Shown here one piece after another: positions 1 to 64,000 of a stretch of DNA of 64,000 bases. Every line of letters begins with the position of its first letter. Positions within the stretch are counted from its first letter, which is position 1. Below the pieces are notes generated by a model. It searched no databases. It was not told the DNA's origin and saw only the letters and a program-made list of their open reading frames with translations. The stretch covers positions 37,721-101,720 of the forward strand of contig CAYUVR010000001.1 in NCBI GenBank assembly GCA_964448225.1. The letters run 5' to 3'. The position numbers were made by a program, and so were the translations under genes. The DNA is from an uncultured Faecalibacterium sp. (GTDB lineage Bacteria; Bacillota; Clostridia; Oscillospirales; Acutalibacteraceae).

Positions 1-2
1 AT

Positions 3-152
3 AAGGCTGACCTTCACACAGGTTCAAGCAACCCTGCAAAAACAATTTTCAGTTATGTGTTCAGAGATAATCATCAGAATCTTCCAAGCAAAACCTTCTC
101 CGATGTTGTGGAAGATGTTGACCAAAGCATTGCAGCGCTTGAGGAGTATTAA
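3..152 (+). CDS. 3' end of an upstream gene (last 49 codons, product unknown)
   Basis: Frame 3 is open from the window edge to TAA at 150-152 (...SDVVEDVDQSIAALEEY*). The stop lies 2 nt before the ruvX ATG. No family recognised. Confidence 0.3.
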   Translation, partial: KADLHTGSSNPAKTIFSYVFRDNHQNLPSKTFSDVVEDVDQSIAALEEY

Positions 153-154
153 AA

Positions 155-568
155 ATGATAATTTTATCCGTTGATTACGGCGATGTACGAACGGGAATTG
201 CTGTTTGTGACAGAATGGAGATTCTCGCATCGCCCGTAACCGTTATAAAGCAGAATTATGAGCCGAAGCTTATACTTGAAATCAAGGCAATAGCTGAAAA
301 ACAGAAGGCTGAACTTATCGTTGTGGGACTTCCCAAAAATATGGACGGAAGCGAAGGCGAAAGAGCCGAGAAGTGCAAAAAATTCGCTCAGCAGTTGGCG
401 ACAGAGACAGGTATCGAAACAGTTATGTGGGATGAAAGGCTCACTACCGTGTCCGCCCACAGAGCGCTCAGCAACAACAATGTCAGAGGACAAAGACGAA
501 AAGATGTTGTTGATGCAGTTTCGGCAGTGATGATTCTCGAATCATATATTTCGTCAAAAAACAAGTAA
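155..568 (+). CDS. ruvX: Holliday-junction resolvase-like / pre-16S rRNA nuclease, YqgF/RuvX family
   Basis: 137-aa ORF. The N-terminus MIILSVDYGDVRTGIAVCD is the YqgF signature. GAGGAG SD lies just upstream. Confidence 0.9.
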   Translation: MIILSVDYGDVRTGIAVCDRMEILASPVTVIKQNYEPKLILEIKAIAEKQKAELIVVGLPKNMDGSEGERAEKCKKFAQQLATETGIETVMWDERLTTVSAHRALSNNNVRGQRRKDVVDAVSAVMILESYISSKNK

Positions 569-641
569 AGCTCTTGAGCGACACTTCGGATACTTTCTTT
601 CAGAGAGGTATCGTTTGTCCGGTGAGGACTGTAAAATGAAA

Positions 642-673
642 AAAGGTGCAAAGTTTATTCTTTGTACCTTTTT
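642..673. terminator. Bidirectional intrinsic terminator between ruvX and the convergent TSUP genes
   Basis: 12-bp stem AAAGGUGCAAAG/CUUUGUACCUUU with a 6-nt loop. T-rich runs on both sides. Confidence 0.7.
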
Positions 674-747
674 ATATTTTGGATAAGTTTGCGGCACGAA
701 GTGAGTGGATATTTATGCATCGTAAGGTAGCCTCACAGAAAGATTTT

Positions 748-1113
748 TTATTCTTTTTTTCTTGTGTTCAGAATCTGCCGTAACCCTAACAAGACAACAA
801 ATCCGCCGAAAAGCTTTGAAAGATATTCCGTCGGAATCCTCTGTAAAATCAGATAACCGATTGCGACCCCGATAATACCTCCCAAGGTCATCGGTATGAC
901 CTTTTTGAAATCAACAAGACCTTTCCCGGCATATATAATCAGTGATATTAAGGCACAAGGAATGAAAAACATAAGATTTATGCCTTGTGCCTTTGTTTGA
1001 CCGAATGAAAGCACACCTGTCAGAAACAGAATCAACACCGTTCCGCCGCCAAACCCCATTGAGCATAAAAGTCCTGCAAGAAAAGAAGAAATTATCACAT
1101 AAACAGTCATCAT
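748..1113 (-). CDS. Half-size TSUP (TauE/SafE-type) membrane protein, distal half
   Basis: 121 aa, about 4 hydrophobic helices, Gly-rich motif MGFGGGTVLILF. Start overlaps the upstream stop in ATGA (1110-1113). Confidence 0.7.
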   Translation of the reverse strand: MMTVYVIISSFLAGLLCSMGFGGGTVLILFLTGVLSFGQTKAQGINLMFFIPCALISLIIYAGKGLVDFKKVIPMTLGGIIGVAIGYLILQRIPTEYLSKLFGGFVVLLGLRQILNTRKKE

Positions 1114-1457
1114 AAAATCAACCTTATTCCGGAATAAATCATCAGTATTGAAAAAAGAATATTCAAAAGTTTATTTGAAACCTTGCCCATCAGAAGAATG
1201 CCGGCAACAGTACCGACAAGACCAAACGGGATAAACCAAAGGCCGTCATTGAAAATGAAATAACCCTTTTTTAAATATAAAAACATACTTATTACCGTCA
1301 AAGGGAGTATGACCGCAAGACATGAGGCTTGAGCCTTTTTTTGTGCGAGCCCTGATTTTTTGAGAATAGGAACTGCTATTATACCTCCGCCTGCACCGAA
1401 AAGAGAGTTTACAATTCCCACAAGTACACCCGAAAGTAAAGAATATATTTGATTCAT
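1110..1457 (-). CDS. Half-size TSUP (TauE/SafE-type) membrane protein, proximal half
   Basis: 115 aa, about 4 hydrophobic helices, motif FGAGGGIIAVP. Translationally coupled to the next half-size gene. Confidence 0.7.
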   Translation of the reverse strand: MNQIYSLLSGVLVGIVNSLFGAGGGIIAVPILKKSGLAQKKAQASCLAVILPLTVISMFLYLKKGYFIFNDGLWFIPFGLVGTVAGILLMGKVSNKLLNILFSILMIYSGIRLIL

Positions 1458-1596
1458 AAATAATCAACTCCGCAACTATATTTTTAGCGGCGGTTAATAA
1501 AAAAATACAGGGCAGTTTAAAATATAATCTTTGGGAAAATATGACTAAAATATGCATAAAATCTTGAAAAAAACGGGAAATTCTTTCGTTAAACTA

Positions 1597-1625
1597 TTGT
1601 AAATGAAAATTTTTAGTGGTATAAT
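1597..1625 (+). promoter_or_regulatory. Sigma-A type promoter for the zinc-ribbon gene
   Basis: TTGTAA (1597-1602), 17-nt spacer, extended -10 TGgTATAAT (TATAAT at 1620-1625). Confidence 0.5.
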
Positions 1626-1686
1626 TTACTAGAATTGAGGAGAAATGTGACTTTTCTCTTTGTAAAAAGTTTAGGAGGACTTTGTT

Positions 1687-2292
1687 ATGATTTGTAAGTT
1701 TTGCGGCAACTCAATCGAAGATAATTCAGATTTTTGTTTCATTTGCGGCCAGAAGGTAGAAGCTGAAGCTGCTCCTTTACAGAATGCTGAATCAAATGAT
1801 GTTTTCTCTCAGTCAGCTCAGGCTCCCGCAGCAGTTGAAGCTGCTTCTGCTGAAGCAGAGGCTGTTGCACAAGCTGCTCCCGTGGCTGCACCCGTTCAGG
1901 TTGCAGAACCTGCACCGATGGATTGTCCCGTTCAGGCACAATCCGGAGCTGTTCAGTGTCCCTATCAGCAGATGCCCGCACCGCAGGAAATGTCAAAGAA
2001 GGGCAAGAAAAAGAATAAGGATAAGAGTCAGCCCACAAAGGCTCTCAAGTTCTTCACAACACTTTTCCTCGCACTTTTCCTTGCGCTTGCAGCATTTATG
2101 AGCGGAGCTGTCAGATATGTTTGCATTATACTTGTGGCTGTTTATGCTCTTTGTGATTGGAAGGCATATAAGAAAGCAAAGAAGCTCGGCTATGAAACAA
2201 AGTGTGTTGCTATTCTTAACTCAACAGGTATCGGTGCTATCATTGGTATGGCTTTGATTCTCGTTAAGCTCTTTATGACAGCTTATATGTAA
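1687..2292 (+). CDS. Zinc-ribbon membrane protein with low-complexity linker
   Basis: N-terminal CxxC-x10-CxxC (CKFCGNSIEDNSDFCFICG), Ala/Pro/Gln-rich linker, Lys-rich patch, hydrophobic C-terminal helices. AGGAGG SD. Confidence 0.75.
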   Translation: MICKFCGNSIEDNSDFCFICGQKVEAEAAPLQNAESNDVFSQSAQAPAAVEAASAEAEAVAQAAPVAAPVQVAEPAPMDCPVQAQSGAVQCPYQQMPAPQEMSKKGKKKNKDKSQPTKALKFFTTLFLALFLALAAFMSGAVRYVCIILVAVYALCDWKAYKKAKKLGYETKCVAILNSTGIGAIIGMALILVKLFMTAYM

Positions 2293-2308
2293 TTTTTAAC
2301 ACCAAAAT

Positions 2309-2342
2309 TAACTCCCGTTCTTTCAGGAATGGGAGTTTTTTT
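2309..2342 (+). terminator. Intrinsic terminator
   Basis: ACUCCC/GGGAGU stem followed by a T6 run. Confidence 0.6.
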
Positions 2343-2474
2343 GATGACTTCACAGTCACAATTTTTTAACTTTTTCTTTCCTTGTTCTTGTATTCTGCGT
2401 TCAGTATTGCTATAATAAAAAGGCAAAAAAGATGTTTTGATATTAAAAACAAATCACAGAAAGGAATAAAATTT

Positions 2475-3404
2475 ATGAAAAAAGCATTATCAGTTATTTT
2501 GTCAATTCTTATGATTTTTTCTCTCACAACAGTAGCCTTTGCTGCAGGAGAAACAACTGAGAAGCCTTTTGAAAACAGCGAGTTTTACACCGACGGCGAA
2601 TATACTCTTCATTACAGAACCTATAAGCCGACAGGTATCGCAAAAAACAGAATTCTTCTCATTCACGGCTTCTGCCTTTCAACTGCTTCACTCGAAGGCA
2701 TTGCAGAAGAATATATGAAAGCCGGCTATGAGGTTGTAACTCTTGATGCTCCCAACTTCGGCTATTCTTCAAGAGAAACCACGGGAACTGTCCTTCGTCA
2801 GAGAGAAGAGGTTATCTATTCTCTTGTGAAGAGTCTTGGCGGAAAATGGATTGTTGGCGGTCACTCAATGGGCGGCGGCATTGCTCTTAACCTTGCTGCA
2901 ATGTATCCGGAAACCTTCACAGGCCTTGTGCTTTATGCCCCTCAGACAAACAAAGAGGTTACGGGCATTATGAAGACTCTCTCAGCATCGGCTGTTATGC
3001 GCACGATGTATACTCTTGTGCTTAAAATAGCTCTTATGTTCCCGCCAATGGTGGAAAGCCTTGTTGAAATGAGCTTCAGCGACAGCGAATATGCAAAGAA
3101 TTATGACCTTGACAGAATCACCGACCCGCTTTCACTTGACGGCACAGGTGCAGGTATTGCAATTATGTCCTCACACGTGACAGGCACAGACTTTGATGCA
3201 GTTGCACAGCTTAATATCCCTGCTGTTGTAATCACAGCTAAGGAAGATAAGGTTGCTTCCGCAGAAAATCTTGAAGAAATTATCACGGCTCTCGGTGACA
3301 ATGCAACAGTTTACGAGTGTGAAAAGGGCGGACATATGATGATGGAATACAATCCGCAGCTTGTTGCAGAAAAAACGCTTCCCACAATTGCACTTTGCAA
3401 ATAA
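2475..3404 (+). CDS. Secreted alpha/beta-fold hydrolase
   Basis: Signal peptide MKKALSVILSILMIFSLTTVAFA, HGF region and GHSMGG nucleophile elbow. Start set at ATG 2475 (AAAGGA SD), not the TTG-extended ORF from 2382. Confidence 0.8.
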   Translation: MKKALSVILSILMIFSLTTVAFAAGETTEKPFENSEFYTDGEYTLHYRTYKPTGIAKNRILLIHGFCLSTASLEGIAEEYMKAGYEVVTLDAPNFGYSSRETTGTVLRQREEVIYSLVKSLGGKWIVGGHSMGGGIALNLAAMYPETFTGLVLYAPQTNKEVTGIMKTLSASAVMRTMYTLVLKIALMFPPMVESLVEMSFSDSEYAKNYDLDRITDPLSLDGTGAGIAIMSSHVTGTDFDAVAQLNIPAVVITAKEDKVASAENLEEIITALGDNATVYECEKGGHMMMEYNPQLVAEKTLPTIALCK

Positions 3405-3429
3405 AACCGACAATTTAACATCAATAACG

Positions 3430-3474
3430 AATACTACTCCGAATAATAACCAAAAATTCGGAGTAGTATTTTTA
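3430..3474 (+). terminator. Intrinsic terminator
   Basis: 14-bp stem AAUACUACUCCGAA/UUCGGAGUAGUAUU followed by TTTATAT. Confidence 0.75.
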
Positions 3475-3505
3475 TATATGCCAAATAAAAAAAGGGGATG
3501 GTTTT

Positions 3506-4177
3506 ATGATAAAAACAAAAGAGCTTTTCTCTTTTGAAAAAACTCTTGCAAAAGAATATCTTTCATCTTTTGAGTATCCGTGGGAGGCTTTGGCCGGAAT
3601 TGGTGATATGATACCTCTTTTGGGAAAAAAGCTGTCAGAACAAGAATATGAACAGATTTTGCCTAAGGTGTGGGTGCACAAAACCGCAAAAATTGCATCG
3701 ACGGCATTTATCGGCGAAAATATTATCATCGGTGAAAATACCGAGGTCAGGCAAGGTGCTTTTATAAGGTCTGATGCAATTATCGGCAAAGGCTGTGTTG
3801 TCGGCAATTCAACTGAGGTTAAAAATGCCATTATTTTTGACGGAGTTCAGATTCCTCACTTCAACTATGTAGGGGATAGCATTTTAGGCTTCAAAGCTCA
3901 TCTTGGTGCAGGTGCGGTGACTTCAAACGTCAAAAGTGATAAAACAAACGTGACGGTGTTTTATGACGGTGAAAAAATAAACACTGGACTGAGAAAATTC
4001 GGTGCAATGATAGGTGACAATGCGGAAATCGGTTGCAACTGTGTGCTTAATCCGGGAACAATTATCGGCAGAAACTGCACCGTTTATCCGCTTTCTTGTG
4101 TCAGAGGAACTGTCAAAGAAAACAGCATTTATAAATCAGCAGACAGAATTGTAATTAAATCAGACAGGGGAGGATAA
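3506..4177 (+). CDS. Hexapeptide-repeat (left-handed beta-helix) acyltransferase, GlmU C-terminal-domain-like
   Basis: Repeated [LIV]-G-x-x-x-x hexapeptides (IGENIIIGENTEV, IGKGCVVGNSTEV, IGDNAEIGCNCVL). The stop is 1 nt before the glmM ATG. Confidence 0.75.
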   Translation: MIKTKELFSFEKTLAKEYLSSFEYPWEALAGIGDMIPLLGKKLSEQEYEQILPKVWVHKTAKIASTAFIGENIIIGENTEVRQGAFIRSDAIIGKGCVVGNSTEVKNAIIFDGVQIPHFNYVGDSILGFKAHLGAGAVTSNVKSDKTNVTVFYDGEKINTGLRKFGAMIGDNAEIGCNCVLNPGTIIGRNCTVYPLSCVRGTVKENSIYKSADRIVIKSDRGG

Positions 4178-4178
4178 T

Positions 4179-5552
4179 ATGGGCAAATATTTCGGCACAG
4201 ACGGTTTCAGAGGCGAAGCGGGCAAAGTTCTGACAGCAGACCACGCATATAAAATCGGGCGGTTTTTAGGTTGGTATTACAGCAGAAAAACAGACGGCAA
4301 AGCGAAAATTGTAATCGGTAAGGATACAAGGCGTTCAAGCTATATGTTCGAGTATATTCTTGCAGGCGGACTTGTTTCTTCGGGTGCAGATGCTTATCTT
4401 CTTCACGTCACAACAACACCATGCGTAGCCTATGTGACAAGGACTGATGATTTTGACTGCGGAATTATGATATCGGCAAGTCACAATCCGTTTTATGATA
4501 ACGGAATCAAGCTTCTCAACTCCAAAGGAGAAAAAATGCAAGATGAAGTAATAGATCTTATTGAAGCCTATCTCGACGGTGAGCTTAAGGTCGCAGGTGA
4601 AAAAATGCAGGAAGTTCCATTTGCACACAAGGACAGAATCGGCAGAAGTGTTGACTATGTTTCAGGCAGAAACAGATATCTCGGTTATCTTATATCCCTC
4701 GGACTTTATTCTTTCAGGGATATGAGGATCGGTCTTGACTGCGCCAACGGCAGCTCATGGTGTCTTGCAAAAAGCGTGTTTGAAGCTTTGGGTGCCGACA
4801 CATTCATCATCGGTGCTGAGCCTGACGGAACTAATATAAACAAAAGCATCGGCTCGACTCATATCGAAAAGCTGCAAACCTTTGTGAAAGAAAACGGTTT
4901 GGACGCAGGCTTCGCTTTCGACGGTGATGCAGACCGTTGCATTGCCGTTGATGAAAAAGGCAATGTTGTTGACGGAGATGCAATTTTATATATCTACGGC
5001 AAATATATGAAAGAAAAGGGCGAACTGAAAAACAACACTGTTGTTACCACGGTTATGTCCAATTTCGGCCTTTACAAGGCTTTTGATGATCTTGGTATTG
5101 ATTATGCCAGAACTCAGGTGGGGGACAAATATGTCCACGATTATATGATGAAAGAGGGTTGTATCATCGGCGGTGAACAGTCGGGACACATAATCTTTTC
5201 AAAATATGCCACAACGGGTGACGGTATTTTGACTGCGCTCAAGGTGATGGAGGTTATGTTGAGCAAAAAAATGAAGCTCAGCGAGCTTGCCGCAGGCTTT
5301 AAAGTATATCCTCAGGTACTGATAAATGTTAAGGTGGAAAACAAGAAAAGGGCTGTTGAAAATGAACAGGTGCAAAAGGCAATGAAAAAAGCTGAAAAAG
5401 ACCTGCAGGGCAGAGGGCGGATACTTCTTCGTGAATCAGGCACAGAGCCTGTTATCAGGGTTATGGTGGAATGTGACGATGAAAATCTTTGCCGTGAATG
5501 TGCCGAGAGTGTTGCACACGAAGTTGAGCAATCAATTTACAGCTTGAAATAA
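4179..5552 (+). CDS. glmM: Phosphoglucosamine mutase
   Basis: 457 aa. N-terminus GKYFGTDGFRG, active-site loop SASHNPFYDNGIK, and GEQSGH motif. Confidence 0.95.
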   Translation: MGKYFGTDGFRGEAGKVLTADHAYKIGRFLGWYYSRKTDGKAKIVIGKDTRRSSYMFEYILAGGLVSSGADAYLLHVTTTPCVAYVTRTDDFDCGIMISASHNPFYDNGIKLLNSKGEKMQDEVIDLIEAYLDGELKVAGEKMQEVPFAHKDRIGRSVDYVSGRNRYLGYLISLGLYSFRDMRIGLDCANGSSWCLAKSVFEALGADTFIIGAEPDGTNINKSIGSTHIEKLQTFVKENGLDAGFAFDGDADRCIAVDEKGNVVDGDAILYIYGKYMKEKGELKNNTVVTTVMSNFGLYKAFDDLGIDYARTQVGDKYVHDYMMKEGCIIGGEQSGHIIFSKYATTGDGILTALKVMEVMLSKKMKLSELAAGFKVYPQVLINVKVENKKRAVENEQVQKAMKKAEKDLQGRGRILLRESGTEPVIRVMVECDDENLCRECAESVAHEVEQSIYSLK

Positions 5553-5590
5553 CAAATTTTAGCAGTTGACCGAAATTTTGCTGTTATGCC

Positions 5591-5619
5591 TTGCATTTGA
5601 CGAAGAGTTGTTATATAAT
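5591..5619 (+). promoter_or_regulatory. Promoter of the queT unit
   Basis: TTGCAT (5591-5596), 17-nt spacer, TATAAT (5614-5619). Confidence 0.55.
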
Positions 5620-5626
5620 ATCCATT

Positions 5627-5723
5627 GCCAAAAGATGTATGCCACAGGCTTTGGCGGTCAGTTCGAAACCTTCCTGACCTAAACCTTACCAACGGTTTAA
5701 AACCAAAACTAAAGGAGCTAAAA
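5627..5723 (+). promoter_or_regulatory. Structured 5' leader of queT, probable preQ1-class riboswitch (class unresolved)
   Basis: About 97 nt of leader. Hairpin GCCAAAAG...CUUUGGC, then hairpin GGUCAG-UUCGAAACCUUC-CUGACC. CCUU-containing segments are complementary to the AAAGGAG SD. queT genes are typical preQ1 riboswitch targets. Confidence 0.45.
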
Positions 5724-6257
5724 ATGAATATTTCAAAAAGAACTCACAAAATGGCAGTGAGTGCAGTTGTTGCGGCACTTTATGTTGCACTCACCTATGC
5801 CCAGACAGCAATTTTTCCCGGCAGCACATCGATGGCTGTGCAGTTCAGAGCTTCAGAGGCTCTGACGGTACTTGCACTTTTCACTCCGGCGGCAATTCCC
5901 GGCCTCACAGTAGGTTGCTTTCTCGCTAATCTTGTTTCAGTGGGAGCTTTGCCGATTGATATGATTCTCGGCACTTTTGCAACGCTTCTTGCGGTGCTTT
6001 CAATGCATAAGTTAAAGAATGTGTGTATCAAAGGAATCCCCGTTTTTTCTCTTCTGATGCCTGCAATTTTCAACGGAGTGATAATCGGACTTGAGATTGA
6101 AATTTTCTTCATTGAAGGCAGTTTTCATTTCACTTCCTTCCTTATTCAGGGCGGACTTGTGGCTTTGGGTGAGATCGGAGTGCTTTTTACCTTGGGCTTG
6201 ATGCTCTATAAACTAATAAAAAACAAAAATTTAGAAAAATATCTGTTTTCTATTTAA
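5724..6257 (+). CDS. queT: Queuosine-precursor transporter, QueT family
   Basis: 177-aa polytopic membrane protein (ALYVALTYAQTAIFPG...QFRASEALTVL). AAAGGAG SD. The ORF-track extension from 5625 crosses the leader. Confidence 0.75.
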   Translation: MNISKRTHKMAVSAVVAALYVALTYAQTAIFPGSTSMAVQFRASEALTVLALFTPAAIPGLTVGCFLANLVSVGALPIDMILGTFATLLAVLSMHKLKNVCIKGIPVFSLLMPAIFNGVIIGLEIEIFFIEGSFHFTSFLIQGGLVALGEIGVLFTLGLMLYKLIKNKNLEKYLFSI

Positions 6258-6266
6258 AAATTTGAA

Positions 6267-6304
6267 TTGCTCTGCTATAATAGGTGGAGCAATATTTTAT
6301 TTAT
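6267..6304 (+). terminator. Intrinsic terminator after queT
   Basis: UUGCUC/GAGCAA stem followed by UAUUUUAUUUAU. Confidence 0.5.
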
Positions 6305-6326
6305 AACAAAAAGGAGAAAGTTGATT

Positions 6327-7694
6327 ATGGAAAACAAGCTTTCAAAGCGCCTGTGGGTGAACATACTTTTGTTCAGCTTTATGGGCGGCGTTGCGTGGAA
6401 TGTTGAAAATATGTATTTCAACACCTTCCTTTACAACTCAATTTACACAGGTGCATCTGCCGAAGCTATTGCAGGCACAATGGCACCTACAACAGCAATC
6501 AGCCGAATGGTGGCACTTTCAGCCATCACCGCAGTTGTCACAACCTTCATTATGGGTACTCTCAGCGACAAAATGAGAAAACGTAAGGTTTTCATCTCTG
6601 TCGGCTATATCTTGTGGGGTATTATTACCGCTGCATTCGGCCTTATTTCAAGAGATAATATCGCTGCTGTGTTCGGACTTACAGACGAGGTTAAAATTCT
6701 CACATTCACCGTCTGGGCGGTTATACTTATGGATATGCTTATGACCTTTATGGGCTCCACCAGTAATGACTCCGCTTTTAACGCTTGGGTAACAGATGTC
6801 ACAACACCCAAAACAAGACCTCAGGTTGAAACATCACTTATGCTTATCGGCTTTGTTGCAATGGGCGCAGTTATGGGCGTTGGCACGCTCGCTCAGTCAG
6901 GCACAGTTACTTATTCTGCATTTTTCCTTGGTCTTGGTGCAGTCGTTACCGTTTGCGGTATTTTAGGACTTTTCCTCCTTCAGGACCCCGAGCCCAAAGT
7001 TGAAGCGCCTTCAGATTCTAATTATTGGAGTGACCTTTTCTACGGCTTCAGACCTTCTGTTATCAAAGATAACTCAAGACTTTATCTCACACTTGCATCT
7101 GTCTGCTTCTTCAGCGTAGCATTTCAGGTGTTCTTCCCTTATCTTTTTGTATATCTTCAGTATGTGATTCTCCCTGCAAATGAAGGTGTAAACTTTATTT
7201 CTGCGGGCGTTCTTGTTCCTGCTGTTCTTGCTGTTGCAGTTCTTGTTGCGGGAATTGTTGTGCTTATGAAGGTTGCAAACAAAAACAAGGCAGCATCACT
7301 TTTTGCAGGGGTAGCCTGTCTTGCTGTGGGACTTTTCATACTTTCAACAACCACAAATATCGTTGGTGTTCTTATCGGTGTTGCTCCCACCTTCATCGGT
7401 TATATCGTTCTTACCGTTCAGCTCAATGCATCAATCAAGGACTTTATTCCCGTTGGTAAGGCAGGACTTTTCCAGGGCATCAGAATGATTTTCGTTGTTC
7501 TCATTCCTATGGTTGTCGGTCCTGTTATCGGTGACATTGCCTGCCGTAATTCAGCAATCACTTATATAAATGAATACAGCGTTGAAACAATTGTACCCTC
7601 ATCAAGTATGTTCCTTTACAGCGCAGTTATCGCACTTTTCGTGTTCATCCCTCTTTTCTTACTTGTCAAAAAAGGCTTCAAGGTTGAAGAATAG
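6327..7694 (+). CDS. MFS-type transporter, substrate unknown
   Basis: 455 aa with about 12 hydrophobic segments. AAAGGAGAAAG SD before ATG 6327. Confidence 0.75.
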   Translation: MENKLSKRLWVNILLFSFMGGVAWNVENMYFNTFLYNSIYTGASAEAIAGTMAPTTAISRMVALSAITAVVTTFIMGTLSDKMRKRKVFISVGYILWGIITAAFGLISRDNIAAVFGLTDEVKILTFTVWAVILMDMLMTFMGSTSNDSAFNAWVTDVTTPKTRPQVETSLMLIGFVAMGAVMGVGTLAQSGTVTYSAFFLGLGAVVTVCGILGLFLLQDPEPKVEAPSDSNYWSDLFYGFRPSVIKDNSRLYLTLASVCFFSVAFQVFFPYLFVYLQYVILPANEGVNFISAGVLVPAVLAVAVLVAGIVVLMKVANKNKAASLFAGVACLAVGLFILSTTTNIVGVLIGVAPTFIGYIVLTVQLNASIKDFIPVGKAGLFQGIRMIFVVLIPMVVGPVIGDIACRNSAITYINEYSVETIVPSSSMFLYSAVIALFVFIPLFLLVKKGFKVEE

Positions 7695-7767
7695 TAAGGG
7701 TATATAATAAAAGTGAAAAAGGCAATATCTCAAACGGATATGCCAATGTGAAATTTAATTATTAAAA

Positions 7768-7806
7768 AATAACGCTTTACTTTGATCGGTGGGCGTTATT
7801 TTTTTA
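7768..7806 (+). terminator. Intrinsic terminator after the MFS gene
   Basis: AAUAACGC/GCGUUAUU stem followed by T5. Confidence 0.55.
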
Positions 7807-7832
7807 TGGTTAACCCTGCAACAAAAAAACAA

Positions 7833-7860
7833 GCTGTTAAGAAAAAACGTTCTTAACAGC
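7833..7860. terminator. Bidirectional hairpin terminator
   Basis: GCUGUUAAGA/UCUUAACAGC stem, T-rich on both strands. Outer arms AGCTGT...ACAGCT resemble the repeat at 14166 and 44749. Confidence 0.6.
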
Positions 7861-7918
7861 TTTTGTGTTTTACTATCGGTCATTCGCACCCTGACTACCG
7901 GCTACCGACTACTGTCCG

Positions 7919-8593
7919 CTAATCAAGAATATAAAGCCCCGACTTAAGCCATACAAACTCTTTGCCCATAACGTTGATATACTTATATACCTTTTCGTTG
8001 AATACACGGTAATCTCTGACGGAGTTTGTCATAATGTTAAGAGAACGGATTTTTCTTGAGCCCTGATTGCAGATGTAAAGTGTGCTGCCGTTTAAGGTTA
8101 CGGCACAAGGACTTTCAAAAGCCGTAGCTTCGCCGCCGCCGACACGAAGAAGGATTCTGCCTTCTCTCGGGGAATACTTGATAATTGCATTTTCACTCGG
8201 AACGGCGCACCAGACATAAGGGCCGTCAACAGCAATGTCACAAACAGGTGAGCCGTGATAAGTCAGCTGTGAAGAAACATTGAGTGTACCATCGGTGTTG
8301 AAGATGTTGTATTCACCGTTGGGGAAAATAGCCATAATGCGGTTGTCGCTGAGAACACCGACATCGCAGGAAACATAGTCGCCGAGTTGTTCTGCAATTT
8401 CCTCAAATTCATAGCCGAATTTAACCTTGAGAAAAATTGATTTTTTGATGTGGGTGAATTTATCGTTCACAGCGTCATAGCCATAAAAATTAGCCTTAAG
8501 TCTGCCGTCGGGAGTTGTACCCTTTGTGGCAAAAACAAAACCTTTTTTGAAGGGAGTTATGTTGAGTATCTCACCTGAAAAAACGTTTTCCAT
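7919..8593 (-). CDS. Hypothetical cytoplasmic protein, beta-propeller-like (NHL-like repeats?)
   Basis: 224 aa from ATG 8593 (MENVFSGEI...). No signal peptide. Repeat-like strands (LYICNQGSRKIRSLN). Family not recognised. Confidence 0.6.
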   Translation of the reverse strand: MENVFSGEILNITPFKKGFVFATKGTTPDGRLKANFYGYDAVNDKFTHIKKSIFLKVKFGYEFEEIAEQLGDYVSCDVGVLSDNRIMAIFPNGEYNIFNTDGTLNVSSQLTYHGSPVCDIAVDGPYVWCAVPSENAIIKYSPREGRILLRVGGGEATAFESPCAVTLNGSTLYICNQGSRKIRSLNIMTNSVRDYRVFNEKVYKYINVMGKEFVWLKSGLYILD

Positions 8594-8765
8594 TTTTTTC
8601 TTTTTCCTTTCAGATTCATTTTTTATGTTCAAAACAAGACAATAATTCAAATCTATCTTATATAATACAATATTCTGTCTTTTCCGTCAAGTGAGAAAAG
8701 CACCTTTTTGACTCAAAGCTGCAAAATATTTTGTGATATATCTTAATAAAAAGTACCATATCTTG

Positions 8766-8794
8766 TTGACAAATGTTGATATTTAAAGTACAAT
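8766..8794 (+). promoter_or_regulatory. Promoter of glpK
   Basis: TTGACA (8766-8771), 17-nt spacer, TACAAT (8789-8794). Confidence 0.6.
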
Positions 8795-8968
8795 AAATCT
8801 GTTAAAGAGATAATATCTGCGGAGATTTGAGAATGGAGAAAATCCCTTGAAACGGCACATTTTCTGAATTTAAAAGGCAGGGAAGAACTGCTCTTTTGTG
8901 CGTATTCATAGGAGGTCTGTTCTCTTTTTTTAAGTCACTGTGGATTTATTAAGGAGGAAAAGAAGAAA

Positions 8969-10483
8969 ATGAAAGAAAAACTCGTTCTTGCCCTCGATCA
9001 GGGCACAACAAGCTCCCGCTCAATTGTTTTTGACAAAAAAGGCACAATCATTGCCAAGGCTCAGAATGAATTTGAACAGATTTATCCCAAGGCAGGTTGG
9101 GTTGAACACGATCCGCTGAATATTCTTTACAGTCAGCTTAATTCAATCACAACTGTTCTGCGCTCAGGCAAGTTTTCTGCCAAGGATATTGCAGGTATCG
9201 GTATCACCAATCAACGTGAAACAACAATTCTTTGGGACAGAGCAACGGGCAAGCCTGTTTATAACGCAATCGTCTGGCAGTGCAGAAGAACTGCTGATAT
9301 GTGTGAAGAAATCAAAAAGGATAAAGAACTTTGCGATTATATCACAGAGCATACGGGCCTTATTGTTGATGCATATTTCTCAGCCACAAAAATCAAGTGG
9401 ATTATCGATAACGTTCCCGGCGTAAAGGCTCTTGCAGAAGCAGGTCAGCTCCTTTTCGGTACAGTTGAAACCTGGCTTATCTGGAATCTTACAGGCGGCA
9501 GAACTCACGTGACAGACTATTCCAATGCTTCGAGAACAATGCTTTTCGACGTTGATAAGTTCTGTTGGGACGAATATCTTTGCGAAAAACTCGGTGTACC
9601 GATGAACATTCTTCCCACTCCCGTACCCTCAAGCAAGGTTTACGGTTGGGTTGCAAGCGGTATCATCGGACTTGAAGAGCTTGAAGGCACACCCATCTGC
9701 GGCGCAATCGGCGACCAGCCCTCCGCACTTTTCGGTCAGGCTTGCTTCAAGCCCGGTATGTCCAAGAACACCTACGGCACAGGTTGCTTCCTTCTTATGA
9801 ACACGGGTGACAAGAGAGTTGCTTCAAAAAATAACCTTCTCACAGGTGTTGCCTGGAGTCTTGGCGGCGAGACAACCTATTCAATTGAAGGCAGCGCCTT
9901 CAATGCAGGCTCTGTTATCAAGTGGCTCAGAGACGAGCTTCAGCTTATCGATAGCCCCAGAAGATGTGACGAGCTTGCAGAAAGTGTGCCCGATGCAAAC
10001 GGTTGTTATCTTGTTCCTGCTTTCACAGGTCTTGGCGCACCTTATTGGGATATGTACGCAAGAGGCTGTATTGTAGGGCTTACAAGAGGTGTTAACAGAA
10101 AGCACATTGCAAGAGCTGTTCTTGAATCCATTACATATCAGATGACAGACCTTCTTGAAGCAATGAAAGACGATTCAGGCATTGAAATCGGCGAACTTCG
10201 TGTTGACGGCGGCGCATCTGTAAGTAACATTATGATGCAGATTCAGGCAAATATGGCACAGACAAAGGTTGACAGACCCAAGACTGTTGAAACCACAGCC
10301 CTCGGTGCTGCATACCTTGCAGGCCTTGCAGTCGGTGTTTGGGAAAATCTTGACGATATCGAAGCTAACCGTGAGGTTGACAGAGTTTTCGTACCCGAAA
10401 TGAGTATGGAAGAAAGAAACAAGATTTATGCAGGCTGGAAAAAAGCTGTTACCAGAGCTATGAACTGGCAAGAAAAAGAGTAA
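8969..10483 (+). CDS. glpK: Glycerol kinase
   Basis: 504 aa, FGGY kinase. N-terminus LALDQGTTSSRSIVFD and the block GWVEHDP...ITNQRETT. AAGGAGGAAAAG SD. Confidence 0.95.
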   Translation: MKEKLVLALDQGTTSSRSIVFDKKGTIIAKAQNEFEQIYPKAGWVEHDPLNILYSQLNSITTVLRSGKFSAKDIAGIGITNQRETTILWDRATGKPVYNAIVWQCRRTADMCEEIKKDKELCDYITEHTGLIVDAYFSATKIKWIIDNVPGVKALAEAGQLLFGTVETWLIWNLTGGRTHVTDYSNASRTMLFDVDKFCWDEYLCEKLGVPMNILPTPVPSSKVYGWVASGIIGLEELEGTPICGAIGDQPSALFGQACFKPGMSKNTYGTGCFLLMNTGDKRVASKNNLLTGVAWSLGGETTYSIEGSAFNAGSVIKWLRDELQLIDSPRRCDELAESVPDANGCYLVPAFTGLGAPYWDMYARGCIVGLTRGVNRKHIARAVLESITYQMTDLLEAMKDDSGIEIGELRVDGGASVSNIMMQIQANMAQTKVDRPKTVETTALGAAYLAGLAVGVWENLDDIEANREVDRVFVPEMSMEERNKIYAGWKKAVTRAMNWQEKE

Positions 10484-10547
10484 TTTAAGCTGTATAACAG
10501 TTTAGATATAAGTCAAAAATTATTTATAATAATAGGAGTGATTAACA

Positions 10548-11660
10548 ATGGGAAAGATGATTCTCGATTGGAAAACAACACATGATTTTATTAAAGATGC
10601 ATTCATCGGTGTTGGTGTACCCGCTGACGATGCAGAAATCGTAACAGATGTTCTTCTTGAATCTGACAGACGTGGCATTGAATCACACGGCTGCAACCGT
10701 TTCAAGCCCATCTACATTGACCGTATCCACGCAGGTATTCAGCAGCCTGTAACAAACTTTGAAATCGTTAAGGAAACCCCGACAACTGCAGTTGTTGACG
10801 GTCACCACGGTATGGGTCAGGTTATCGGTCACAAGGCTATGAGCATGGCTATCGCAAAGGCAAAGGAATACGGTATGGGTATGGTTGTTGTACGCAACTC
10901 AACTCACTATGGTATTGCAGGTTATTACACAACAATGGCAACAAAGGCCGGCTGTATCGGTATGACAGGCACAAACGCACGTCCTTCAGTTGCTCCCACA
11001 CTTGGTGTTGAAGGTATGTTCGGTACTAATCCCTTCACACTCGGCGTTCCCACAGATGAAGATTTCGACTTCAATTTTGACTGTGCAACTTCAATCACAC
11101 AGAACGGTAAGGTTGAATACTACGAAAGAATCGGTGAAGAAATCCACCCCGGCACAGTAATTGACCTTGACGGTAACCCTGTTGAAGGTGACGCAGGCGT
11201 TGCTCTTAAGAAAATCCGTCAGGGCACAGCAGCTCTCACAACTCTCGGAGGTATCGGCGAAGCTCTCGGCGGCTACAAGGGCTACGGCTTTGCATTGTTC
11301 GTTGAATTCCTTTCATCAATTCTTCAGGACGGCTGGTACGGTAAGGCTCTTGACGGTAAAGACGAAAACGGCAATATCCGTCCTTACCACCTCGGTCACT
11401 TCTTCATTGCAATTGATACAGAACACTTTATGGGTGAAGAAATTGCAAGAAAGAAGGCAGGCGACATCCTTCGCTCAATGAGAGCTTCTAAGAAAGCTCC
11501 CGGCGAAGACAGAATTTACACAGCAGGTGAAAAGGAATACGAAATCTGGCTGCAGAGAAAAGACAGCGGTGTTCCCATTAACGAGTCTGTTCAGAAGGAA
11601 ATGTCAAAGGTTCGTGACGACCTCGGTCTCACACAGTACACATTCCCCTGGGAGAAATAA
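10548..11660 (+). CDS. Ldh_2-family (malate/L-lactate/sulfolactate-type) 2-hydroxyacid dehydrogenase
   Basis: 370 aa with blocks SHGCNRF, VVRNSTHYGIAGYY and GTNPF typical of the Ldh_2 family. Confidence 0.8.
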   Translation: MGKMILDWKTTHDFIKDAFIGVGVPADDAEIVTDVLLESDRRGIESHGCNRFKPIYIDRIHAGIQQPVTNFEIVKETPTTAVVDGHHGMGQVIGHKAMSMAIAKAKEYGMGMVVVRNSTHYGIAGYYTTMATKAGCIGMTGTNARPSVAPTLGVEGMFGTNPFTLGVPTDEDFDFNFDCATSITQNGKVEYYERIGEEIHPGTVIDLDGNPVEGDAGVALKKIRQGTAALTTLGGIGEALGGYKGYGFALFVEFLSSILQDGWYGKALDGKDENGNIRPYHLGHFFIAIDTEHFMGEEIARKKAGDILRSMRASKKAPGEDRIYTAGEKEYEIWLQRKDSGVPINESVQKEMSKVRDDLGLTQYTFPWEK

Positions 11661-11672
11661 TTTAACCATTAT

Positions 11673-11702
11673 CAGCGAGCGACTTTTTTAAGCCGCTTGC
11701 TG
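11673..11702 (+). terminator. Hairpin between Ldh_2 and the malic enzyme gene (weak terminator or attenuator)
   Basis: 9-bp stem CAGCGAGCG/CGCUUGCUG followed by UUGUGCUUUG (poor U tract). Confidence 0.4.
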
Positions 11703-11750
11703 TTGTGCTTTGAAAACGAAGAAAACTATTTTTAATAAAGGTGATTAAGT

Positions 11751-12929
11751 ATGGATTATGCAAAAGAATCATTAAGACTTCACGGTGAATGGAAGGGCAA
11801 AATTGAGGTTGTTGCCCGTGCAAAGGTCAAGGATAAGGAAGCTCTTTCGCTGGCTTACACTCCCGGTGTTGCTCAGCCTTGCCTTGAAATTCAGAAGGAT
11901 ATCAACAAGTCATATGAGCTTACACGTCGCTGGAACACAATCGCAGTTGTTACAGACGGCACAGCAGTTCTCGGCCTTGGAGATATCGGCCCCGAAGCAG
12001 GTATGCCTGTTATGGAAGGCAAGTGCGTTCTTTTCAAGGAATTCGGCGATGTTGATGCAATTCCTCTTTGCATCAAGAGCAAGGATGTTGACACAATTGT
12101 TGACACAATCGCACTCATTTCAGGTTCTTTCGGCGGTGTTAACCTCGAAGACATCGGTGCACCACGTTGCTTTGAAATTGAAAGAAAGCTCAAAGAAAAA
12201 ACTGATATTCCCATCTTCCACGATGACCAGCACGGCACTGCAGTTGTCTGCTCAGCAGCTTTAATCAACGCACTTAAGCTTTCAGGCAAAAAAATTGAAG
12301 ACTGCGTTGCAGTTTTCAATGGTGCAGGTGCAGCAGGTGTTGCAATTGCAAAGCTTTTCCTTGCAATGGGTATCAAAGATGTTATTATGTGTGACAGAAA
12401 GGGCGTTGTTCACAAAAACAGAGAGGGAATTGAAAATGACCCTGCAAAGATGGAACTCGCTTCCTTCTCAAACAAGTCAGGCATAGCAGGCACACTTGCA
12501 GATGCACTCAAGGGTGCTGACATCTTCATCGGTGTTTCTGCTCCCGGTTGCGTAAGCCGGGATATGGTTCGTTCAATGGCTAAGGATCCTATTGTATTCC
12601 CCATGGCAAACCCGACACCCGAAATTATGCCCGATGAAGCACTTGCGGCAGGTGCGCTTGTTGTAGGTACCGGCAGAAGTGACTTCCCGAATCAGATTAA
12701 CAACGTTCTTGCTTTCCCAGGAATTTTCAGAGGTACTCTTGATGTCAGAGCAAGTGATATCAATGAAGAAATGAAAATGGCAGCAGCCAAGGCTATTGCT
12801 TCACTCGTTTCTGATGAAGAACTCAGAAGTGATTATATTCTTCCGGCCGCTTTTGACGAAAGAGTTGGCCCCACAGTTGCTGCGGCAGTAGCTCAGGCAG
12901 CAAGGGACAGCGGAGTTGCAAGAATATAA
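11751..12929 (+). CDS. NAD(P)-dependent malic enzyme (short form)
   Basis: 392 aa. Blocks LAYTPGVA, VTDGTAVLGLGDIG, FHDDQHGTA and GAGAAG (Rossmann motif). Confidence 0.9.
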   Translation: MDYAKESLRLHGEWKGKIEVVARAKVKDKEALSLAYTPGVAQPCLEIQKDINKSYELTRRWNTIAVVTDGTAVLGLGDIGPEAGMPVMEGKCVLFKEFGDVDAIPLCIKSKDVDTIVDTIALISGSFGGVNLEDIGAPRCFEIERKLKEKTDIPIFHDDQHGTAVVCSAALINALKLSGKKIEDCVAVFNGAGAAGVAIAKLFLAMGIKDVIMCDRKGVVHKNREGIENDPAKMELASFSNKSGIAGTLADALKGADIFIGVSAPGCVSRDMVRSMAKDPIVFPMANPTPEIMPDEALAAGALVVGTGRSDFPNQINNVLAFPGIFRGTLDVRASDINEEMKMAAAKAIASLVSDEELRSDYILPAAFDERVGPTVAAAVAQAARDSGVARI

Positions 12930-12986
12930 ATTTGTATTAGCAAAAGTATAAAAAAATCGGCATTAAAAATTAAAGGAGAACCATAA

Positions 12987-14159
12987 ATGAAAAAGGTTGA
13001 TTTAAAAAGCTGTGTCAAAGTTGCTGTAACAGCCTTTGCGGTTTATTTATGCATTCAGTATTGGCCTAATGCAGCAAGCATTTTGAAGACTTTGATAACA
13101 GCAGTTATGCCACTTGTCATTGGTGCGGTTATTGCTTATCCGCTGAATATTCTTATGAGCTTTTATGAGCACCACTATTTTCCGAAATCGGAAAAGAAAT
13201 TTGTGCTCAAAAGCCGCAGAATTATGTGCATAATTTTTGCGATTCTGACTTTAGTTGCCATTGTTGCATTGGTTATTGCTCTGGTAGTTCCTCAGCTTAC
13301 TTCCTGCATAAAGCTTCTTGTTGCACAAGTTCCGGACTTTTTGGCTTCAGTTGTTGAAAAGCTCAGCGAATTTGATTTTGTTCCTGAAGATATCATCGAC
13401 ACTCTTTCACAAATCGATTGGAAATCCAAAATTTCCGAAAACATCAAAGCCATTACCTCCGGCATCGGCAATGTTATGGATGTTGTTGTTGGAGCTGTGT
13501 CATCGGTAGTCTCCGGTGTAACGACGGCATTCCTTGCACTCATTTTTGCCATATATCTGCTTTCGGGCAAAGAAAAGCTTGGCTCTCAGCTTAAAAGAAT
13601 TATCAATCGCTATATACCCGAAAAAATTTCACGCAAATTCAGTTATGTTGTGTCCGTGGCTGACGATTCCTTCCACAAGTTCATTGTTGCTCAATGCACT
13701 GAGGCTGCAATTCTCGGCCTTTTATGTACGGTGGGTATGCTTATTCTCCGTCTTCCTTATGCAGCAATGATTGGTGCTGTTACAATTGTTACGGCTTTCA
13801 TTCCTGTTGTCGGAGCTTTCATCGGCGGAGGTATCGGTGCATTCCTCATTATGATGGAGTCGCCTACAAAGGCTTTGATTTTCCTTGTGTTCATTGTTCT
13901 TCTTCAGCAAATCGAAGGCGATCTGATTTATCCCAAGGTTGTCGGCTCATCAATGGGGCTTCCGAGCCTTTGGGTACTTGCCGCAGTTACTGTTGGCGGC
14001 GGAATGTTTGGCGTTTTGGGTATGCTTCTCGGTGTTCCAGTTGCATCAACAATTTACAGGCTTATCAAAAATGATGTGAATAAAACTCCTGAAAAGGCAG
14101 TTATAGCGACCGTAAAAAACGAACCTGACGACTTGACGTTGCAAACTGAAAAAGAATAA
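12987..14159 (+). CDS. AI-2E family (PerM/UPF0118) transporter
   Basis: 390-aa polytopic membrane protein. The C-terminal block QQIEGDLIYPKVVGSSMGLPSLWVL is typical of the family. Confidence 0.8.
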   Translation: MKKVDLKSCVKVAVTAFAVYLCIQYWPNAASILKTLITAVMPLVIGAVIAYPLNILMSFYEHHYFPKSEKKFVLKSRRIMCIIFAILTLVAIVALVIALVVPQLTSCIKLLVAQVPDFLASVVEKLSEFDFVPEDIIDTLSQIDWKSKISENIKAITSGIGNVMDVVVGAVSSVVSGVTTAFLALIFAIYLLSGKEKLGSQLKRIINRYIPEKISRKFSYVVSVADDSFHKFIVAQCTEAAILGLLCTVGMLILRLPYAAMIGAVTIVTAFIPVVGAFIGGGIGAFLIMMESPTKALIFLVFIVLLQQIEGDLIYPKVVGSSMGLPSLWVLAAVTVGGGMFGVLGMLLGVPVASTIYRLIKNDVNKTPEKAVIATVKNEPDDLTLQTEKE

Positions 14160-14165
14160 ATAAAA

Positions 14166-14200
14166 GGAGCTGTAAAAAAACGAGAGTTTTTTACAGCTCC
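14166..14200. repeat. Palindromic repeat, bidirectional terminator (copy 1)
   Basis: GGAGCTGTAAAAAAACGAGAGTTTTTTACAGCTCC: 14-bp stem, 7-nt loop. It matches the reverse complement of 44749-44783 at 32 of 35 positions. Confidence 0.8.
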
Positions 14201-14212
14201 TTTTCTCTTTTT

Positions 14213-15712
14213 TTAATCTTCGTCATAACCATTTGCGGTTGCAGTTTCAAAGATTTTTATAACTTCTTCAGAAGGAGCTTTGTCAATAAGACTTACCCCT
14301 ATGCAAGCGATGAGACCCGCAATGAAGCCGGGGAGAATTTCATATATTCCGGTGGATTCTGTAAGGAAGATGAGCCAGAGAACATCAACAACAGCACCGC
14401 ACAAAACACCTGCAATTGCTCCTTTATATGTTGTACGCTTCCAGAACAGGGAAAGAATAATAACAGGGCCGAAGGAAGCACCGAAGCCGCCCCATGCATT
14501 TTCAACCATATTCATAATTGACTGTGCACCGCTACCCTTGCTGTTTGCTATGAAGAATGCAATTACTGAAACAATTATAACAACAACACGGCCAATCCAG
14601 AGAATTTCTTTATCAGATGCGTTCTTTCTGAAAACAGGCTTGTAAATGTCACTTGTGAAGGATGATGAAGCAACAAGAAGCTGTGAGTCAGCCGTACTCA
14701 TTGCGGCGGCAACAATTGCCGAAAGAAGAAGGCCTGCAATAAAACCGGGGAACAAGTCAGAAACAAGAACAATGAAGATGTTTGCTTGCTTGCCTGCAGC
14801 AACAAGTTCTTCACCAACAAGAATTCTGCCCATAATTGCAATTGCTATGGCAGCTCCGAGCGAAAGAATAACCCAGATGATTGCAACTGTTGAAGATGTT
14901 TTAATCATTGAAGCCTTTTTGATTGACATAAATCTGACAAGAATGTGAGGCATACCAAAGTAGCCGAGACCCCACGAAAGACCTGTGATTATTTCTTGCG
15001 CAGAAGCATCAAAGGGGTTTGTGCCGAAATTATTGGCAACACCGTCGATGGTGAAGTTGAGCGCTTCTGCATTAAGCTCCTTTGTGAAAAGAATCATAAT
15101 AGGTACAGCAAGAAGTGCAACGAGCATCATAAGTCCCTGGAAGAAGTCAGTCCAACAAACTGCTTTATAGCCACCGGAGAATGTGTATGCAAGAATAATA
15201 ATTGCAAAAATAAAAAGTGAAAGTGTGTCCTTACCCTGAAGCTGAGGAACAACTGTTGAAAGAACTGTTGCACCTGCAACAAAGCTTGATGCAACATAAA
15301 TTGTGAAGAACACAAGAAAAACCACGGCACAGATAATCTGAAGTGCCGGATTGGTTGCGGCAAAGCGGTTTGTCAGATATTGGGGAAGGGTGATTGAATC
15401 ATTTGCTGCCTTTGAGAAGTTACGCAGTCTTTTTGCAACAAAAATCCAGTTGGCAATTGTACCGAGTGAAAGGCCGATACCGATCCAAACCTGACCCATA
15501 CCGAAAGCGAGAATGCTGCCGGGGAAACCCATCAGAAGCCAGCCGCTCATATCAGATGCCTGTGCACTCATTGCTGTTACCCAAGGTCCCATTGAGCGTC
15601 CGCCAAGGAAGTATTCTTCTTCACCGCCGTTTTTGGTGCGTAACATAAAAAATACGCCGATTCCCAAAACAACAATAAAATAGAGAATAAAAGCTAAAAG
15701 TTGTGATGTCAT
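14213..15712 (-). CDS. putP: Sodium:proline symporter (SSS family)
   Basis: 499 aa. N-terminal block EEYFLGGRSMGPWVTAMSAQASDMSGWLLMGFPG is typical of PutP. Confidence 0.85.
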   Translation of the reverse strand: MTSQLLAFILYFIVVLGIGVFFMLRTKNGGEEEYFLGGRSMGPWVTAMSAQASDMSGWLLMGFPGSILAFGMGQVWIGIGLSLGTIANWIFVAKRLRNFSKAANDSITLPQYLTNRFAATNPALQIICAVVFLVFFTIYVASSFVAGATVLSTVVPQLQGKDTLSLFIFAIIILAYTFSGGYKAVCWTDFFQGLMMLVALLAVPIMILFTKELNAEALNFTIDGVANNFGTNPFDASAQEIITGLSWGLGYFGMPHILVRFMSIKKASMIKTSSTVAIIWVILSLGAAIAIAIMGRILVGEELVAAGKQANIFIVLVSDLFPGFIAGLLLSAIVAAAMSTADSQLLVASSSFTSDIYKPVFRKNASDKEILWIGRVVVIIVSVIAFFIANSKGSGAQSIMNMVENAWGGFGASFGPVIILSLFWKRTTYKGAIAGVLCGAVVDVLWLIFLTESTGIYEILPGFIAGLIACIGVSLIDKAPSEEVIKIFETATANGYDED

Positions 15713-15867
15713 ATTAAAAAACCTTTCCTTTCTTTATCGTGGTAAAGCGATAAAATAATATTAACACAAAAAAGAATAAAAATCAACACATAATGAGGTT
15801 TTATACTCTCTTTATTCTTTTACTGCGGGAAAAAGGCAAAAATACGATAATGCAGAATAAATAAAAG

Positions 15868-15900
15868 GCAACCGACAGGGATTTTACCTTAGTCGGTTGC
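15868..15900 (-). terminator. Intrinsic terminator of the nucleoside operon
   Basis: GCAACCGAC/GUCGGUUGC stem. On the minus strand it is followed by CUUUUAUUUAUU. Confidence 0.65.
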
Positions 15901-15906
15901 ATCTTT

Positions 15907-16836
15907 TTATTGATAACTTATTTCGTAAATTGTTGTCACTTCCATATCAAGCACCACATCGGCGGTGAAGACACTCATTCCTCCCGTGCAGGCTACAATC
16001 ACCGGAAGTCCGATAAGAAGCTTTGTAAGTCTTCCGCTTGAATCAAGGCTTGCTGTGAGAGTCACTTCGGAATAGCTGATTTCAGCATTTTGAACACCGA
16101 TGGGGTCCATATCAAAGGTTGCAAAATCAAGCTCGTCAAGCACAGATGATATATTCGGGGTAGGTGTGGTTACACTGCCGTCAAAGCTTGCTGTTTCAGG
16201 TATAAGCTTGAGCGTGATTTCCTGTCCGCCGTCAATGTCTGCAATTGTGGCTGAGCTGACATTTGCCGATGACACGGCAGCACTTTCACCAAAGGGAGGT
16301 ATGGTATCAGTCACTTTTGTTTCCGGCTCATCGGTACGAACACCATTACGGAAGGTGTAATCCTCCAGGGTGTCGGGAACGATGCTTCTCATAACAGAAT
16401 TGATTTGCTCTGTGGGGGCGGGGAGTGAAAATTCAGTTATTTCCATCCGGATTTTTTCATCTTTGTGAACGGTGATGCTGCCTGTATATTGTTTGAGGCT
16501 GTTAACGGCATTGTTATATGTAGCACATACCGCATCGACAGTAGGCGCTTCGGTATAATGCTGAGTGGAAGCGGTGTTTTCTGCTTCGATGCAGCTTTGT
16601 GTCGTTTGGGTTAAACTCTGAGACTCCGTAGTGCTGATTGATGAGGTTTCCGCAGACAATGTGGATGAGACATAAATAGCAGTATCGGATGTCGGAGTGT
16701 TGAATTCTGCCGAATTGTTCTCATTTTTTTCATTAGACAGGTTTTTCATAATTGTACCGAACAAAAAGCCGATTGCCGCAACAAGCAGAAAAACAAGAGC
16801 AACCGAAAAAAAGTTATTCCGTTTGTTTTTATTCAT
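15907..16836 (-). CDS. Membrane-anchored surface protein of unknown family
   Basis: 309 aa: N-terminal TM anchor (FFSVALVFLLVAAIGFLFG), Ser/Thr-rich linker, about 200-aa globular part. AAGGAG SD 12 nt after the pdp stop, so co-transcribed. Confidence 0.65.
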   Translation of the reverse strand: MNKNKRNNFFSVALVFLLVAAIGFLFGTIMKNLSNEKNENNSAEFNTPTSDTAIYVSSTLSAETSSISTTESQSLTQTTQSCIEAENTASTQHYTEAPTVDAVCATYNNAVNSLKQYTGSITVHKDEKIRMEITEFSLPAPTEQINSVMRSIVPDTLEDYTFRNGVRTDEPETKVTDTIPPFGESAAVSSANVSSATIADIDGGQEITLKLIPETASFDGSVTTPTPNISSVLDELDFATFDMDPIGVQNAEISYSEVTLTASLDSSGRLTKLLIGLPVIVACTGGMSVFTADVVLDMEVTTIYEISYQ

Positions 16837-16848
16837 TTTTTCTCCTTT

Positions 16849-18150
16849 TTATGAAATGACTTTGTAAATCAAGGGCTTTTTCTCAGGTGCAATTTCGCTG
16901 AAACTGAGCGCTCTTAAGAATAATTCCTCAGCAAATGAAAGCTTTTCTTCTTTGTTTGTATAAAGCTCTGCAACAATATCACCTTTTTTCACATAGTCTC
17001 CTGTTTTCTTTTTGAGAATGATGCCTGCTGTGTAGTCGATAACATCATCTTTCTTTTCTCTGCCTGCACCGAGAATAACACTTGACGAGCCGATTTTTTC
17101 TGCATCCATAAACGAAATATAGCCGTCACAAGGTGAGAGAATTTCAAAGCCGTGCTCTGCCCTTTCAAACTTTTCGGTGTTTTCGATAAGTTCGGTGTTT
17201 CCGCCCTGTGCTTCCACCATTTCCAGGAATTTTTTATAAGCCGAGCCGTCACTGAGAGCTTTTCTGACATTAGCTTTAGCTTCTGAATATGAAAGATTCT
17301 GTGCGAGTCTTATAATGTTGGTTGCAAGTTCAACCGAAACCTCAGTAAGGTCGCTGTCAGTGCCGTTTCTGAGAATTTCAACAGCTTCAATAACTTCAAG
17401 TGTATTGCCGATATTTTTACCCAGAGGAGTGTCCATATCTGAAATTACGGCCGCAACACGTCTTCCTGCTCCCTTGCCGATTTCCACCATCTTTTCGGAA
17501 AGCAACACGGCATCTTTTGCTGTTTTCATAAATGCACCGCTGCCGTATTTCACATCAAGCACAATACATTCGGAGCCTGCTGCAAGCTTTTTGCTCATAA
17601 TGCTTGAGGCGATAAGAGGCATACAGCCGACTGTTGCCGTTGCATCACGAAGGGCATACAGCTTTTTGTCTGCGGGGGCAAGGTCACCGGTCTGTCCCAC
17701 AACACAAATACCTGTTTTCTGCACGGTGCGGATAAACTCTTCGGGTTCAAGTGCAACATTGAATCCGTCAATTGATTCAAGCTTATCAACAGTACCGCCT
17801 GTGTGACCGAGACCTCTGCCACTCATTTTTGCAACCTTGCAGCCGAGCGAAGACACAATGGGGGCTACAATAAGCGTGGTTTTGTCACCAACTCCGCCGG
17901 TTGAGTGTTTGTCAACGGTTACGCCGTCAATTTCACTCAGGTCAAGCATATCACCGCTGTGAGCCATTTCAGTTGTGAGAGTCACCATTTCTCTGTCAGT
18001 CATACCTTTGAGATAAATGGCCATAAGCAAAGCTGAGGCATGGTAATCTTTGATATCACCCTTTACATATCCTTCGATGAAAAAGCGGATTTCCTCATCC
18101 GTCAGTTCAAGTCCGTCACGCTTTTTTGAAATTATATCGTAAATTCGCAT
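16849..18150 (-). CDS. pdp: Pyrimidine-nucleoside phosphorylase
   Basis: Motifs KHSTGGVGDKTTL and SGRGLGHTGGT. Start set at ATG 18150 (MRIYDII) 8 nt after AAAGGAG. The ORF-track GTG lies inside the SD. Confidence 0.9.
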   Translation of the reverse strand: MRIYDIISKKRDGLELTDEEIRFFIEGYVKGDIKDYHASALLMAIYLKGMTDREMVTLTTEMAHSGDMLDLSEIDGVTVDKHSTGGVGDKTTLIVAPIVSSLGCKVAKMSGRGLGHTGGTVDKLESIDGFNVALEPEEFIRTVQKTGICVVGQTGDLAPADKKLYALRDATATVGCMPLIASSIMSKKLAAGSECIVLDVKYGSGAFMKTAKDAVLLSEKMVEIGKGAGRRVAAVISDMDTPLGKNIGNTLEVIEAVEILRNGTDSDLTEVSVELATNIIRLAQNLSYSEAKANVRKALSDGSAYKKFLEMVEAQGGNTELIENTEKFERAEHGFEILSPCDGYISFMDAEKIGSSSVILGAGREKKDDVIDYTAGIILKKKTGDYVKKGDIVAELYTNKEEKLSFAEELFLRALSFSEIAPEKKPLIYKVIS

Positions 18151-18201
18151 AGAATACACTCCTTTGCCTTCATTTTATCATTAAAGTGTAAAAAAGTCCA
18201 G

Positions 18202-19257
18202 TTATCTGATGCCTTTATCGTAAGGAATACCCTCAGCTTTTGGCGCTCTTGATTTTTTTGAAGTGAAAGCAAGAACAATGAGTGTAATAAGGTAGGGCAG
18301 CATACGGTAGAAGTTTGTGCTTATACCTAATTCCTTGAGCAGATATATTCCGTCACCGTTGAGATCAATTGTTGAATAGGCAGCGGCAATGCATTTGAAC
18401 AACCCGAATAGGAATGAGGCGAGTGCAATTGTCAACGGATTCCAGTTGCCGAAAATCATAACCGCAAGTGCAAGAAAGCCGAAGCCTGCTACTTCGCCCG
18501 TTGCAGAGGCATTTGCGGTTGTGAGGGCAAACACAAAGCCGCCCAAACCCGCAAGAGCGCCTGAAATTGTTGTGCCTGCATATCTCATTTTATAAACATT
18601 GATGCCAAGAGAGTCTGCGGCCTGAGGGCTTTCACCGCAGGCACGAAGTCTCAGTCCGAACCTTGTTTTGTAAAGAACAACCCAAAGCACAATAAATATA
18701 AGAAGGCAGATGTAGGTTGTGACATAGTTTTTCAAAAGAAAGGTGCTTGCAAAAAAGTTGGGCTGACCTTCAGAGTTGATGAAAAGAAAGCGTGCAACAG
18801 GATTCATCGTTTCAATATCGTCAAAACCAAAGGTTGATTTTTTCAGCATAAACCAGCTTGCCGCATCGCCCGATGCCATGCTCAGAACGTTCTGTCTGGT
18901 GATAACATTGATAAGGAACAAAACGGCTGCAGGGGCGAGCATATTAAGGGCTGTGCCGCTGATTGTCTGATTTGCTTTGAGGTTAATCGCCGCAAAGGAC
19001 AAAAGAAGTGAGAATACTGCTCCGAGTATAGCAGAGACAAGCATTGTCACAATGAGAAGAAGCTGTGCCTGTTCTTTCAAAAATATCTCATTTTGCTGCA
19101 TAATATTGATAAAAAGCACACCGATAAAAGCACCGAAAATCATAATACCTTCAAGTGCAAGGTTGATAATACCGCTACGCTCTGCGAAGACACCGCCCAA
19201 AGCAACAATAAGAAGGGGAACAGCATAGATGAGAGTTTGCTGTATAAGAAATTCCAT
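18202..19257 (-). CDS. ABC transporter permease, nucleoside (BMP-type) family
   Basis: 351-aa polytopic protein. Its start overlaps the upstream stop (TAATG). Confidence 0.8.
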   Translation of the reverse strand: MEFLIQQTLIYAVPLLIVALGGVFAERSGIINLALEGIMIFGAFIGVLFINIMQQNEIFLKEQAQLLLIVTMLVSAILGAVFSLLLSFAAINLKANQTISGTALNMLAPAAVLFLINVITRQNVLSMASGDAASWFMLKKSTFGFDDIETMNPVARFLFINSEGQPNFFASTFLLKNYVTTYICLLIFIVLWVVLYKTRFGLRLRACGESPQAADSLGINVYKMRYAGTTISGALAGLGGFVFALTTANASATGEVAGFGFLALAVMIFGNWNPLTIALASFLFGLFKCIAAAYSTIDLNGDGIYLLKELGISTNFYRMLPYLITLIVLAFTSKKSRAPKAEGIPYDKGIR

Positions 19258-20585
19258 TATTCGCTTTCCTCCTTTTGTTTGTCCGTTTCGTCATTAGTCA
19301 GCTCTTTTGCTTCGTGAGCCTCTTCAAGAATTTCCTCGTCGGAGTGAGTTTGTATTTCTGAGGTGGTGGGTCCGCCGCTTTCTGAAAGTGCCTGTTCAAC
19401 AACGCTTTTTCTTTTGCGTCTTGTTGAAAAGAGTTGTCTTATAACAAGTGAGAAGGCACTCAGATAGACAATAGCAGCAATAATAATATCGGTGATATAT
19501 TCATTGTATGCGGTGAGTGTTTTAAGCCTTTGCCCTGCGATATTGAGCATTGACATAAAACAGCCTGAGAAGATAACGGCGATAGGATTGTTGGACGCAA
19601 GAAGGGCAATTGGGATTCCGTTGAAGCCTTCTGACGGAAGTGACTGATAGGTTGCGTGGAAAAACTCAGTGTTGCCCGAAAGGTAGTAAAGAGCTGCCGC
19701 ACCGCCCGAAAGTGAGCCTGCAATTGCCATTGAAAGCACAATCATTCTTTTGCCTTTGATGCCTGCGTATTCGGCGGCGTGTTTACCCATACCGCAAGCC
19801 TTAAGCTCGTATCCGAGGGTTGTTTTGTAAATGATGACATAAACAATAACCGCAAAAAGTATAGCAATGAGAATACCTGCGTTAATCTGTGAGCCGGGGA
19901 AAATTTTGTCAAGCCCTAATTTCGCCGTTGCAACACCGTTTGCCGATGTTGGCATAATGTAGCCGATTTTGCCTGACTCATTACCGTTTCGGAGAGAACT
20001 GTTTTCAAAAATCCAGGTGACAAGGTTTGCCGCAATCCAGTTTGTCATTATGCAGGCGAGAACCTCATTGATGTTGAGGTATGCCTTGACAATACCCGGT
20101 ATGGCGCCCCACAAAGCCCCTGCAAGCATACCGCCGAGAAAGGCGAGCAGCCACACCAGAAATGAAGGCACAGCCGTTGAGGGAATTGACAGCGCAATAA
20201 TTAGTGTGGCCGCAGTTCCCATAAGATACTGTCCCGGTGCACCGATATTGAAAAGCCCTGTTTTGAAGGCGACTGCAACGGAAAGACCTGTCATAATGAC
20301 GGGAGTTGCTCTGAAAAACAGGTTTCCGAGATTGACGGGATTGAAGCCAAAGGTAAGTTCTCCTGCCGCATTTCGTCCCGTTGAAAAAAGTCCGAAGAAG
20401 ATAAGCTTCAGACCTTCAAGACCTGATCTGAAGCTGATTTCATCACTTACGGCGGCAACGATTACCGTGATTATGCCGCCGACGAGCAGACCTGCACCGA
20501 TCGAAGCCAGGGAGGACAAAACCGTTTTTAAGCCGTCTTTTTTCAAAAGCGGAGAAAGCATCTTTTCTTCTTTCATTTGTTTCAT
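19257..20585 (-). CDS. ABC transporter permease, nucleoside (BMP-type) family, with an acidic C-terminal tail
   Basis: 442 aa, polytopic. The last ~55 aa are hydrophilic and acidic (SDEEILEEAHEAKELTNDETDKQKEESE). TAATG overlap with the ATPase gene. Confidence 0.8.
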   Translation of the reverse strand: MKQMKEEKMLSPLLKKDGLKTVLSSLASIGAGLLVGGIITVIVAAVSDEISFRSGLEGLKLIFFGLFSTGRNAAGELTFGFNPVNLGNLFFRATPVIMTGLSVAVAFKTGLFNIGAPGQYLMGTAATLIIALSIPSTAVPSFLVWLLAFLGGMLAGALWGAIPGIVKAYLNINEVLACIMTNWIAANLVTWIFENSSLRNGNESGKIGYIMPTSANGVATAKLGLDKIFPGSQINAGILIAILFAVIVYVIIYKTTLGYELKACGMGKHAAEYAGIKGKRMIVLSMAIAGSLSGGAAALYYLSGNTEFFHATYQSLPSEGFNGIPIALLASNNPIAVIFSGCFMSMLNIAGQRLKTLTAYNEYITDIIIAAIVYLSAFSLVIRQLFSTRRKRKSVVEQALSESGGPTTSEIQTHSDEEILEEAHEAKELTNDETDKQKEESE

Positions 20586-22120
20586 TATGTGTTACCCTCC
20601 TGTTTTTTTGTTCCTGCCATATAAAGACCTAATTCGGAAACAGAGGTTTCTTTCGGGTCAAATTCGCCCACAATTTCACCCTCGTGCATAACAAGAATTC
20701 TGTCAGAAATACTCATAACTTCGTCTAGTTCAAGTGACACAAGAAGAACGGCTTTGCCCTCGTCACGTTTTTTCACAAGCTGGCTGTGGATATATTCAAT
20801 TGCACCCACATCAAGACCTCTTGTGGGCTGAACGGCAATGATAAGCGGCTGATTTCTGTCCAGTTCTCTTGCTATGATTGCCTTTTGCTGATTACCGCCT
20901 GACATAGCTCTCGTCCGTGTCTGACCGCCCTGACCTGAGCGCACATCAAACTCTTCAATGAGGCGGTCGGCATATTCTTTTACGGCACCTTTTTTAATAA
21001 AGCCCATTTTTTGAAACTCCGGCTCAAAATATCTCTGAAGAACACAGTTATCCTGGAGTGAAAAGTCAAGCACAAGTCCGTGCTTGTGTCTGTCCTCAGG
21101 GATATGACTTATGCCTGCCTTGTTTCTTTTGCGTATTGAAAATTCGGTTATATCCTTGCTTTGAAGATATATTTTTCCGTCTGATATCCTCTGAAGTCCT
21201 GCAATGGCGCTGACAAGCTCTGTCTGTCCGTTGCCGTCAATTCCTGCAATGCAGAGAATTTCACCTGCTCTCAGGGCGAAAGATACATTGTTGACGGCGT
21301 GCTTGTTTTTCTGATGCTTTGACGGTACGGTTACACCTTTCACGTCAAGAATAACCTCGGCGGGGGTTGCTTCCTTTTTTTGAACGGTGAGCTGAACAGG
21401 TCGGCCGACCATCATCTGAGACAGTTCCTCTTTTGTGGTGTCCTTTGTGTTGACAGTACCTACGTACTTACCTTTTCTCAAAACCGTAACCCGATCGGAA
21501 ACCGCCATAATTTCATTGAGCTTATGGGTAATGAAAAGAATGGACTTTCCTTCTCTTGCAAAAGAGCGCATAATTTCCATCAGTTCGTCTATTTCTTGTG
21601 GAGTGAGAACTGCTGTCGGCTCGTCAAAAATCAGAATATCATTTTCACGGTAAAGCATTTTGAGAATTTCAACTCTCTGCTGCATACCCACGGTTATATC
21701 CTCAACTTTTGCATCGAGGTCAACCCTGAGTCCGTATTTGTCGGAAAGCTGCTGCACTTTCTGCCTTGCCTTCCTTTTTTGCAAAAAGCCCAGCTTTGTT
21801 GTCTCAGCGCCGAGAATGATATTGTCAAGCACGGTGAAAACATCAACCAGTTTAAAATGCTGATGCACCATACCGATATTGAGGGCGGTGGCATCGTTGG
21901 GATTTTCGATTTTTACAATTTCTCCGTTTTTCTTGATTACACCTTTTTCAGGCTCGTAAAGACCGAAAAGCACAGACATCAATGTGCTTTTGCCTGCTCC
22001 GTTTTCACCAAGAAGAACGTGAATTTCTCCTTTTTTTAGCTGAAGGGTAATGTTGTCGTTTGCAATTATACCGGGAAATTCCTTTGTGATGTTAAGCATT
22101 TCAATTATGTAGTCACTCAT
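20585..22120 (-). CDS. ABC transporter ATPase with two nucleotide-binding domains (nucleoside/sugar type)
   Basis: Walker A GENGAGKST, a second NBD with signature MSGGNQQK. Start taken at ATG 22120 (MSDYIIEM); the GTG at 22129 is an alternative. Confidence 0.85.
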   Translation of the reverse strand: MSDYIIEMLNITKEFPGIIANDNITLQLKKGEIHVLLGENGAGKSTLMSVLFGLYEPEKGVIKKNGEIVKIENPNDATALNIGMVHQHFKLVDVFTVLDNIILGAETTKLGFLQKRKARQKVQQLSDKYGLRVDLDAKVEDITVGMQQRVEILKMLYRENDILIFDEPTAVLTPQEIDELMEIMRSFAREGKSILFITHKLNEIMAVSDRVTVLRKGKYVGTVNTKDTTKEELSQMMVGRPVQLTVQKKEATPAEVILDVKGVTVPSKHQKNKHAVNNVSFALRAGEILCIAGIDGNGQTELVSAIAGLQRISDGKIYLQSKDITEFSIRKRNKAGISHIPEDRHKHGLVLDFSLQDNCVLQRYFEPEFQKMGFIKKGAVKEYADRLIEEFDVRSGQGGQTRTRAMSGGNQQKAIIARELDRNQPLIIAVQPTRGLDVGAIEYIHSQLVKKRDEGKAVLLVSLELDEVMSISDRILVMHEGEIVGEFDPKETSVSELGLYMAGTKKQEGNT

Positions 22121-22214
22121 AATCTGCACTCACTTTCCTGAAACTTTAATCCGTAACTTAGTATGAACAAAAGCGAAGGGTTTTATTTACATAAAAAAAT
22201 TTTTCTGAAAAGTG

Positions 22215-22271
22215 TTGACAATTCGGTCTACAGATGATAGACTAAAAATGCGGTCGATAGACAATAGACCG
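22215..22271 (+). promoter_or_regulatory. blaI promoter with dyad operators
   Basis: TTGACA (22215-22220), 17 nt, TAGACT (22238-22243). GTCTA-N7-TAGAC dyad (22226-22242) overlaps the -10. CGGTC-N11-GACCG dyad at 22251-22271. TAGAC occurs three times. TACAGATGAT resembles the TACAnnTGTA box of BlaI/CopY repressors. Confidence 0.6.
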
Positions 22272-22287
22272 AAAAGGAGAAATAAAT

Positions 22288-22647
22288 ATGGAAGAACTTA
22301 AATTAGGTGTAGTTGAAACCCGTTTTGCCGATATTATCTGGCAGAACGAGCCTATAGCTTCGGGAGAGCTTGTAAAAAAGTGTGAAAAAGAACTCAGTTG
22401 GAAAAAGTCAACCACTTATACGGTGTTAAAGAAGCTTTGTGAGCGTGGCATTTTTCAGAATGAAAAGGGGATTGTAACTTCACTTCTTTCAAAAGAGGAA
22501 TTTCATTCCGTTCAGAGTGAAAAATTTGTTGAAGATACCTTCCGAGGTTCACTGCCTGCATTCATTGCCGCCTTTACAAAAAGAAAAAAGCTTTCTTCAT
22601 CTGAAATTGATGAACTGAAAAAAATGATAGATAAAATGAGGGGGTAA
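22288..22647 (+). CDS. BlaI/MecI/CopY-family winged-helix repressor
   Basis: 119 aa, typical size and N-terminal wHTH region. Immediately upstream of an M56 peptidase gene. Confidence 0.85.
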   Translation: MEELKLGVVETRFADIIWQNEPIASGELVKKCEKELSWKKSTTYTVLKKLCERGIFQNEKGIVTSLLSKEEFHSVQSEKFVEDTFRGSLPAFIAAFTKRKKLSSSEIDELKKMIDKMRG

Positions 22648-22652
22648 AAATT

Positions 22653-24434
22653 ATGCTTGATACTGTTTTTATGCAAATTCTGGATATGACAAAAACAGCG
22701 AGCATAGTGATCCTGTTTATACTTCTTGCACGTTTGCTTTTAAAAAAAGCTCCCAAGATTTTTTCTTATGTGTTGTGGGCAGTTGTGCTTTTCCGTCTGC
22801 TTTGCCCCGTGTCAATTGAACTTCCCGTAAGTGCAGTTCCGAAGTTTGAGCCCACAGCCAATTCATATACCCTTGAAGATGAGTCTATTTCTGTTTTCGG
22901 GGCATCTGAAGCGGCATATCGGGCAGTGGGCGATGTTATGAACGGCGGAATAGACAATCAGATTATCCGCACAACTGAGCGTGATGAAGAGGGAAATACC
23001 GAGTATACCAGTGCCAACTGGTGGGAAGTATGGATTCTGTTCGGGCAGTATGTCTGGCTCATAGGCATTGCAGGTATGATAATCTACAGCATAGTTTCAT
23101 ATTATAAGCTCAGAAAAAAGCTTGTAGGTGCAGTTTTGTTCAGAGATAACGTTTTTCTGTCCGACTATATAACATATCCCTTTGTGATGGGGCTGTTCCG
23201 CCCGAAAATATATCTTCCCTCAACCCTTTCGGAAAGAGAGCAGGAATATATAATTCTTCACGAACAGCATCATATCAGAAGATTTGACCATATAATAAAA
23301 GCTCTTTCATTTGCTGCACTGTGTGTTCATTGGTTTAATCCGCTTGTGTGGCTGTCTTTTGTCCTTTCAGGCAGAGATATGGAGATGAGCTGTGATGAAG
23401 CTGTAATCAAAAAGATGGGCACAGATATCCGTGCCGACTATTCTGCATCGCTTCTGAGCCTTGCAACCGGCAGAAGAATCATTGCAGGCACACCTCTTGC
23501 TTTCGGTGAAGGCGACACCAAGGGAAGAATCAAAAATCTTGCCAACCGGAAAAAGCCGTCCTTCCGGGTTATTATTATTGCAGTTGTTATAAGTATAGTT
23601 GCAACTGTCTGCTTCTTGACAGACCCTGTGGAGAAAATCAACGGAGGCAAGAATTATGTCAGCGTAACAGAAATTGATGAAGGCTCATTATTCGATATGG
23701 AACAAATAATATCCACCTCTCATATGCTGACCGTGAGAAAAGGCGAAAATGAATATTTTAACGCAACACCATTGGGCGGTGGTCGCAGTAATGTTATCGA
23801 TTTTCTGGAATCATTGAGTCTTGGCATCACTCAGGCTAGTGAAATTGATTTTTCATCGGTTGACGGTTATATCACCGTACTTAGTGATTCTCACAGCGGA
23901 GTTGAAATTTATTTTGCCGAAGACTATTCAAGACTCTGGCTCAGAAGTCTCAAAGATACTTCCTACAGTTCTGTTTATGCCGTACTTACTGTTGAAAAGG
24001 CCAGAAAATTTTTTGAAGACAAGGAATATTTAAATAATGCATCCATATGGGAATTTGATATGCTTTCAAGTGCTTATGGCCATAGCAGTATTCATTTATA
24101 TTTAGACAATGAATATGAATTGCTATCAGAAACCGACGTTATTGAGTCTGAGGAACGCAGCTTGAAGGGCATTGGTTGGTCACCAAACATAAATACGCTT
24201 GACAGCACTTATGTTGAAGAATCCTTTACAATTCCTGCTGTCAAAAATGGTAGAAATGTGGAGTTTACCATAACAATGTCAAAGGTTGGCGAAAATGGAC
24301 GTGGCGGAGTGTATTTCAGAATTTCCACCGATGATGAAACGGTGCTGGGGGATTACGGCAACGGTTATGAATATGTGCTCGGTAAGGTTGAAACGAAGAA
24401 CAGCAAAAATAACACCACTTCCGCACCTGTTTAA
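22653..24434 (+). CDS. BlaR1-like M56 metallopeptidase sensor with an unrecognised extracellular C-terminal domain
   Basis: Four N-terminal TM segments, HExxH (HEQHH, 23259-23273), a further TM, then about 280 aa with no SxxK/KTG penicillin-binding motifs. Confidence 0.8.
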   Translation: MLDTVFMQILDMTKTASIVILFILLARLLLKKAPKIFSYVLWAVVLFRLLCPVSIELPVSAVPKFEPTANSYTLEDESISVFGASEAAYRAVGDVMNGGIDNQIIRTTERDEEGNTEYTSANWWEVWILFGQYVWLIGIAGMIIYSIVSYYKLRKKLVGAVLFRDNVFLSDYITYPFVMGLFRPKIYLPSTLSEREQEYIILHEQHHIRRFDHIIKALSFAALCVHWFNPLVWLSFVLSGRDMEMSCDEAVIKKMGTDIRADYSASLLSLATGRRIIAGTPLAFGEGDTKGRIKNLANRKKPSFRVIIIAVVISIVATVCFLTDPVEKINGGKNYVSVTEIDEGSLFDMEQIISTSHMLTVRKGENEYFNATPLGGGRSNVIDFLESLSLGITQASEIDFSSVDGYITVLSDSHSGVEIYFAEDYSRLWLRSLKDTSYSSVYAVLTVEKARKFFEDKEYLNNASIWEFDMLSSAYGHSSIHLYLDNEYELLSETDVIESEERSLKGIGWSPNINTLDSTYVEESFTIPAVKNGRNVEFTITMSKVGENGRGGVYFRISTDDETVLGDYGNGYEYVLGKVETKNSKNNTTSAPV

Positions 24435-24739
24435 GTGGTTACAGACGAAAACGGCAGTAGAGTCAGTTGAAAGTTATCCTGAGTACATTGGTGACAATAA
24501 AGAATTAAGCTTGTTGAAGGAAAAAATAATCAACTCAAGTGACTGGAAAACAAACGGGCTGAAAAGTGCAGGAATTGATGGGGTTTAATAGAGCAGACGG
24601 AGAAATCGGCGAAGAAATAGTTTTGCATCAGCAGGTGGGTGCTGCAGGAGGAGCAGGCTCATTTATTCAAAGTAATAGAAGCTGATTTTATTGTTGCAAC
24701 AAAATAACATTTCATTATTTATCTCTATAAAACAACAAA

Positions 24740-24769
24740 ACTCCCATCGGCATTTTCACCGATGGGAGT
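24740..24769 (-). terminator. groEL terminator
   Basis: 10-bp stem CUCCCAUCGG/CCGAUGGGAG. On the minus strand it is followed by UUUUGUUGUUUU. Confidence 0.8.
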
Positions 24770-24836
24770 CATTCTGTTAAATCAGCGGAATAATGTTCCT
24801 GTTCTTCTGAAACTTAAATCGTCATTATGCATTCAA

Positions 24837-26480
<1,644 letters not shown>

Positions 26481-26491
26481 TTACCTCCTGA

Positions 26492-26776
26492 TTACTCAAT
26501 TACTGCGAGAATATCGTTCTGGCGCACGATTGTGTATTCTTCGCCGTCAACCTTAACTTCCGTGCCTGAATATTTGCCTGTGATAACCTTGTCACCGACT
26601 TTAACAAGCATTGCGATTTCCTTTCCGTCAACTACACCGCCGGGGCCTACTGCAACAACTTCGGAAAACTGGGGTTTTTCCTGCGATGCGGAAGTAAGTA
26701 TAAAACCGCTTTGGGTAGTTTCTTCAACTTCTGTTGCCTTGAGGACAACTCTGTCAAGAAGTGGTTTAATGGTCAT
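26492..26776 (-). CDS. groES: Co-chaperonin GroES
   Basis: 94 aa, immediately upstream of groEL, typical GroES sequence. Confidence 0.95.
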   Translation of the reverse strand: MTIKPLLDRVVLKATEVEETTQSGFILTSASQEKPQFSEVVAVGPGGVVDGKEIAMLVKVGDKVITGKYSGTEVKVDGEEYTIVRQNDILAVIE

Positions 26777-26827
26777 AATTTATTCCTCCTAAGTTTAATT
26801 TACAATTTTAGCAGTTTATAGCCGTTG

Positions 26828-26854
26828 TTAGCACTCTAACTCATCGAGTGCTAA
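26828..26854 (-). promoter_or_regulatory. CIRCE operator (HrcA binding site)
   Basis: Perfect TTAGCACTC-N9-GAGTGCTAA inverted repeat about 50 nt upstream of groES. Confidence 0.95.
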
Positions 26855-26977
26855 TTTATATTTTAGTCGCTTTTTTCAAAAAATCAAGTACTTTTGTAAA
26901 AATATTATAAAATAATTGGAAAATTTTTAATGTCGATATTTGTAAGCGTATGTGAAACACTAAAAACGGTGATAATT

Positions 26978-28567
26978 ATGTCAAAAAGGATGCTTTCATT
27001 ATATATGCTTTTTGTTGCCTGCTTTATGGCGCTTCTTGTGAGAATTATGTATATAAATTTTTCTGATTATTCTCTGGCAGGGGAAAGTCAGTCAAAGCGC
27101 ACAATCACAATCGGTACGTCAAGGGGCAAGATATATGACAGAAATCTTGAAAAGCTTGTGGATTGCGAAGATAACCTTGTTGCTGCTGTTACACCTGCTG
27201 TAGGCTCGTCAGAATATCTGAAAGGTTATTTTGACATTGAAACTCTGACTGAAAAAATAGAAAAAGGCTTTCCGTTCACGGCGGTTGTTGATGAAGAAAT
27301 CAACAATGAATTTGTCCGCACCTTTTCCGTTCCGATACGCTATTCGGGGGATATGCTTGCAACCCACCTTATCGGATATCTTGATTCCACAGGTACAGAC
27401 GGTGTTGCAGGGCTTGAAAAAACATACAACAGCTTTCTCAAAGAGAACTCAGGCAAGCTTTCAGTCACATTTGAAGCTGATGCATTGGGCAGAGTGCTTG
27501 CGGGTATGGATAAATATATAAACGATGATAATTTTAATTCAGGTGCAGGTCTTGTGCTGACTCTTGATAAAAGGATACAGAAAATTGCCGAAGAGGAGCT
27601 GGAAAAAAGCAATATAGAAAGCGGCTGTGCAATTGTTATGCACGTCAATAACGGTGAAATTCTCGCTTTGGCAAGTGTGCCCGATTACGACCCGAACAAC
27701 GTGGCTGATTATCTTCTTAAAGAGAATTCGCCTTTTGTCAACAAGGCACTGAAAAGCTATAGCGTAGGCTCGGTATTCAAACCGGTCATTGCGGCTGCCG
27801 CTTTGGAAAACGGTATAGGTGCAGAAACGGAATATGAATGTACAGGCAGCGTTACAGTAGGTGACAGACAGTTTGACTGCTATAACCATACTGCTCACGG
27901 TAAGGTTAATATGAAAACAGCTTTGCAAAATTCCTGCAATACTTATTTCATAAACCTTATTATGAATATGGATACTGATTATCTTCTGCACCTTTGTCAG
28001 CAGATGGGGCTTGGCCGGAGCGACACAATAGCCGACGGAATAACCGCTTCAACAGGCTCTCTCCCGACGGCGGAAAGCCTTGAGCTTAAAGGCAATCTTG
28101 CGAACTTCGCCTTCGGACAGGGCGACCTTTTAATGACTCCCGTTCAGATGGCTAAGGCATATCACGTTCTTGCAACCGGGAATTACATTGCGCCGGGTCT
28201 CATATACGGTTTTGCTGATTCTTACGGCATAGTTAGCGAAAAGGGTACAGGCACTCCGCAGAAAATCCTCAGCGAAGAAACGGTGCTTCAGATGCGGGAG
28301 ATGCTTCTGTCTGTTACTGAAGAGGGTAACGCACAAAACGCAAAAAGTGATATGGTTGCCCTTGCGGGAAAAACAGGAACTGCCCAAAGCGGTATATATG
28401 AAAACGGCACGGAAGTATGTCGCACATGGCTTTCCGGATTTTTTCCTGCCAATAATCCCCACTACATTGTGATTGTTATGAACGAAAATGGTCAGGGCGG
28501 AAATACAGACTGTGCCCCTGTTTTCAAAAATATTTGTGAAAGAATAGTACACGATGAAAATAAGTGA
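26978..28567 (+). CDS. Class B penicillin-binding protein (PBP2/FtsI/SpoVD-type transpeptidase)
   Basis: N-terminal TM anchor, SxxK (SVFK), SxN (SCN) and KTG (KTGTA) motifs. Start set at ATG 26978. Confidence 0.85.
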   Translation: MSKRMLSLYMLFVACFMALLVRIMYINFSDYSLAGESQSKRTITIGTSRGKIYDRNLEKLVDCEDNLVAAVTPAVGSSEYLKGYFDIETLTEKIEKGFPFTAVVDEEINNEFVRTFSVPIRYSGDMLATHLIGYLDSTGTDGVAGLEKTYNSFLKENSGKLSVTFEADALGRVLAGMDKYINDDNFNSGAGLVLTLDKRIQKIAEEELEKSNIESGCAIVMHVNNGEILALASVPDYDPNNVADYLLKENSPFVNKALKSYSVGSVFKPVIAAAALENGIGAETEYECTGSVTVGDRQFDCYNHTAHGKVNMKTALQNSCNTYFINLIMNMDTDYLLHLCQQMGLGRSDTIADGITASTGSLPTAESLELKGNLANFAFGQGDLLMTPVQMAKAYHVLATGNYIAPGLIYGFADSYGIVSEKGTGTPQKILSEETVLQMREMLLSVTEEGNAQNAKSDMVALAGKTGTAQSGIYENGTEVCRTWLSGFFPANNPHYIVIVMNENGQGGNTDCAPVFKNICERIVHDENK

Positions 28568-28617
28568 ACAGATAAAACATCATTTTAATTACAAATGTTG
28601 TGATGTTTAAAAATCAA

Positions 28618-28647
28618 TTGACAAAATGCTCCCTTTTGTGATAATAT
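28618..28647 (+). promoter_or_regulatory. Promoter of the E2-like acyltransferase gene
   Basis: TTGACA (28618-28623), 18-nt spacer, TAATAT (28642-28647). Confidence 0.5.
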
Positions 28648-28724
28648 CTAGACAATTGTTGTGTAAATGGTCAGAAATACTAAAATGTATAATATTTAAT
28701 TACAAATGACGGAGAATGATAACT

Positions 28725-29672
28725 ATGGGTGATATTGATTTCAAAAAGTTTATGAAGGGTGCCCTTCACGGTCCTGAAGAAGGGGATAAAATAGAATATT
28801 TCAACCTCAAAGCAAAGGTATCGGCAAATGTTCTGACAAATGCACAGGATATGCCCACCCCCGCTTATACTTATGATGCGGATATTACTAAATTCTGGCA
28901 GGAGTTTCAATCTTTCAGAAAAGAGTGCGGATATCAGCTTACTTTCAATGATGTTATGATAAAGGCTATGGTTGAAGCTCTCAAGGTTGCACCGAGACTT
29001 AATTCATATATCGAATATAACCGCCTTTGCACCACAGGCAGACTTATCATCAAAAAGCATATTGATGTTGCTCTTCCCGTGCTTCTTGATTCGGGCGAGA
29101 CATTTCCCGTGAAACTCAGATCAGCCGAAGAAAAGAGTCTGAAGGAAATTTCCGACAGGGTGGTTGAACTCACTCATATGCTCAGAACAAATGATGTTGA
29201 TAATGTGCTTTTCGATATGATTGCCCAAAGAACAGTCGGCTTCATTCTCAAAGGAAAAATCCTTTCAACGGTTTGTCAGACTGTTGCCGGTTATTTCGGC
29301 AAAGGTAAGGTTGCAAAATTTTCAGACCTTGGCAAACGTGCGCCAAAAGGCCCCGGTTATCTTGAAATCAATGACCTTGATGAGGGTACGGTTTGTTTCA
29401 CCAACCTCGGCGCAGTAAACAAAAACATCAACGGAAGAGTTACTAACGCACCGCTTCTTTATCCTCAGGTCTTTTTGATGGCTGTCGGTGTTGCAACTGA
29501 CGAAAACTATGTTTTCAAAAACGAAAAAGGCGAAATTGATATGGGCACAAAAAAGATTCTTCCCATCACAATTGCTTTTGACCACAGAATCGGCGGCTTC
29601 GGTGACATTCTTCCCTTTATCAAAAAGCTTGATGAAGTTTTCTCAAATCCGGAAATTATCAGAGAGTGGTAA
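28725..29672 (+). CDS. Stand-alone 2-oxoacid dehydrogenase E2-type acyltransferase catalytic domain
   Basis: 315 aa. Catalytic DHR motif (AFDHRIGGFGD, 29580-29588). No lipoyl or subunit-binding domain. Start set at ATG 28725, 10 nt after GGAG. Confidence 0.7.
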   Translation: MGDIDFKKFMKGALHGPEEGDKIEYFNLKAKVSANVLTNAQDMPTPAYTYDADITKFWQEFQSFRKECGYQLTFNDVMIKAMVEALKVAPRLNSYIEYNRLCTTGRLIIKKHIDVALPVLLDSGETFPVKLRSAEEKSLKEISDRVVELTHMLRTNDVDNVLFDMIAQRTVGFILKGKILSTVCQTVAGYFGKGKVAKFSDLGKRAPKGPGYLEINDLDEGTVCFTNLGAVNKNINGRVTNAPLLYPQVFLMAVGVATDENYVFKNEKGEIDMGTKKILPITIAFDHRIGGFGDILPFIKKLDEVFSNPEIIREW

Positions 29673-29696
29673 AAATATGAATTATTCACAGCATTT

Positions 29697-29732
29697 CTTT
29701 TGGAGGTGCTGTGATTTTTTTCTTGTCTTTTC
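29697..29732 (+). terminator. Intrinsic terminator
   Basis: CACAGCA/UGCUGUG stem followed by A-T7. Confidence 0.7.
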
Positions 29733-29832
29733 AGGTCTTTAGTGTTATCGTAAAATAAAGAAAATTTTTTTCTGAAAAGTGTCAGAAAGAGTACTGAAAC
29801 CGGTAGATTATATTATGAAAGGACGTGATGGA

Positions 29833-30135
29833 ATGGACGACAGACAAATTATAGCAATGCTGTTTCAGCGAGATGACCTTGCACTCAAAGAAATTGCCTT
29901 GAAATACGGTAAACTGATTTTTCGTGTGGCAGATAATATTCTCTGCTGCCATGAGGATTCCGGGGAATGTGTCAACGATACATATCTTGCGGTGTGGAAC
30001 AGTATACCTCCGCAAAATCCCAACCCTTTCATATCATTCATCTGCAAAATTACCCGCAACCTTTCAATGAAAAAGCTCCGTGACAAAAACGCAAAAAAGA
30101 GAAGTGCCCAAACCTTGCCTATATGTTTATTATGA
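29833..30135 (+). pseudogene. Truncated sigma-70 family (ECF-like) factor, region 2 only
   Basis: Region-2-like sequence (NDTYLAVWNSIPPQNP...ICKITRNLSMKKLRDKNAKKR), then 10 unrelated codons and a stop. No region 4. A normal member would be about 170-190 aa. Confidence 0.6.
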
Positions 30136-30607
30136 TGCGTCAGATGCTTCGGGTGTCACAACCAGGAAGTACGTTGCGGATGAAGAGGTGATTGATGTCT
30201 TCGTCGATATTCTTCAAAACAGCAGAAACGTTGAGGGTGTCAGAACAGATACGGACTATTCGGAAGGAAACCTGCATTTATATGCAAATATTCTGGGCGG
30301 TAGATATACTTTCTGTCTGACACAAGCGGGATATATGTATTTTGGTTTGAGCGACAGTAACCTGCGCTATGGTATAGGCAAAGAAGCGTATCAGAGCTTC
30401 TTGTTACTTCTTGAAAGCAAAGGTGCAGCTGAGGAACAGCCGTTGCTCTCACCGACTACTCAGGTGTCAACTTCACAGGGATATACTGTTGAGATGCCTT
30501 CTGAGTATGAAGAGGGTAATAACAGTTCGCAATCAACAACCACCCGGGCTGCATATATTCCTGACGGCTTACAGACGGAGAAAAACACTATTGACAACCC
30601 TCTTTAA
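30080..30607 (+). pseudogene. Frame +1 ORF overlapping the sigma remnant (unknown domain, possible anti-sigma or fusion remnant)
   Basis: Open frame with no credible own start or SD. It overlaps the sigma ORF by 56 nt. An A6 tract at 30093-30098 sits at the junction. Confidence 0.4.
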
Positions 30608-30640
30608 AAATGTTAAACTGAAGAGGAATATTTTGAAGGG

Positions 30641-30676
30641 GATCTTTATCTATTCCGAGATAGAGGTCTCTTTTTA
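30641..30676 (+). terminator. Intrinsic terminator
   Basis: 11-bp stem GAUCUUUAUCU/AGAUAGAGGUC (two G-U pairs) followed by UCUUUUUAU. Confidence 0.65.
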
Positions 30677-30722
30677 TGTTAGGTTGACGAGTATAATCCG
30701 AACCTTAAGGAGGAAGATATTT

Positions 30723-32114
30723 ATGAAAAAAGATGTAGTTATTATAGGTGCAGGCCCTGCCGGTATTTTTACTGCTCTTGAAATGATTAAAAAGGGCTCA
30801 AAGAAAAGTATTATGATCGTTGAAAAGGGACAGCCTGTTGAAAAAAGACATTGCCCCAAGGATAAAACCAGGAAGTGTGTCAACTGCAAGCCCTATTGCC
30901 ATATCACCACAGGCTTTTCAGGCGCAGGTGCATTCTCTGACGGCAAGCTTTCACTCTGCTGTGAGGTGGGCGGTGACCTTCCTCAGCTTATAGGCGAAAA
31001 AAAGGCACAGGATACAATCGACTATGCAGATAAAATTTATCTTGAGTTTGGTGCAGATACCCACATTGAGGGCATCAATAATTCACAGGAAGTCAAAGAA
31101 ATCCGTATGAGAGCAATTCAGGCTGGTCTCAAGCTTGTTGACTGCCCGATAAGACATATGGGTACGGAAAAAGCGCAGGATATCTATTATGCGATTGAAC
31201 AGTATCTTCTTGAACACGGCGTTGAAATGATTTTCGGTTATGAATGTTACGATATTATTCTTAATGACGGCACTTGCAAGGGTGTGCATCTGAAAAACAG
31301 CAAGGGCGACGAAATGACAATTGAAGCCGATAACACCGTTATTGCAACAGGCAGAAGAGGTGCTGACTGGCTTGAAAAAATCTGCGCAGAATACGATATC
31401 GCACATCAGCCCGGTACTGTTGATATTGGTGTCCGTGTTGAAGTTCGTAACGAAATCATCGAAAAGGTCAACGAGGTGCTTTATGAATCAAAGCTTATCG
31501 GTTATCCTCAGCCCTTCAAAAACAAGGTGCGAACCTTCTGCCAGAATCCCGGTGGATTTGTAAGTCAGGAAAACTATGACAATGACCTTGCAGTTGTCAA
31601 CGGTCACAGCTATAAGGACCTCAAGAGCAACAACACAAACCTTGCAATTCTTGTTTCCCACAACTTCAGCTATCCCTTCAATCAGCCTATAGAATATGCC
31701 AAAAAGGTGGGCGAGCTGACAAATATGCTCGGTGCAAATCATATCCTCGTTCAGCGCTTCGGCGATATCCTCGACGGCAAGAGAACCTGGGAAAAGGAGC
31801 TTTCACAGTCCAATGTCAAACCCACTCTTCCCGATGCTGTTGCAGGTGACATCACCGCTGCAATGCCTTACAGAGCAATGATGAACATCATCAATTTCAT
31901 CAAGGCAATGGATCACGTTGTACCCGGTTTTGCTTCAACCGAGACACTTCTTTATTCACCTGAGCTTAAGTTTTATTCTAACCGTGTAAAGATGGACGAT
32001 AAGTTCAACACCAATGTCAAGGGACTTCATTGCCTCGGTGACTCCTCAGGCTGGACAAGAGGACTTATGATGGCATCTGTTATGGGTGTACTTATGGGCA
32101 GAGAGCTTATATAA
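30723..32114 (+). CDS. FAD-dependent oxidoreductase (uncharacterised FAD-dependent dehydrogenase type)
   Basis: N-terminal dinucleotide fold VVIIGAGPAGIFTA. 463 aa. AAGGAGGAAG SD. The long ORF-track extension from 30411 is discounted. Confidence 0.8.
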   Translation: MKKDVVIIGAGPAGIFTALEMIKKGSKKSIMIVEKGQPVEKRHCPKDKTRKCVNCKPYCHITTGFSGAGAFSDGKLSLCCEVGGDLPQLIGEKKAQDTIDYADKIYLEFGADTHIEGINNSQEVKEIRMRAIQAGLKLVDCPIRHMGTEKAQDIYYAIEQYLLEHGVEMIFGYECYDIILNDGTCKGVHLKNSKGDEMTIEADNTVIATGRRGADWLEKICAEYDIAHQPGTVDIGVRVEVRNEIIEKVNEVLYESKLIGYPQPFKNKVRTFCQNPGGFVSQENYDNDLAVVNGHSYKDLKSNNTNLAILVSHNFSYPFNQPIEYAKKVGELTNMLGANHILVQRFGDILDGKRTWEKELSQSNVKPTLPDAVAGDITAAMPYRAMMNIINFIKAMDHVVPGFASTETLLYSPELKFYSNRVKMDDKFNTNVKGLHCLGDSSGWTRGLMMASVMGVLMGRELI

Positions 32115-32129
32115 ATACTCAATAAAACG

Positions 32130-32162
32130 AAAACTCCGACATCTGCCGTGTCGGAGTTTTTT
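32130..32162. terminator. Bidirectional terminator between the FAD gene and the XRE gene
   Basis: 12-bp stem AAAACUCCGACA/UGUCGGAGUUUU. Confidence 0.75.
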
Positions 32163-32445
32163 ATAATAGTGATGAAAGAAAATCTGCAAGAAGTCTTATC
32201 TGCTCATTATTGAGCTTTTCAATTGCATATTCAAGCTCAGAGTTTTTTTGTTCTATGTCAAAAAATTCTTTAAGGGTTATATTCAGTCCAAAACAAATGT
32301 ATTCAAGATATTCAACTGTCGGCTGTTTGTTTCCAAGCTCAATATCGCGGAGATAGCTTTGAGAAACTCCCGAAAGATTTGCTAATTTATTTACAGATAA
32401 ATTTCTTTTATTTCTGAAATACTTAATCCTTGAACCTACATCCAT
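32161..32445 (-). CDS. XRE-family helix-turn-helix regulator
   Basis: 94 aa. The sequence IKYFRNKRNLSVNKLANLSGVSQSYLRDIELGNKQP is a typical Cro/C1 HTH. Confidence 0.85.
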   Translation of the reverse strand: MDVGSRIKYFRNKRNLSVNKLANLSGVSQSYLRDIELGNKQPTVEYLEYICFGLNITLKEFFDIEQKNSELEYAIEKLNNEQIRLLADFLSSLL

Positions 32446-32540
32446 AATTTTCTCCTTTAGTCAAATGAAAATCGAGTTAAAAGGTATCTCTATTGAAATA
32501 ATTTTATCAAATAAACACGGAAATAATTACATCTAAAGTA

Positions 32541-32569
32541 TTGACAAATTATATCAAAAGAGATAAAAT
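32541..32569 (+). promoter_or_regulatory. Promoter of the zinc-ribbon operon, divergent from the XRE gene
   Basis: TTGACA (32541-32546), 17-nt spacer, TAAAAT (32564-32569). Confidence 0.6.
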
Positions 32570-32601
32570 ATTTTTACTGAAAAAATAGGAGGTATAAAAT
32601 T

Positions 32602-32862
32602 ATGTTTTTTATTTATGGCAGAAAAGAGGTATTGGAAGATGACACTTGGTCGGGTGAGCTTGAGTGTCCTAATTGCGGAGCAAAAACAAAGCACATTTTC
32701 AAATTAAGAAAATTATATCCGACAATTTTTTTCATTACAATCCCTCTTCCCCGAACACTTAAAAGACACTTGGTATGCACAAACTGCGGTGCAAACCGTG
32801 TTGTGAAAAAAGCTGAGTATGAAAGCCTTAAGCAAGGAGCTTCAAACATGATTGAACAGTAA
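32602..32862 (+). CDS. Small zinc-ribbon protein with a central hydrophobic segment
   Basis: 86 aa. CPNC...CTNC pairs flank LYPTIFFITIPLP. AGGAGG SD. Confidence 0.65.
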   Translation: MFFIYGRKEVLEDDTWSGELECPNCGAKTKHIFKLRKLYPTIFFITIPLPRTLKRHLVCTNCGANRVVKKAEYESLKQGASNMIEQ

Positions 32863-32875
32863 ATGGGTAAGAAAA

Positions 32876-33556
32876 ATGAAAAAAATAATCGCTATATTAA
32901 CAGCTTTTTTTTTAATTGTTTTATTTATGTTTTCGGCAATGGCTGAATACATATATGAAGGTATGTATATTACTGTGAAAATTCCCGATAGTTTTGAAAG
33001 ATATGAATTTGATGATGAACCTGATTATGTCACTTTTTTAGACAGCAGTAACGATAACCAAATTAATATCTCAGAAAAGTATAATTCTGATAAAATTGAT
33101 TGGGGAAATCTTTCTGCGGATGAAATAGAGATTTTGAAAGAGAAGGCAGATAGTCTTTTTATTACAGAAGGAGAAGGGTGTTATTTCACTCTTGAACCGA
33201 GAGTTTCTAAGGTGGAACATCCTTATAATGGTATTAAAGTTTATGCGGAGTATATTGATCCCGGTGTAAGCGAAAAAACAATTTCGTGTTCATATTATCT
33301 GTTTTCAACTGAACATTATGCTTATACGATATCATTTATGTCTTTTAACAGTTACACATCATGGTACGAAGAAGTTTTAGATTCTCTTATGATAGGATGG
33401 GGATATGCCGGAAGTGATAGCCGGATTACAGAAACAACTGTTTCATCAACTGATTCGAGCGGCTTTGATTTTGGAAATATAGGTAAAATTTGTTTAGTTG
33501 TTATCGTTGCTATTACTGTTATAAATTTTATAACAGGAAGAAAACAAAAAAAGTAA
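32876..33556 (+). CDS. Hypothetical exported protein with a C-terminal TM anchor
   Basis: Signal peptide MKKIIAILTAFFLIVLFMFSAMA, about 170-aa domain, Ser/Thr patch, C-terminal helix ICLVVIVAITVINFI plus a basic tail. Confidence 0.65.
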   Translation: MKKIIAILTAFFLIVLFMFSAMAEYIYEGMYITVKIPDSFERYEFDDEPDYVTFLDSSNDNQINISEKYNSDKIDWGNLSADEIEILKEKADSLFITEGEGCYFTLEPRVSKVEHPYNGIKVYAEYIDPGVSEKTISCSYYLFSTEHYAYTISFMSFNSYTSWYEEVLDSLMIGWGYAGSDSRITETTVSSTDSSGFDFGNIGKICLVVIVAITVINFITGRKQKK

Positions 33557-33566
33557 GGTTGATTAA

Positions 33567-34496
33567 ATGAAAAAAATAATCGCAGCTATTGCGGTAATTG
33601 CAGTTCTTATTGTTGGCTATAATTTGCTGTTTTTAGATTCGTCCTTTGAAAAGGATTTGAAAGAAAGTTTACCGTATGACCTGATAGCATATACTCTTTT
33701 CGATTCTTATGATTCGGAATACAAGCTTGAAGTTAAGGATTTTACGGTAGACAGGCATGTCAGAAACGGAAACTATGATACGGCAGATTGTACTATTGTT
33801 CTTGAAGATAATAATATCAAGAAAACAGTGTATGTAACTTTATATAGCACCAAATATAACAATGGTTGGCAGGTTGACAACTGGACTGAAAATCATAAAT
33901 CGGTAGTTATTCCTAAATATGCACCCGACTCATTTGAAATGGAATTAGAAGCAAGTGAAGGCGGTTATGTGAATCTGACGGAAAGATCGGAAGACTCGGA
34001 TTATTCAGACGGATTTTTCTCAAAAACATACAGCACTTATGATGTGTATGACTATGTAACTTTTACAGGCGACATTATAGTTAATGCTGAGTTTGTTGAA
34101 GAATATAATTCTGACATTTCATGTTACGGTTGGAAATATTCGTCAGATGATAATACAAGTTATGATTGGACAGTTGGCGGTATTTGGAATATGGTGTGGA
34201 ATGACGGAAACATAAATTATCTTTATAAAGCTCAGAAAACCATATTTTATATTGGTTTTAACGGAAACACTTATGGTAACGCTATATGTTATCATTACCC
34301 ATTTGGTGGAGAAGAAGCCAAAGTTTATGAAGATGACGAGTTGGCTTATAAAGTAGAGGGATACAACCCTGATACGCTTAAGCTTTCTGTCAAAAGCAAT
34401 TGCGTTGAGATGATTTTCACTTGTGACACTTGTGAAGCCTACATTGGCTCAAAGGATCTTTGGGGACTTCCGTGTCAAAACATAACACGTGAATAA
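33567..34496 (+). CDS. Hypothetical N-terminally anchored extracytoplasmic protein
   Basis: 309 aa. The first 17 nt are identical to the preceding gene (ATGAAAAAAATAATCGC). Tyr/Asn/Asp-rich, no recognised family. Confidence 0.65.
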   Translation: MKKIIAAIAVIAVLIVGYNLLFLDSSFEKDLKESLPYDLIAYTLFDSYDSEYKLEVKDFTVDRHVRNGNYDTADCTIVLEDNNIKKTVYVTLYSTKYNNGWQVDNWTENHKSVVIPKYAPDSFEMELEASEGGYVNLTERSEDSDYSDGFFSKTYSTYDVYDYVTFTGDIIVNAEFVEEYNSDISCYGWKYSSDDNTSYDWTVGGIWNMVWNDGNINYLYKAQKTIFYIGFNGNTYGNAICYHYPFGGEEAKVYEDDELAYKVEGYNPDTLKLSVKSNCVEMIFTCDTCEAYIGSKDLWGLPCQNITRE

Positions 34497-34587
34497 TAAA
34501 TAATGAGGAAAAAACATGAAGCGTCGAACTCAGGCAGTAAAGTGTAAAAACTACCCGCTGAGTTTACGCTTTGTCTCTATTATAAGA

Positions 34588-34613
34588 GGGCGGATATTAT
34601 CCGCCCTTTTTGT
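34588..34613 (+). terminator. Intrinsic terminator of the islet operon
   Basis: GGGCGGA/UCCGCCC stem followed by TTTTTGTT. Confidence 0.8.
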
Positions 34614-34738
34614 TATTCTGCACAAAAATACGGTGTTTCAAAAAGGTAACGAAAACGAAAAAAAGAGGGTAAAAAGCAGTTCATCTTTTCATTCTTTTGT
34701 TCAAATTATACAAAATAAATCAAATATGTGGAAAACTA

Positions 34739-34767
34739 TTGACATCTAATTTCGATTCATATATAAT
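34739..34767 (+). promoter_or_regulatory. Stand-alone consensus sigma-A promoter
   Basis: Perfect TTGACA (34739-34744), 17-nt spacer, TATAAT (34762-34767). It lies downstream of a terminator and no CDS follows. Confidence 0.6.
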
Positions 34768-35363
34768 AAAGGTGCAATAAAGAGAAAGGGGTGTTACCAA
34801 TGTACTGTTTAGTATAAACCGTACGATTTGATAACATTAAAATTATATCAACTCAAAAATCTTTTTTATCCAACCGTGTTAGAAATAACACACAAATTAT
34901 AATGATTATCAGATCGATTTCGGTATCGACAAAATATAAAGTCACAGAGTAAGGGGTTACTCTTCTGTGCAGTTCTTATGTGCCTTGTGAAGAAAAGGAA
35001 GGCATATAAGAGATGAAGAAAACAGAATAAAAAGTATCTCACAGCCTTATGGAGTAAGAGTTCACAGGAGAAAGTGTTTAAATCGGAGGACTTTTAAGGT
35101 TATGAGTCCTTAGAACCTGAACTTGAAAGGCAACCGGCAGCAATATCGAATATGTGGGCTTCAGAGACATTCAGAAACAGAGACATTATCTTTTTAAGTA
35201 TTTCAATAATTTCCTAAGACGAATGTAAAAAGCCAAGTGAATGATGAAGAGAAAAGATCGAATTCTGCAAACGGAACAAACAGAGATACGTAATAGAATT
35301 TAACGCAAAACAATTTGCAAAAATTCAAATTTTAAAACCAGAAAAAACTTTGTCAAAATAAAT

Positions 35364-35391
35364 CTCCGGCATAACGAAGGTTATGTCGGAG
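35364..35391. terminator. 12-bp hairpin with a GAAG loop (second terminator)
   Basis: CUCCGGCAUAAC-GAAG-GUUAUGUCGGAG. T-rich sequence follows on both strands. Confidence 0.55.
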
Positions 35392-35416
35392 AAAATTTTT
35401 ATATTAAATCGGCTGC

Positions 35417-35444
35417 AAAAAAAGGACAGAAGCTGTCCTTTTTT
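35417..35444. terminator. Bidirectional intrinsic terminator
   Basis: A7-GGACAG-AAG-CUGUCC-T6, directly after the stop of the convergent PHP gene. Confidence 0.8.
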
Positions 35445-35445
35445 A

Positions 35446-36828
35446 TCAGGCAAGTTCTGATTTAATAATTCTGTAAAGTTCAACGATGATTGTCCAGAAA
35501 CGGGTGCTCTTGAGTCTGAAAAGAATATCATCAATGAAGCTCATAAAATCTGTTACTTTTTCATAAGTCAGAGGCTCTGAGCCGTCATCAATTGCAAATG
35601 CCTGTGTCAGACATACACCGCCTTCACCGTAAAGCTCTGCTCTTACATATGTGAAGTTTTCTGCACCTTCGATTTCATCAAGGTTAAGAGTAGCTGTGCC
35701 GTCTGTGAGGTCTGCTGTTTTGATAACCTTTCCGTCTGCAATCCACTGAATTGTGTCAGCATCTGTTGTGTTAACATTGATTGTGTGACCGTCAACTTCA
35801 ACTTTTGTGAACATCGGGTAGGGGAGATTCATATTGCGAACGTCGATATCTTCGCTCGGGCCGATGATATCGTTTGCACGCAGAATTCTTGTCACTGCGA
35901 AGAATGCGCCTGTCTGCATTGTTTCCTTGATGTGTTCAACATCATTTTCTTCCATCATAAATACGCTGAAAGAGGTGTCGATGTTTTCAAGGTCATGAGC
36001 ATCGTTGTTGCTGAAGCCGATGACATTTTTGCCATAGGGGAGAGTTTCCATCAGAAGGTTGTCCCAAAGGATACGGTCATAGGGAGTTGTGCTGTTTCTG
36101 TCGTTGAAAACTTCAATACCGAGACAAGTGTCATATCTGAGAAGAAGGTCAGCGAAAAATTCAACATTTTCAGGGTCACTTACTGCTGCAATGTTTTTGT
36201 TGCTTTCAAGCCAGTCGCCGGGGTGGTTGATGTGTGAAAGACCGCCGTTTTCTTCGATGAATGCAATAGCCTGTTCATATCCGTTTTCTGAACCGCCGAA
36301 TCCGTTACCAACGCCTTCGGGAAGGAAGAAGCCGTTAACGTGGCTCTTTGTGAGGGTGAGGTTGTTGAGTTCATTTGCGCCTGTTACGCAAACCATTTTT
36401 TCACCTCTTACAGTACCGTCATAAAGAGGATATGTACCGGTTGTGATGCCTTCGTATTCTTCGTCTGTGAGGTGTGCAACGGTTTTGCCAGTAAGCTTCT
36501 GATAAGCATAAAGGGCGAGAGTAGGCTGTTCTCTGTTCCATTCAACACCTGTGATACCGTGGTCAGAGTTTGCAAGGAAGGTATAGCCCTGATTGTAATA
36601 CTCTTTGATCATTGTTGCAAGGTCAACATCAGCATCGCTGTAGGTTGAATGTGAATGAAGGTCGCCCTTGTATGCGCCCCAGGCATTTTCGCCTTCCCAC
36701 ACAACATCGTCATAGCAGGAAAGGATTGTGTAGTCCTTTTCGTCAGCTGCAAAAGCAAAAGCAGAGCAACAGAACAGGAGTACACCGCAAAGAAGCACGC
36801 TGAGAATTCTTTTGGTTGTTTTCTTCAT
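35446..36828 (-). CDS. Secreted PHP-domain metal-dependent phosphoesterase (CehA/McbA-like)
   Basis: Signal peptide ...LLFCCSAFAFA, then GDLHSHSTYSD and NSDHG motifs typical of the PHP fold. 460 aa. Confidence 0.7.
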   Translation of the reverse strand: MKKTTKRILSVLLCGVLLFCCSAFAFAADEKDYTILSCYDDVVWEGENAWGAYKGDLHSHSTYSDADVDLATMIKEYYNQGYTFLANSDHGITGVEWNREQPTLALYAYQKLTGKTVAHLTDEEYEGITTGTYPLYDGTVRGEKMVCVTGANELNNLTLTKSHVNGFFLPEGVGNGFGGSENGYEQAIAFIEENGGLSHINHPGDWLESNKNIAAVSDPENVEFFADLLLRYDTCLGIEVFNDRNSTTPYDRILWDNLLMETLPYGKNVIGFSNNDAHDLENIDTSFSVFMMEENDVEHIKETMQTGAFFAVTRILRANDIIGPSEDIDVRNMNLPYPMFTKVEVDGHTINVNTTDADTIQWIADGKVIKTADLTDGTATLNLDEIEGAENFTYVRAELYGEGGVCLTQAFAIDDGSEPLTYEKVTDFMSFIDDILFRLKSTRFWTIIVELYRIIKSELA

Positions 36829-36868
36829 TTTTTTGTACCACCTTTTTTATAATTTGTATACATTATAT

Positions 36869-36897
36869 ATATTAACTTCAAATTTATTCGGTGTCAA
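36869..36897 (-). promoter_or_regulatory. Promoter of the PHP gene
   Basis: On the minus strand: TTGACA (36897-36892), 17-nt spacer, TAATAT (36874-36869). Confidence 0.5.
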
Positions 36898-36989
36898 TAT
36901 GTTTAATGATAAAAAATACCTTAGACTGTTAAAAATATGCATCATAATTCTCTTGACAAAATGATTTGGTATATAGTAAAATAACCTTG

Positions 36990-37231
36990 TTATAAATATA
37001 ATAAAAGACCGTGACGAAAGAAACCCCTTTGCCGTCTTTTCAGAGAGAGTGAGTCTCAGGCTGTAAGCTCACTTAAGCACGAATAAGAGTGGTCGCTGCT
37101 TTCAAAGTCGCTCCCGAAAGGGCAGCCGTATGACTTGCGTTAAAAGTTATTAAGAGTGGTGCTTTATGCACAATTCGGGTGGTACCGTGGATTATTTCAC
37201 CCCGAAATGTGTGTGGCACTTTATTTTTTTT
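36990..37231 (+). promoter_or_regulatory. T-box riboswitch leader (Ala)
   Basis: Stem I AGAGAGAG region. Ala codons GCA/GCC at 37122-37127 in the specifier region. T-box sequence AATTCGGGTGGTACCGTGG (37172-37190). Long terminator helix 37159-37219 followed by TTTATTTTTTTT. Confidence 0.85.
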
Positions 37232-37300
37232 GCAAATAAACTTTGGGTGCGACGCCTGGGCGTTTTGTTACCCATAAATGAAGAAAGGAAACGTAAATCT

Positions 37301-39937
37301 ATGAAGTGGATGGGACTTAACGAGATCAGAGAAAAGTATCTTGCATTTTTTGAATCAAAGGAGCATATGAGACTTCCAAGCTTCTCACTTGTTCCTCAGG
37401 GAGACAAAAGTATTCTGCTTATCAATGCAGGTATGACTCCTATGAAAAAGTATTTCACAGGTGAAGTGACTCCTCCAAGCAAGAGAGTTACAACCTGCCA
37501 GAAGTGTATCCGTACACCGGATATTGAAAACGTAGGCAAAACAGCACGTCACGGCACATATTTTGAAATGCTCGGCAATTTTTCTTTCGGCGATTATTTC
37601 AAAAGAGAGGCAACTGCCTGGGCTTGGGAGTTTTTCACAAAGGTGCTCGAAATTCCCGAAGAACTCCTTTATGTCAGCGTTTATCTTGATGACGATGAAG
37701 CTTTTGATATCTGGACAAAGGAAGTGGGAGTTGACCCCTCACATATGGTTCGCTTCGGCAAAGAAGATAACTTTTGGGAACACGGTGCAGGTCCTTGCGG
37801 CCCTTGCTCCGAAATCTATTTTGACAGAGGCCCGTCAAAGGGCTGCGGAAGCCCTGACTGTAAGGTAGGCTGTGAATGTGACAGATTTATCGAAGTGTGG
37901 AATCTTGTTTTCACCCAGTTTGAAAATGACGGTAACAACAACTATACCCGCCTTGCTCACCCGAACATCGACACAGGTATGGGACTTGAAAGACTTGCTT
38001 GTGTTATGCAGGATGTGGATAATCTTTTCGAGGTTGACACCGTGCAGAACATTATGAAGCATATCATTAAGATTGCAGGCATCAACTATCACGATGACGT
38101 GAACAAGGATATCTCTCTTCGTGTTATTACTGATCATATCAGAAGCACAACCTTTATGGTCGGCGACGGTGTTATTCCCTCAAACAGCGGCAGAGGCTAT
38201 GTCCTGAGAAGACTTCTCCGTCGTGCAGCAAGACATGGCAGACTTATCGGCATCGACAGACCTTTCCTCAGCGAGGTTTGTGACACCGTTATTGCAGAAA
38301 ATGCAAATGCATATCCCAACCTTGTTGAAAAGCAGGATTATATCAAAAAAGTTATCTCAATGGAAGAGGACAGCTTCTATAAGACAATTGACTCGGGTCT
38401 CGGTCTTCTGAATGAAATGATGGCAAAAAGTGAAAACGGTGTCCTTTCCGGTGAAGATGCTTTCAAGCTTCAGGATACCTACGGCTTCCCCATTGACCTT
38501 ACAAAGGAAATTGCAGCAGAAAAGAATATGACCGTTGACGAAGCGAAGTTCAGAGAGCTTGTTGAAGAAGCAAGACTCAAGGCAAAAAATGCAAAAAGAG
38601 ATGCAGCAGATTCCGACTGGAGAAATTCCGGTGTTTCACTCAAGGATGTTTCTGCAACTGAGTTTACAGGCTACACCGAAAACAATACCGGAGCTGAAGT
38701 TCTCGCTCTCATTTCCGCCGGCGAAAGAAAAGATTTTATCGAAAGCGGCGACGATGCTGTTCTGGTTCTTGATAAGACTTCCTTCTACGCAGAAAGCGGC
38801 GGTCAGGCAGGAGACTGCGGTGCTATCAGAATCGGCGAAAGTGTATTTGAAGTTTCAAAAACCACAAAGGATGCAGACGGGGTTGTTCTTCACCACGGCA
38901 CACTCACAGGTGACGGCATAAAGGTAGGCGACAGAGCAGTTACCGTTTATGACGAAAATAATAGAAAAGCAACAATGAGAAATCACACCTCAGCTCACCT
39001 GCTTCAGGCAACTCTGCGTGAAGTTCTCGGCTCACACGTTGAGCAGGCAGGTCAGCTTGTAGACGGTGACCTTTGCCGCTTTGACTTTGTTCACTTTTCG
39101 GCTGTAACAAAGGAAGAACTCAAAAAGGTTGAAGACAGAGTCAACGATATCATTCTTGAGGGTGTTGACCTTCTTATTAAGGAAATGCCTATCGAAGAAG
39201 CAAAGGCAATGGGTGCAATGGCTCTCTTCTCAGAAAAATACGGCGATGTTGTTCGTGTTGTTAAGGTTGGTGACTTCTCAACAGAGCTTTGCGGCGGTAC
39301 ACACGTTGCAAACACAGGCAAAATCGGTCTGTTCAAGATTCTTTCCGAATCCTCTGTTGCAGCAGGTGTCAGAAGAATTGAAGCAGTGACAGGCAAGAAT
39401 GTTATGAAATATATCGATTCAAAGCTTGAACTTATAAATGACACAGCAGCCGCAATGAAGGTTGCAAACGCAAACGATATCGCTCTCAAGGCTCAGTCCG
39501 TTATGACTGACCTCAAGGCTAAGGACAAGGAAATCGAAAAGCTTTCAGGTGTTCTTGCAAACATCAAAACAGAATCAATGCTTTCAAATGCAGTCAAAGT
39601 GGGCGACATAATGCTCGTTACCGCAATGCTTGACGACACAACAGTCGATGAGCTTCGTCAGATGTGCGACCTTGTCAAGAGCAAGGGCGATAATTACGTT
39701 GGTGTTATCGGCGGTATTCAGAAGGCAAAGGGCACAGGAAACATCTGCACTTGTTGCGGTAAAGAGGCTGTGTCACTCGGTGCTCATGCAGGCAACCTTG
39801 CAAGAGAAGTGGCAAAAATGGCAGGCGGCTCAGGTGGCGGCAAGCCCGACAGCGCCATGGCAGGCGCAAAGGATGTCTCAGCTCTTCCCGAAGCTATCAA
39901 GAAGGCTGAAGAAATCCTCAAAGGTATGCTGAAATAA
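37301..39937 (+). CDS. alaS: Alanine--tRNA ligase
   Basis: 878 aa from ATG 37301 (MKWMGLNEIREKYLAFFESKEH). Contains the HxxxH...CGGTH editing-domain zinc motif. The ORF-track extension from 37166 crosses the T-box. Confidence 0.95.
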   Translation: MKWMGLNEIREKYLAFFESKEHMRLPSFSLVPQGDKSILLINAGMTPMKKYFTGEVTPPSKRVTTCQKCIRTPDIENVGKTARHGTYFEMLGNFSFGDYFKREATAWAWEFFTKVLEIPEELLYVSVYLDDDEAFDIWTKEVGVDPSHMVRFGKEDNFWEHGAGPCGPCSEIYFDRGPSKGCGSPDCKVGCECDRFIEVWNLVFTQFENDGNNNYTRLAHPNIDTGMGLERLACVMQDVDNLFEVDTVQNIMKHIIKIAGINYHDDVNKDISLRVITDHIRSTTFMVGDGVIPSNSGRGYVLRRLLRRAARHGRLIGIDRPFLSEVCDTVIAENANAYPNLVEKQDYIKKVISMEEDSFYKTIDSGLGLLNEMMAKSENGVLSGEDAFKLQDTYGFPIDLTKEIAAEKNMTVDEAKFRELVEEARLKAKNAKRDAADSDWRNSGVSLKDVSATEFTGYTENNTGAEVLALISAGERKDFIESGDDAVLVLDKTSFYAESGGQAGDCGAIRIGESVFEVSKTTKDADGVVLHHGTLTGDGIKVGDRAVTVYDENNRKATMRNHTSAHLLQATLREVLGSHVEQAGQLVDGDLCRFDFVHFSAVTKEELKKVEDRVNDIILEGVDLLIKEMPIEEAKAMGAMALFSEKYGDVVRVVKVGDFSTELCGGTHVANTGKIGLFKILSESSVAAGVRRIEAVTGKNVMKYIDSKLELINDTAAAMKVANANDIALKAQSVMTDLKAKDKEIEKLSGVLANIKTESMLSNAVKVGDIMLVTAMLDDTTVDELRQMCDLVKSKGDNYVGVIGGIQKAKGTGNICTCCGKEAVSLGAHAGNLAREVAKMAGGSGGGKPDSAMAGAKDVSALPEAIKKAEEILKGMLK

Positions 39938-39964
39938 GATTAAACTTATAAGGAGGAAATAACA

Positions 39965-40303
39965 ATGGATTGCATTTTCTGCAAAATCACAAAGGGAGAA
40001 ATCCCTTCAAAAAAGGCTTATGAAGACGATAAAGTTCTGGCTTTTTATGACCTCGAGCCTCAGGCTCCCGTTCATATTCTCATTATCCCGAAGGAACACA
40101 TTTCGTCCTGCGCAGAAATTACACAGGAAAACAGCGCAGTAATTTCACATATTTTTGAAGTTGCTGCAAAGCTCGGTAAGGAACTCGGACTCGAAAACGG
40201 CTACCGTATCGTGAATAACTGCGGTGCTGACGGCGGACAGACAGTACACCACCTTCACTTCCACTTTATGGGCGGAAGACAGTTCGGCTGGCCTGCCGGC
40301 TGA
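39965..40303 (+). CDS. HIT-family nucleotide hydrolase/transferase
   Basis: 112 aa with the histidine triad HHLHFHFMGG. Confidence 0.9.
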   Translation: MDCIFCKITKGEIPSKKAYEDDKVLAFYDLEPQAPVHILIIPKEHISSCAEITQENSAVISHIFEVAAKLGKELGLENGYRIVNNCGADGGQTVHHLHFHFMGGRQFGWPAG

Positions 40304-40342
40304 AGCGGTGAGCGTCAGAACTCAATTTAATTTATTATGCTT

Positions 40343-40372
40343 AAGGGATACGGTTTGCCGTATCCCTTTTAA
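40343..40372 (+). terminator. Intrinsic terminator after the HIT gene
   Basis: 11-bp stem AAGGGAUACGG/CCGUAUCCCUU with a UUUG loop, then T-rich sequence. Confidence 0.8.
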
Positions 40373-40513
40373 TATGCTTTCAATCCAAAATTTTCCTCAA
40401 AAACTTTTTTTGAGAAAATCGGAGCAAAAATGAGAAAAACAGAGCAAATTTAAGTTTTTCATAAAATGGCTCAAAAATGCGCCGTTTTTTACAACAAAAA
40501 TACAAAAAAACTG

Positions 40514-40542
40514 TTGACATTTGCACGATTTTGTTCTATATT
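40514..40542 (+). promoter_or_regulatory. Promoter of potABCD
   Basis: TTGACA (40514-40519), 17-nt spacer, TATATT (40537-40542). Confidence 0.6.
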
Positions 40543-40548
40543 GTGTCT

Positions 40549-40742
40549 TAACAGAATGTATGAATATTCATTTTGCGTAAAATAAGAATAAATGATATCG
40601 GTCCCGGGAATTGCAGAAGTAAGTACAGTCTGTTTTTCTTGGGATTTCATCAGCATATTGCTGCAATGTGACAATTCAAATCCCCGTAGGGGAATACTTC
40701 GCTGCAGGTGCATCGGCACTTGCCAAGGGAAAGGGGTAAAAT
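40549..40742 (+). promoter_or_regulatory. Long structured 5' leader of potA (function unknown)
   Basis: About 194 nt. Perfect 12-bp palindrome ATGAATATTCAT (40560-40571). Helices 40603-40610/40636-40643, 40651-40663, 40681-40693 and 40704-40723, the last abutting the SD. Confidence 0.4.
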
Positions 40743-41867
40743 ATGGAAGATAACGTAATCATCCAGCTTCAGAACATCTCAAAGAAATTTGAAGATGATG
40801 TTATCCTTGATAACATTAACCTTACAATCAAGGACAAGGAATTTATGACTTTTCTCGGTCCTTCAGGCTGCGGAAAAACCACAACCCTGAGAATTATTGC
40901 AGGCTTTCTTGAATCTGACAGCGGTCAGGTGCTTTTTGAGGGCAAGGATATCAATAACCTTCCTGCTCATAAGCGCCAGGTTAATACTATCTTCCAGCGA
41001 TATGCACTTTTCCCGCACCTTAATGTTTATGACAACATTGCTTTCGGTCTTCGTATCAAAAAAATGAAAGAAAAAGACATCAGCAAAAAGGTTCACGAAA
41101 TGCTTGAGCTTGTTAACCTTAAAGGCTTTCAGAGAAGAAACATCGCTTCTCTTTCCGGCGGTCAGCAGCAGAGTGTTGCCATTGCAAGAGCATTGGCAGT
41201 TGAACCCCGTGTTCTTTTGCTCGATGAGCCTCTTGGCGCACTTGATTTGAAATTACGCAAAGATATGCAGGTTGAACTGAAAAACATTCAGAAAAGAATG
41301 GGTATCACCTTCATTTATGTCACTCATGACCAGCAGGAAGCCCTTTCAATGAGTGATACCATCGTTGTTATGAACGACGGCAGAATTCAGCAGATAGGCA
41401 CACCTATTGATATTTATAACGAGCCGAAAAACGCTTTTGTTGCGGATTTTATCGGCGAAAGTAATATTCTTGACGGTGTTATGCTCGATGACTTCAAGGC
41501 TAAGTTCTCGGGCGCAGTTTTCCAATGTCTGGACAAGGGCTTTTCCGTCAACGAATCAGTTGATATTGTTGTCCGCCCTGAGGACGTTGACGTTGTTCCT
41601 GTTGAAGAAGGTACAATCAGCGGTGTTATCACTTCAAACACCTTCAAGGGTGTGCATTTTGAAATGATTGTTGACATTGACAATTTCAAATGGATGATTC
41701 AAACCACCGATTATTACCCTGTGGGCACAAAAATCGGTATCCAGATTGAGCCTGATGCAATTCACGTTATGAAAAAGAGTGAATATTCAGGTATGTACGG
41801 TGACTATAGCTCCTTCAGTGATGAAATTGAGCATCTTTCCGATATTACGGATGAAGAGGAGGAGTGA
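40743..41867 (+). CDS. potA: Spermidine/putrescine ABC transporter ATPase
   Basis: Walker [10 protein letters not shown], signature LSGGQQQ, Walker B LLLDEP, C-terminal TOBE-like domain plus an acidic tail. Confidence 0.9.
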
Positions 41868-41870
41868 TAA

Positions 41871-42698
41871 ATGAAGAAAAATTCCCTCTTGAAAAAGCTG
41901 ACGGCTTCTCCTTACATTGTCTGGTCAGCTCTTTTCATCATAGTACCGCTTATTTTTGTGGTTTACTATTCCGTAACCGATGCAGACGGTAGCTTTACCT
42001 TGGAATATATTATGGATATCGGCAAATATAAGGACGTTATGCTCAACTCAATCTGGCTGGGCTTTATTGCGACTGTCATCAGTCTTGTGATTTCTTATCC
42101 TTTGGCATATATTATGGCAAAATGCACGGCTAATGTTCAGCGCACAATGATGATTCTTGTTATGCTGCCGATGTGGATGAATCTTCTTATCCGTACTTAT
42201 TCTATGATGATTCTTCTTCAGGATACGGGCATCATCAATACGGCACTTTCTTTCCTGAAGCTTCCTGAGATTCATATGATTAACACCCAGGGAGCAGTTG
42301 TTCTCGGTATGGTATATAATTATATCCCCTATATGATTCTGCCCCTTTATTCAATTATGGCAAAGATGGATCATAGCCTTATTGAAGCGGCAGAGGATCT
42401 TGGCGCAAGCAAACTCACCGTGCTCAAGGATGTTGTTCTGCCTTTGAGTCTTCCGGGCATTGCTTCGGGCTTCACAATGGTTTTCGTGCCGAGTGTATCT
42501 ACCTTTTACATCTCAAAAAAGCTCGGCGGAAACACCTTTTCACTTATCGGCGACGTTATAGAAATGCAGTTCAAGTCTGCAAATAACTATAACCTCGGTG
42601 CCGCATTATCACTTGTTCTCATGGTGCTTATCATCATTTGTATGATGGTCATGAACCGCTTTACAGGTGAGGACGATGACGGAGGTGTGCTGATATGA
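41871..42698 (+). CDS. potB: Spermidine/putrescine ABC transporter permease
   Basis: 275 aa, polytopic, EAA-type loop (IEAAEDLGASKLTVLKDVVLP). Confidence 0.85.
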   Translation: MKKNSLLKKLTASPYIVWSALFIIVPLIFVVYYSVTDADGSFTLEYIMDIGKYKDVMLNSIWLGFIATVISLVISYPLAYIMAKCTANVQRTMMILVMLPMWMNLLIRTYSMMILLQDTGIINTALSFLKLPEIHMINTQGAVVLGMVYNYIPYMILPLYSIMAKMDHSLIEAAEDLGASKLTVLKDVVLPLSLPGIASGFTMVFVPSVSTFYISKKLGGNTFSLIGDVIEMQFKSANNYNLGAALSLVLMVLIIICMMVMNRFTGEDDDGGVLI

Positions 42699-43531
42699 AA
42701 GCAAAAATGTCACCTTTGTCAAAATTTTATGTTGCACTTATAATGATTTTTCTTTACGCTCCCATCGTGGTTATGATTGTTTTCTCATTCAATGAGTCGG
42801 CAAGCACAAGCGTTATTTCAGGCTTTTCACTTCGCTGGTATGAGTCTCTTCTTCACGATGAAGACACAATAAAAGCTCTGAGCAACACACTTATTCTTGC
42901 TGTGACCTCATCATTGACCGCAACGGTTATGGGCACAGCCGCTGCTGTGGGCATCAACGCTTTCAGAAACAAGTTTATCAAAAAGGTCACAATGGGTGTG
43001 ACTAATATACCGATGATGAATCCTGAAATCGTAACAGGTATATCGATGATGCTTCTGTTCGTTTTCTGTGCAAATCTTGTGGGCAAAACCGATGCTCTCG
43101 GCTTTGGCACAATGCTTATTGCTCACGTCACCTTTAACTTGCCTTATGTTATTTTGTCTGTGCTTCCAAAGCTTCGTCAGCTTGACAAATACCTGCCCGA
43201 AGCCGCAATGGATCTTGGTTGCACGCCTGTTCAGGCTTTTTTCAAGGTGGTTCTTCCCTCTGTTTCAACGGGTATCGTTTCAGGCTTTATGATGTCCTTT
43301 ACCCTTTCTCTTGACGATTTCGTCATCAGTTATTTTACTCAGGGCCCATCCTTTGAAACACTCCCGATCAGAATTTTCTCGATGACCAAAAAGAGGGTTA
43401 CTCCCGATATGTACGCTCTTTCAACTCTCATTTTTGTCACAATACTTTTGCTGCTTGTGCTTTTGAATGTTGCACAGATGCGTGGAGAAAAGAAAATGAG
43501 TAACAAGCTTAATAAGGGGGCGAAAAAATGA
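42695..43531 (+). CDS. potC: Spermidine/putrescine ABC transporter permease
   Basis: 278 aa, EAA-type loop (PEAAMDLGCTPVQAFFKVVLP). 4-nt overlaps with potB and potD. Confidence 0.85.
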   Translation: MKAKMSPLSKFYVALIMIFLYAPIVVMIVFSFNESASTSVISGFSLRWYESLLHDEDTIKALSNTLILAVTSSLTATVMGTAAAVGINAFRNKFIKKVTMGVTNIPMMNPEIVTGISMMLLFVFCANLVGKTDALGFGTMLIAHVTFNLPYVILSVLPKLRQLDKYLPEAAMDLGCTPVQAFFKVVLPSVSTGIVSGFMMSFTLSLDDFVISYFTQGPSFETLPIRIFSMTKKRVTPDMYALSTLIFVTILLLLVLLNVAQMRGEKKMSNKLNKGAKK

Positions 43532-44739
43532 GAAAAACTGTTTTCTTTCTTTTTACTCTTGTGAGCTTAATTCTCTTAAGCTTTTCTGTTTGTGCTTATG
43601 AAAATGAGGCGTATTACAAAGGCCTTGAAGGCACAACAATCAATGTTTTCAACTGGGGCGAGTATATCTGCGACACAACGGAGGACGGTCTTATCAATGT
43701 CAATGCAGAATTTGAAAAGCTTACGGGTATCAAGGTCAATTACGTCACCTATGAAAGCAACGAGGATATGTATCCCAAAATCAAAAACGGCGGTGCAAGC
43801 TACGACATTATCATTCCTTCCGATTATATGATTGAAAGAATGATAAGTGAAGATATGCTTTTGAAGGTTGATGTTGCATCCCTTCCGAATTATAAGTATA
43901 TCTCCGAAGAATACAAAAATATGTTCTATGACCCCAACAATGAATATTCTGTTCCCTACAATGTTGGTATGGTGGGACTTATCTATAACACCACTATGGT
44001 TGAAGAGGCTCCCACAAGCTGGACTGCACTCTGGGATGAAAGATATTCGGGTAAAATTCTTATGATTGACAATCCCCGTGATGCTTTTGCAATTCCGCAG
44101 AAGATTCTCAGCTATTCACTCAACTCAACCGATGAAAAAGAGCTTGCCGATGTTGCGCAGATGCTCATTGAGCAAAAGCCTCTTTTGCAGGGCTATGTTA
44201 TGGACGAAATCTTTAACAAGATGGAAAGCGGAGAGGCCGCAATGGTGCCCTATTATGTTGGCGACTTTGTGCTGATGCAACAGGTTAACCCCGACCTTGA
44301 TTTTGTTTATCCCGAAGAGGGTGTCAATATGTTTGTGGATGCTGTTTGTATTCCGGAATGTGCGCAAAACTATGAAGCGGCTCTTATGTATATGAATTTT
44401 CTTATGGATCCTGAGGTTGCCTTGAGTAATGCTCTTTATATCGGTTATGCAACGCCGAATACAGGTGTGCTTGAGCACCCGGATTATGAGGAAATGAGAA
44501 ATAACGAGTATCTTTATCCTTCACAAGAAAATATGCCCGACACAGAGTATTTCCACAATCTTCCGCAGGAAACCCTTACAATGTTCTCAGAGCTTTGGAG
44601 TGACATCAGAATTCACGGCACGGACAACACCCATATTTATATAGGCTTTGGTGTTCTTGCGGCTTTGGCACTGTTTTTCAGCATAAGAAAGTACCTTATT
44701 CAAAAACGCAGAGAGTATTGGTACGATGATAAAAGATAA
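43528..44739 (+). CDS. potD: Spermidine/putrescine-binding protein with an extra C-terminal TM anchor
   Basis: Signal peptide, PotD-like core (INVFNWGEY...YDIIIPSDY), then the C-terminal helix IYIGFGVLAALALFFSI followed by RKYLIQKRR. Confidence 0.8.
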   Translation: MRKTVFFLFTLVSLILLSFSVCAYENEAYYKGLEGTTINVFNWGEYICDTTEDGLINVNAEFEKLTGIKVNYVTYESNEDMYPKIKNGGASYDIIIPSDYMIERMISEDMLLKVDVASLPNYKYISEEYKNMFYDPNNEYSVPYNVGMVGLIYNTTMVEEAPTSWTALWDERYSGKILMIDNPRDAFAIPQKILSYSLNSTDEKELADVAQMLIEQKPLLQGYVMDEIFNKMESGEAAMVPYYVGDFVLMQQVNPDLDFVYPEEGVNMFVDAVCIPECAQNYEAALMYMNFLMDPEVALSNALYIGYATPNTGVLEHPDYEEMRNNEYLYPSQENMPDTEYFHNLPQETLTMFSELWSDIRIHGTDNTHIYIGFGVLAALALFFSIRKYLIQKRREYWYDDKR

Positions 44740-44748
44740 GAAAATAAA

Positions 44749-44783
44749 GGGGCTGTAAAAAACTTTCGTTTTTTTACAGCTTC
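44749..44783. repeat. Palindromic repeat, bidirectional terminator (copy 2, inverted)
   Basis: GGGGCTGTAAAAAACTTTCGTTTTTTTACAGCTTC. Its reverse complement matches 14166-14200 at 32 of 35 positions. Confidence 0.8.
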
Positions 44784-44820
44784 TTTTGCTGTTTTTATCT
44801 AAAAATTTTTTAAAATATAA

Positions 44821-44849
44821 TTGCCAATATCATTCATTTATAGTATAAT
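44821..44849 (+). promoter_or_regulatory. Promoter of the acyltransferase/zinc-ribbon pair
   Basis: TTGCCA (44821-44826), 17-nt spacer, TATAAT (44844-44849). Confidence 0.55.
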
Positions 44850-44887
44850 TATAAGATAATCTTGCTGTTTAATGAGGAATTACTTTT

Positions 44888-46159
44888 ATGAGGAATAATT
44901 CGTTTGAATGGCTCAGGCTTGACAATGCCGCCAAAATTTTTCCGGGGCAGAATTCACGTTCGTGGTCAAATGTTTTCCGTGTGGGTGTTCAGCTGAAGGA
45001 AGATGTTGACCCTGAGGTGCTGAAAAAAGCTCTTGATGCCACTTTAAAGAGGATGCCCGGGTTCTGTGTGAGAATCAGAAACGGCTTTTTCTGGCATTAT
45101 TTTGAGAAAAATAAAAAGACTTGTCCGATTATGCCTGACATCAAAAACCTTTGCTACAGAATAAATTTCAAAGAGAATAACGGCTATCTTTTCCGTCTTT
45201 ATTATCACGGCAACCGCATTTCGGTTGATATATATCACGCTTTGTGCGACGGATACGGCGGGGCGGTTTTCATTTCAACTCTGACAGGGGAGTACCTCCG
45301 CCTGAAAGGACACAAGATTTCACACAATCAGTTTGTGCTTGATGTGAATGAGCCGCCGAAGAAAGAAGAAATCGAAGATGCCTATAACCGCTACGCTTCA
45401 TCAAAGGTGAAGTATGACAGAAAGGATAAGTGGGTTTACCATGCCGTCGGCACAAAATTGCCGATGCATCTGTGCAATTATATAATCGGCTTTATGCCCT
45501 TTGAGCAGGTGCACGCCATTGCAAAAAAGTACGGTGTCACCGTGACGGAGTTTTTTGCAGCCTTGCTTCTTGATGTGCATTACAGAAAGCAGCTTCGTGA
45601 AAAGAAAAAACAAAGGGAAGTCAGTGTTCAGATTCCCGTTAATCTCCGAAAAATTTTTCCGTCAGAGACTTTAAGAAACTTCGTTTTGTGTCTCAGGGTT
45701 AAAATTAACCCGAATATGGGTGAGTACACCTTTGAGGAAATTCTCAGAAGTGTATCCTTGCAGCTTCGTCTTGTGAACGATGCAAAATTTCTCAATTCAA
45801 TGATGACTCAGAATATGAAAATTGAGCGTAATCCGGTTGCAAAGTTTTTGCCTTTGCCTGTTAAAAACATCGGCGTTGGTGTTTCATTCCTAATCACGGG
45901 TGAACAGACCACGTCAACTCTTATTTCAAATCTTGGCTCGATTAAGCTGCCCGATGATATGATGGAGCACGTTGAAAGATTTTTGTTCTTCACGGGTCCG
46001 GGCAAGCTCAACGGTGCAAGATGCGGTGTTGTGTCTTTGGGCGACAGCCTTGCTTTCTCTTTCTCAAACTGTTATGAAGAAAGTGACATTGAACGTGAAT
46101 TTTTCACCAGACTTGTCAGAATGGGCGTTCACGTCAAAATTGAAAGCAACAGAGAATAA
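44888..46159 (+). CDS. HxxxD-motif acyltransferase (alcohol acetyltransferase / condensation-domain-like)
   Basis: 423 aa. N-terminal WLRLDNAAKIFP block and catalytic-type motif YHALCDGYGG. Confidence 0.7.
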   Translation: MRNNSFEWLRLDNAAKIFPGQNSRSWSNVFRVGVQLKEDVDPEVLKKALDATLKRMPGFCVRIRNGFFWHYFEKNKKTCPIMPDIKNLCYRINFKENNGYLFRLYYHGNRISVDIYHALCDGYGGAVFISTLTGEYLRLKGHKISHNQFVLDVNEPPKKEEIEDAYNRYASSKVKYDRKDKWVYHAVGTKLPMHLCNYIIGFMPFEQVHAIAKKYGVTVTEFFAALLLDVHYRKQLREKKKQREVSVQIPVNLRKIFPSETLRNFVLCLRVKINPNMGEYTFEEILRSVSLQLRLVNDAKFLNSMMTQNMKIERNPVAKFLPLPVKNIGVGVSFLITGEQTTSTLISNLGSIKLPDDMMEHVERFLFFTGPGKLNGARCGVVSLGDSLAFSFSNCYEESDIEREFFTRLVRMGVHVKIESNRE

Positions 46160-46175
46160 ATAAAGGAGATTCCTT

Positions 46176-46883
46176 ATGTCATATTGTGTAAATTGCGGAG
46201 TTGAACTTGACGAAAGTGCAAAAAGCTGTGCGCTTTGTTCAACACCTGTTATGAATCCCAACAAAGCTGAGACGGAATACGTCACTCTGCCTTTTTCAAG
46301 TGAAGAGCATATTCCTAAATCTGTGAAAGCAAGAATAGTTGCTCTCATTGTGACAATGATACTCGTCGTACCTAATATTGTCTGCCTTCTCATCAATGCT
46401 CTTTTTTTTTCGAGTGCCTTCTGGTCATTTTATATCGGAGCAACATCGTTTCTTTTGTGGGTAATATTTGTTTTTCCCTTCCTCACAAAAAAGCTTCACC
46501 CCTACATAATGTGGGGCTCTGATACTGCCGCTGTTGCACTTTATGTTTATATATTTTTTGCCTTGGGCAACGACACAATCAACTGGTATATTAAAGCTGC
46601 ACTTCCTATTATTTTTGCAAATTCACTACTTATTTTAATTTATATGATTTGGGTGCGCAAAAAGAAAAGACATTGGGCGCTCAAAACTTTACACGTTTTT
46701 GCCGATATCGGCATTAGTGCCCTTATTTGCGGAAGTATTCTTTCCGTTGAACTTTCTGTGCCATACGCTTCAACAATCGGCATCATCACTTTTATCTGTT
46801 TTATGTCAATTGTGGCTTTTCTCAGCTACTGTTATTCAAGCAAAACCATCAGAAAATGGTTTTCAAAAAGACTTTTCACCTGA
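46176..46883 (+). CDS. Zinc-ribbon polytopic membrane protein (I recall this type as DUF6320; unverified)
   Basis: N-terminal CxxC-x10-CxxC (CVNCGVELDESAKSCALC), then about 6 hydrophobic helices. 16 nt downstream of the acyltransferase gene. Confidence 0.7.
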   Translation: MSYCVNCGVELDESAKSCALCSTPVMNPNKAETEYVTLPFSSEEHIPKSVKARIVALIVTMILVVPNIVCLLINALFFSSAFWSFYIGATSFLLWVIFVFPFLTKKLHPYIMWGSDTAAVALYVYIFFALGNDTINWYIKAALPIIFANSLLILIYMIWVRKKKRHWALKTLHVFADIGISALICGSILSVELSVPYASTIGIITFICFMSIVAFLSYCYSSKTIRKWFSKRLFT

Positions 46884-46920
46884 TCATTTTTATGCATAAT
46901 ACTGAAAGGAGGAGGAAAAG

Positions 46921-48717
46921 TTGACAAAATATGAAATATTGAACAAATACTTCGGCTATTCCTCTTTCAGACAGGGACAGGAAGCGCTGATTGACGGAAT
47001 ACTCTGCGGCTCTGATGTTATGGGAATTATGCCGACGGGTGCAGGTAAATCCATCTGTTTTCAGGTGCCTGCATTGATGCTTAAGGGGCTCACAATTGTT
47101 GTTTCGCCCTTGATATCTCTTATGAAAGACCAGGTCAATTCACTTTTGCAATGCGGTGTTCCCTGTGCCTACATAAACGGTTCTCTTTCAGAACAGCAGA
47201 TTGCAAAAGTTCTTTGTGAAATGCAGAAGGGCAGATATAAAATCATTTACGTTGCCCCCGAAAGGCTTGAAACGGGAGCTTTCCTTTCAGCTTGTGAGAA
47301 TACTCCGATTTCAATGCTTTGTGTTGATGAGGCTCATTGTGTGTCTCAATGGGGACACGATTTCAGACCGAGCTATCTTAAAATAAAAGACTTCGTTTCT
47401 TCTTTCAAAAAACGTCCCGTTCTCTGTGCCTTTACGGCTACTGCAACACAGAAGGTCAGAGGGGATATAGTATCTCTCATCGGTTTGAATGATCCTGTCA
47501 CAACCGTAACAGGCTTTGACAGGGAAAACCTTTATTTTGAGGTTGTCCGTCCCAAAGACAAGCTGACGGCACTCAGACGTTACCTTGACCTTTTTTCGGG
47601 CAGAAGCGGAATTGTATACTGCTCTTCAAGAAGAAATGTTGATGTGCTTTATGAGCTTTTGTCAAATGAAAAGTACAGCGTCACAAAATATCACGCAGGA
47701 CTTCCAAAGCAGATGCGAAAGGAAAACCAGGAACTTTTCATAAATGATGAAAAGGAGATTATCATTGCTACCAATGCTTTTGGAATGGGTATTGATAAAT
47801 CAAATGTTTCATTTGTCATTCATTATAATATGCCCGGCGACATTGAAAGCTATTATCAGGAGGCAGGCAGGGCAGGCCGTGACGGCGAAAGTGCTGACTG
47901 CATTTTGCTTTATAACGGTGCTGATGTCAGAACGCAGCGTTATTTCATCGATAATCCGGAAGAAAACCTTGAGCTTACCGAAAAAGAAAAGGAAGAAATC
48001 CGTCGGCTCCGTATTCGCAAGCTTGAACAGATGGTTGAATATGCGACGGGTAATGTTTGCCTGAGAGATTATATGCTTCGCTATTTCGGTGAAAAAGGCA
48101 AAACCAAATGCTGCAACTGCTCTGTTTGCAACGGCAGCGGCACAAGTGTTGATGTCACAACTCAGGCACAGAAGATTTTTTCTCTTATCAAGCGTGTGGG
48201 CGAAAAAGAGAATAAGCAGACAGTTCTGCAGCTTCTCAAAGGCAATGTGAATGAATATATACTTTCAAAAGAGCTGGATAAAATCAAAACCTTCGGTGCT
48301 ATGCAGGATGCCGCTGAAAGTCAGATTCTTCTGCACATTGATTATTTCATCAAGCACGCATTTATCAAAGTTGACTCAGAGGGTAAGCTTTCACTTGCGC
48401 AAAAGTGCAAAGGTGTGCTTTTTGAAGGCAAGAAAATCAGAAAAATGCTCCCTAAAACAGAAAAAACACCTGAAACTTCGTCAAGTGATGCAGTTGACAT
48501 CAAATTGCTTTTGAAGCTCAAGGTTCTCAGAAAAGAGCTGGCAAAAAAAGCAGGTGTGCCCGATTTCATTGTGCTGACCGATGCGGTGCTCAAGAATCTT
48601 GCAATCCAAAAGCCGAAGAGTGTCGGTGAATTGTCACTTATACAGGGTATGCCCGAGCATAAAGTGAAAAAATACGGCCCGGTGTTTCTGACTGTTATAA
48701 ACCGGCATTGTTCATGA
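46921..48717 (+). CDS. recQ: ATP-dependent DNA helicase RecQ
   Basis: FGYSSFRQGQ start, Walker A PTGAGKS, DEAH box (VDEAHCVSQWGHDFR), zinc cluster CCNCSVC, C-terminal HRDC-like region. TTG start after AAAGGAGGAGG. Confidence 0.9.
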   Translation: MTKYEILNKYFGYSSFRQGQEALIDGILCGSDVMGIMPTGAGKSICFQVPALMLKGLTIVVSPLISLMKDQVNSLLQCGVPCAYINGSLSEQQIAKVLCEMQKGRYKIIYVAPERLETGAFLSACENTPISMLCVDEAHCVSQWGHDFRPSYLKIKDFVSSFKKRPVLCAFTATATQKVRGDIVSLIGLNDPVTTVTGFDRENLYFEVVRPKDKLTALRRYLDLFSGRSGIVYCSSRRNVDVLYELLSNEKYSVTKYHAGLPKQMRKENQELFINDEKEIIIATNAFGMGIDKSNVSFVIHYNMPGDIESYYQEAGRAGRDGESADCILLYNGADVRTQRYFIDNPEENLELTEKEKEEIRRLRIRKLEQMVEYATGNVCLRDYMLRYFGEKGKTKCCNCSVCNGSGTSVDVTTQAQKIFSLIKRVGEKENKQTVLQLLKGNVNEYILSKELDKIKTFGAMQDAAESQILLHIDYFIKHAFIKVDSEGKLSLAQKCKGVLFEGKKIRKMLPKTEKTPETSSSDAVDIKLLLKLKVLRKELAKKAGVPDFIVLTDAVLKNLAIQKPKSVGELSLIQGMPEHKVKKYGPVFLTVINRHCS

Positions 48718-48788
48718 TATTATTGAAATAAGTTCACTATAATGATATAATAAAAAAATAACAATTTTTAAGAAAGGGTGAAAAGGAT

Positions 48789-50828
48789 ATGAGCCGAAAA
48801 AAATGGTGCGTTTGCGAACTTGATAAAGATTTGGCATCAGATATTGCGGCGGAGTATGACCTTGACCCCTTTGCCGCCCTTCTTCTCACCTCTAGGGGAA
48901 TAGTTGACGAAGAAGAAATTGACGAGTTCTTTTCAATGACTCCCAATCTTTGTGATCCCTTCGAAATCAAGGATATGGACAAGGCTGTGGAAAGAATCAA
49001 TCTTGCCTTGGAAAAGGACGAGCTTATTGCGGTTTACGGCGACTATGATGCCGACGGTGTTACCGCAACAGCTTTGCTTTATTCTTATCTTCAGATGAAC
49101 GGCTACAGAGTTATTACATATATTCCCGACCGCAATGAAGAAGGCTACGGTCTTAACAAAAACGCAATCAAGACACTTTTCGAAAAAGGGGTTAATTTAA
49201 TCGTAACCGTTGACAACGGCGTTTCAGCCTATGAGGAGACAGAGTATATCAAAGAGCTTGGAATGGATATTGTCATCACCGACCACCATAAGGTGCCGGA
49301 AAGGCTCCCCAATGCCTGTGCTGTTGTTGACCCCCACCGTCCCGACTGCCCTTCTTCTTTCAAGGAATGGTCAGGTGTCGGTGTTGCCTTCAAGCTTGTC
49401 TGTGCCCTTTCGGACGGTGACAATGAAGAAAATCTTTCTTTATTCTCGGATCTTGTGACAATTGGCACAATCGGTGACATCGTTTCGCTCACAGGAGAAA
49501 ACAGAACAATCGTCAAATACGGACTTAAAGCTATTAACGAAGGTAACAATCTCGGCATTGAACAGCTCAAAAAAGTTGCAGGTGTTGAGGGGAAAACTAT
49601 CAATGCAACCTCCGTTGCTTTTTCGCTTGTGCCGAGAATAAATGCAATCGGAAGAACGGGTAAGGCTTCTCAGGCTCTTTCGCTCCTTTTGAGTGAAGAT
49701 GTTGAAAAGGCGGAGGAAAGCGTTGCACTTGTTGACAGAGCAAATGCTGAAAGGCAGGAGCTTGAAAAAGCAATAACTGCCGAAGCGCAAAAGCAGATTG
49801 AAAACAATCCGGAAATGTTAAACAGCCGAGTGCTTATCTTTTCCGGTGAGAATTGGCACGGGGGAGTTATAGGTATTGTTGCCGCCCGTCTTGTGCAAAA
49901 ATACGGCAAGCCCTGCATTGTAATCACCGATGACGGCAAAGAAGCAAAAGGCTCAGCAAGAAGTATCGACGGCTTTTCTCTTTACGATGCACTTTGCTCA
50001 TGCTGTGAGCTTATGACTCATTTCGGAGGTCACGTTCTTGCGGCAGGCTTCGGTATGAAAAGTGAAAATCTGCCTTTGTTCAAAAAGGCAATTGAAGAAT
50101 ACGCAAAAAAAGTGCAGATGCCCTTCCAGAAAACAGAGCTTGACTGCAAGCTTCGTCCCGAATTTATAAATGCGGACATTCTCAATGTTATTGCAGCACT
50201 CGAGCCCTTTGGCGCAGGCAATCCTCAGCCTGTGTTCGGGCTTTACGGTATGCACCTTCATTCCGTTCAACCTATCGGAGGTGGGAAGCATCTTCGCTTG
50301 ACCTTGAAAAGGGGAAACAGCACCATCACCGCACTCCTTTTCGGTACTGCTCAGGCTGATTTTCCTTATATGGCGGGCGATATTCTTGACCTTGCAGTCC
50401 GTCTTGAAAGGAACGAATATATGGGGCAGGTCAAGGTCAGTGTCTATATCAAAGATATCAGAATGTCGGGCACAGATGATGATAAGTTTCTAAAAAGTGT
50501 CAGACTATATGAAAAAATCAAACGGCAAGACCATCTGACGGAAAAGGAAGCACGGTTTGCCTTGCCGTCACGTCAGTTTGTCGGCGAGCTTTATCGTCTT
50601 ATCAGAGACAGCGGAGGCTGGCATTATGACATTGACGTTTTGTGTTACCGTCTTAATGATGACGGCAGTAATGCCTGCAAGGTGCTTGTCGGCATTGATG
50701 CACTTTGTGAACTCGGAATACTCAATAAGAAAAAGGGTAACATTACCCTTGACGATATACAAAAGAAGGTAAATCTGGATAATTCCTCATTACTTTCATA
50801 TCTTAAAAACTATAAAGCGGAAATTTAA
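48789..50828 (+). CDS. recJ: Single-stranded-DNA-specific exonuclease RecJ
   Basis: DHH motifs (YGDYDADGV, VTVDNG, ITDHH) and a DHHA1 region (GGHVLAAG). Confidence 0.9.
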   Translation: MSRKKWCVCELDKDLASDIAAEYDLDPFAALLLTSRGIVDEEEIDEFFSMTPNLCDPFEIKDMDKAVERINLALEKDELIAVYGDYDADGVTATALLYSYLQMNGYRVITYIPDRNEEGYGLNKNAIKTLFEKGVNLIVTVDNGVSAYEETEYIKELGMDIVITDHHKVPERLPNACAVVDPHRPDCPSSFKEWSGVGVAFKLVCALSDGDNEENLSLFSDLVTIGTIGDIVSLTGENRTIVKYGLKAINEGNNLGIEQLKKVAGVEGKTINATSVAFSLVPRINAIGRTGKASQALSLLLSEDVEKAEESVALVDRANAERQELEKAITAEAQKQIENNPEMLNSRVLIFSGENWHGGVIGIVAARLVQKYGKPCIVITDDGKEAKGSARSIDGFSLYDALCSCCELMTHFGGHVLAAGFGMKSENLPLFKKAIEEYAKKVQMPFQKTELDCKLRPEFINADILNVIAALEPFGAGNPQPVFGLYGMHLHSVQPIGGGKHLRLTLKRGNSTITALLFGTAQADFPYMAGDILDLAVRLERNEYMGQVKVSVYIKDIRMSGTDDDKFLKSVRLYEKIKRQDHLTEKEARFALPSRQFVGELYRLIRDSGGWHYDIDVLCYRLNDDGSNACKVLVGIDALCELGILNKKKGNITLDDIQKKVNLDNSSLLSYLKNYKAEI

Positions 50829-50846
50829 AGAAAGGAGAGTTGAATT

Positions 50847-53042
50847 ATGACACAGGAATACGATACCGGCTATGAAAAACTTGCCGAATCCCTTGAGGGA
50901 AACTTTGCCGATAAAGATTTGGAAAAAATCAACAAGGCATATTCCATTGCTTATGAAGCTCACAAAAACCAGAAGCGCCGTTCGGGTGAGCCTTATATCA
51001 TTCATCCCGTTGCCGTTGCGCAGATTCTCTGTAATATGGGTATGGACTCAGATTCAATTTGTGCTGCTCTCCTTCACGATGTTGTTGAAGACACCGAAAT
51101 GACCGATGAAGACATCAGAAGTATGTTCGGCAAAGATGTTGAGCATCTTGTTGAGGGTGTCACAAAGCTCGGTCAGATTCCTCTTTCGGCAAGTAAAGAA
51201 GAACAGCAAAGCGAAAATGTGAGAAAAATGTTTCTTGCAATGAGTGAGGACATCAGAGTTATCATCATCAAGCTCGCTGACCGCCTTCACAATATGAGAA
51301 CTCTCAAATTTATGCCCGAGGAAAAGCGACTTTATAAAGCCCGTGAAACCCTCGAAATTTATGCTCCCATTGCTCACCGTCTCGGTATCCGTGCCTTTAA
51401 AGAGGAGCTTGAAGATCTTGCAATCAGCTTTCTTGATACCGTTGCATATAACGAAATTGCAAAAACTCTTGAACAGCAGGTGGAATCCCGGCAGCTGTTC
51501 CTTGACAATATTAAAGCAGAAATTCTTGAAAGAGTCAGACAGGAAGTACCCAATGTTCACATTGAGGGCAGAATCAAGTCCGTTCACGGTATTTACAGAA
51601 AAACCTATATGAAGGACAAAACCATCGATGAAATTTATGACATCTACGCTGTCAGACTGATTGTTGATTCTGTTTATGAATGCTATTGCTGTCTCGGTAT
51701 TATCCACGATATGTTCAATCCCATTCCGGGACGCTTCAAGGATTATATCTCAACACCGAAGCCTAATATGTATCAGTCTCTTCACACCACTGTTATCGGC
51801 AAGGCGGGCGTTCCCTTTGAAGTGCAGATAAGAACCTGGGAAATGCATCACACTGCCGAATACGGTATTGCCGCCCATTGGAAGTATAAACTCGGAATGA
51901 ACGGCAAGCAGAAGTTTGAAGAAAAGCTTTCCTGGATAAGACAGCTTCTTGAAAGTCAGAAGGAAAGTGACGATGTTGAAGATATCGTCAAAACTATCAA
52001 AACTGACTTCGTGCCCGATGAGGTTTTCGCTTTCACTCCCAAGGGTGATGTTATCAGCCTTCCTATGGGCTCGTGTATTATCGACTTTGCTTATGCCATT
52101 CACTCGGGTGTCGGAAACAAAATGATTGGCGCCAAGGCTGACGGCAGAATCACCACACTTGACCACAAGATAAATAACGGCGAAATTATTGAAATTCTCA
52201 CCACCTCATCACAGGGCAAAGGACCCAGCCGTGACTGGCTGAAAATTGCCAAAACCGCATCTGCAAAAAGCAAAATCAGACAATGGTTCAAAAAAGAAAA
52301 ACGTGATGAAAACATTGCCGAAGGTAAGGCAGAGGTTGAAAGAGAATTCAAGCGCAACAACATAAATCTGCCCGAAAAGCAGATGACGGAATTTATTGCC
52401 AAAATTGCTGAAAGACAGCATTGCAACACCGCTGACGATTTCTATGCTGCAATCGGCTACGGCGGAATTACCTTCACCAAGCTCATTCCGAGAATCAAAG
52501 AGGATTACCTCAAATTGGTCAAGGAAACTCAGTCTCAGCAAGAGCAGACTGTTATCACCGCTCCTGCGAAAAAGACTGTCAAGAGCGCTGAGGGTATTAT
52601 TATTGAGGGCATTGATAATTGCCTTATCAAATTCTCGCGCTGTTGTGACCCGTTGCCGGGTGATGAAATAATCGGATTCATCACAAGAGGTCACGGAGTT
52701 TCAATTCATACAAGAAAATGCTCAAACGTGCCTAAAAATATCGCCTCGTGCGCAGAGCCCGAACGCTGGATAAATGCCACTTGGGACACCAAGGTTCAGA
52801 ATTCTTACCGTGTAACACTTGCCATTACCTGTATGGACAGAGTGGGTATGCTTGCTGACCTTTCGGCGGTTATTGCAAATATGCACGTTATGATTCACTC
52901 CATTTTCACAAAGGACTCAAATGACGGCAGGTCAACAATCTATATGACAATCACTGTCAACGGTGCAGAGCATATGAAGAGCGTTTGTGAAAAGCTGAAA
53001 AAAGTCAAGGGTGTTCTTTCGACAGAACGTTCCGGACTGTAA
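50847..53042 (+). CDS. relA: Bifunctional (p)ppGpp synthetase/hydrolase
   Basis: 731 aa. HD hydrolase motif (LLHDVVEDT), synthetase block (YRSLHTTV-type YQSLHTTV), TGS and ACT regions. Confidence 0.95.
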   Translation: MTQEYDTGYEKLAESLEGNFADKDLEKINKAYSIAYEAHKNQKRRSGEPYIIHPVAVAQILCNMGMDSDSICAALLHDVVEDTEMTDEDIRSMFGKDVEHLVEGVTKLGQIPLSASKEEQQSENVRKMFLAMSEDIRVIIIKLADRLHNMRTLKFMPEEKRLYKARETLEIYAPIAHRLGIRAFKEELEDLAISFLDTVAYNEIAKTLEQQVESRQLFLDNIKAEILERVRQEVPNVHIEGRIKSVHGIYRKTYMKDKTIDEIYDIYAVRLIVDSVYECYCCLGIIHDMFNPIPGRFKDYISTPKPNMYQSLHTTVIGKAGVPFEVQIRTWEMHHTAEYGIAAHWKYKLGMNGKQKFEEKLSWIRQLLESQKESDDVEDIVKTIKTDFVPDEVFAFTPKGDVISLPMGSCIIDFAYAIHSGVGNKMIGAKADGRITTLDHKINNGEIIEILTTSSQGKGPSRDWLKIAKTASAKSKIRQWFKKEKRDENIAEGKAEVEREFKRNNINLPEKQMTEFIAKIAERQHCNTADDFYAAIGYGGITFTKLIPRIKEDYLKLVKETQSQQEQTVITAPAKKTVKSAEGIIIEGIDNCLIKFSRCCDPLPGDEIIGFITRGHGVSIHTRKCSNVPKNIASCAEPERWINATWDTKVQNSYRVTLAITCMDRVGMLADLSAVIANMHVMIHSIFTKDSNDGRSTIYMTITVNGAEHMKSVCEKLKKVKGVLSTERSGL

Positions 53043-53066
53043 GCAAAGCCGTTTTAACGGCTTTGC
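53043..53066 (+). terminator. Hairpin after relA (weak terminator or processing site)
   Basis: 9-bp stem GCAAAGCCG/CGGCUUUGC with no clear U tract. Confidence 0.35.
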
Positions 53067-53101
53067 GATGAAATATTTAAAACTTAACAAGGAATATTTA
53101 T

Positions 53102-53557
53102 ATGAAAGCAGTTATTCAAAGGGTTTCAAATGCAAAGGTTACCGTTGACGGTGAAGTTACGGGCGAAATCGGTTTAGGTTTTCTTGTCCTTCTGGGTGTT
53201 ACCGAAGAAGACACGGAAAAGGAAACGAAGCTTCTTGCAAAGAAGGTTTCAGAAATCCGCATTTTCACAGACGAAAACGACAAAATGAATCTGTCACTTG
53301 ACAAGGTTGACGGTGAAGTTCTTGTTGTATCCCAGTTCACCTTGTGTGCTGACCTTTCCCACGGCAGAAGACCGTCATTTATAAAGTCTGCAAAGCCTGA
53401 CATCGCAAATGACTTGTATGAGAAGTTCTGTGAGGAACTGAGAAACTTAGGAGTCAGAAAGGTTGCAACAGGCATTTTCGGTGCAGATATGAAGGTTGAA
53501 CTTCTCAATGACGGTCCTGTTACAATCATTATGAACACAGACGAGTGGAAAAAATAA
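53102..53557 (+). CDS. dtd: D-aminoacyl-tRNA deacylase
   Basis: 151 aa. MKAVIQRV start and SQFTL motif. Confidence 0.92.
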   Translation: MKAVIQRVSNAKVTVDGEVTGEIGLGFLVLLGVTEEDTEKETKLLAKKVSEIRIFTDENDKMNLSLDKVDGEVLVVSQFTLCADLSHGRRPSFIKSAKPDIANDLYEKFCEELRNLGVRKVATGIFGADMKVELLNDGPVTIIMNTDEWKK

Positions 53558-53592
53558 CACGCAATTGCGAATTGAGAAAACGGGGGTTTACA

Positions 53593-54225
53593 ATGTCACT
53601 TCAGTTAAAAACATTTTTTCCCGGTATGGTTGCAGCCAATTGCTATATAATCAAAGATATTGAAAGCGGTGAAGCTGCTGTTGTTGATGCGGGAACTTAT
53701 AACGCAAAGCTTGAAACTACCATTAAAAGTATGGGCATTGAAAAGCTGAAATATATTCTTCTTACTCACGGCCACTTTGACCACATTATGGGTGTTCAAA
53801 AGCTCAAAAGAAACTTTGGCGGCGAAATCGTCATTCACGAAAACGACGCTGATTGCCTTTCTGACAGCAAAAAGAGCTTATCAGCCGTCTGGGGCTTTAT
53901 GTGTCCCGGCTTTTCTGCGGATTTAACTGTCAAAGACGGGGATACCCTCTTTTTAGGCAATGAAAGAATTGAAGTCATCCACACTCCCGGTCATACCGTT
54001 GGCAGTGTGTGCTATAAAACAGATAAAATCCTTTTTTCAGGCGATACGCTGTTTCATATGACCTGCGGCAGAACGGATTTTCCCGGCGGCAGTATGGAAC
54101 AGATGACGGACTCCCTGAAAAAACTGTCTTGTCTTTCCGGCGAATACAGAGTTTGTCCCGGTCATGACAGAGAAAGCACCCTCAGTTTTGAAAAAGACAA
54201 CAATCCTTGTATGAAAGGTATTTAA
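53593..54225 (+). CDS. MBL-fold metallo-hydrolase
   Basis: HxHxDH motif (LTHGHFDH). Start set at ATG 53593; the ORF-track start overlaps dtd. Confidence 0.85.
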   Translation: MSLQLKTFFPGMVAANCYIIKDIESGEAAVVDAGTYNAKLETTIKSMGIEKLKYILLTHGHFDHIMGVQKLKRNFGGEIVIHENDADCLSDSKKSLSAVWGFMCPGFSADLTVKDGDTLFLGNERIEVIHTPGHTVGSVCYKTDKILFSGDTLFHMTCGRTDFPGGSMEQMTDSLKKLSCLSGEYRVCPGHDRESTLSFEKDNNPCMKGI

Positions 54226-54226
54226 G

Positions 54227-55687
54227 ATGTATCTTATTAACCGAAACCATAAATTCCATTATGAAACGGAAAATCTTTTAAGAATATTTTTCCCTGAAAA
54301 AATAGTTGTCACCGACGAAATACCCGAAGGTGAGGACTATGTTCTGACTGAGCTTACTGACAGAATAACGGTAGAGCTTCATTCAGGCAATGAAAGTTAT
54401 TCGGCTTTTTATATCTGTGAAGAAAACGAAACTGATGACAGCATTCTTGAAAGGAAAATGGCTGTTCTGATGTTCAATCTTCTGCAAGAATATACTCTCT
54501 ATACTCCGCCTTGGGGTATTCTCACGGGAGTGCGTCCGGCAAAGCTTATGACCAACCTTATAAAGGATATGGGCGAAGAAGAAACTCTCAGATATTTCAC
54601 AAACGAACTGAAAGTAAGTGAAGAAAAAACAGCCCTTGCCAACATGGTATCAAAGGCAGAAAATCCGATAATAACCGATGCAAGTGCGCCAGATTCTTTC
54701 TCACTTTATATTTCAATTCCCTTTTGTCCCACAAGGTGCAGTTATTGCTCTTTCATTTCCCACTCTAATGAGAGCGCTAAAAAGCTTATTCCCGAATATG
54801 TGGAAAAGCTCTGTGATGAAATCAGGGCGACAGGGAACATTGCAAAGAAAATTAAACTTAAACTTGAAAGTATATACATAGGCGGCGGCACACCCACCGT
54901 TCTTTCAGCAAATCAGCTCAAAAAGATAACTGATTGCGTAAAAGAAAACTTTGAACCGGAGAATATCAAGGAGTACACAATTGAAGCAGGCAGACCCGAC
55001 AGCGTGACAGACGATAAATTCAAGGTTATAAAAGAAAGCGGCTGCACAAGAATCAGCATCAACCCTCAGACCTTCAACGATGATGTGCTGGAGGAAATCG
55101 GACGAAAGCACACATCTCAGATGACGCTTGATGCAATGGCTCTTGCAAGGGAAAACGGCTTTACAAATATCAATATGGATCTTATTGCAGGTCTTCCCGC
55201 CGATACTCTTGACTCCTTCAAAAATACACTTGATACAGCACTTTCTCTTTCACCTGAAAATGTAACGGTGCATACTCTTGCACTGAAACGCTCGTCAAAT
55301 ATTGTGACAGAAAATCGTCGCACAAACTCAGGCGCTCTTGTTTCCGATATGCTCTCTCTTGCACAGAGTAAGCTTACTCAGGCAGGATATATTCCTTATT
55401 ATATGTACCGTCAGAGCAAGTGCCTCGGCAACCTTGAAAACGTAGGTTGGGCAAAAAAAGGTTATGAAGGACTTTATAATGTCTATATGATGGAGGAGTG
55501 TCACACGGTTCTGGGTGTGGGTGCAGGTGCTGTCATTAAACTTAAAGCTCCTGCTTCAAAAGAAATTGAACGCATTTTTAACTATAAATATCCATACGAA
55601 TATATAAGTGGCTTTGAGGAAATCTTAAAGCGCAAAGAATATATTTACGAATTCTATGGGAAATTCGATATGACAGGTGATATTTAA
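54227..55687 (+). CDS. Radical SAM protein, HemZ/HemN-like (coproporphyrinogen dehydrogenase family)
   Basis: CxxxCxxC cluster (CPTRCSYCSF), 486 aa with an N-terminal extension as in HemZ-type proteins. Confidence 0.8.
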   Translation: MYLINRNHKFHYETENLLRIFFPEKIVVTDEIPEGEDYVLTELTDRITVELHSGNESYSAFYICEENETDDSILERKMAVLMFNLLQEYTLYTPPWGILTGVRPAKLMTNLIKDMGEEETLRYFTNELKVSEEKTALANMVSKAENPIITDASAPDSFSLYISIPFCPTRCSYCSFISHSNESAKKLIPEYVEKLCDEIRATGNIAKKIKLKLESIYIGGGTPTVLSANQLKKITDCVKENFEPENIKEYTIEAGRPDSVTDDKFKVIKESGCTRISINPQTFNDDVLEEIGRKHTSQMTLDAMALARENGFTNINMDLIAGLPADTLDSFKNTLDTALSLSPENVTVHTLALKRSSNIVTENRRTNSGALVSDMLSLAQSKLTQAGYIPYYMYRQSKCLGNLENVGWAKKGYEGLYNVYMMEECHTVLGVGAGAVIKLKAPASKEIERIFNYKYPYEYISGFEEILKRKEYIYEFYGKFDMTGDI

Positions 55688-56598
55688 TGAACAGACTTAC
55701 CGTAGACGTCATCAACAATAATATCAACAAAAATCCGCTGAGTTTTGTTGCGGACTGTGAAAAAGCATACAGAGAAAAAATCACGCTTATCGCAAAGGAT
55801 GTTTCCGAAAAGAACGGCAGAGAACTGGTTATGCTGGCAGGCCCAAGCTCGTCGGGTAAGACAACTACGGCAAAAATGCTTAAAAGAGCAATTGAAAATG
55901 AGGGAAGAAAAGCCAAGGTTGTTTCCCTTGACGATTTCTACTGTGACCAGAATTTTGTTTATACCTTTGAAGACGGCACAACTGATTATGAAACCGTGAG
56001 AGCCTTGGACATTGAGCTTATAAATGAGTGCCTTTCCTCACTGATGAAAAACGGTAAGGCAGAAATACCGCATTTCAGTTTTCAAACAAAAAGAAGAGAA
56101 GGCTATGAAGAGATAAGCTGTGACAGGGATGAAATCATTATTGTCGAAGGCTTACACGCTCTTAATCCGCTGATTACTGACCCTCACAGGGCAGAAAGTA
56201 TGAAAAAACTTTATGTCAGCGTTTCTTCAAGAATATATGATGATGAAAATCAGCTTTTATCAAAGCGTGACCTTCGTTTTGTCCGCCGCCTAATCCGTGA
56301 TTATCATTTCAGGTCATCAGAGGTTGAATATACCTTCTATCTTTGGAAGGGTGTCAGAATGGGTGAGGACAGATATCTTTTCCCTTATAGCGGCAGGGCT
56401 GACATAAAAATTGACTCAATTCATCCTTATGAACCTTGTCTTTTCAAAAAAGAAGCTATGAAACTACTTGACCGAATAGGGCAGGATAGTATATACTACA
56501 CTTCGGCTGTTTCTTATAAAGAAAAACTCAGCCGCTTTGAAACTCTTGACGAAAGTGAAATTCCCGCCGATTCTCTTTTGAGAGAATTTATCGGCTGA
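55687..56598 (+). CDS. P-loop kinase of the uridine kinase/phosphoribulokinase family
   Basis: Walker A GPSSSGKTT. 303 aa. TAATG overlap with the preceding gene. Confidence 0.7.
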   Translation: MNRLTVDVINNNINKNPLSFVADCEKAYREKITLIAKDVSEKNGRELVMLAGPSSSGKTTTAKMLKRAIENEGRKAKVVSLDDFYCDQNFVYTFEDGTTDYETVRALDIELINECLSSLMKNGKAEIPHFSFQTKRREGYEEISCDRDEIIIVEGLHALNPLITDPHRAESMKKLYVSVSSRIYDDENQLLSKRDLRFVRRLIRDYHFRSSEVEYTFYLWKGVRMGEDRYLFPYSGRADIKIDSIHPYEPCLFKKEAMKLLDRIGQDSIYYTSAVSYKEKLSRFETLDESEIPADSLLREFIG

Positions 56599-56637
56599 AA
56601 TAATTATTATCGTAAAATATAAAAGGAGATGACTTTT

Positions 56638-58407
56638 GTGGCAGAAAGAAAAAAGCAATCCCTTCTTGCAGGTGCAGGTGTTCTTGCCATTGCAACAATT
56701 GTTGTGAAGCTTATCGGTGCAGTTTATAAAATACCCCTTGACAATCTTCTTGGCACGGTAGGCTACGGATATTTCAACGGAGCTTATGCGGTTTATACAC
56801 CGCTTTACGCTATTTCAATGGCAGGTCTTCCCGTTGCTGTTTCAAAGCTTGTTTCGCAGAATATGGAGCTTGGCAGAGTTAAGGATGCCAAGGCGATATT
56901 CAGAATAGCGCAGCAGATGTTTTTCATCGTCGGACTTGCAGGTATGCTCATTCTTATGGCAATTGCAGTGCCTTACTCAATTTATGTGGCAAAAGCTCCA
57001 ATGAATTATGTGAGTATTCTTGCTGTTGCTCCCTGCGTACTTTTTTGCTGTATGATGTCCTCTTTCAGAGGTTATTATGAGGGCCTTAATAATATGACTC
57101 CAACAGGCGTGTCTCAGGTTATCGAGGCGGCTGTCAAGCTTGTTTTCGGTCTTGCTGCAACTTATGCTTTCCTCAAGGTATCTTTGTCATATTATGAAAA
57201 TAACGCTGTTGACGGTGTTGCAACACTTTTCGGTGTGGAGGTCACAAATGAAGCGGAGGCACTCTCTGCAATTTATCCCTATTCGGCTGCCGTTGCAATT
57301 CTCGGTGTCACATTAGGCTCGGCAATCGCTCTTTTGTATCTTTACATCAGATACAAGAAAAAGGGCTTCGGCTTCACAAGGGAAGAGCTTGTCAATTCGC
57401 CCGAGGCTGAAAGTGACGAGAGCATCAGAAAAGCGCTTCTTGCAATTTCAATCCCCGTTGCACTCAGTTCACTTGTCACAAATATCAGTAACCTTATTGA
57501 CGACGCAACAATCAGAAGCCGTCTTGATTTGGCTCTCGAAAAGGGCTTTGATGTAATCACAAAAATGTATAGCGAATCCCTCGCTTATGAAAATACGCTT
57601 GATGAAGATATTGCCACCTTCATTTACGGTATGCATGGCTCGGTTATCAATGTCAAAAACCTTATTCCGTCTTTGACTCTTGTGCTGGGTGTCAGCGCAA
57701 TTCCCGTTCTTTCCAAGGCCTGGACCGCAAAAAATAAAAAGGATATCAAGGTTTGTATTGAGTCTGCACTCAGGGTTGCAATGCTCATTGCAATGCCGGC
57801 AGGTATTGGTATTGCCGTTCTCGCTGAGCCCATACTTGCACTTCTTTACGGCGGCAAAAATCCTTTCCTTCCTTCTGTAGCCGCACCGATGATGATTGTT
57901 TACGGTCTTGCACTTCCGCTGTTTGCCCTTGCATCACCGCTTACAAATATGCTTCAGGCAATCGGCAAAACAAAAGTGCCCATTGTCACAATGCTTATCG
58001 GCGGTGTGCTCAAGATTGTTATGAACTTCATTCTCATTGCAAATCCGCAAATCAACATCAAGGGTGCTTGCATCAGTTCAACGGTTTGCTATCTTGTTAT
58101 GATTGTAATAAACATCGTTCAGCTCACAAGTGCCACAAAGGTGAAGCTGAACTATGTTTCGGTTTTTCTCAAGCCGTTCATCGCTGCGCTTTTCTGCGGT
58201 GTCGGTGCTTGGGGTGCAAACTACCTTCTTGTTGATGTTCTTTCTGTTGAAAGCCGCCTTACAACCATTGTTGCAGTCGGTGTGGGAGCAGTTTTCTATG
58301 CAATTGCCATTGTTTTGGTCAAAGGAATTGCAAAAGATGACCTTGAAATGATACCAAAAGGTGAAAAAATCGCAAAAGTCCTTGCAAAATTCGGATTATT
58401 AGGGTAA
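56638..58407 (+). CDS. MOP-superfamily flippase, SpoVB/YabM-like
   Basis: About 14 TM segments, located upstream of mazG as yabM is in Bacillus. GTG 56638 lies 9 nt after GGAG. The ATG at 56629 abuts the SD and is unlikely. Confidence 0.8.
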   Translation: MAERKKQSLLAGAGVLAIATIVVKLIGAVYKIPLDNLLGTVGYGYFNGAYAVYTPLYAISMAGLPVAVSKLVSQNMELGRVKDAKAIFRIAQQMFFIVGLAGMLILMAIAVPYSIYVAKAPMNYVSILAVAPCVLFCCMMSSFRGYYEGLNNMTPTGVSQVIEAAVKLVFGLAATYAFLKVSLSYYENNAVDGVATLFGVEVTNEAEALSAIYPYSAAVAILGVTLGSAIALLYLYIRYKKKGFGFTREELVNSPEAESDESIRKALLAISIPVALSSLVTNISNLIDDATIRSRLDLALEKGFDVITKMYSESLAYENTLDEDIATFIYGMHGSVINVKNLIPSLTLVLGVSAIPVLSKAWTAKNKKDIKVCIESALRVAMLIAMPAGIGIAVLAEPILALLYGGKNPFLPSVAAPMMIVYGLALPLFALASPLTNMLQAIGKTKVPIVTMLIGGVLKIVMNFILIANPQINIKGACISSTVCYLVMIVINIVQLTSATKVKLNYVSVFLKPFIAALFCGVGAWGANYLLVDVLSVESRLTTIVAVGVGAVFYAIAIVLVKGIAKDDLEMIPKGEKIAKVLAKFGLLG

Positions 58408-58431
58408 AATAGGAAAAGCTGAGGTTTTACT

Positions 58432-59238
58432 ATGACAGAGTTTAATTTTAAAGAAAAATACAATATTGATGACTTGCTTCAGATTATGACGATCCTCCGT
58501 TCTCCGGGCGGATGCCCTTGGGACAGAGAGCAGACTCATAAAAGCATCAAAAAGGATTTCATTGAAGAAACCTATGAAGCTATTGAAGCAATCAATAAGG
58601 ATGATAAGGAACTTCTCAAGGAAGAACTTGGCGATGTGCTTTTGCAGGTGGTTTTTCATTGTGAAATTGAAAGGGAAGCTAATTGCTTTGACTTCTCAGA
58701 TATCACCGACGGACTTTGCAAAAAGCTTATTGAACGCCATCCTCACGTTTTCGGTGAAGTCAGGGTGTCAGGTACAGATGAAGTTCTGACCAACTGGGAT
58801 GACATCAAGCGTAAAAGCAAGGGACAGAAAACACAGGGCAGTTCAATGCTTAAAGTGCCGAAAGAGCTTCCTGCACTTATGAGAAGTCAGAAAATTCAGT
58901 CCAAGGCAAAAAAGGCAGGCTTTGACTGGGATGATATGTCAGGTGCTTTTGATGCGCTTGAAAGTGAAATCAAGGAGCTTAAAGAAGCTATCAGCAAAAA
59001 GGATGCCGATTCCATTGAAGACGAATTCGGTGATGTGCTTTTCTCTTGTGTCAATGTTGCAAGATTTATCGGCGTTGATTCGGAAGAAGCTCTTACCCGT
59101 TCAAACGAAAAATTCATCTCTCGTTTTGTTGAGGTTGAAAAACTCGCAGAAGAAAGAGAAATCAATATGAAGGAAACTCCCATTGATGAACTCGACGAGC
59201 TTTGGAAAGAGGCAAAAACTAATTTGGAATCCAATTGA
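58432..59238 (+). CDS. mazG: Nucleoside triphosphate pyrophosphohydrolase MazG (YabN-like)
   Basis: Two MazG EExxE-type repeats (EETYEAIEAI...EELGDVLLQV and ELKEAI...DEFGDVLF). Confidence 0.9.
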   Translation: MTEFNFKEKYNIDDLLQIMTILRSPGGCPWDREQTHKSIKKDFIEETYEAIEAINKDDKELLKEELGDVLLQVVFHCEIEREANCFDFSDITDGLCKKLIERHPHVFGEVRVSGTDEVLTNWDDIKRKSKGQKTQGSSMLKVPKELPALMRSQKIQSKAKKAGFDWDDMSGAFDALESEIKELKEAISKKDADSIEDEFGDVLFSCVNVARFIGVDSEEALTRSNEKFISRFVEVEKLAEEREINMKETPIDELDELWKEAKTNLESN

Positions 59239-59283
59239 GATGTTAAATCTCATGGAAAATATAATCTCACGGAGGATACAAAA

Positions 59284-59556
59284 ATGAATAAAACAGAACT
59301 CATCAGTGCTGTTGCAGCTAAGGCTGAAATCTCAAAGAAGGATGCTGATAAGGCAGTTTCAGCAGTTCTTGCATCAATCGAAGAAGCTCTTGTAAAGGGT
59401 GAAAAGGTACAGCTCATCGGCTTCGGTACATTCGAAGTTAAGGAAAGAGCAGCAAGAACAGGTCACAACCCCAAGACAGGCGCAGCTATCGAAATCGCTG
59501 CAGCTAAGGTTCCCGGCTTCAAGGCTGGCGCAGCTCTCAAGAACGCTGTAAAATAA
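59284..59556 (+). CDS. hup: DNA-binding protein HU
   Basis: 90 aa. [11 protein letters not shown] start and the arm [12 protein letters not shown]. Confidence 0.95.
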
Positions 59557-59570
59557 TTTTAGCTAAGAAA

Positions 59571-59602
59571 AAAGGGACTGTCATCAAACGACAGTCCTTT
59601 TT
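59571..59602 (+). terminator. Intrinsic terminator after hup
   Basis: GGACUGUC/GACAGUCC stem extended by A/U pairs, followed by T5. Confidence 0.8.
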
Positions 59603-59671
59603 GCTTAGGGTGACAGTTGTCTGACCCGTTAAACTTCGGCGAAACAATACTCGCCAACTTAAGGAGTAACT

Positions 59672-59914
59672 ATGCGACTTGACAAATATCTCAAGGTATC
59701 CCGACTTATCAAACGCAGAACAATTGCCAATGAGGTTTGCGATGCAAAGCACGTCACCGTCAACGGCAAAATTGCAAGAGCATCTTATGATGTGAAAGTG
59801 GGGGACATAATCGAAATTCAGATGGGAGAAAACCTCCTCAAGGCTGAAGTGCTCATCGTTACGGAACACGCAACAAAGAACGATGCAGGACTGATGTATA
59901 AGATAATTAAATAA
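59672..59914 (+). CDS. S4-domain RNA-binding protein (YabO/Hsp15-like)
   Basis: 80 aa. MRLDKYLKVSRLIKRRT is the S4 signature. Position matches yabO. Confidence 0.85.
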   Translation: MRLDKYLKVSRLIKRRTIANEVCDAKHVTVNGKIARASYDVKVGDIIEIQMGENLLKAEVLIVTEHATKNDAGLMYKIIK

Positions 59915-59961
59915 CATAAATTGCCTTCCCGAAGAATACAATAAGTCGGGGAGGTTTTTTT

Positions 59962-60243
59962 ATGGCAGAAAACAAAGATAAGATTATTTTACCTCACAAT
60001 CTGATTCTCAAGGACAGAAGTACGCTCACGGTCACAGGTGTTACTGATGTTGACTCTTTTGACGAAATGACCATTGTTGCTTACACGGATATCGGGGAGC
60101 TGACAATCAAGGGGGAAGAACTGAAAATCAACAAGCTCAGCACTGAAAGCGGTGAACTGCTTGTGGAAGGAAACATATCTTCTTTGACTTACCTTGATCA
60201 GGCTCCAAAAAGCACATCATTTTTCTCAAAGGTGTTCCGATGA
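59962..60243 (+). CDS. yabP: Sporulation protein YabP
   Basis: 93 aa. LILKDRSTLTVTGVTDVDSFDE is typical of YabP. Confidence 0.85.
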   Translation: MAENKDKIILPHNLILKDRSTLTVTGVTDVDSFDEMTIVAYTDIGELTIKGEELKINKLSTESGELLVEGNISSLTYLDQAPKSTSFFSKVFR

Positions 60244-60758
60244 TATATTCTGAGCCTTTATTTAATCAGATAAGCCGTTTTGTTTCAAGCATAGGCTTCG
60301 GCTTTGTGATTTGCGTTCTTTATGTTGTGTTGGTTGTTTTACGTTCAGTAATAAGTGACAAAAGATGGGCAATCATAACGCAGGATATAGTTTTCGGTGT
60401 TCTCACAACAGTACTTTCTTTTTTCTTTATGGTGCTTTATAACAACGGTGAAGTCAGATGGAATCTTGTTTTTGGCGAAGTTCTTGGCGGCGGAGTTCTG
60501 TATTATACTTGCGGAAGACACATTCTGAATTTTATGAAAAAGCCTGCAAAGCTTTTAAGGCACCTTGTCTCACTTTCGCTCACACCGCTGAAACTCTATC
60601 TTAATGCATTTCCGAAGTTTTTTAAAAGCGTATTTTTTAAATTAAGAACCGCTTTAAAAAACAAAGATACCGTGAAAAAGAGAAAAAAGAAGAAAGAAAA
60701 CAGCAAAGAAAACAAAAAAGTTTTCAATAAGCTAAATTTATTGCACAAATCCTCTTGA
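60240..60758 (+). CDS. yabQ: Spore cortex biosynthesis protein YabQ
   Basis: Small polytopic membrane protein overlapping yabP by 4 nt, with a Lys-rich tail. Confidence 0.75.
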   Translation: MIYSEPLFNQISRFVSSIGFGFVICVLYVVLVVLRSVISDKRWAIITQDIVFGVLTTVLSFFFMVLYNNGEVRWNLVFGEVLGGGVLYYTCGRHILNFMKKPAKLLRHLVSLSLTPLKLYLNAFPKFFKSVFFKLRTALKNKDTVKKRKKKKENSKENKKVFNKLNLLHKSS

Positions 60759-60820
60759 AAAATCAAAACAAATCTGTATAATTAGATGTGTATAATTGTT
60801 TGATTTTCGAGGTGATAGGT

Positions 60821-61159
60821 TTGGCAGTTAAAGACTTCAATGAAGCTAAGCAAAAACAGCAGCAGGAAAAAAAGAAGTTTTCTTTTCACAAAACTCAAAT
60901 TGTAATTTTTGCTGCTATTGTTATTCTGTTCAGCATCACTGTTCTTGCCTGTATAATTCCGAATTATACTGCCGCTGCCAAATATAACGAAGAAGCAGCA
61001 AAGATTCAAAATGAAATCTCTGTTCTTAATGAAGAAAGTGCAGAAATTACAAACGACCTTGAAAATCAGGATGAATTATTTGAAAAAATTGCCAGAGAAG
61101 AATATGGCTATTGTAAACCGGGTGAAAAGGTGTTTTACAACTCATCATTCGGTGAATAA
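60821..61159 (+). CDS. divIC: Septum formation initiator (FtsB/DivIC family)
   Basis: TM helix, coiled coil and C-terminal KIAREEYGYCKPGEKVF block. TTG 60821 lies 5 nt after GAGGTGA. The ATG at 60788 lies in a TATAAT box. Confidence 0.75.
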   Translation: MAVKDFNEAKQKQQQEKKKFSFHKTQIVIFAAIVILFSITVLACIIPNYTAAAKYNEEAAKIQNEISVLNEESAEITNDLENQDELFEKIAREEYGYCKPGEKVFYNSSFGE

Positions 61160-61183
61160 CTTTTAGGAGGACAACATCTTTTT

Positions 61184-61645
61184 ATGCTAGAAATCGGCAC
61201 TATCGTTGAAGGTAAAATAACAGGACTCACAGCTTTCGGAGCTTTTGTCAGTCTCCCTGACGGAAAGAGTGGTATGGTACATATTTCCGAGGTTTCCAAC
61301 TCTTTTGTCAAGGATATCAAGGAGTTCCTGAAGGAAGGGGACACCGTTAAGGTTAAGGTTGTTAACATCACCGAAGAAGGTAAAATCAGCCTTTCAATCA
61401 GAAAAGCAGAAGAAAATCAACAGCGTGAATCCCAACCTAAGAAAGGTCAAAGACCGCCGAGAAACGACAGACCGAGGAATGCCAATGTCTGGCAGGGACA
61501 ACAAAAAGGACAAAAGGAAGCATTGTCCTTTGAAGAAATGATGGCGCAGTTCAAACAGGCAAGTGACGAAAAAATGTCTGATCTCAAGCGTTCAACCGAC
61601 GGCAGACACGGCGGAAACCGTCGTGGCGGTGGAAGGAATAACTGA
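61184..61645 (+). CDS. S1-domain RNA-binding protein (YabR-like) with a basic C-terminal tail
   Basis: S1 fold block GKITGLTAFGAFVSLPDGKSGMVHISE, then an Arg/Gly/Lys-rich tail. Confidence 0.85.
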   Translation: MLEIGTIVEGKITGLTAFGAFVSLPDGKSGMVHISEVSNSFVKDIKEFLKEGDTVKVKVVNITEEGKISLSIRKAEENQQRESQPKKGQRPPRNDRPRNANVWQGQQKGQKEALSFEEMMAQFKQASDEKMSDLKRSTDGRHGGNRRGGGRNN

Positions 61646-61664
61646 TTAAAAGCATAAGTAATAA

Positions 61665-61699
61665 GACGGTATAGCGATAGCTGTGCCGTTTTTGTTTTT
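61665..61699 (+). terminator. Intrinsic terminator after the yab cluster
   Basis: 10-bp stem ACGGUAUAGC-GAUA-GCUGUGCCGU followed by TTTTGTTTTTT. Confidence 0.8.
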
Positions 61700-61785
61700 T
61701 GTCTGAATTTCCGGAATCTTTTTAAAAAGCATTTACAAATCTCTTTTTATCTGTTACTATAAAAAATATAAAAAACGAAAACTAA

Positions 61786-61886
61786 TATTGCACCACGGTC
61801 AGGGAAATTCGGGTGAGAATCTCGGGCAACCGCCATTACCGTAATCAGCTAAGTGCTGTTAAGTCGGAATACCTGTGTGATGCAGT
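61786..61886 (+). promoter_or_regulatory. Cobalamin riboswitch aptamer
   Basis: GGTCAGGGAAATTCGGGTGAGAATCTCGGGCAACCGCCATTACCGTAA core and B12 box AAGTCGGAATACCTGTG. P1 pairs 61789-61796 with 61877-61884. Confidence 0.85.
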
Positions 61887-61963
61887 CAGAACTTCGCTTT
61901 TGGGCAAGAGGGAAAGCGTATGACAATGTGAAAGCCGGTATTCAGGCTTACTTTGGCATTATC

Positions 61964-61999
61964 ACGCCCTTTTCTCAAAAGAAAGGGTGTTTTCTTTTT
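61964..61999 (+). terminator. Riboswitch expression-platform terminator
   Basis: 10-bp stem ACGCCCUUUU/GAAAGGGUGU followed by TTTCTTTTT. Confidence 0.7.
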
Positions 62000-62064
62000 G
62001 CAATTTATTCTGAAGAAATATTTGCAGATAAATGTCGGAATTCAGTCAAAAAGGAGGATGAAAA

Positions 62065-62949
62065 ATGAAACTCGGTTTTAAAAGTGTACACCCTGTTTCG
62101 GCTTTTATTTTTTTTGTTTTCGCTTTCTTTTTCTGTTTGACTGCCGAACACCCGATGACTCTGGCTGTCAGCTTTGTTTGCGGCACAGTATATGATTTGA
62201 AGCTTCAAAAAAAGAAGACGCTTTCATTCCTTTTCAAGTTTATTTTGCCCCTTATGCTTCTTGTGACGCTGTTCAACGGTCTTTTCAGCTATTACGGAGC
62301 AACGGTATTATTCACAATAAACAGCGAAAATTACTTTACCCGTGAACCTCTTATTTACGGATTTGTTTCAGCAGTCAGAATTTCTGCAATGCTGTTGTGG
62401 CTTGACTGCTTCAACGAAGTTATTTCAAACGACAAATTTATCTTTCTTTTCGGAGGAATTTCGCCAAGGCTTGCTTTGATTATATCAATGGTACTGCGGT
62501 TTATTCCGCTTATCAGAACGCAGTCAGCCGAAATTTCAAAGGCAGAAAAAGGTATCGGTAACTCTGTTTCTTCAAGCCGTTTTACCGATAAAATACGAAA
62601 AGCCTCAAGACGGCTTTCAATTCTTGTTTCCCGGACACTCGAAAAGGGGATTGACACGTCGGACTCAATGCGCGCAAGAGGATACGGTCTTCACGGCAGA
62701 ACGTCATATAACAGCTATGTCTATTCAAAAAAAGATTTGGCTATAACATTTTTCTCAATCGGAGCAATTATTTTGACTTTTCTTTCAGACGAAAAGTTTT
62801 CTGCATCCTATAACCCGATTGTTGATATTTATGTTCCCGATATGGTTTCGGTCTTTTTAATCATTTTCTTTGCGGCAATACTTCTGATGCCGACTGCTTT
62901 AGATTTAAGGGAGGAAAAAAGATGGTCAATTTCAAAATCAACAATTTAA
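62065..62949 (+). CDS. ECF transporter transmembrane (T) component, CbiQ/EcfT family
   Basis: 294-aa polytopic protein. Conserved Arg-containing coupling helices (RFIPLIRTQSAEISKAEKGIG...RARGY). Downstream of the B12 riboswitch. Confidence 0.8.
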   Translation: MKLGFKSVHPVSAFIFFVFAFFFCLTAEHPMTLAVSFVCGTVYDLKLQKKKTLSFLFKFILPLMLLVTLFNGLFSYYGATVLFTINSENYFTREPLIYGFVSAVRISAMLLWLDCFNEVISNDKFIFLFGGISPRLALIISMVLRFIPLIRTQSAEISKAEKGIGNSVSSSRFTDKIRKASRRLSILVSRTLEKGIDTSDSMRARGYGLHGRTSYNSYVYSKKDLAITFFSIGAIILTFLSDEKFSASYNPIVDIYVPDMVSVFLIIFFAAILLMPTALDLREEKRWSISKSTI

Positions 62950-64000
62950 CTTTTTTCTATCCCTATGAAAAAAGTCCCGCACTAAAGGATATAAGCTTAG
63001 AAATAGAGCAGGGAGAATTTGTTGTCATTTGCGGTGAATCCGGCAGCGGAAAATCAACACTTCTTCGTATGCTGAAACCTGAGCTTACACCCAAGGGAAA
63101 AAAGGAAGGACAACTCTGTCTTTTCGGAAAAGACGCTTTAACGCAAAGAGAGTCGGCAGAAAAAATCGGCTTTCTGCTTCAGAATACGGAGTATCAGACG
63201 GTGACTCACACTGTCCGTTCAGAACTTGCCTTCGGTCTTGAAAATCTGGGCTTAGACAGCAAAATTATCCGACTGCGTATTGCTGAGCTTTGTGCATATT
63301 TTTCACTTGAAACTATCATAGATAAAAAAATCAGTGAGCTTTCGGGAGGACAAAAACAGCTTCTCTGTCTTGCAAGCATCGTCGCAATGCATCCCAAGGT
63401 CATTATTCTCGATGAGCCCACATCTCAGCTTGACCCAATGACGGCACAGACATTTCTGGACTCAGCGCAAAGACTCTGCCGTGAAAATGGTATAACGATA
63501 ATCATCACAGAGCATCGTCTTGAAAGTGTTATCCCTGCAGCGGACAGGGTAATTGTTATGGAAAAGGGTACTGTCATTGCCGATTGCAAGGTTCGGGAAA
63601 TTCCGAAAGAACTCTTTTCAAACAATGACTTTGTCAAAAAATCTATGCCTGTACCGATGAGAATTTGCTCTGCTTTAGATCTTGACACAAAAATGTCTCT
63701 CAGCGTTGCCGAAGGCCACAGAATGTTAGAGAAGGTACTCGAAAACAAATTGATGCACACTGTTCCGGAAAGAGAAGAAAAAACTGTGTCTGATGAAATT
63801 GCACTCGAAATGAAGGATGTGTGGTATGCCTATGACACAAGCGGATATGTGCTGAAAAATCTCAGCCTGAAAGTCAGAAAGGGCTCTTTCTTTGCCATTA
63901 TGGGTGCCAATGCCGTCGGCAAAACAACTGCTCTTTCTCTTATGAGTGGCATCCTCGAGTGTAAGTCGGGAAAAATAAGCCTGTTCGGAAAGAACATAAA
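62922..64000 (+). CDS. ECF transporter ATPase, fused double NBD (CbiO/EcfA-EcfA'), 3' end outside the window
   Basis: ATG 62922 after AAGGGAGGA. Walker A GESGSGKST, LSGGQKQ, ILDEPTS. A second NBD starts near 63800 (GANAVGKTT). Not in the ORF track because no stop lies in the window. Confidence 0.85.
   Translation, partial: MVNFKINNLTFFYPYEKSPALKDISLEIEQGEFVVICGESGSGKSTLLRMLKPELTPKGKKEGQLCLFGKDALTQRESAEKIGFLLQNTEYQTVTHTVRSELAFGLENLGLDSKIIRLRIAELCAYFSLETIIDKKISELSGGQKQLLCLASIVAMHPKVIILDEPTSQLDPMTAQTFLDSAQRLCRENGITIIITEHRLESVIPAADRVIVMEKGTVIADCKVREIPKELFSNNDFVKKSMPVPMRICSALDLDTKMSLSVAEGHRMLEKVLENKLMHTVPEREEKTVSDEIALEMKDVWYAYDTSGYVLKNLSLKVRKGSFFAIMGANAVGKTTALSLMSGILECKSGKISLFGKNI

Follow-up and report, generated by a model that had tools for sequence, protein, structure and literature searches.

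The DNA between positions 34739 and 35401 (+ strand) of the window, i.e. the whole stretch of 64 kb analysed here, is probably the gene of a stand-alone, trans-acting structured non-coding RNA (ncRNA) of ~630 nt, which would represent an uncatalogued family and carry a ribosome-binding 5' element. The generic hallmarks of an ncRNA are found together at this locus: a promoter and a terminator of its own, the lack of a conserved ORF, compensatory changes and strand-specific pairing. Nearly all the items observed in a preliminary description of this DNA were confirmed, and its reading of the locus as an independent unit for a large structured ncRNA is supported at the sequence level. All features mentioned below are on the + strand unless otherwise stated.

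Homologues and distribution

The element recurs in 11 related loci (~9 distinct sequences) from Acutalibacteraceae gut MAGs, where its ORF-free body measures 515-630 nt. Its neighbours in the window are genes for a FAD-dependent protein, a 460-aa secreted PHP-like protein and alaS. In all homologous loci the element is found between the FAD-dependent gene and the 460-aa gene; in L091 it is downstream of the 460-aa gene and on the same strand. These loci suggest that the family is confined to a narrow, roughly genus-level clade of Acutalibacteraceae (Clostridia) from herbivore guts, a distribution drawn from a small set of only ~9 distinct sequences which were all found beside one protein gene (460-aa), so that both distribution and linkage are search-biased. 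The search of the other 80 fetched loci with model R1 recovered no further member, the loci whose 460-aa protein is <=73% identical have no element next to the gene, and there is no second copy within the 64 kb window. BLASTN against phages and plasmids gave no match, and an exact-pattern scan with an invariant 21-mer gave 0 matches, both for JGI metagenomes and for viral contigs. A gapped pattern of the helix H-ii (see below) had 54 metagenome matches, all of which were revealed as chance by profile screening.

A putative independent transcription unit

The promoter (34739..34767) is of the sigma-70 type and made up of TTGACA (34739-44), a 17 nt spacer and TATAAT (34762-67). It matches the consensus at 12/12 positions, in agreement with the claim of a perfect promoter in the preliminary description, and is the sole TTGACA-17-TATAAT in the 64 kb window, where shuffles give an expectation of 0.01. 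The predicted transcription start lies at ~34774. The -35 (TTGAC[A/T]) and -10 (TATAAT) boxes are kept in the 11 homologues that have the promoter on their contig, with a spacer of 17 nt everywhere but in L091 (18 nt). Just 5' of the -35 box, a conserved A/T-rich block, AAATATGT[G/T][G/A]AAAACTA (34716..34738), is nearly invariant in the first alignment (six sequences) and possibly corresponds to an UP element. The terminator of the preceding operon was found at 34584-34610, followed by a T-run, which confirms that an intrinsic terminator precedes the promoter and supports the proposal that the RNA is its own transcription unit. A 77-aa ORF (34516-34749) crosses this upstream terminator and has no Pfam match; it was discounted as a gene.

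The intrinsic terminator of the RNA (35363..35401) was flagged by the terminator scan and consists of a 13 bp stem, UCUCCGGCAUAAC/GUUAUGUCGGAGA, followed by a U-tract. Like the promoter, it is retained across homologues: all full-length ones have it. Both partners have changed in 6 of its pairs, and several G·U pairs occur. Since 35363-35392 is a terminator-like hairpin with a T-run, the RNA most likely ends near 35400, which gives it a length of ~630 nt. The end had previously been placed at 35417-35444; the bidirectional terminator at that position, an inverted repeat (AAAAAAGGACAG-AAG-CUGUCCUUUUUU) common to the RNA and the convergent 460-aa gene, is real, but the RNA itself most likely stops before it. 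A promoter-like site on the - strand (35356-35329) shows no conservation in homologues and was dropped.

As previously described, there is no ORF of at least 60 codons on either strand between 34750 and 35325; according to the ORF scan, the longest one has 58 aa and is on the - strand. The three mini-ORFs listed earlier exist as given (ATG 34800, MYCLV*; 35013, MKKTE*; 35102, MSP*), and MKKTE and MSP are not conserved among homologues. Besides the 5-codon ORF, the homologues have no conserved small ORF on either strand, no frame conservation and no ORF remnant. The related loci lack an intact ORF as well, and the source assemblies call no gene there, leaving a gap of 820-1100 nt. Regarding composition, the two lines of sequence that had been counted by hand are indeed rich in purines (71.7% and 73.3%), but the figure for the whole transcript is only 58.9% (A = 40%), so the asymmetry is real but milder than it seemed.

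A conserved 5' module

The conserved architecture comprises a 5' module (P1, H-i or H-ii, P2 and P3), the hairpins of a variable region B and a domain of ~250 nt; the latter is closed by GUAUCUC/GAGAUAC and holds a junction domain (Pa, Pc, Pd and Pe) and the Pg/Ph hairpin. The comparison of the homologues supports this conserved multi-domain fold as the predicted structure of the transcript body.

A 57-nt block of the 5' module is invariant save for a triloop, one G-C to G·U change in L085 and L086, and single changes in L001 and L091, whereas identity at 4-fold codon sites in the neighbouring gene is no more than 51-70%. This invariant block includes the SD-like sequence AAAGGGG (34785..34791; AAAGGAG in L091), located 8 nt 5' of an AUG and 12-18 nt from the predicted start. 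Only a 5-codon ORF follows, and we infer by analogy that ribosomes bind there. The mini-ORF MYCLV* (34800..34817; ATG TAC TGT TTA GTA TAA) varies across the 12 homologues only in codon 5 (GTA, ATG or GTT), that is, in the bases of the P1 triloop, and its codons 1-4 have zero synonymous changes. The hairpin P1 (34802..34824), predicted by RNAalifold, is made up of GUACUGUUUA, the triloop and UAAACCGUAC, with 9 bp and one U·C mismatch. It is 100% paired in 12 sequences; 8/9 pairs are invariant and one changes from G-C to G·U.

P1 may be enclosed by a local helix, H-i (34791..34837), in which GUGUUA.CCA (34791-99) pairs with UUG.AUAACAU (34828-37); this is the GUGUUA/UAACAU pairing of the preliminary description. 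All its bases are invariant and it is the MFE choice in 7/12 homologues. The alternative, which RNAalifold predicted as it did P1, is the long-range helix H-ii (34825..34915), which encloses P2 and pairs GAUUUGAUAAC (34825-35) with G-N-UUAUCAGAUC (34904-15). Its 9/9 pairs can form in 12/12 sequences, and neither arm varies. Only one of H-i and H-ii can form at a time, and the two are near-isoenergetic, the energy of H-i being within 0-6.4 kcal/mol of the H-ii state. The hairpin P2 (34876..34891) reads GUGUUA-GAAA-UAACAC in the window; every homologue has a hairpin at this position, yet its sequence differs by lineage, and 4/5 pairs changed on both sides in an alignment that was fitted to the proposed structure. 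Directly 3' of H-ii, P3 (34914..34929; UCGAU-UUCGGU-AUCGA) is 98% paired in 12 sequences, with an invariant 5' arm and a variable loop and 3' arm. Since the best-conserved helices (P1, H-i, H-ii and P3) do not vary, covariation says nothing on them.

The body of the RNA

Region B (34943..35012) contains two hairpins in the window, at 34943-34969 (GGGG loop) and 34973-35012 (14-15 bp). Its sequence is common only to the window and L001, and the other lineages have one or two different hairpins (e.g. UAUCC/GGAUA in L022 vs GUCC/GGAC in L002). The hairpins listed in the preliminary description therefore all exist, but not all of them are conserved in sequence: the pair at 34943-35010 is lineage-specific, although every homologue has a hairpin there. 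Next to region B is a conserved single-stranded purine block, GAUGAAGAAAACA (35012..35024); most homologues retain its GAAGAAA(AC), which has diverged in L085, L086 and L087.

The helix P4 (35034..35289) pairs GUAUCUC (35034-40) with GAGAUAC (35283-89) over a span of ~250 nt, closing off the central and 3' domains. Its two arms occur in 11/11 full-length homologues, with one compensatory change (C-G to U-A in L087, GUAUCUUU/AAAGAUAC), G·U variants in L001 and L003, and one mismatch in L085. Enforcing P4 costs only 2 kcal/mol with respect to the MFE, and the helix seems broken in just one alignment, in which MAFFT moved the 3' arm by two columns. RNAalifold proposed a GGGGUG/GUAUCUC pairing instead, which was dropped in favor of GUAUCUC/GAGAUAC because the latter shows compensatory change.

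Within P4, the central domain (35044..35131) is made up of Pa (GCCUU 35044-48 with AAGGC 35127-31), Pc (AGAGUUC 35057-63 with GAACCU 35113-18) and an inner hairpin (AGGACU/AGUCCU, 35085-35110). Most homologues have two inner hairpins (Pd and Pe), of which only one is left in the window and L001; this loss indicates that parts of the fold are dispensable. The two-tier hairpin Pg/Ph (35157..35234) is present in all homologues. Its Pg tier (GGCUU 35157-61 with AAGCC 35230-34 in the window) also occurs as GGCA/UGCC and, in L087, as AGCA/UGCU, whereas the sequences of the Ph tier (ACAUUC 35167-72 with GAAUGU 35221-26) all differ. Farther downstream are a purine tract, GAAGAGAAAAGAU (35245..35258), from which AGA[G/A]AAAAG recurs in most homologues, and a 3' hairpin (35296..35326; GAAUUU..GCAAA-ACAA-UUUGC..AAAUUC) conserved with L001 only. 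At the site of the latter, the sequence of the other lineages is A-rich, and in some of them it contains another hairpin.

The compensatory changes called for in the preliminary description were seen in the central domain, the terminator, P2, P4 and Pg. In the central domain, using model R1 and alignment A5, which was fitted to the proposed structure, 94.5% of cells are paired, compared to 83.5% after shuffling. In the same domain 15 pairs changed on both sides, a number reached in 0/500 shuffles, while slid controls gave at most 5. The double changes of Pg replace G-C by A-U and A-U by U-A. As for the strand, folding-energy z-scores are similar on both (-5.6 on the + strand and -5.2 on the - strand), so MFE alone is no proof of strand specificity. 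Nevertheless, G·U outnumbers A·C by 13 to 1 in the helices of the central domain, which indicates a + strand RNA, and the orientation of promoter and terminator also supports the + strand.

Alternative explanations

Several other scenarios could account for parts of these data. The SD, the very short ORF and the mutually exclusive hairpins have the anatomy of erm- and cat-type systems, the next gene is convergent, and the RNA is linked to the 460-aa gene at all loci examined. The element could then be a cis-acting leader-peptide attenuator, in which the SD, MYCLV and the alternative hairpins would control read-through of two terminators, and this read-through, antisense into the convergent 460-aa gene, would cause transcriptional interference or antisense control. 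We regard this as improbable. An attenuator has no need for the ~550 nt of conserved, covarying structure that precede the terminators, two strong terminators separate the RNA from the 460-aa gene, and the antisense version is impossible in L091, where the element lies on that gene's strand and downstream of it. Moreover, every locus was retrieved by way of the 460-aa protein, which makes the apparent linkage to its gene an artefact of ascertainment. Still less credit goes to the idea of a small-peptide mRNA, whose product would be the pentapeptide MYCL(V/M) or some other micro-peptide. Its SD is strong and ideally spaced, and the AUG, four invariant codons and the stop are present in 12/12 homologues. 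Yet codons 1-4 lack synonymous variation even though nearby neutral sites have diverged by 30-49%, and the only variable bases are those of the hairpin triloop, a pattern that fits a constraint on the RNA; a peptide would also leave unexplained the ~550 nt of conserved structure downstream, in which neither MKKTE nor MSP is conserved.

The remaining scenarios dispense with the RNA or with its novelty. A DNA-level element (protein-binding palindromes, or a recombination or replication site) is very unlikely: inverted repeats work as DNA too and some conserved blocks are partly palindromic (GATCGA, GTAC), but the tolerance of G·U and not of A·C (13 vs 1) is sensible only for a + strand RNA, the pairings span ~80 nt (H-ii) and ~250 nt (P4), and the element has a promoter and terminator frame and a strand-asymmetric base composition. 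There is hardly any chance that the region is a non-functional spacer or a decayed gene whose hairpins and promoter match arose fortuitously. AT-rich intergenic DNA does give many promoter-like sites and hairpins, and the similar z-scores of both strands would suit such an origin, but a perfect promoter, expected 0.01 times, is conserved in every homologue with a promoter on its contig, invariant blocks stand amid saturated flanks, and there are compensatory changes and no ORF remnant. An equally slim chance is given to one of the known large RNA families (OLE, ROOL, GOLLD, raiA, HEARO, RNAIII or others), of which this would be a strongly diverged member, despite a size of ~0.5-0.65 kb, a Bacillota host and a gut or rumen origin that resemble OLE and ROOL (PMC12286853). 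The comparison with Rfam suggested in the preliminary description, made with Rfam 15, returned no model for the element, be it in the whole window at gathering score, in 34450-35550 up to E = 10 or in 7 homologous loci up to E = 0.5; none of the large-RNA models reached these values, and only the neighbouring alaS T-box was detected. No tRNA or tmRNA is found nearby.

Proposed function and significance

The stand-alone structured RNA that we favor would be strongly transcribed and work in trans, either as a scaffold or as a sponge. Protein or pyrimidine-rich RNA could bind to its conserved, exposed elements rich in purines, which would form the contact surfaces: the GAAGAAG and AGGG loops, the AAGGAGUAA junction and the GAAGAAAAC and AGAGAAAAG tracts. 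The invariant 5' module may serve as a ribosome-binding stabiliser or switch. Were a 30S subunit or ribosome to sit on the SD and 5-codon ORF, it would block 5'-exonuclease attack, in the fashion of STAB-SD elements; it would also melt H-i and P1, whereupon GAUUUGAUAAC could pair with UUAUCAGAUC (H-ii) and set the global fold. The trans-acting and ribosome-switch steps are putative. No partner protein gene is evident. When RNAduplex was used to look for pairing with the 5' region of the 460-aa gene, only long meaningless duplexes came out; a 12-nt match in L004 and L022 does not occur in the window. A bolder version, rather doubtful in our opinion, sees the RNA as the first of a new class of large ncRNAs and its invariant 5' module as a bistable switch gated by ribosomes. 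If true, the global fold, stability or activity of a ~600-nt RNA would depend on which helix the 30S or ribosome selects, and the translational capacity of the cell would be directly coupled to ncRNA function.

Bacterial structured RNAs of more than ~500 nt without an assigned function are scarce: OLE, ROOL, GOLLD and a handful more. RNAs of this type have each opened new biology, such as membrane RNPs or RNA-only cages. The candidate described here would add an example from uncultured herbivore-gut Clostridia, combining a multi-domain fold with an SD/mini-ORF module embedded in two competing helices. The 5' module would offer a handle on the effects of ribosome binding on the fold or stability of an ncRNA, and the family would annotate an "empty" gap of 820-1100 nt in many Acutalibacteraceae MAGs. 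Its narrow distribution so far limits its immediate importance.

Comparison with known RNAs

ROOL is often found near tRNA clusters or in prophages, and GOLLD has a length of ~0.8 kb, compared to ~0.52-0.63 kb for the RNA described here. The covariance models of OLE (RF01071), ROOL (RF03087) and GOLLD (RF01998) had no match in the window, in 34450-35550 (E <= 10) or in the 7 loci (E <= 0.5). The oapA/oapB/oapC association of OLE was not found in the immediate neighbourhood, ARAGORN found neither tRNA nor tmRNA in the 64 kb window that could provide a ROOL-like context, and a ROOL-like prophage context is not apparent either, as there is no similarity to phage or viral collections. OLE, ROOL and GOLLD are stand-alone ncRNA genes of ~0.6 kb or more from Bacillota and gut or rumen organisms, and our element shares with them many helices, long-range pairings and conserved junction nucleotides (PMC12286853). 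It differs in its far narrower observed distribution, its faster evolution with the loss of whole hairpins, the absence of an oapA-like, prophage or tRNA context, and the presence of a ribosome-binding-like 5' module.

Some resemblance also exists to the CsrB/RsmZ sponges, which are likewise stand-alone and multi-hairpin, with loops presenting motifs, and whose abundance we would presume here. Nevertheless, k-mer analysis found no multi-copy motif of the CsrA or Hfq type: the repeated GGA of CsrB/RsmZ is lacking, CGGA occurs ~3 times per RNA and the enrichment mirrors only homologous blocks.

RNAIII of Staphylococcus aureus is a 514-nt, multi-hairpin RNA that encodes the 26-aa delta-haemolysin and presents C-rich loops to SD sequences. 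Both RNAs have ~0.5 kb, about a dozen hairpins, a promoter and a terminator of their own and a 5'-proximal SD with a small ORF, and both are found in a narrow clade and keep conserved loops among variable stems. In our case, however, the ORF has 5 codons, the conserved loops are purine-rich (GAAGAAG, AGGG) and no agr-like locus is adjacent. The Rfam RNAIII model had no match on the window region, and there is no hld-like ORF, the sole conserved ORF being that of 5 codons.

In the leader-peptide attenuators of erm, cat and ABC-F genes, a very short ORF with a strong SD is combined with alternative hairpins, and the ribosome redirects pairing. Here too the SD and the 5-codon ORF overlap H-i and P1, and H-i and H-ii exclude each other. 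Yet no regulated gene follows on the same strand: a conserved ORF is lacking ahead of the terminators, and the gene that comes next is convergent. The switch is followed by ~550 nt of structured RNA instead of directly by a terminator.

The 5' module itself is best compared to the STAB-SD of cry3A from B. thuringiensis, an SD-like element near the 5' end that does not serve a real gene (PMC4113751). Such elements stabilise RNA against RNase J1, for which the protection of hbs mRNA by ribosomes is a precedent (PMC4113751, PMC5737220). Unlike STAB-SD, the SD of our element precedes an AUG with 4 further codons and a stop, which are part of a hairpin and of two competing helices, and, unlike in both systems, the downstream RNA is non-coding; stabilisation is proposed here by analogy. 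The likeness lies in GAAAGG[G/A]G, an SD-like sequence complementary to the 3' end of 16S rRNA, near the 5' end of the transcript and with no real gene after it, on which a 30S subunit might stay bound and prevent 5'-3' decay.

Promoter, terminators and coding potential

The candidate RNA gene of ~630 nt at 34739-35401 (+) opens with a perfect TTGACA-17-TATAAT promoter (34739-34767); neither strand of the 64 kb window has another perfect match to the consensus (shuffled sequences give 0.01). As the preliminary description had proposed, this promoter stands alone, about 125 nt past the preceding terminator, which lies at 34584-34610. It is kept in every homologue whose contig includes the promoter, in the form TTGAC[A/T], a 17-nt spacer (18 in the locus L091) and TATAAT. 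Since a T-run follows the terminator-like hairpin at 35363-35392, the RNA probably ends near 35400; the bidirectional terminator at 35417-35444, formerly taken as the transcript end, is present and common to the convergent gene, but the RNA probably stops before it. In agreement with the earlier claim, the element is not a 5' UTR, because what follows it is a pair of terminators and, past these, a convergent gene. A promoter-like TTGACA-16-TAAAAT at 35356-35329 (-), directed back into the RNA gene, has no conserved counterpart in relatives and probably arose by chance. The motif GCACAAAAA(A), found at 34618-34626, recurs ~110-160 nt upstream of the -35 box of the RNA in L001, L085, L087 and L090 and, in a weaker form, in L091, and several relatives have a terminator-like hairpin 3' of it.

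No ORF of 60 codons or more exists within 34750-35325, as previously noted, the longest being a 58-aa frame with a GTG start on the - strand, and the three mini-ORFs already listed were all found. Comparison of the homologues reveals no ORF, on either strand, whose position, frame or sequence is conserved, which rules out a decayed gene, and the lengths of the indels between conserved blocks are not multiples of three. A 77-aa ATG ORF (34516-34749, +) begins directly after a 309-aa gene and crosses the terminator and the -35 box; it has no Pfam match and most likely does not represent a gene.

Distribution and sequence conservation

Homologues were sought by scanning a genome collection with the 460-aa protein encoded by the convergent neighbour, which returned 80 loci, nearly all of them in gut MAGs (ruminant, deer and others) labelled Acutalibacteraceae or "Clostridia bacterium". 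BLASTN and nhmmer searches recovered the intergenic element in the closest loci only, and further loci were added through exact-protein look-ups. The element occurs in 14 of the retrieved loci; once duplicates (L082, L086, L088) were set aside, 11 relatives remained besides the window, representing ~9 distinct sequences that were all found through one neighbouring gene. In these relatives the 460-aa protein is 74-93% identical to that of the window. Where the protein is a more distant version, the element is missing and other genes lie directly downstream. No similar sequence was detected in phage, plasmid, viral or JGI metagenome collections, nor is there a second copy within the window.

The 57-nt 5' block, AGAAAGG[G/A]GUGUUACCAAUGUACUGUUUA-NUN-UAAACCGUA[C/U]GAUUUGAUAACAU, is otherwise invariant except for one more change in L001. 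Likewise, UUAUCAGAUCG is kept in 12/12 sequences, the following base (A) being altered in L001 only, and GUAUC is invariant, within a longer GUAUCUC in all but L087 (GUAUCUU) and L091 (GUAUCCC). Further conserved blocks are AGC/GGC, AAGGGCA and GAGAUA[C/U], and the sequence between blocks is A-rich and freely divergent. Since identity to the window is only 51-70% at the 4-fold degenerate sites of the adjacent gene, sequence comparison indicates that the invariant blocks are under strong purifying selection.

Secondary structure

Every hairpin of the preliminary description is present. Its purine-rich character holds for the two hand-counted lines (72% and 73%), but purines make up 59% of the whole transcript (A, 40%). 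The folding z-scores of the + and - strands are similar (-5.6 and -5.2), so that folding energy alone does not allow a choice of strand. Nevertheless, the excess of G·U over A·C in the cells of the central domain (13 to 1), together with the orientation of promoter and terminator, establishes the + strand as the RNA. Compensatory changes, which had been suggested as a check, affect 15 pairs in the central domain, 6 in the conserved terminator stem and 4 of the 5 pairs of P2, a helix of the 5' module; the most conserved helices are beyond covariation testing because of their invariance.

The 5' module starts with P1, a 9-bp hairpin (34802-34824). The only variable bases of the 5' block form the triloop of P1, which is also codon 5 of a MYCL[V/M] mini-ORF, and codons 1-4 show no synonymous change, which argues that the sequence is constrained as RNA rather than as a peptide. 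The following GAUUUGAUAAC (34825-34835) can pair locally with GUGUUA.CCA (H-i, the helix originally described) or, according to RNAalifold, ~70 nt downstream with G-N-UUAUCAGAUC (H-ii). Both pairings are mutually exclusive and all three strands are invariant; the predicted energy gap between the two states is 0-6.4 kcal/mol, and at most 2 in 8/12 homologues. The constraint of two alternative pairings would account for this total invariance. H-ii encloses P2, whose sequence differs per lineage, and is directly followed by P3.

In the body of the RNA, region B contains one or two hairpins of unrelated sequence in every homologue. P4 joins GUAUCUC (35034-35040) to the complementary GAGAUAC (35283-35289), and both arms are present in every full-length homologue, with a C-G to U-A change in L087 (GUAUCUUU/AAAGAUAC), a G·U pair in L001 and L003 and one mismatch in L085. 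Enforcing P1, H-ii and P4 together costs 2 kcal/mol over the unconstrained MFE. Inside P4, the central junction is ordered as Pa, Pc, then Pd and Pe. All homologues were re-aligned to a covariance model of this junction built from six sequences, an alignment that is fitted to the model and thus favors the structure: 94.5% of its cells are paired (83.5% in shuffles), and its 15 pairs changed on both sides are matched by 0/500 shuffles and compare with at most 5 in partner-slid controls. Despite the fitted alignment, these slid controls and the raw sequences show true compensation, as in Pc (CAGUUC/GAACUG, AAGCUC/GAGCUU, CGGUUC/GAAUCG, GAACUC/GAGUUU) and Pe (CUCAGG/CCUGAG, UCUGAG/CUCAGA, UUCAAG/CUUGAA). 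The Pd loop GAAGAAG is retained even where the stem differs (L091), and the window and L001 have one of the two inner hairpins left. A two-tier hairpin, Pg/Ph, comes next in all homologues; Pg varies (GGCA/UGCC, AGCA/UGCU, GGCUU/AAGCC) and the sequence of Ph differs everywhere.

Genomic context

In relatives, the gene order is alaS, the 460-aa gene, a gap of 820-1100 nt without called genes and an FAD-dependent protein gene (Pfam annotation) that almost directly abuts the RNA promoter region. In the window, this upstream gene ends at 32114 and is separated from the element by an insert of ~2.4 kb (32161-34496) that encodes an HTH_3 regulator (32161-32445, -), a Zn-ribbon protein (32602-32862), both annotated with Pfam, and two signal-peptide/TM proteins without Pfam match (32852-33556 and 33567-34496); the RNA locus is therefore independent of read-through from the FAD gene. 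L091 has a different upstream gene (Pribosyltran), and its element (4008-4361, +), in which the contig stops, shares the strand of the 460-aa gene, an orientation opposite to that at every other locus. L092 and L093, which share this upstream context, lack the element in the 300-400 nt of contig past the gene.

The convergent gene (35446-36828, -) encodes a secreted protein of 460 aa without Pfam match, with >1400 homologues in uncultured Clostridia. Its motifs are HSHS..SD, NSDHG and HINHPG, and its PHP-domain-like resemblance to PolX is weak (E = 0.12). Its GC content is 44-50%, versus ~30% for the flanking intergenic and ncRNA sequence. Beyond it, alaS is preceded by a T-box leader (37002-37207, +; 69.5 bits, E = 3.8e-15), also present in relatives, which the default scan missed because the Rfam gathering score is 93. 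As the listed alaS start (37166) falls inside this leader, the true start is probably later.

Nature and possible function of the RNA

The element lies outside every catalogued family by all tests applied. The novelty raised by the preliminary description was borne out by Rfam 15, which gave no match to any family, including OLE, ROOL, GOLLD, raiA, HEARO, RNAIII, 6S, RNase P and SRP, either in the window or in seven homologous loci, yet detected the alaS T-box leaders in the latter. No tRNA or tmRNA was found, and repeat-motif analysis ruled out a CsrB-like repeat sponge.

Several scenarios may account for such a locus. It could act in cis on the 460-aa gene, as an attenuator or antisense regulator, but this is made quite improbable by the length of the conserved body, the presence of two terminators and the inversion in L091. 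It is still harder to credit that the transcript is the mRNA of a pentapeptide, given that synonymous variation is absent and the variable bases coincide with a hairpin loop. A neutral spacer, a DNA-level element and a diverged member of a known RNA family are likewise disfavored. The computational analysis instead shows an independent, conserved, strand-specific and structured non-coding transcription unit, and the view that it is a true gene for a structured ncRNA, belonging to a new family, is strongly favored.

The consensus promoter and a conserved A/T-rich upstream block suggest that its expression would be high and probably constitutive. Together with the 5-codon ORF, the SD AAAGG[G/A]G, 8 nt 5' of the AUG, would provide a binding site for a ribosome or 30S subunit. 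In Bacillota, 5'-proximal SD elements shield RNA from RNase J1, as in the STAB-SD of cry3A (PMC4113751) and in hbs (PMC5737220). Since H-i and P1 overlap with the SD and AUG, a ribosome occupying these would release GAUUUGAUAAC and favor H-ii, in which case the 5' module could be a switch of the global fold that is gated by ribosomes. The body would act in trans through conserved, exposed purine-rich elements (candidates are the GAAGAAG and AGGG loops, the AAGGAGUAA junction and the GAAGAAAAC and AGAGAAAAG tracts), which could provide a platform that binds either a protein or pyrimidine-rich RNAs. In L004 and L022, a 12-nt GUUUCUUCUUCA upstream of the -35 box of the 460-aa gene shows complementarity to the loop region of Pd (UGAAGAAGAAAU); as the window lacks GUUUCUUCUUCA, this is probably a coincidence. 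Taken as a specific whole, a stabilizer or switch coupled to a trans-acting platform is a tentative and rather doubtful proposal, while the composite of new family and proposed mechanism appears somewhat better than even. In kind, the element is akin to the large structured orphan RNAs known from Bacillota, and its anatomy recalls multi-hairpin regulators of the RNAIII type; compared with both, it adds a bistable 5' module with an SD and a mini-ORF.
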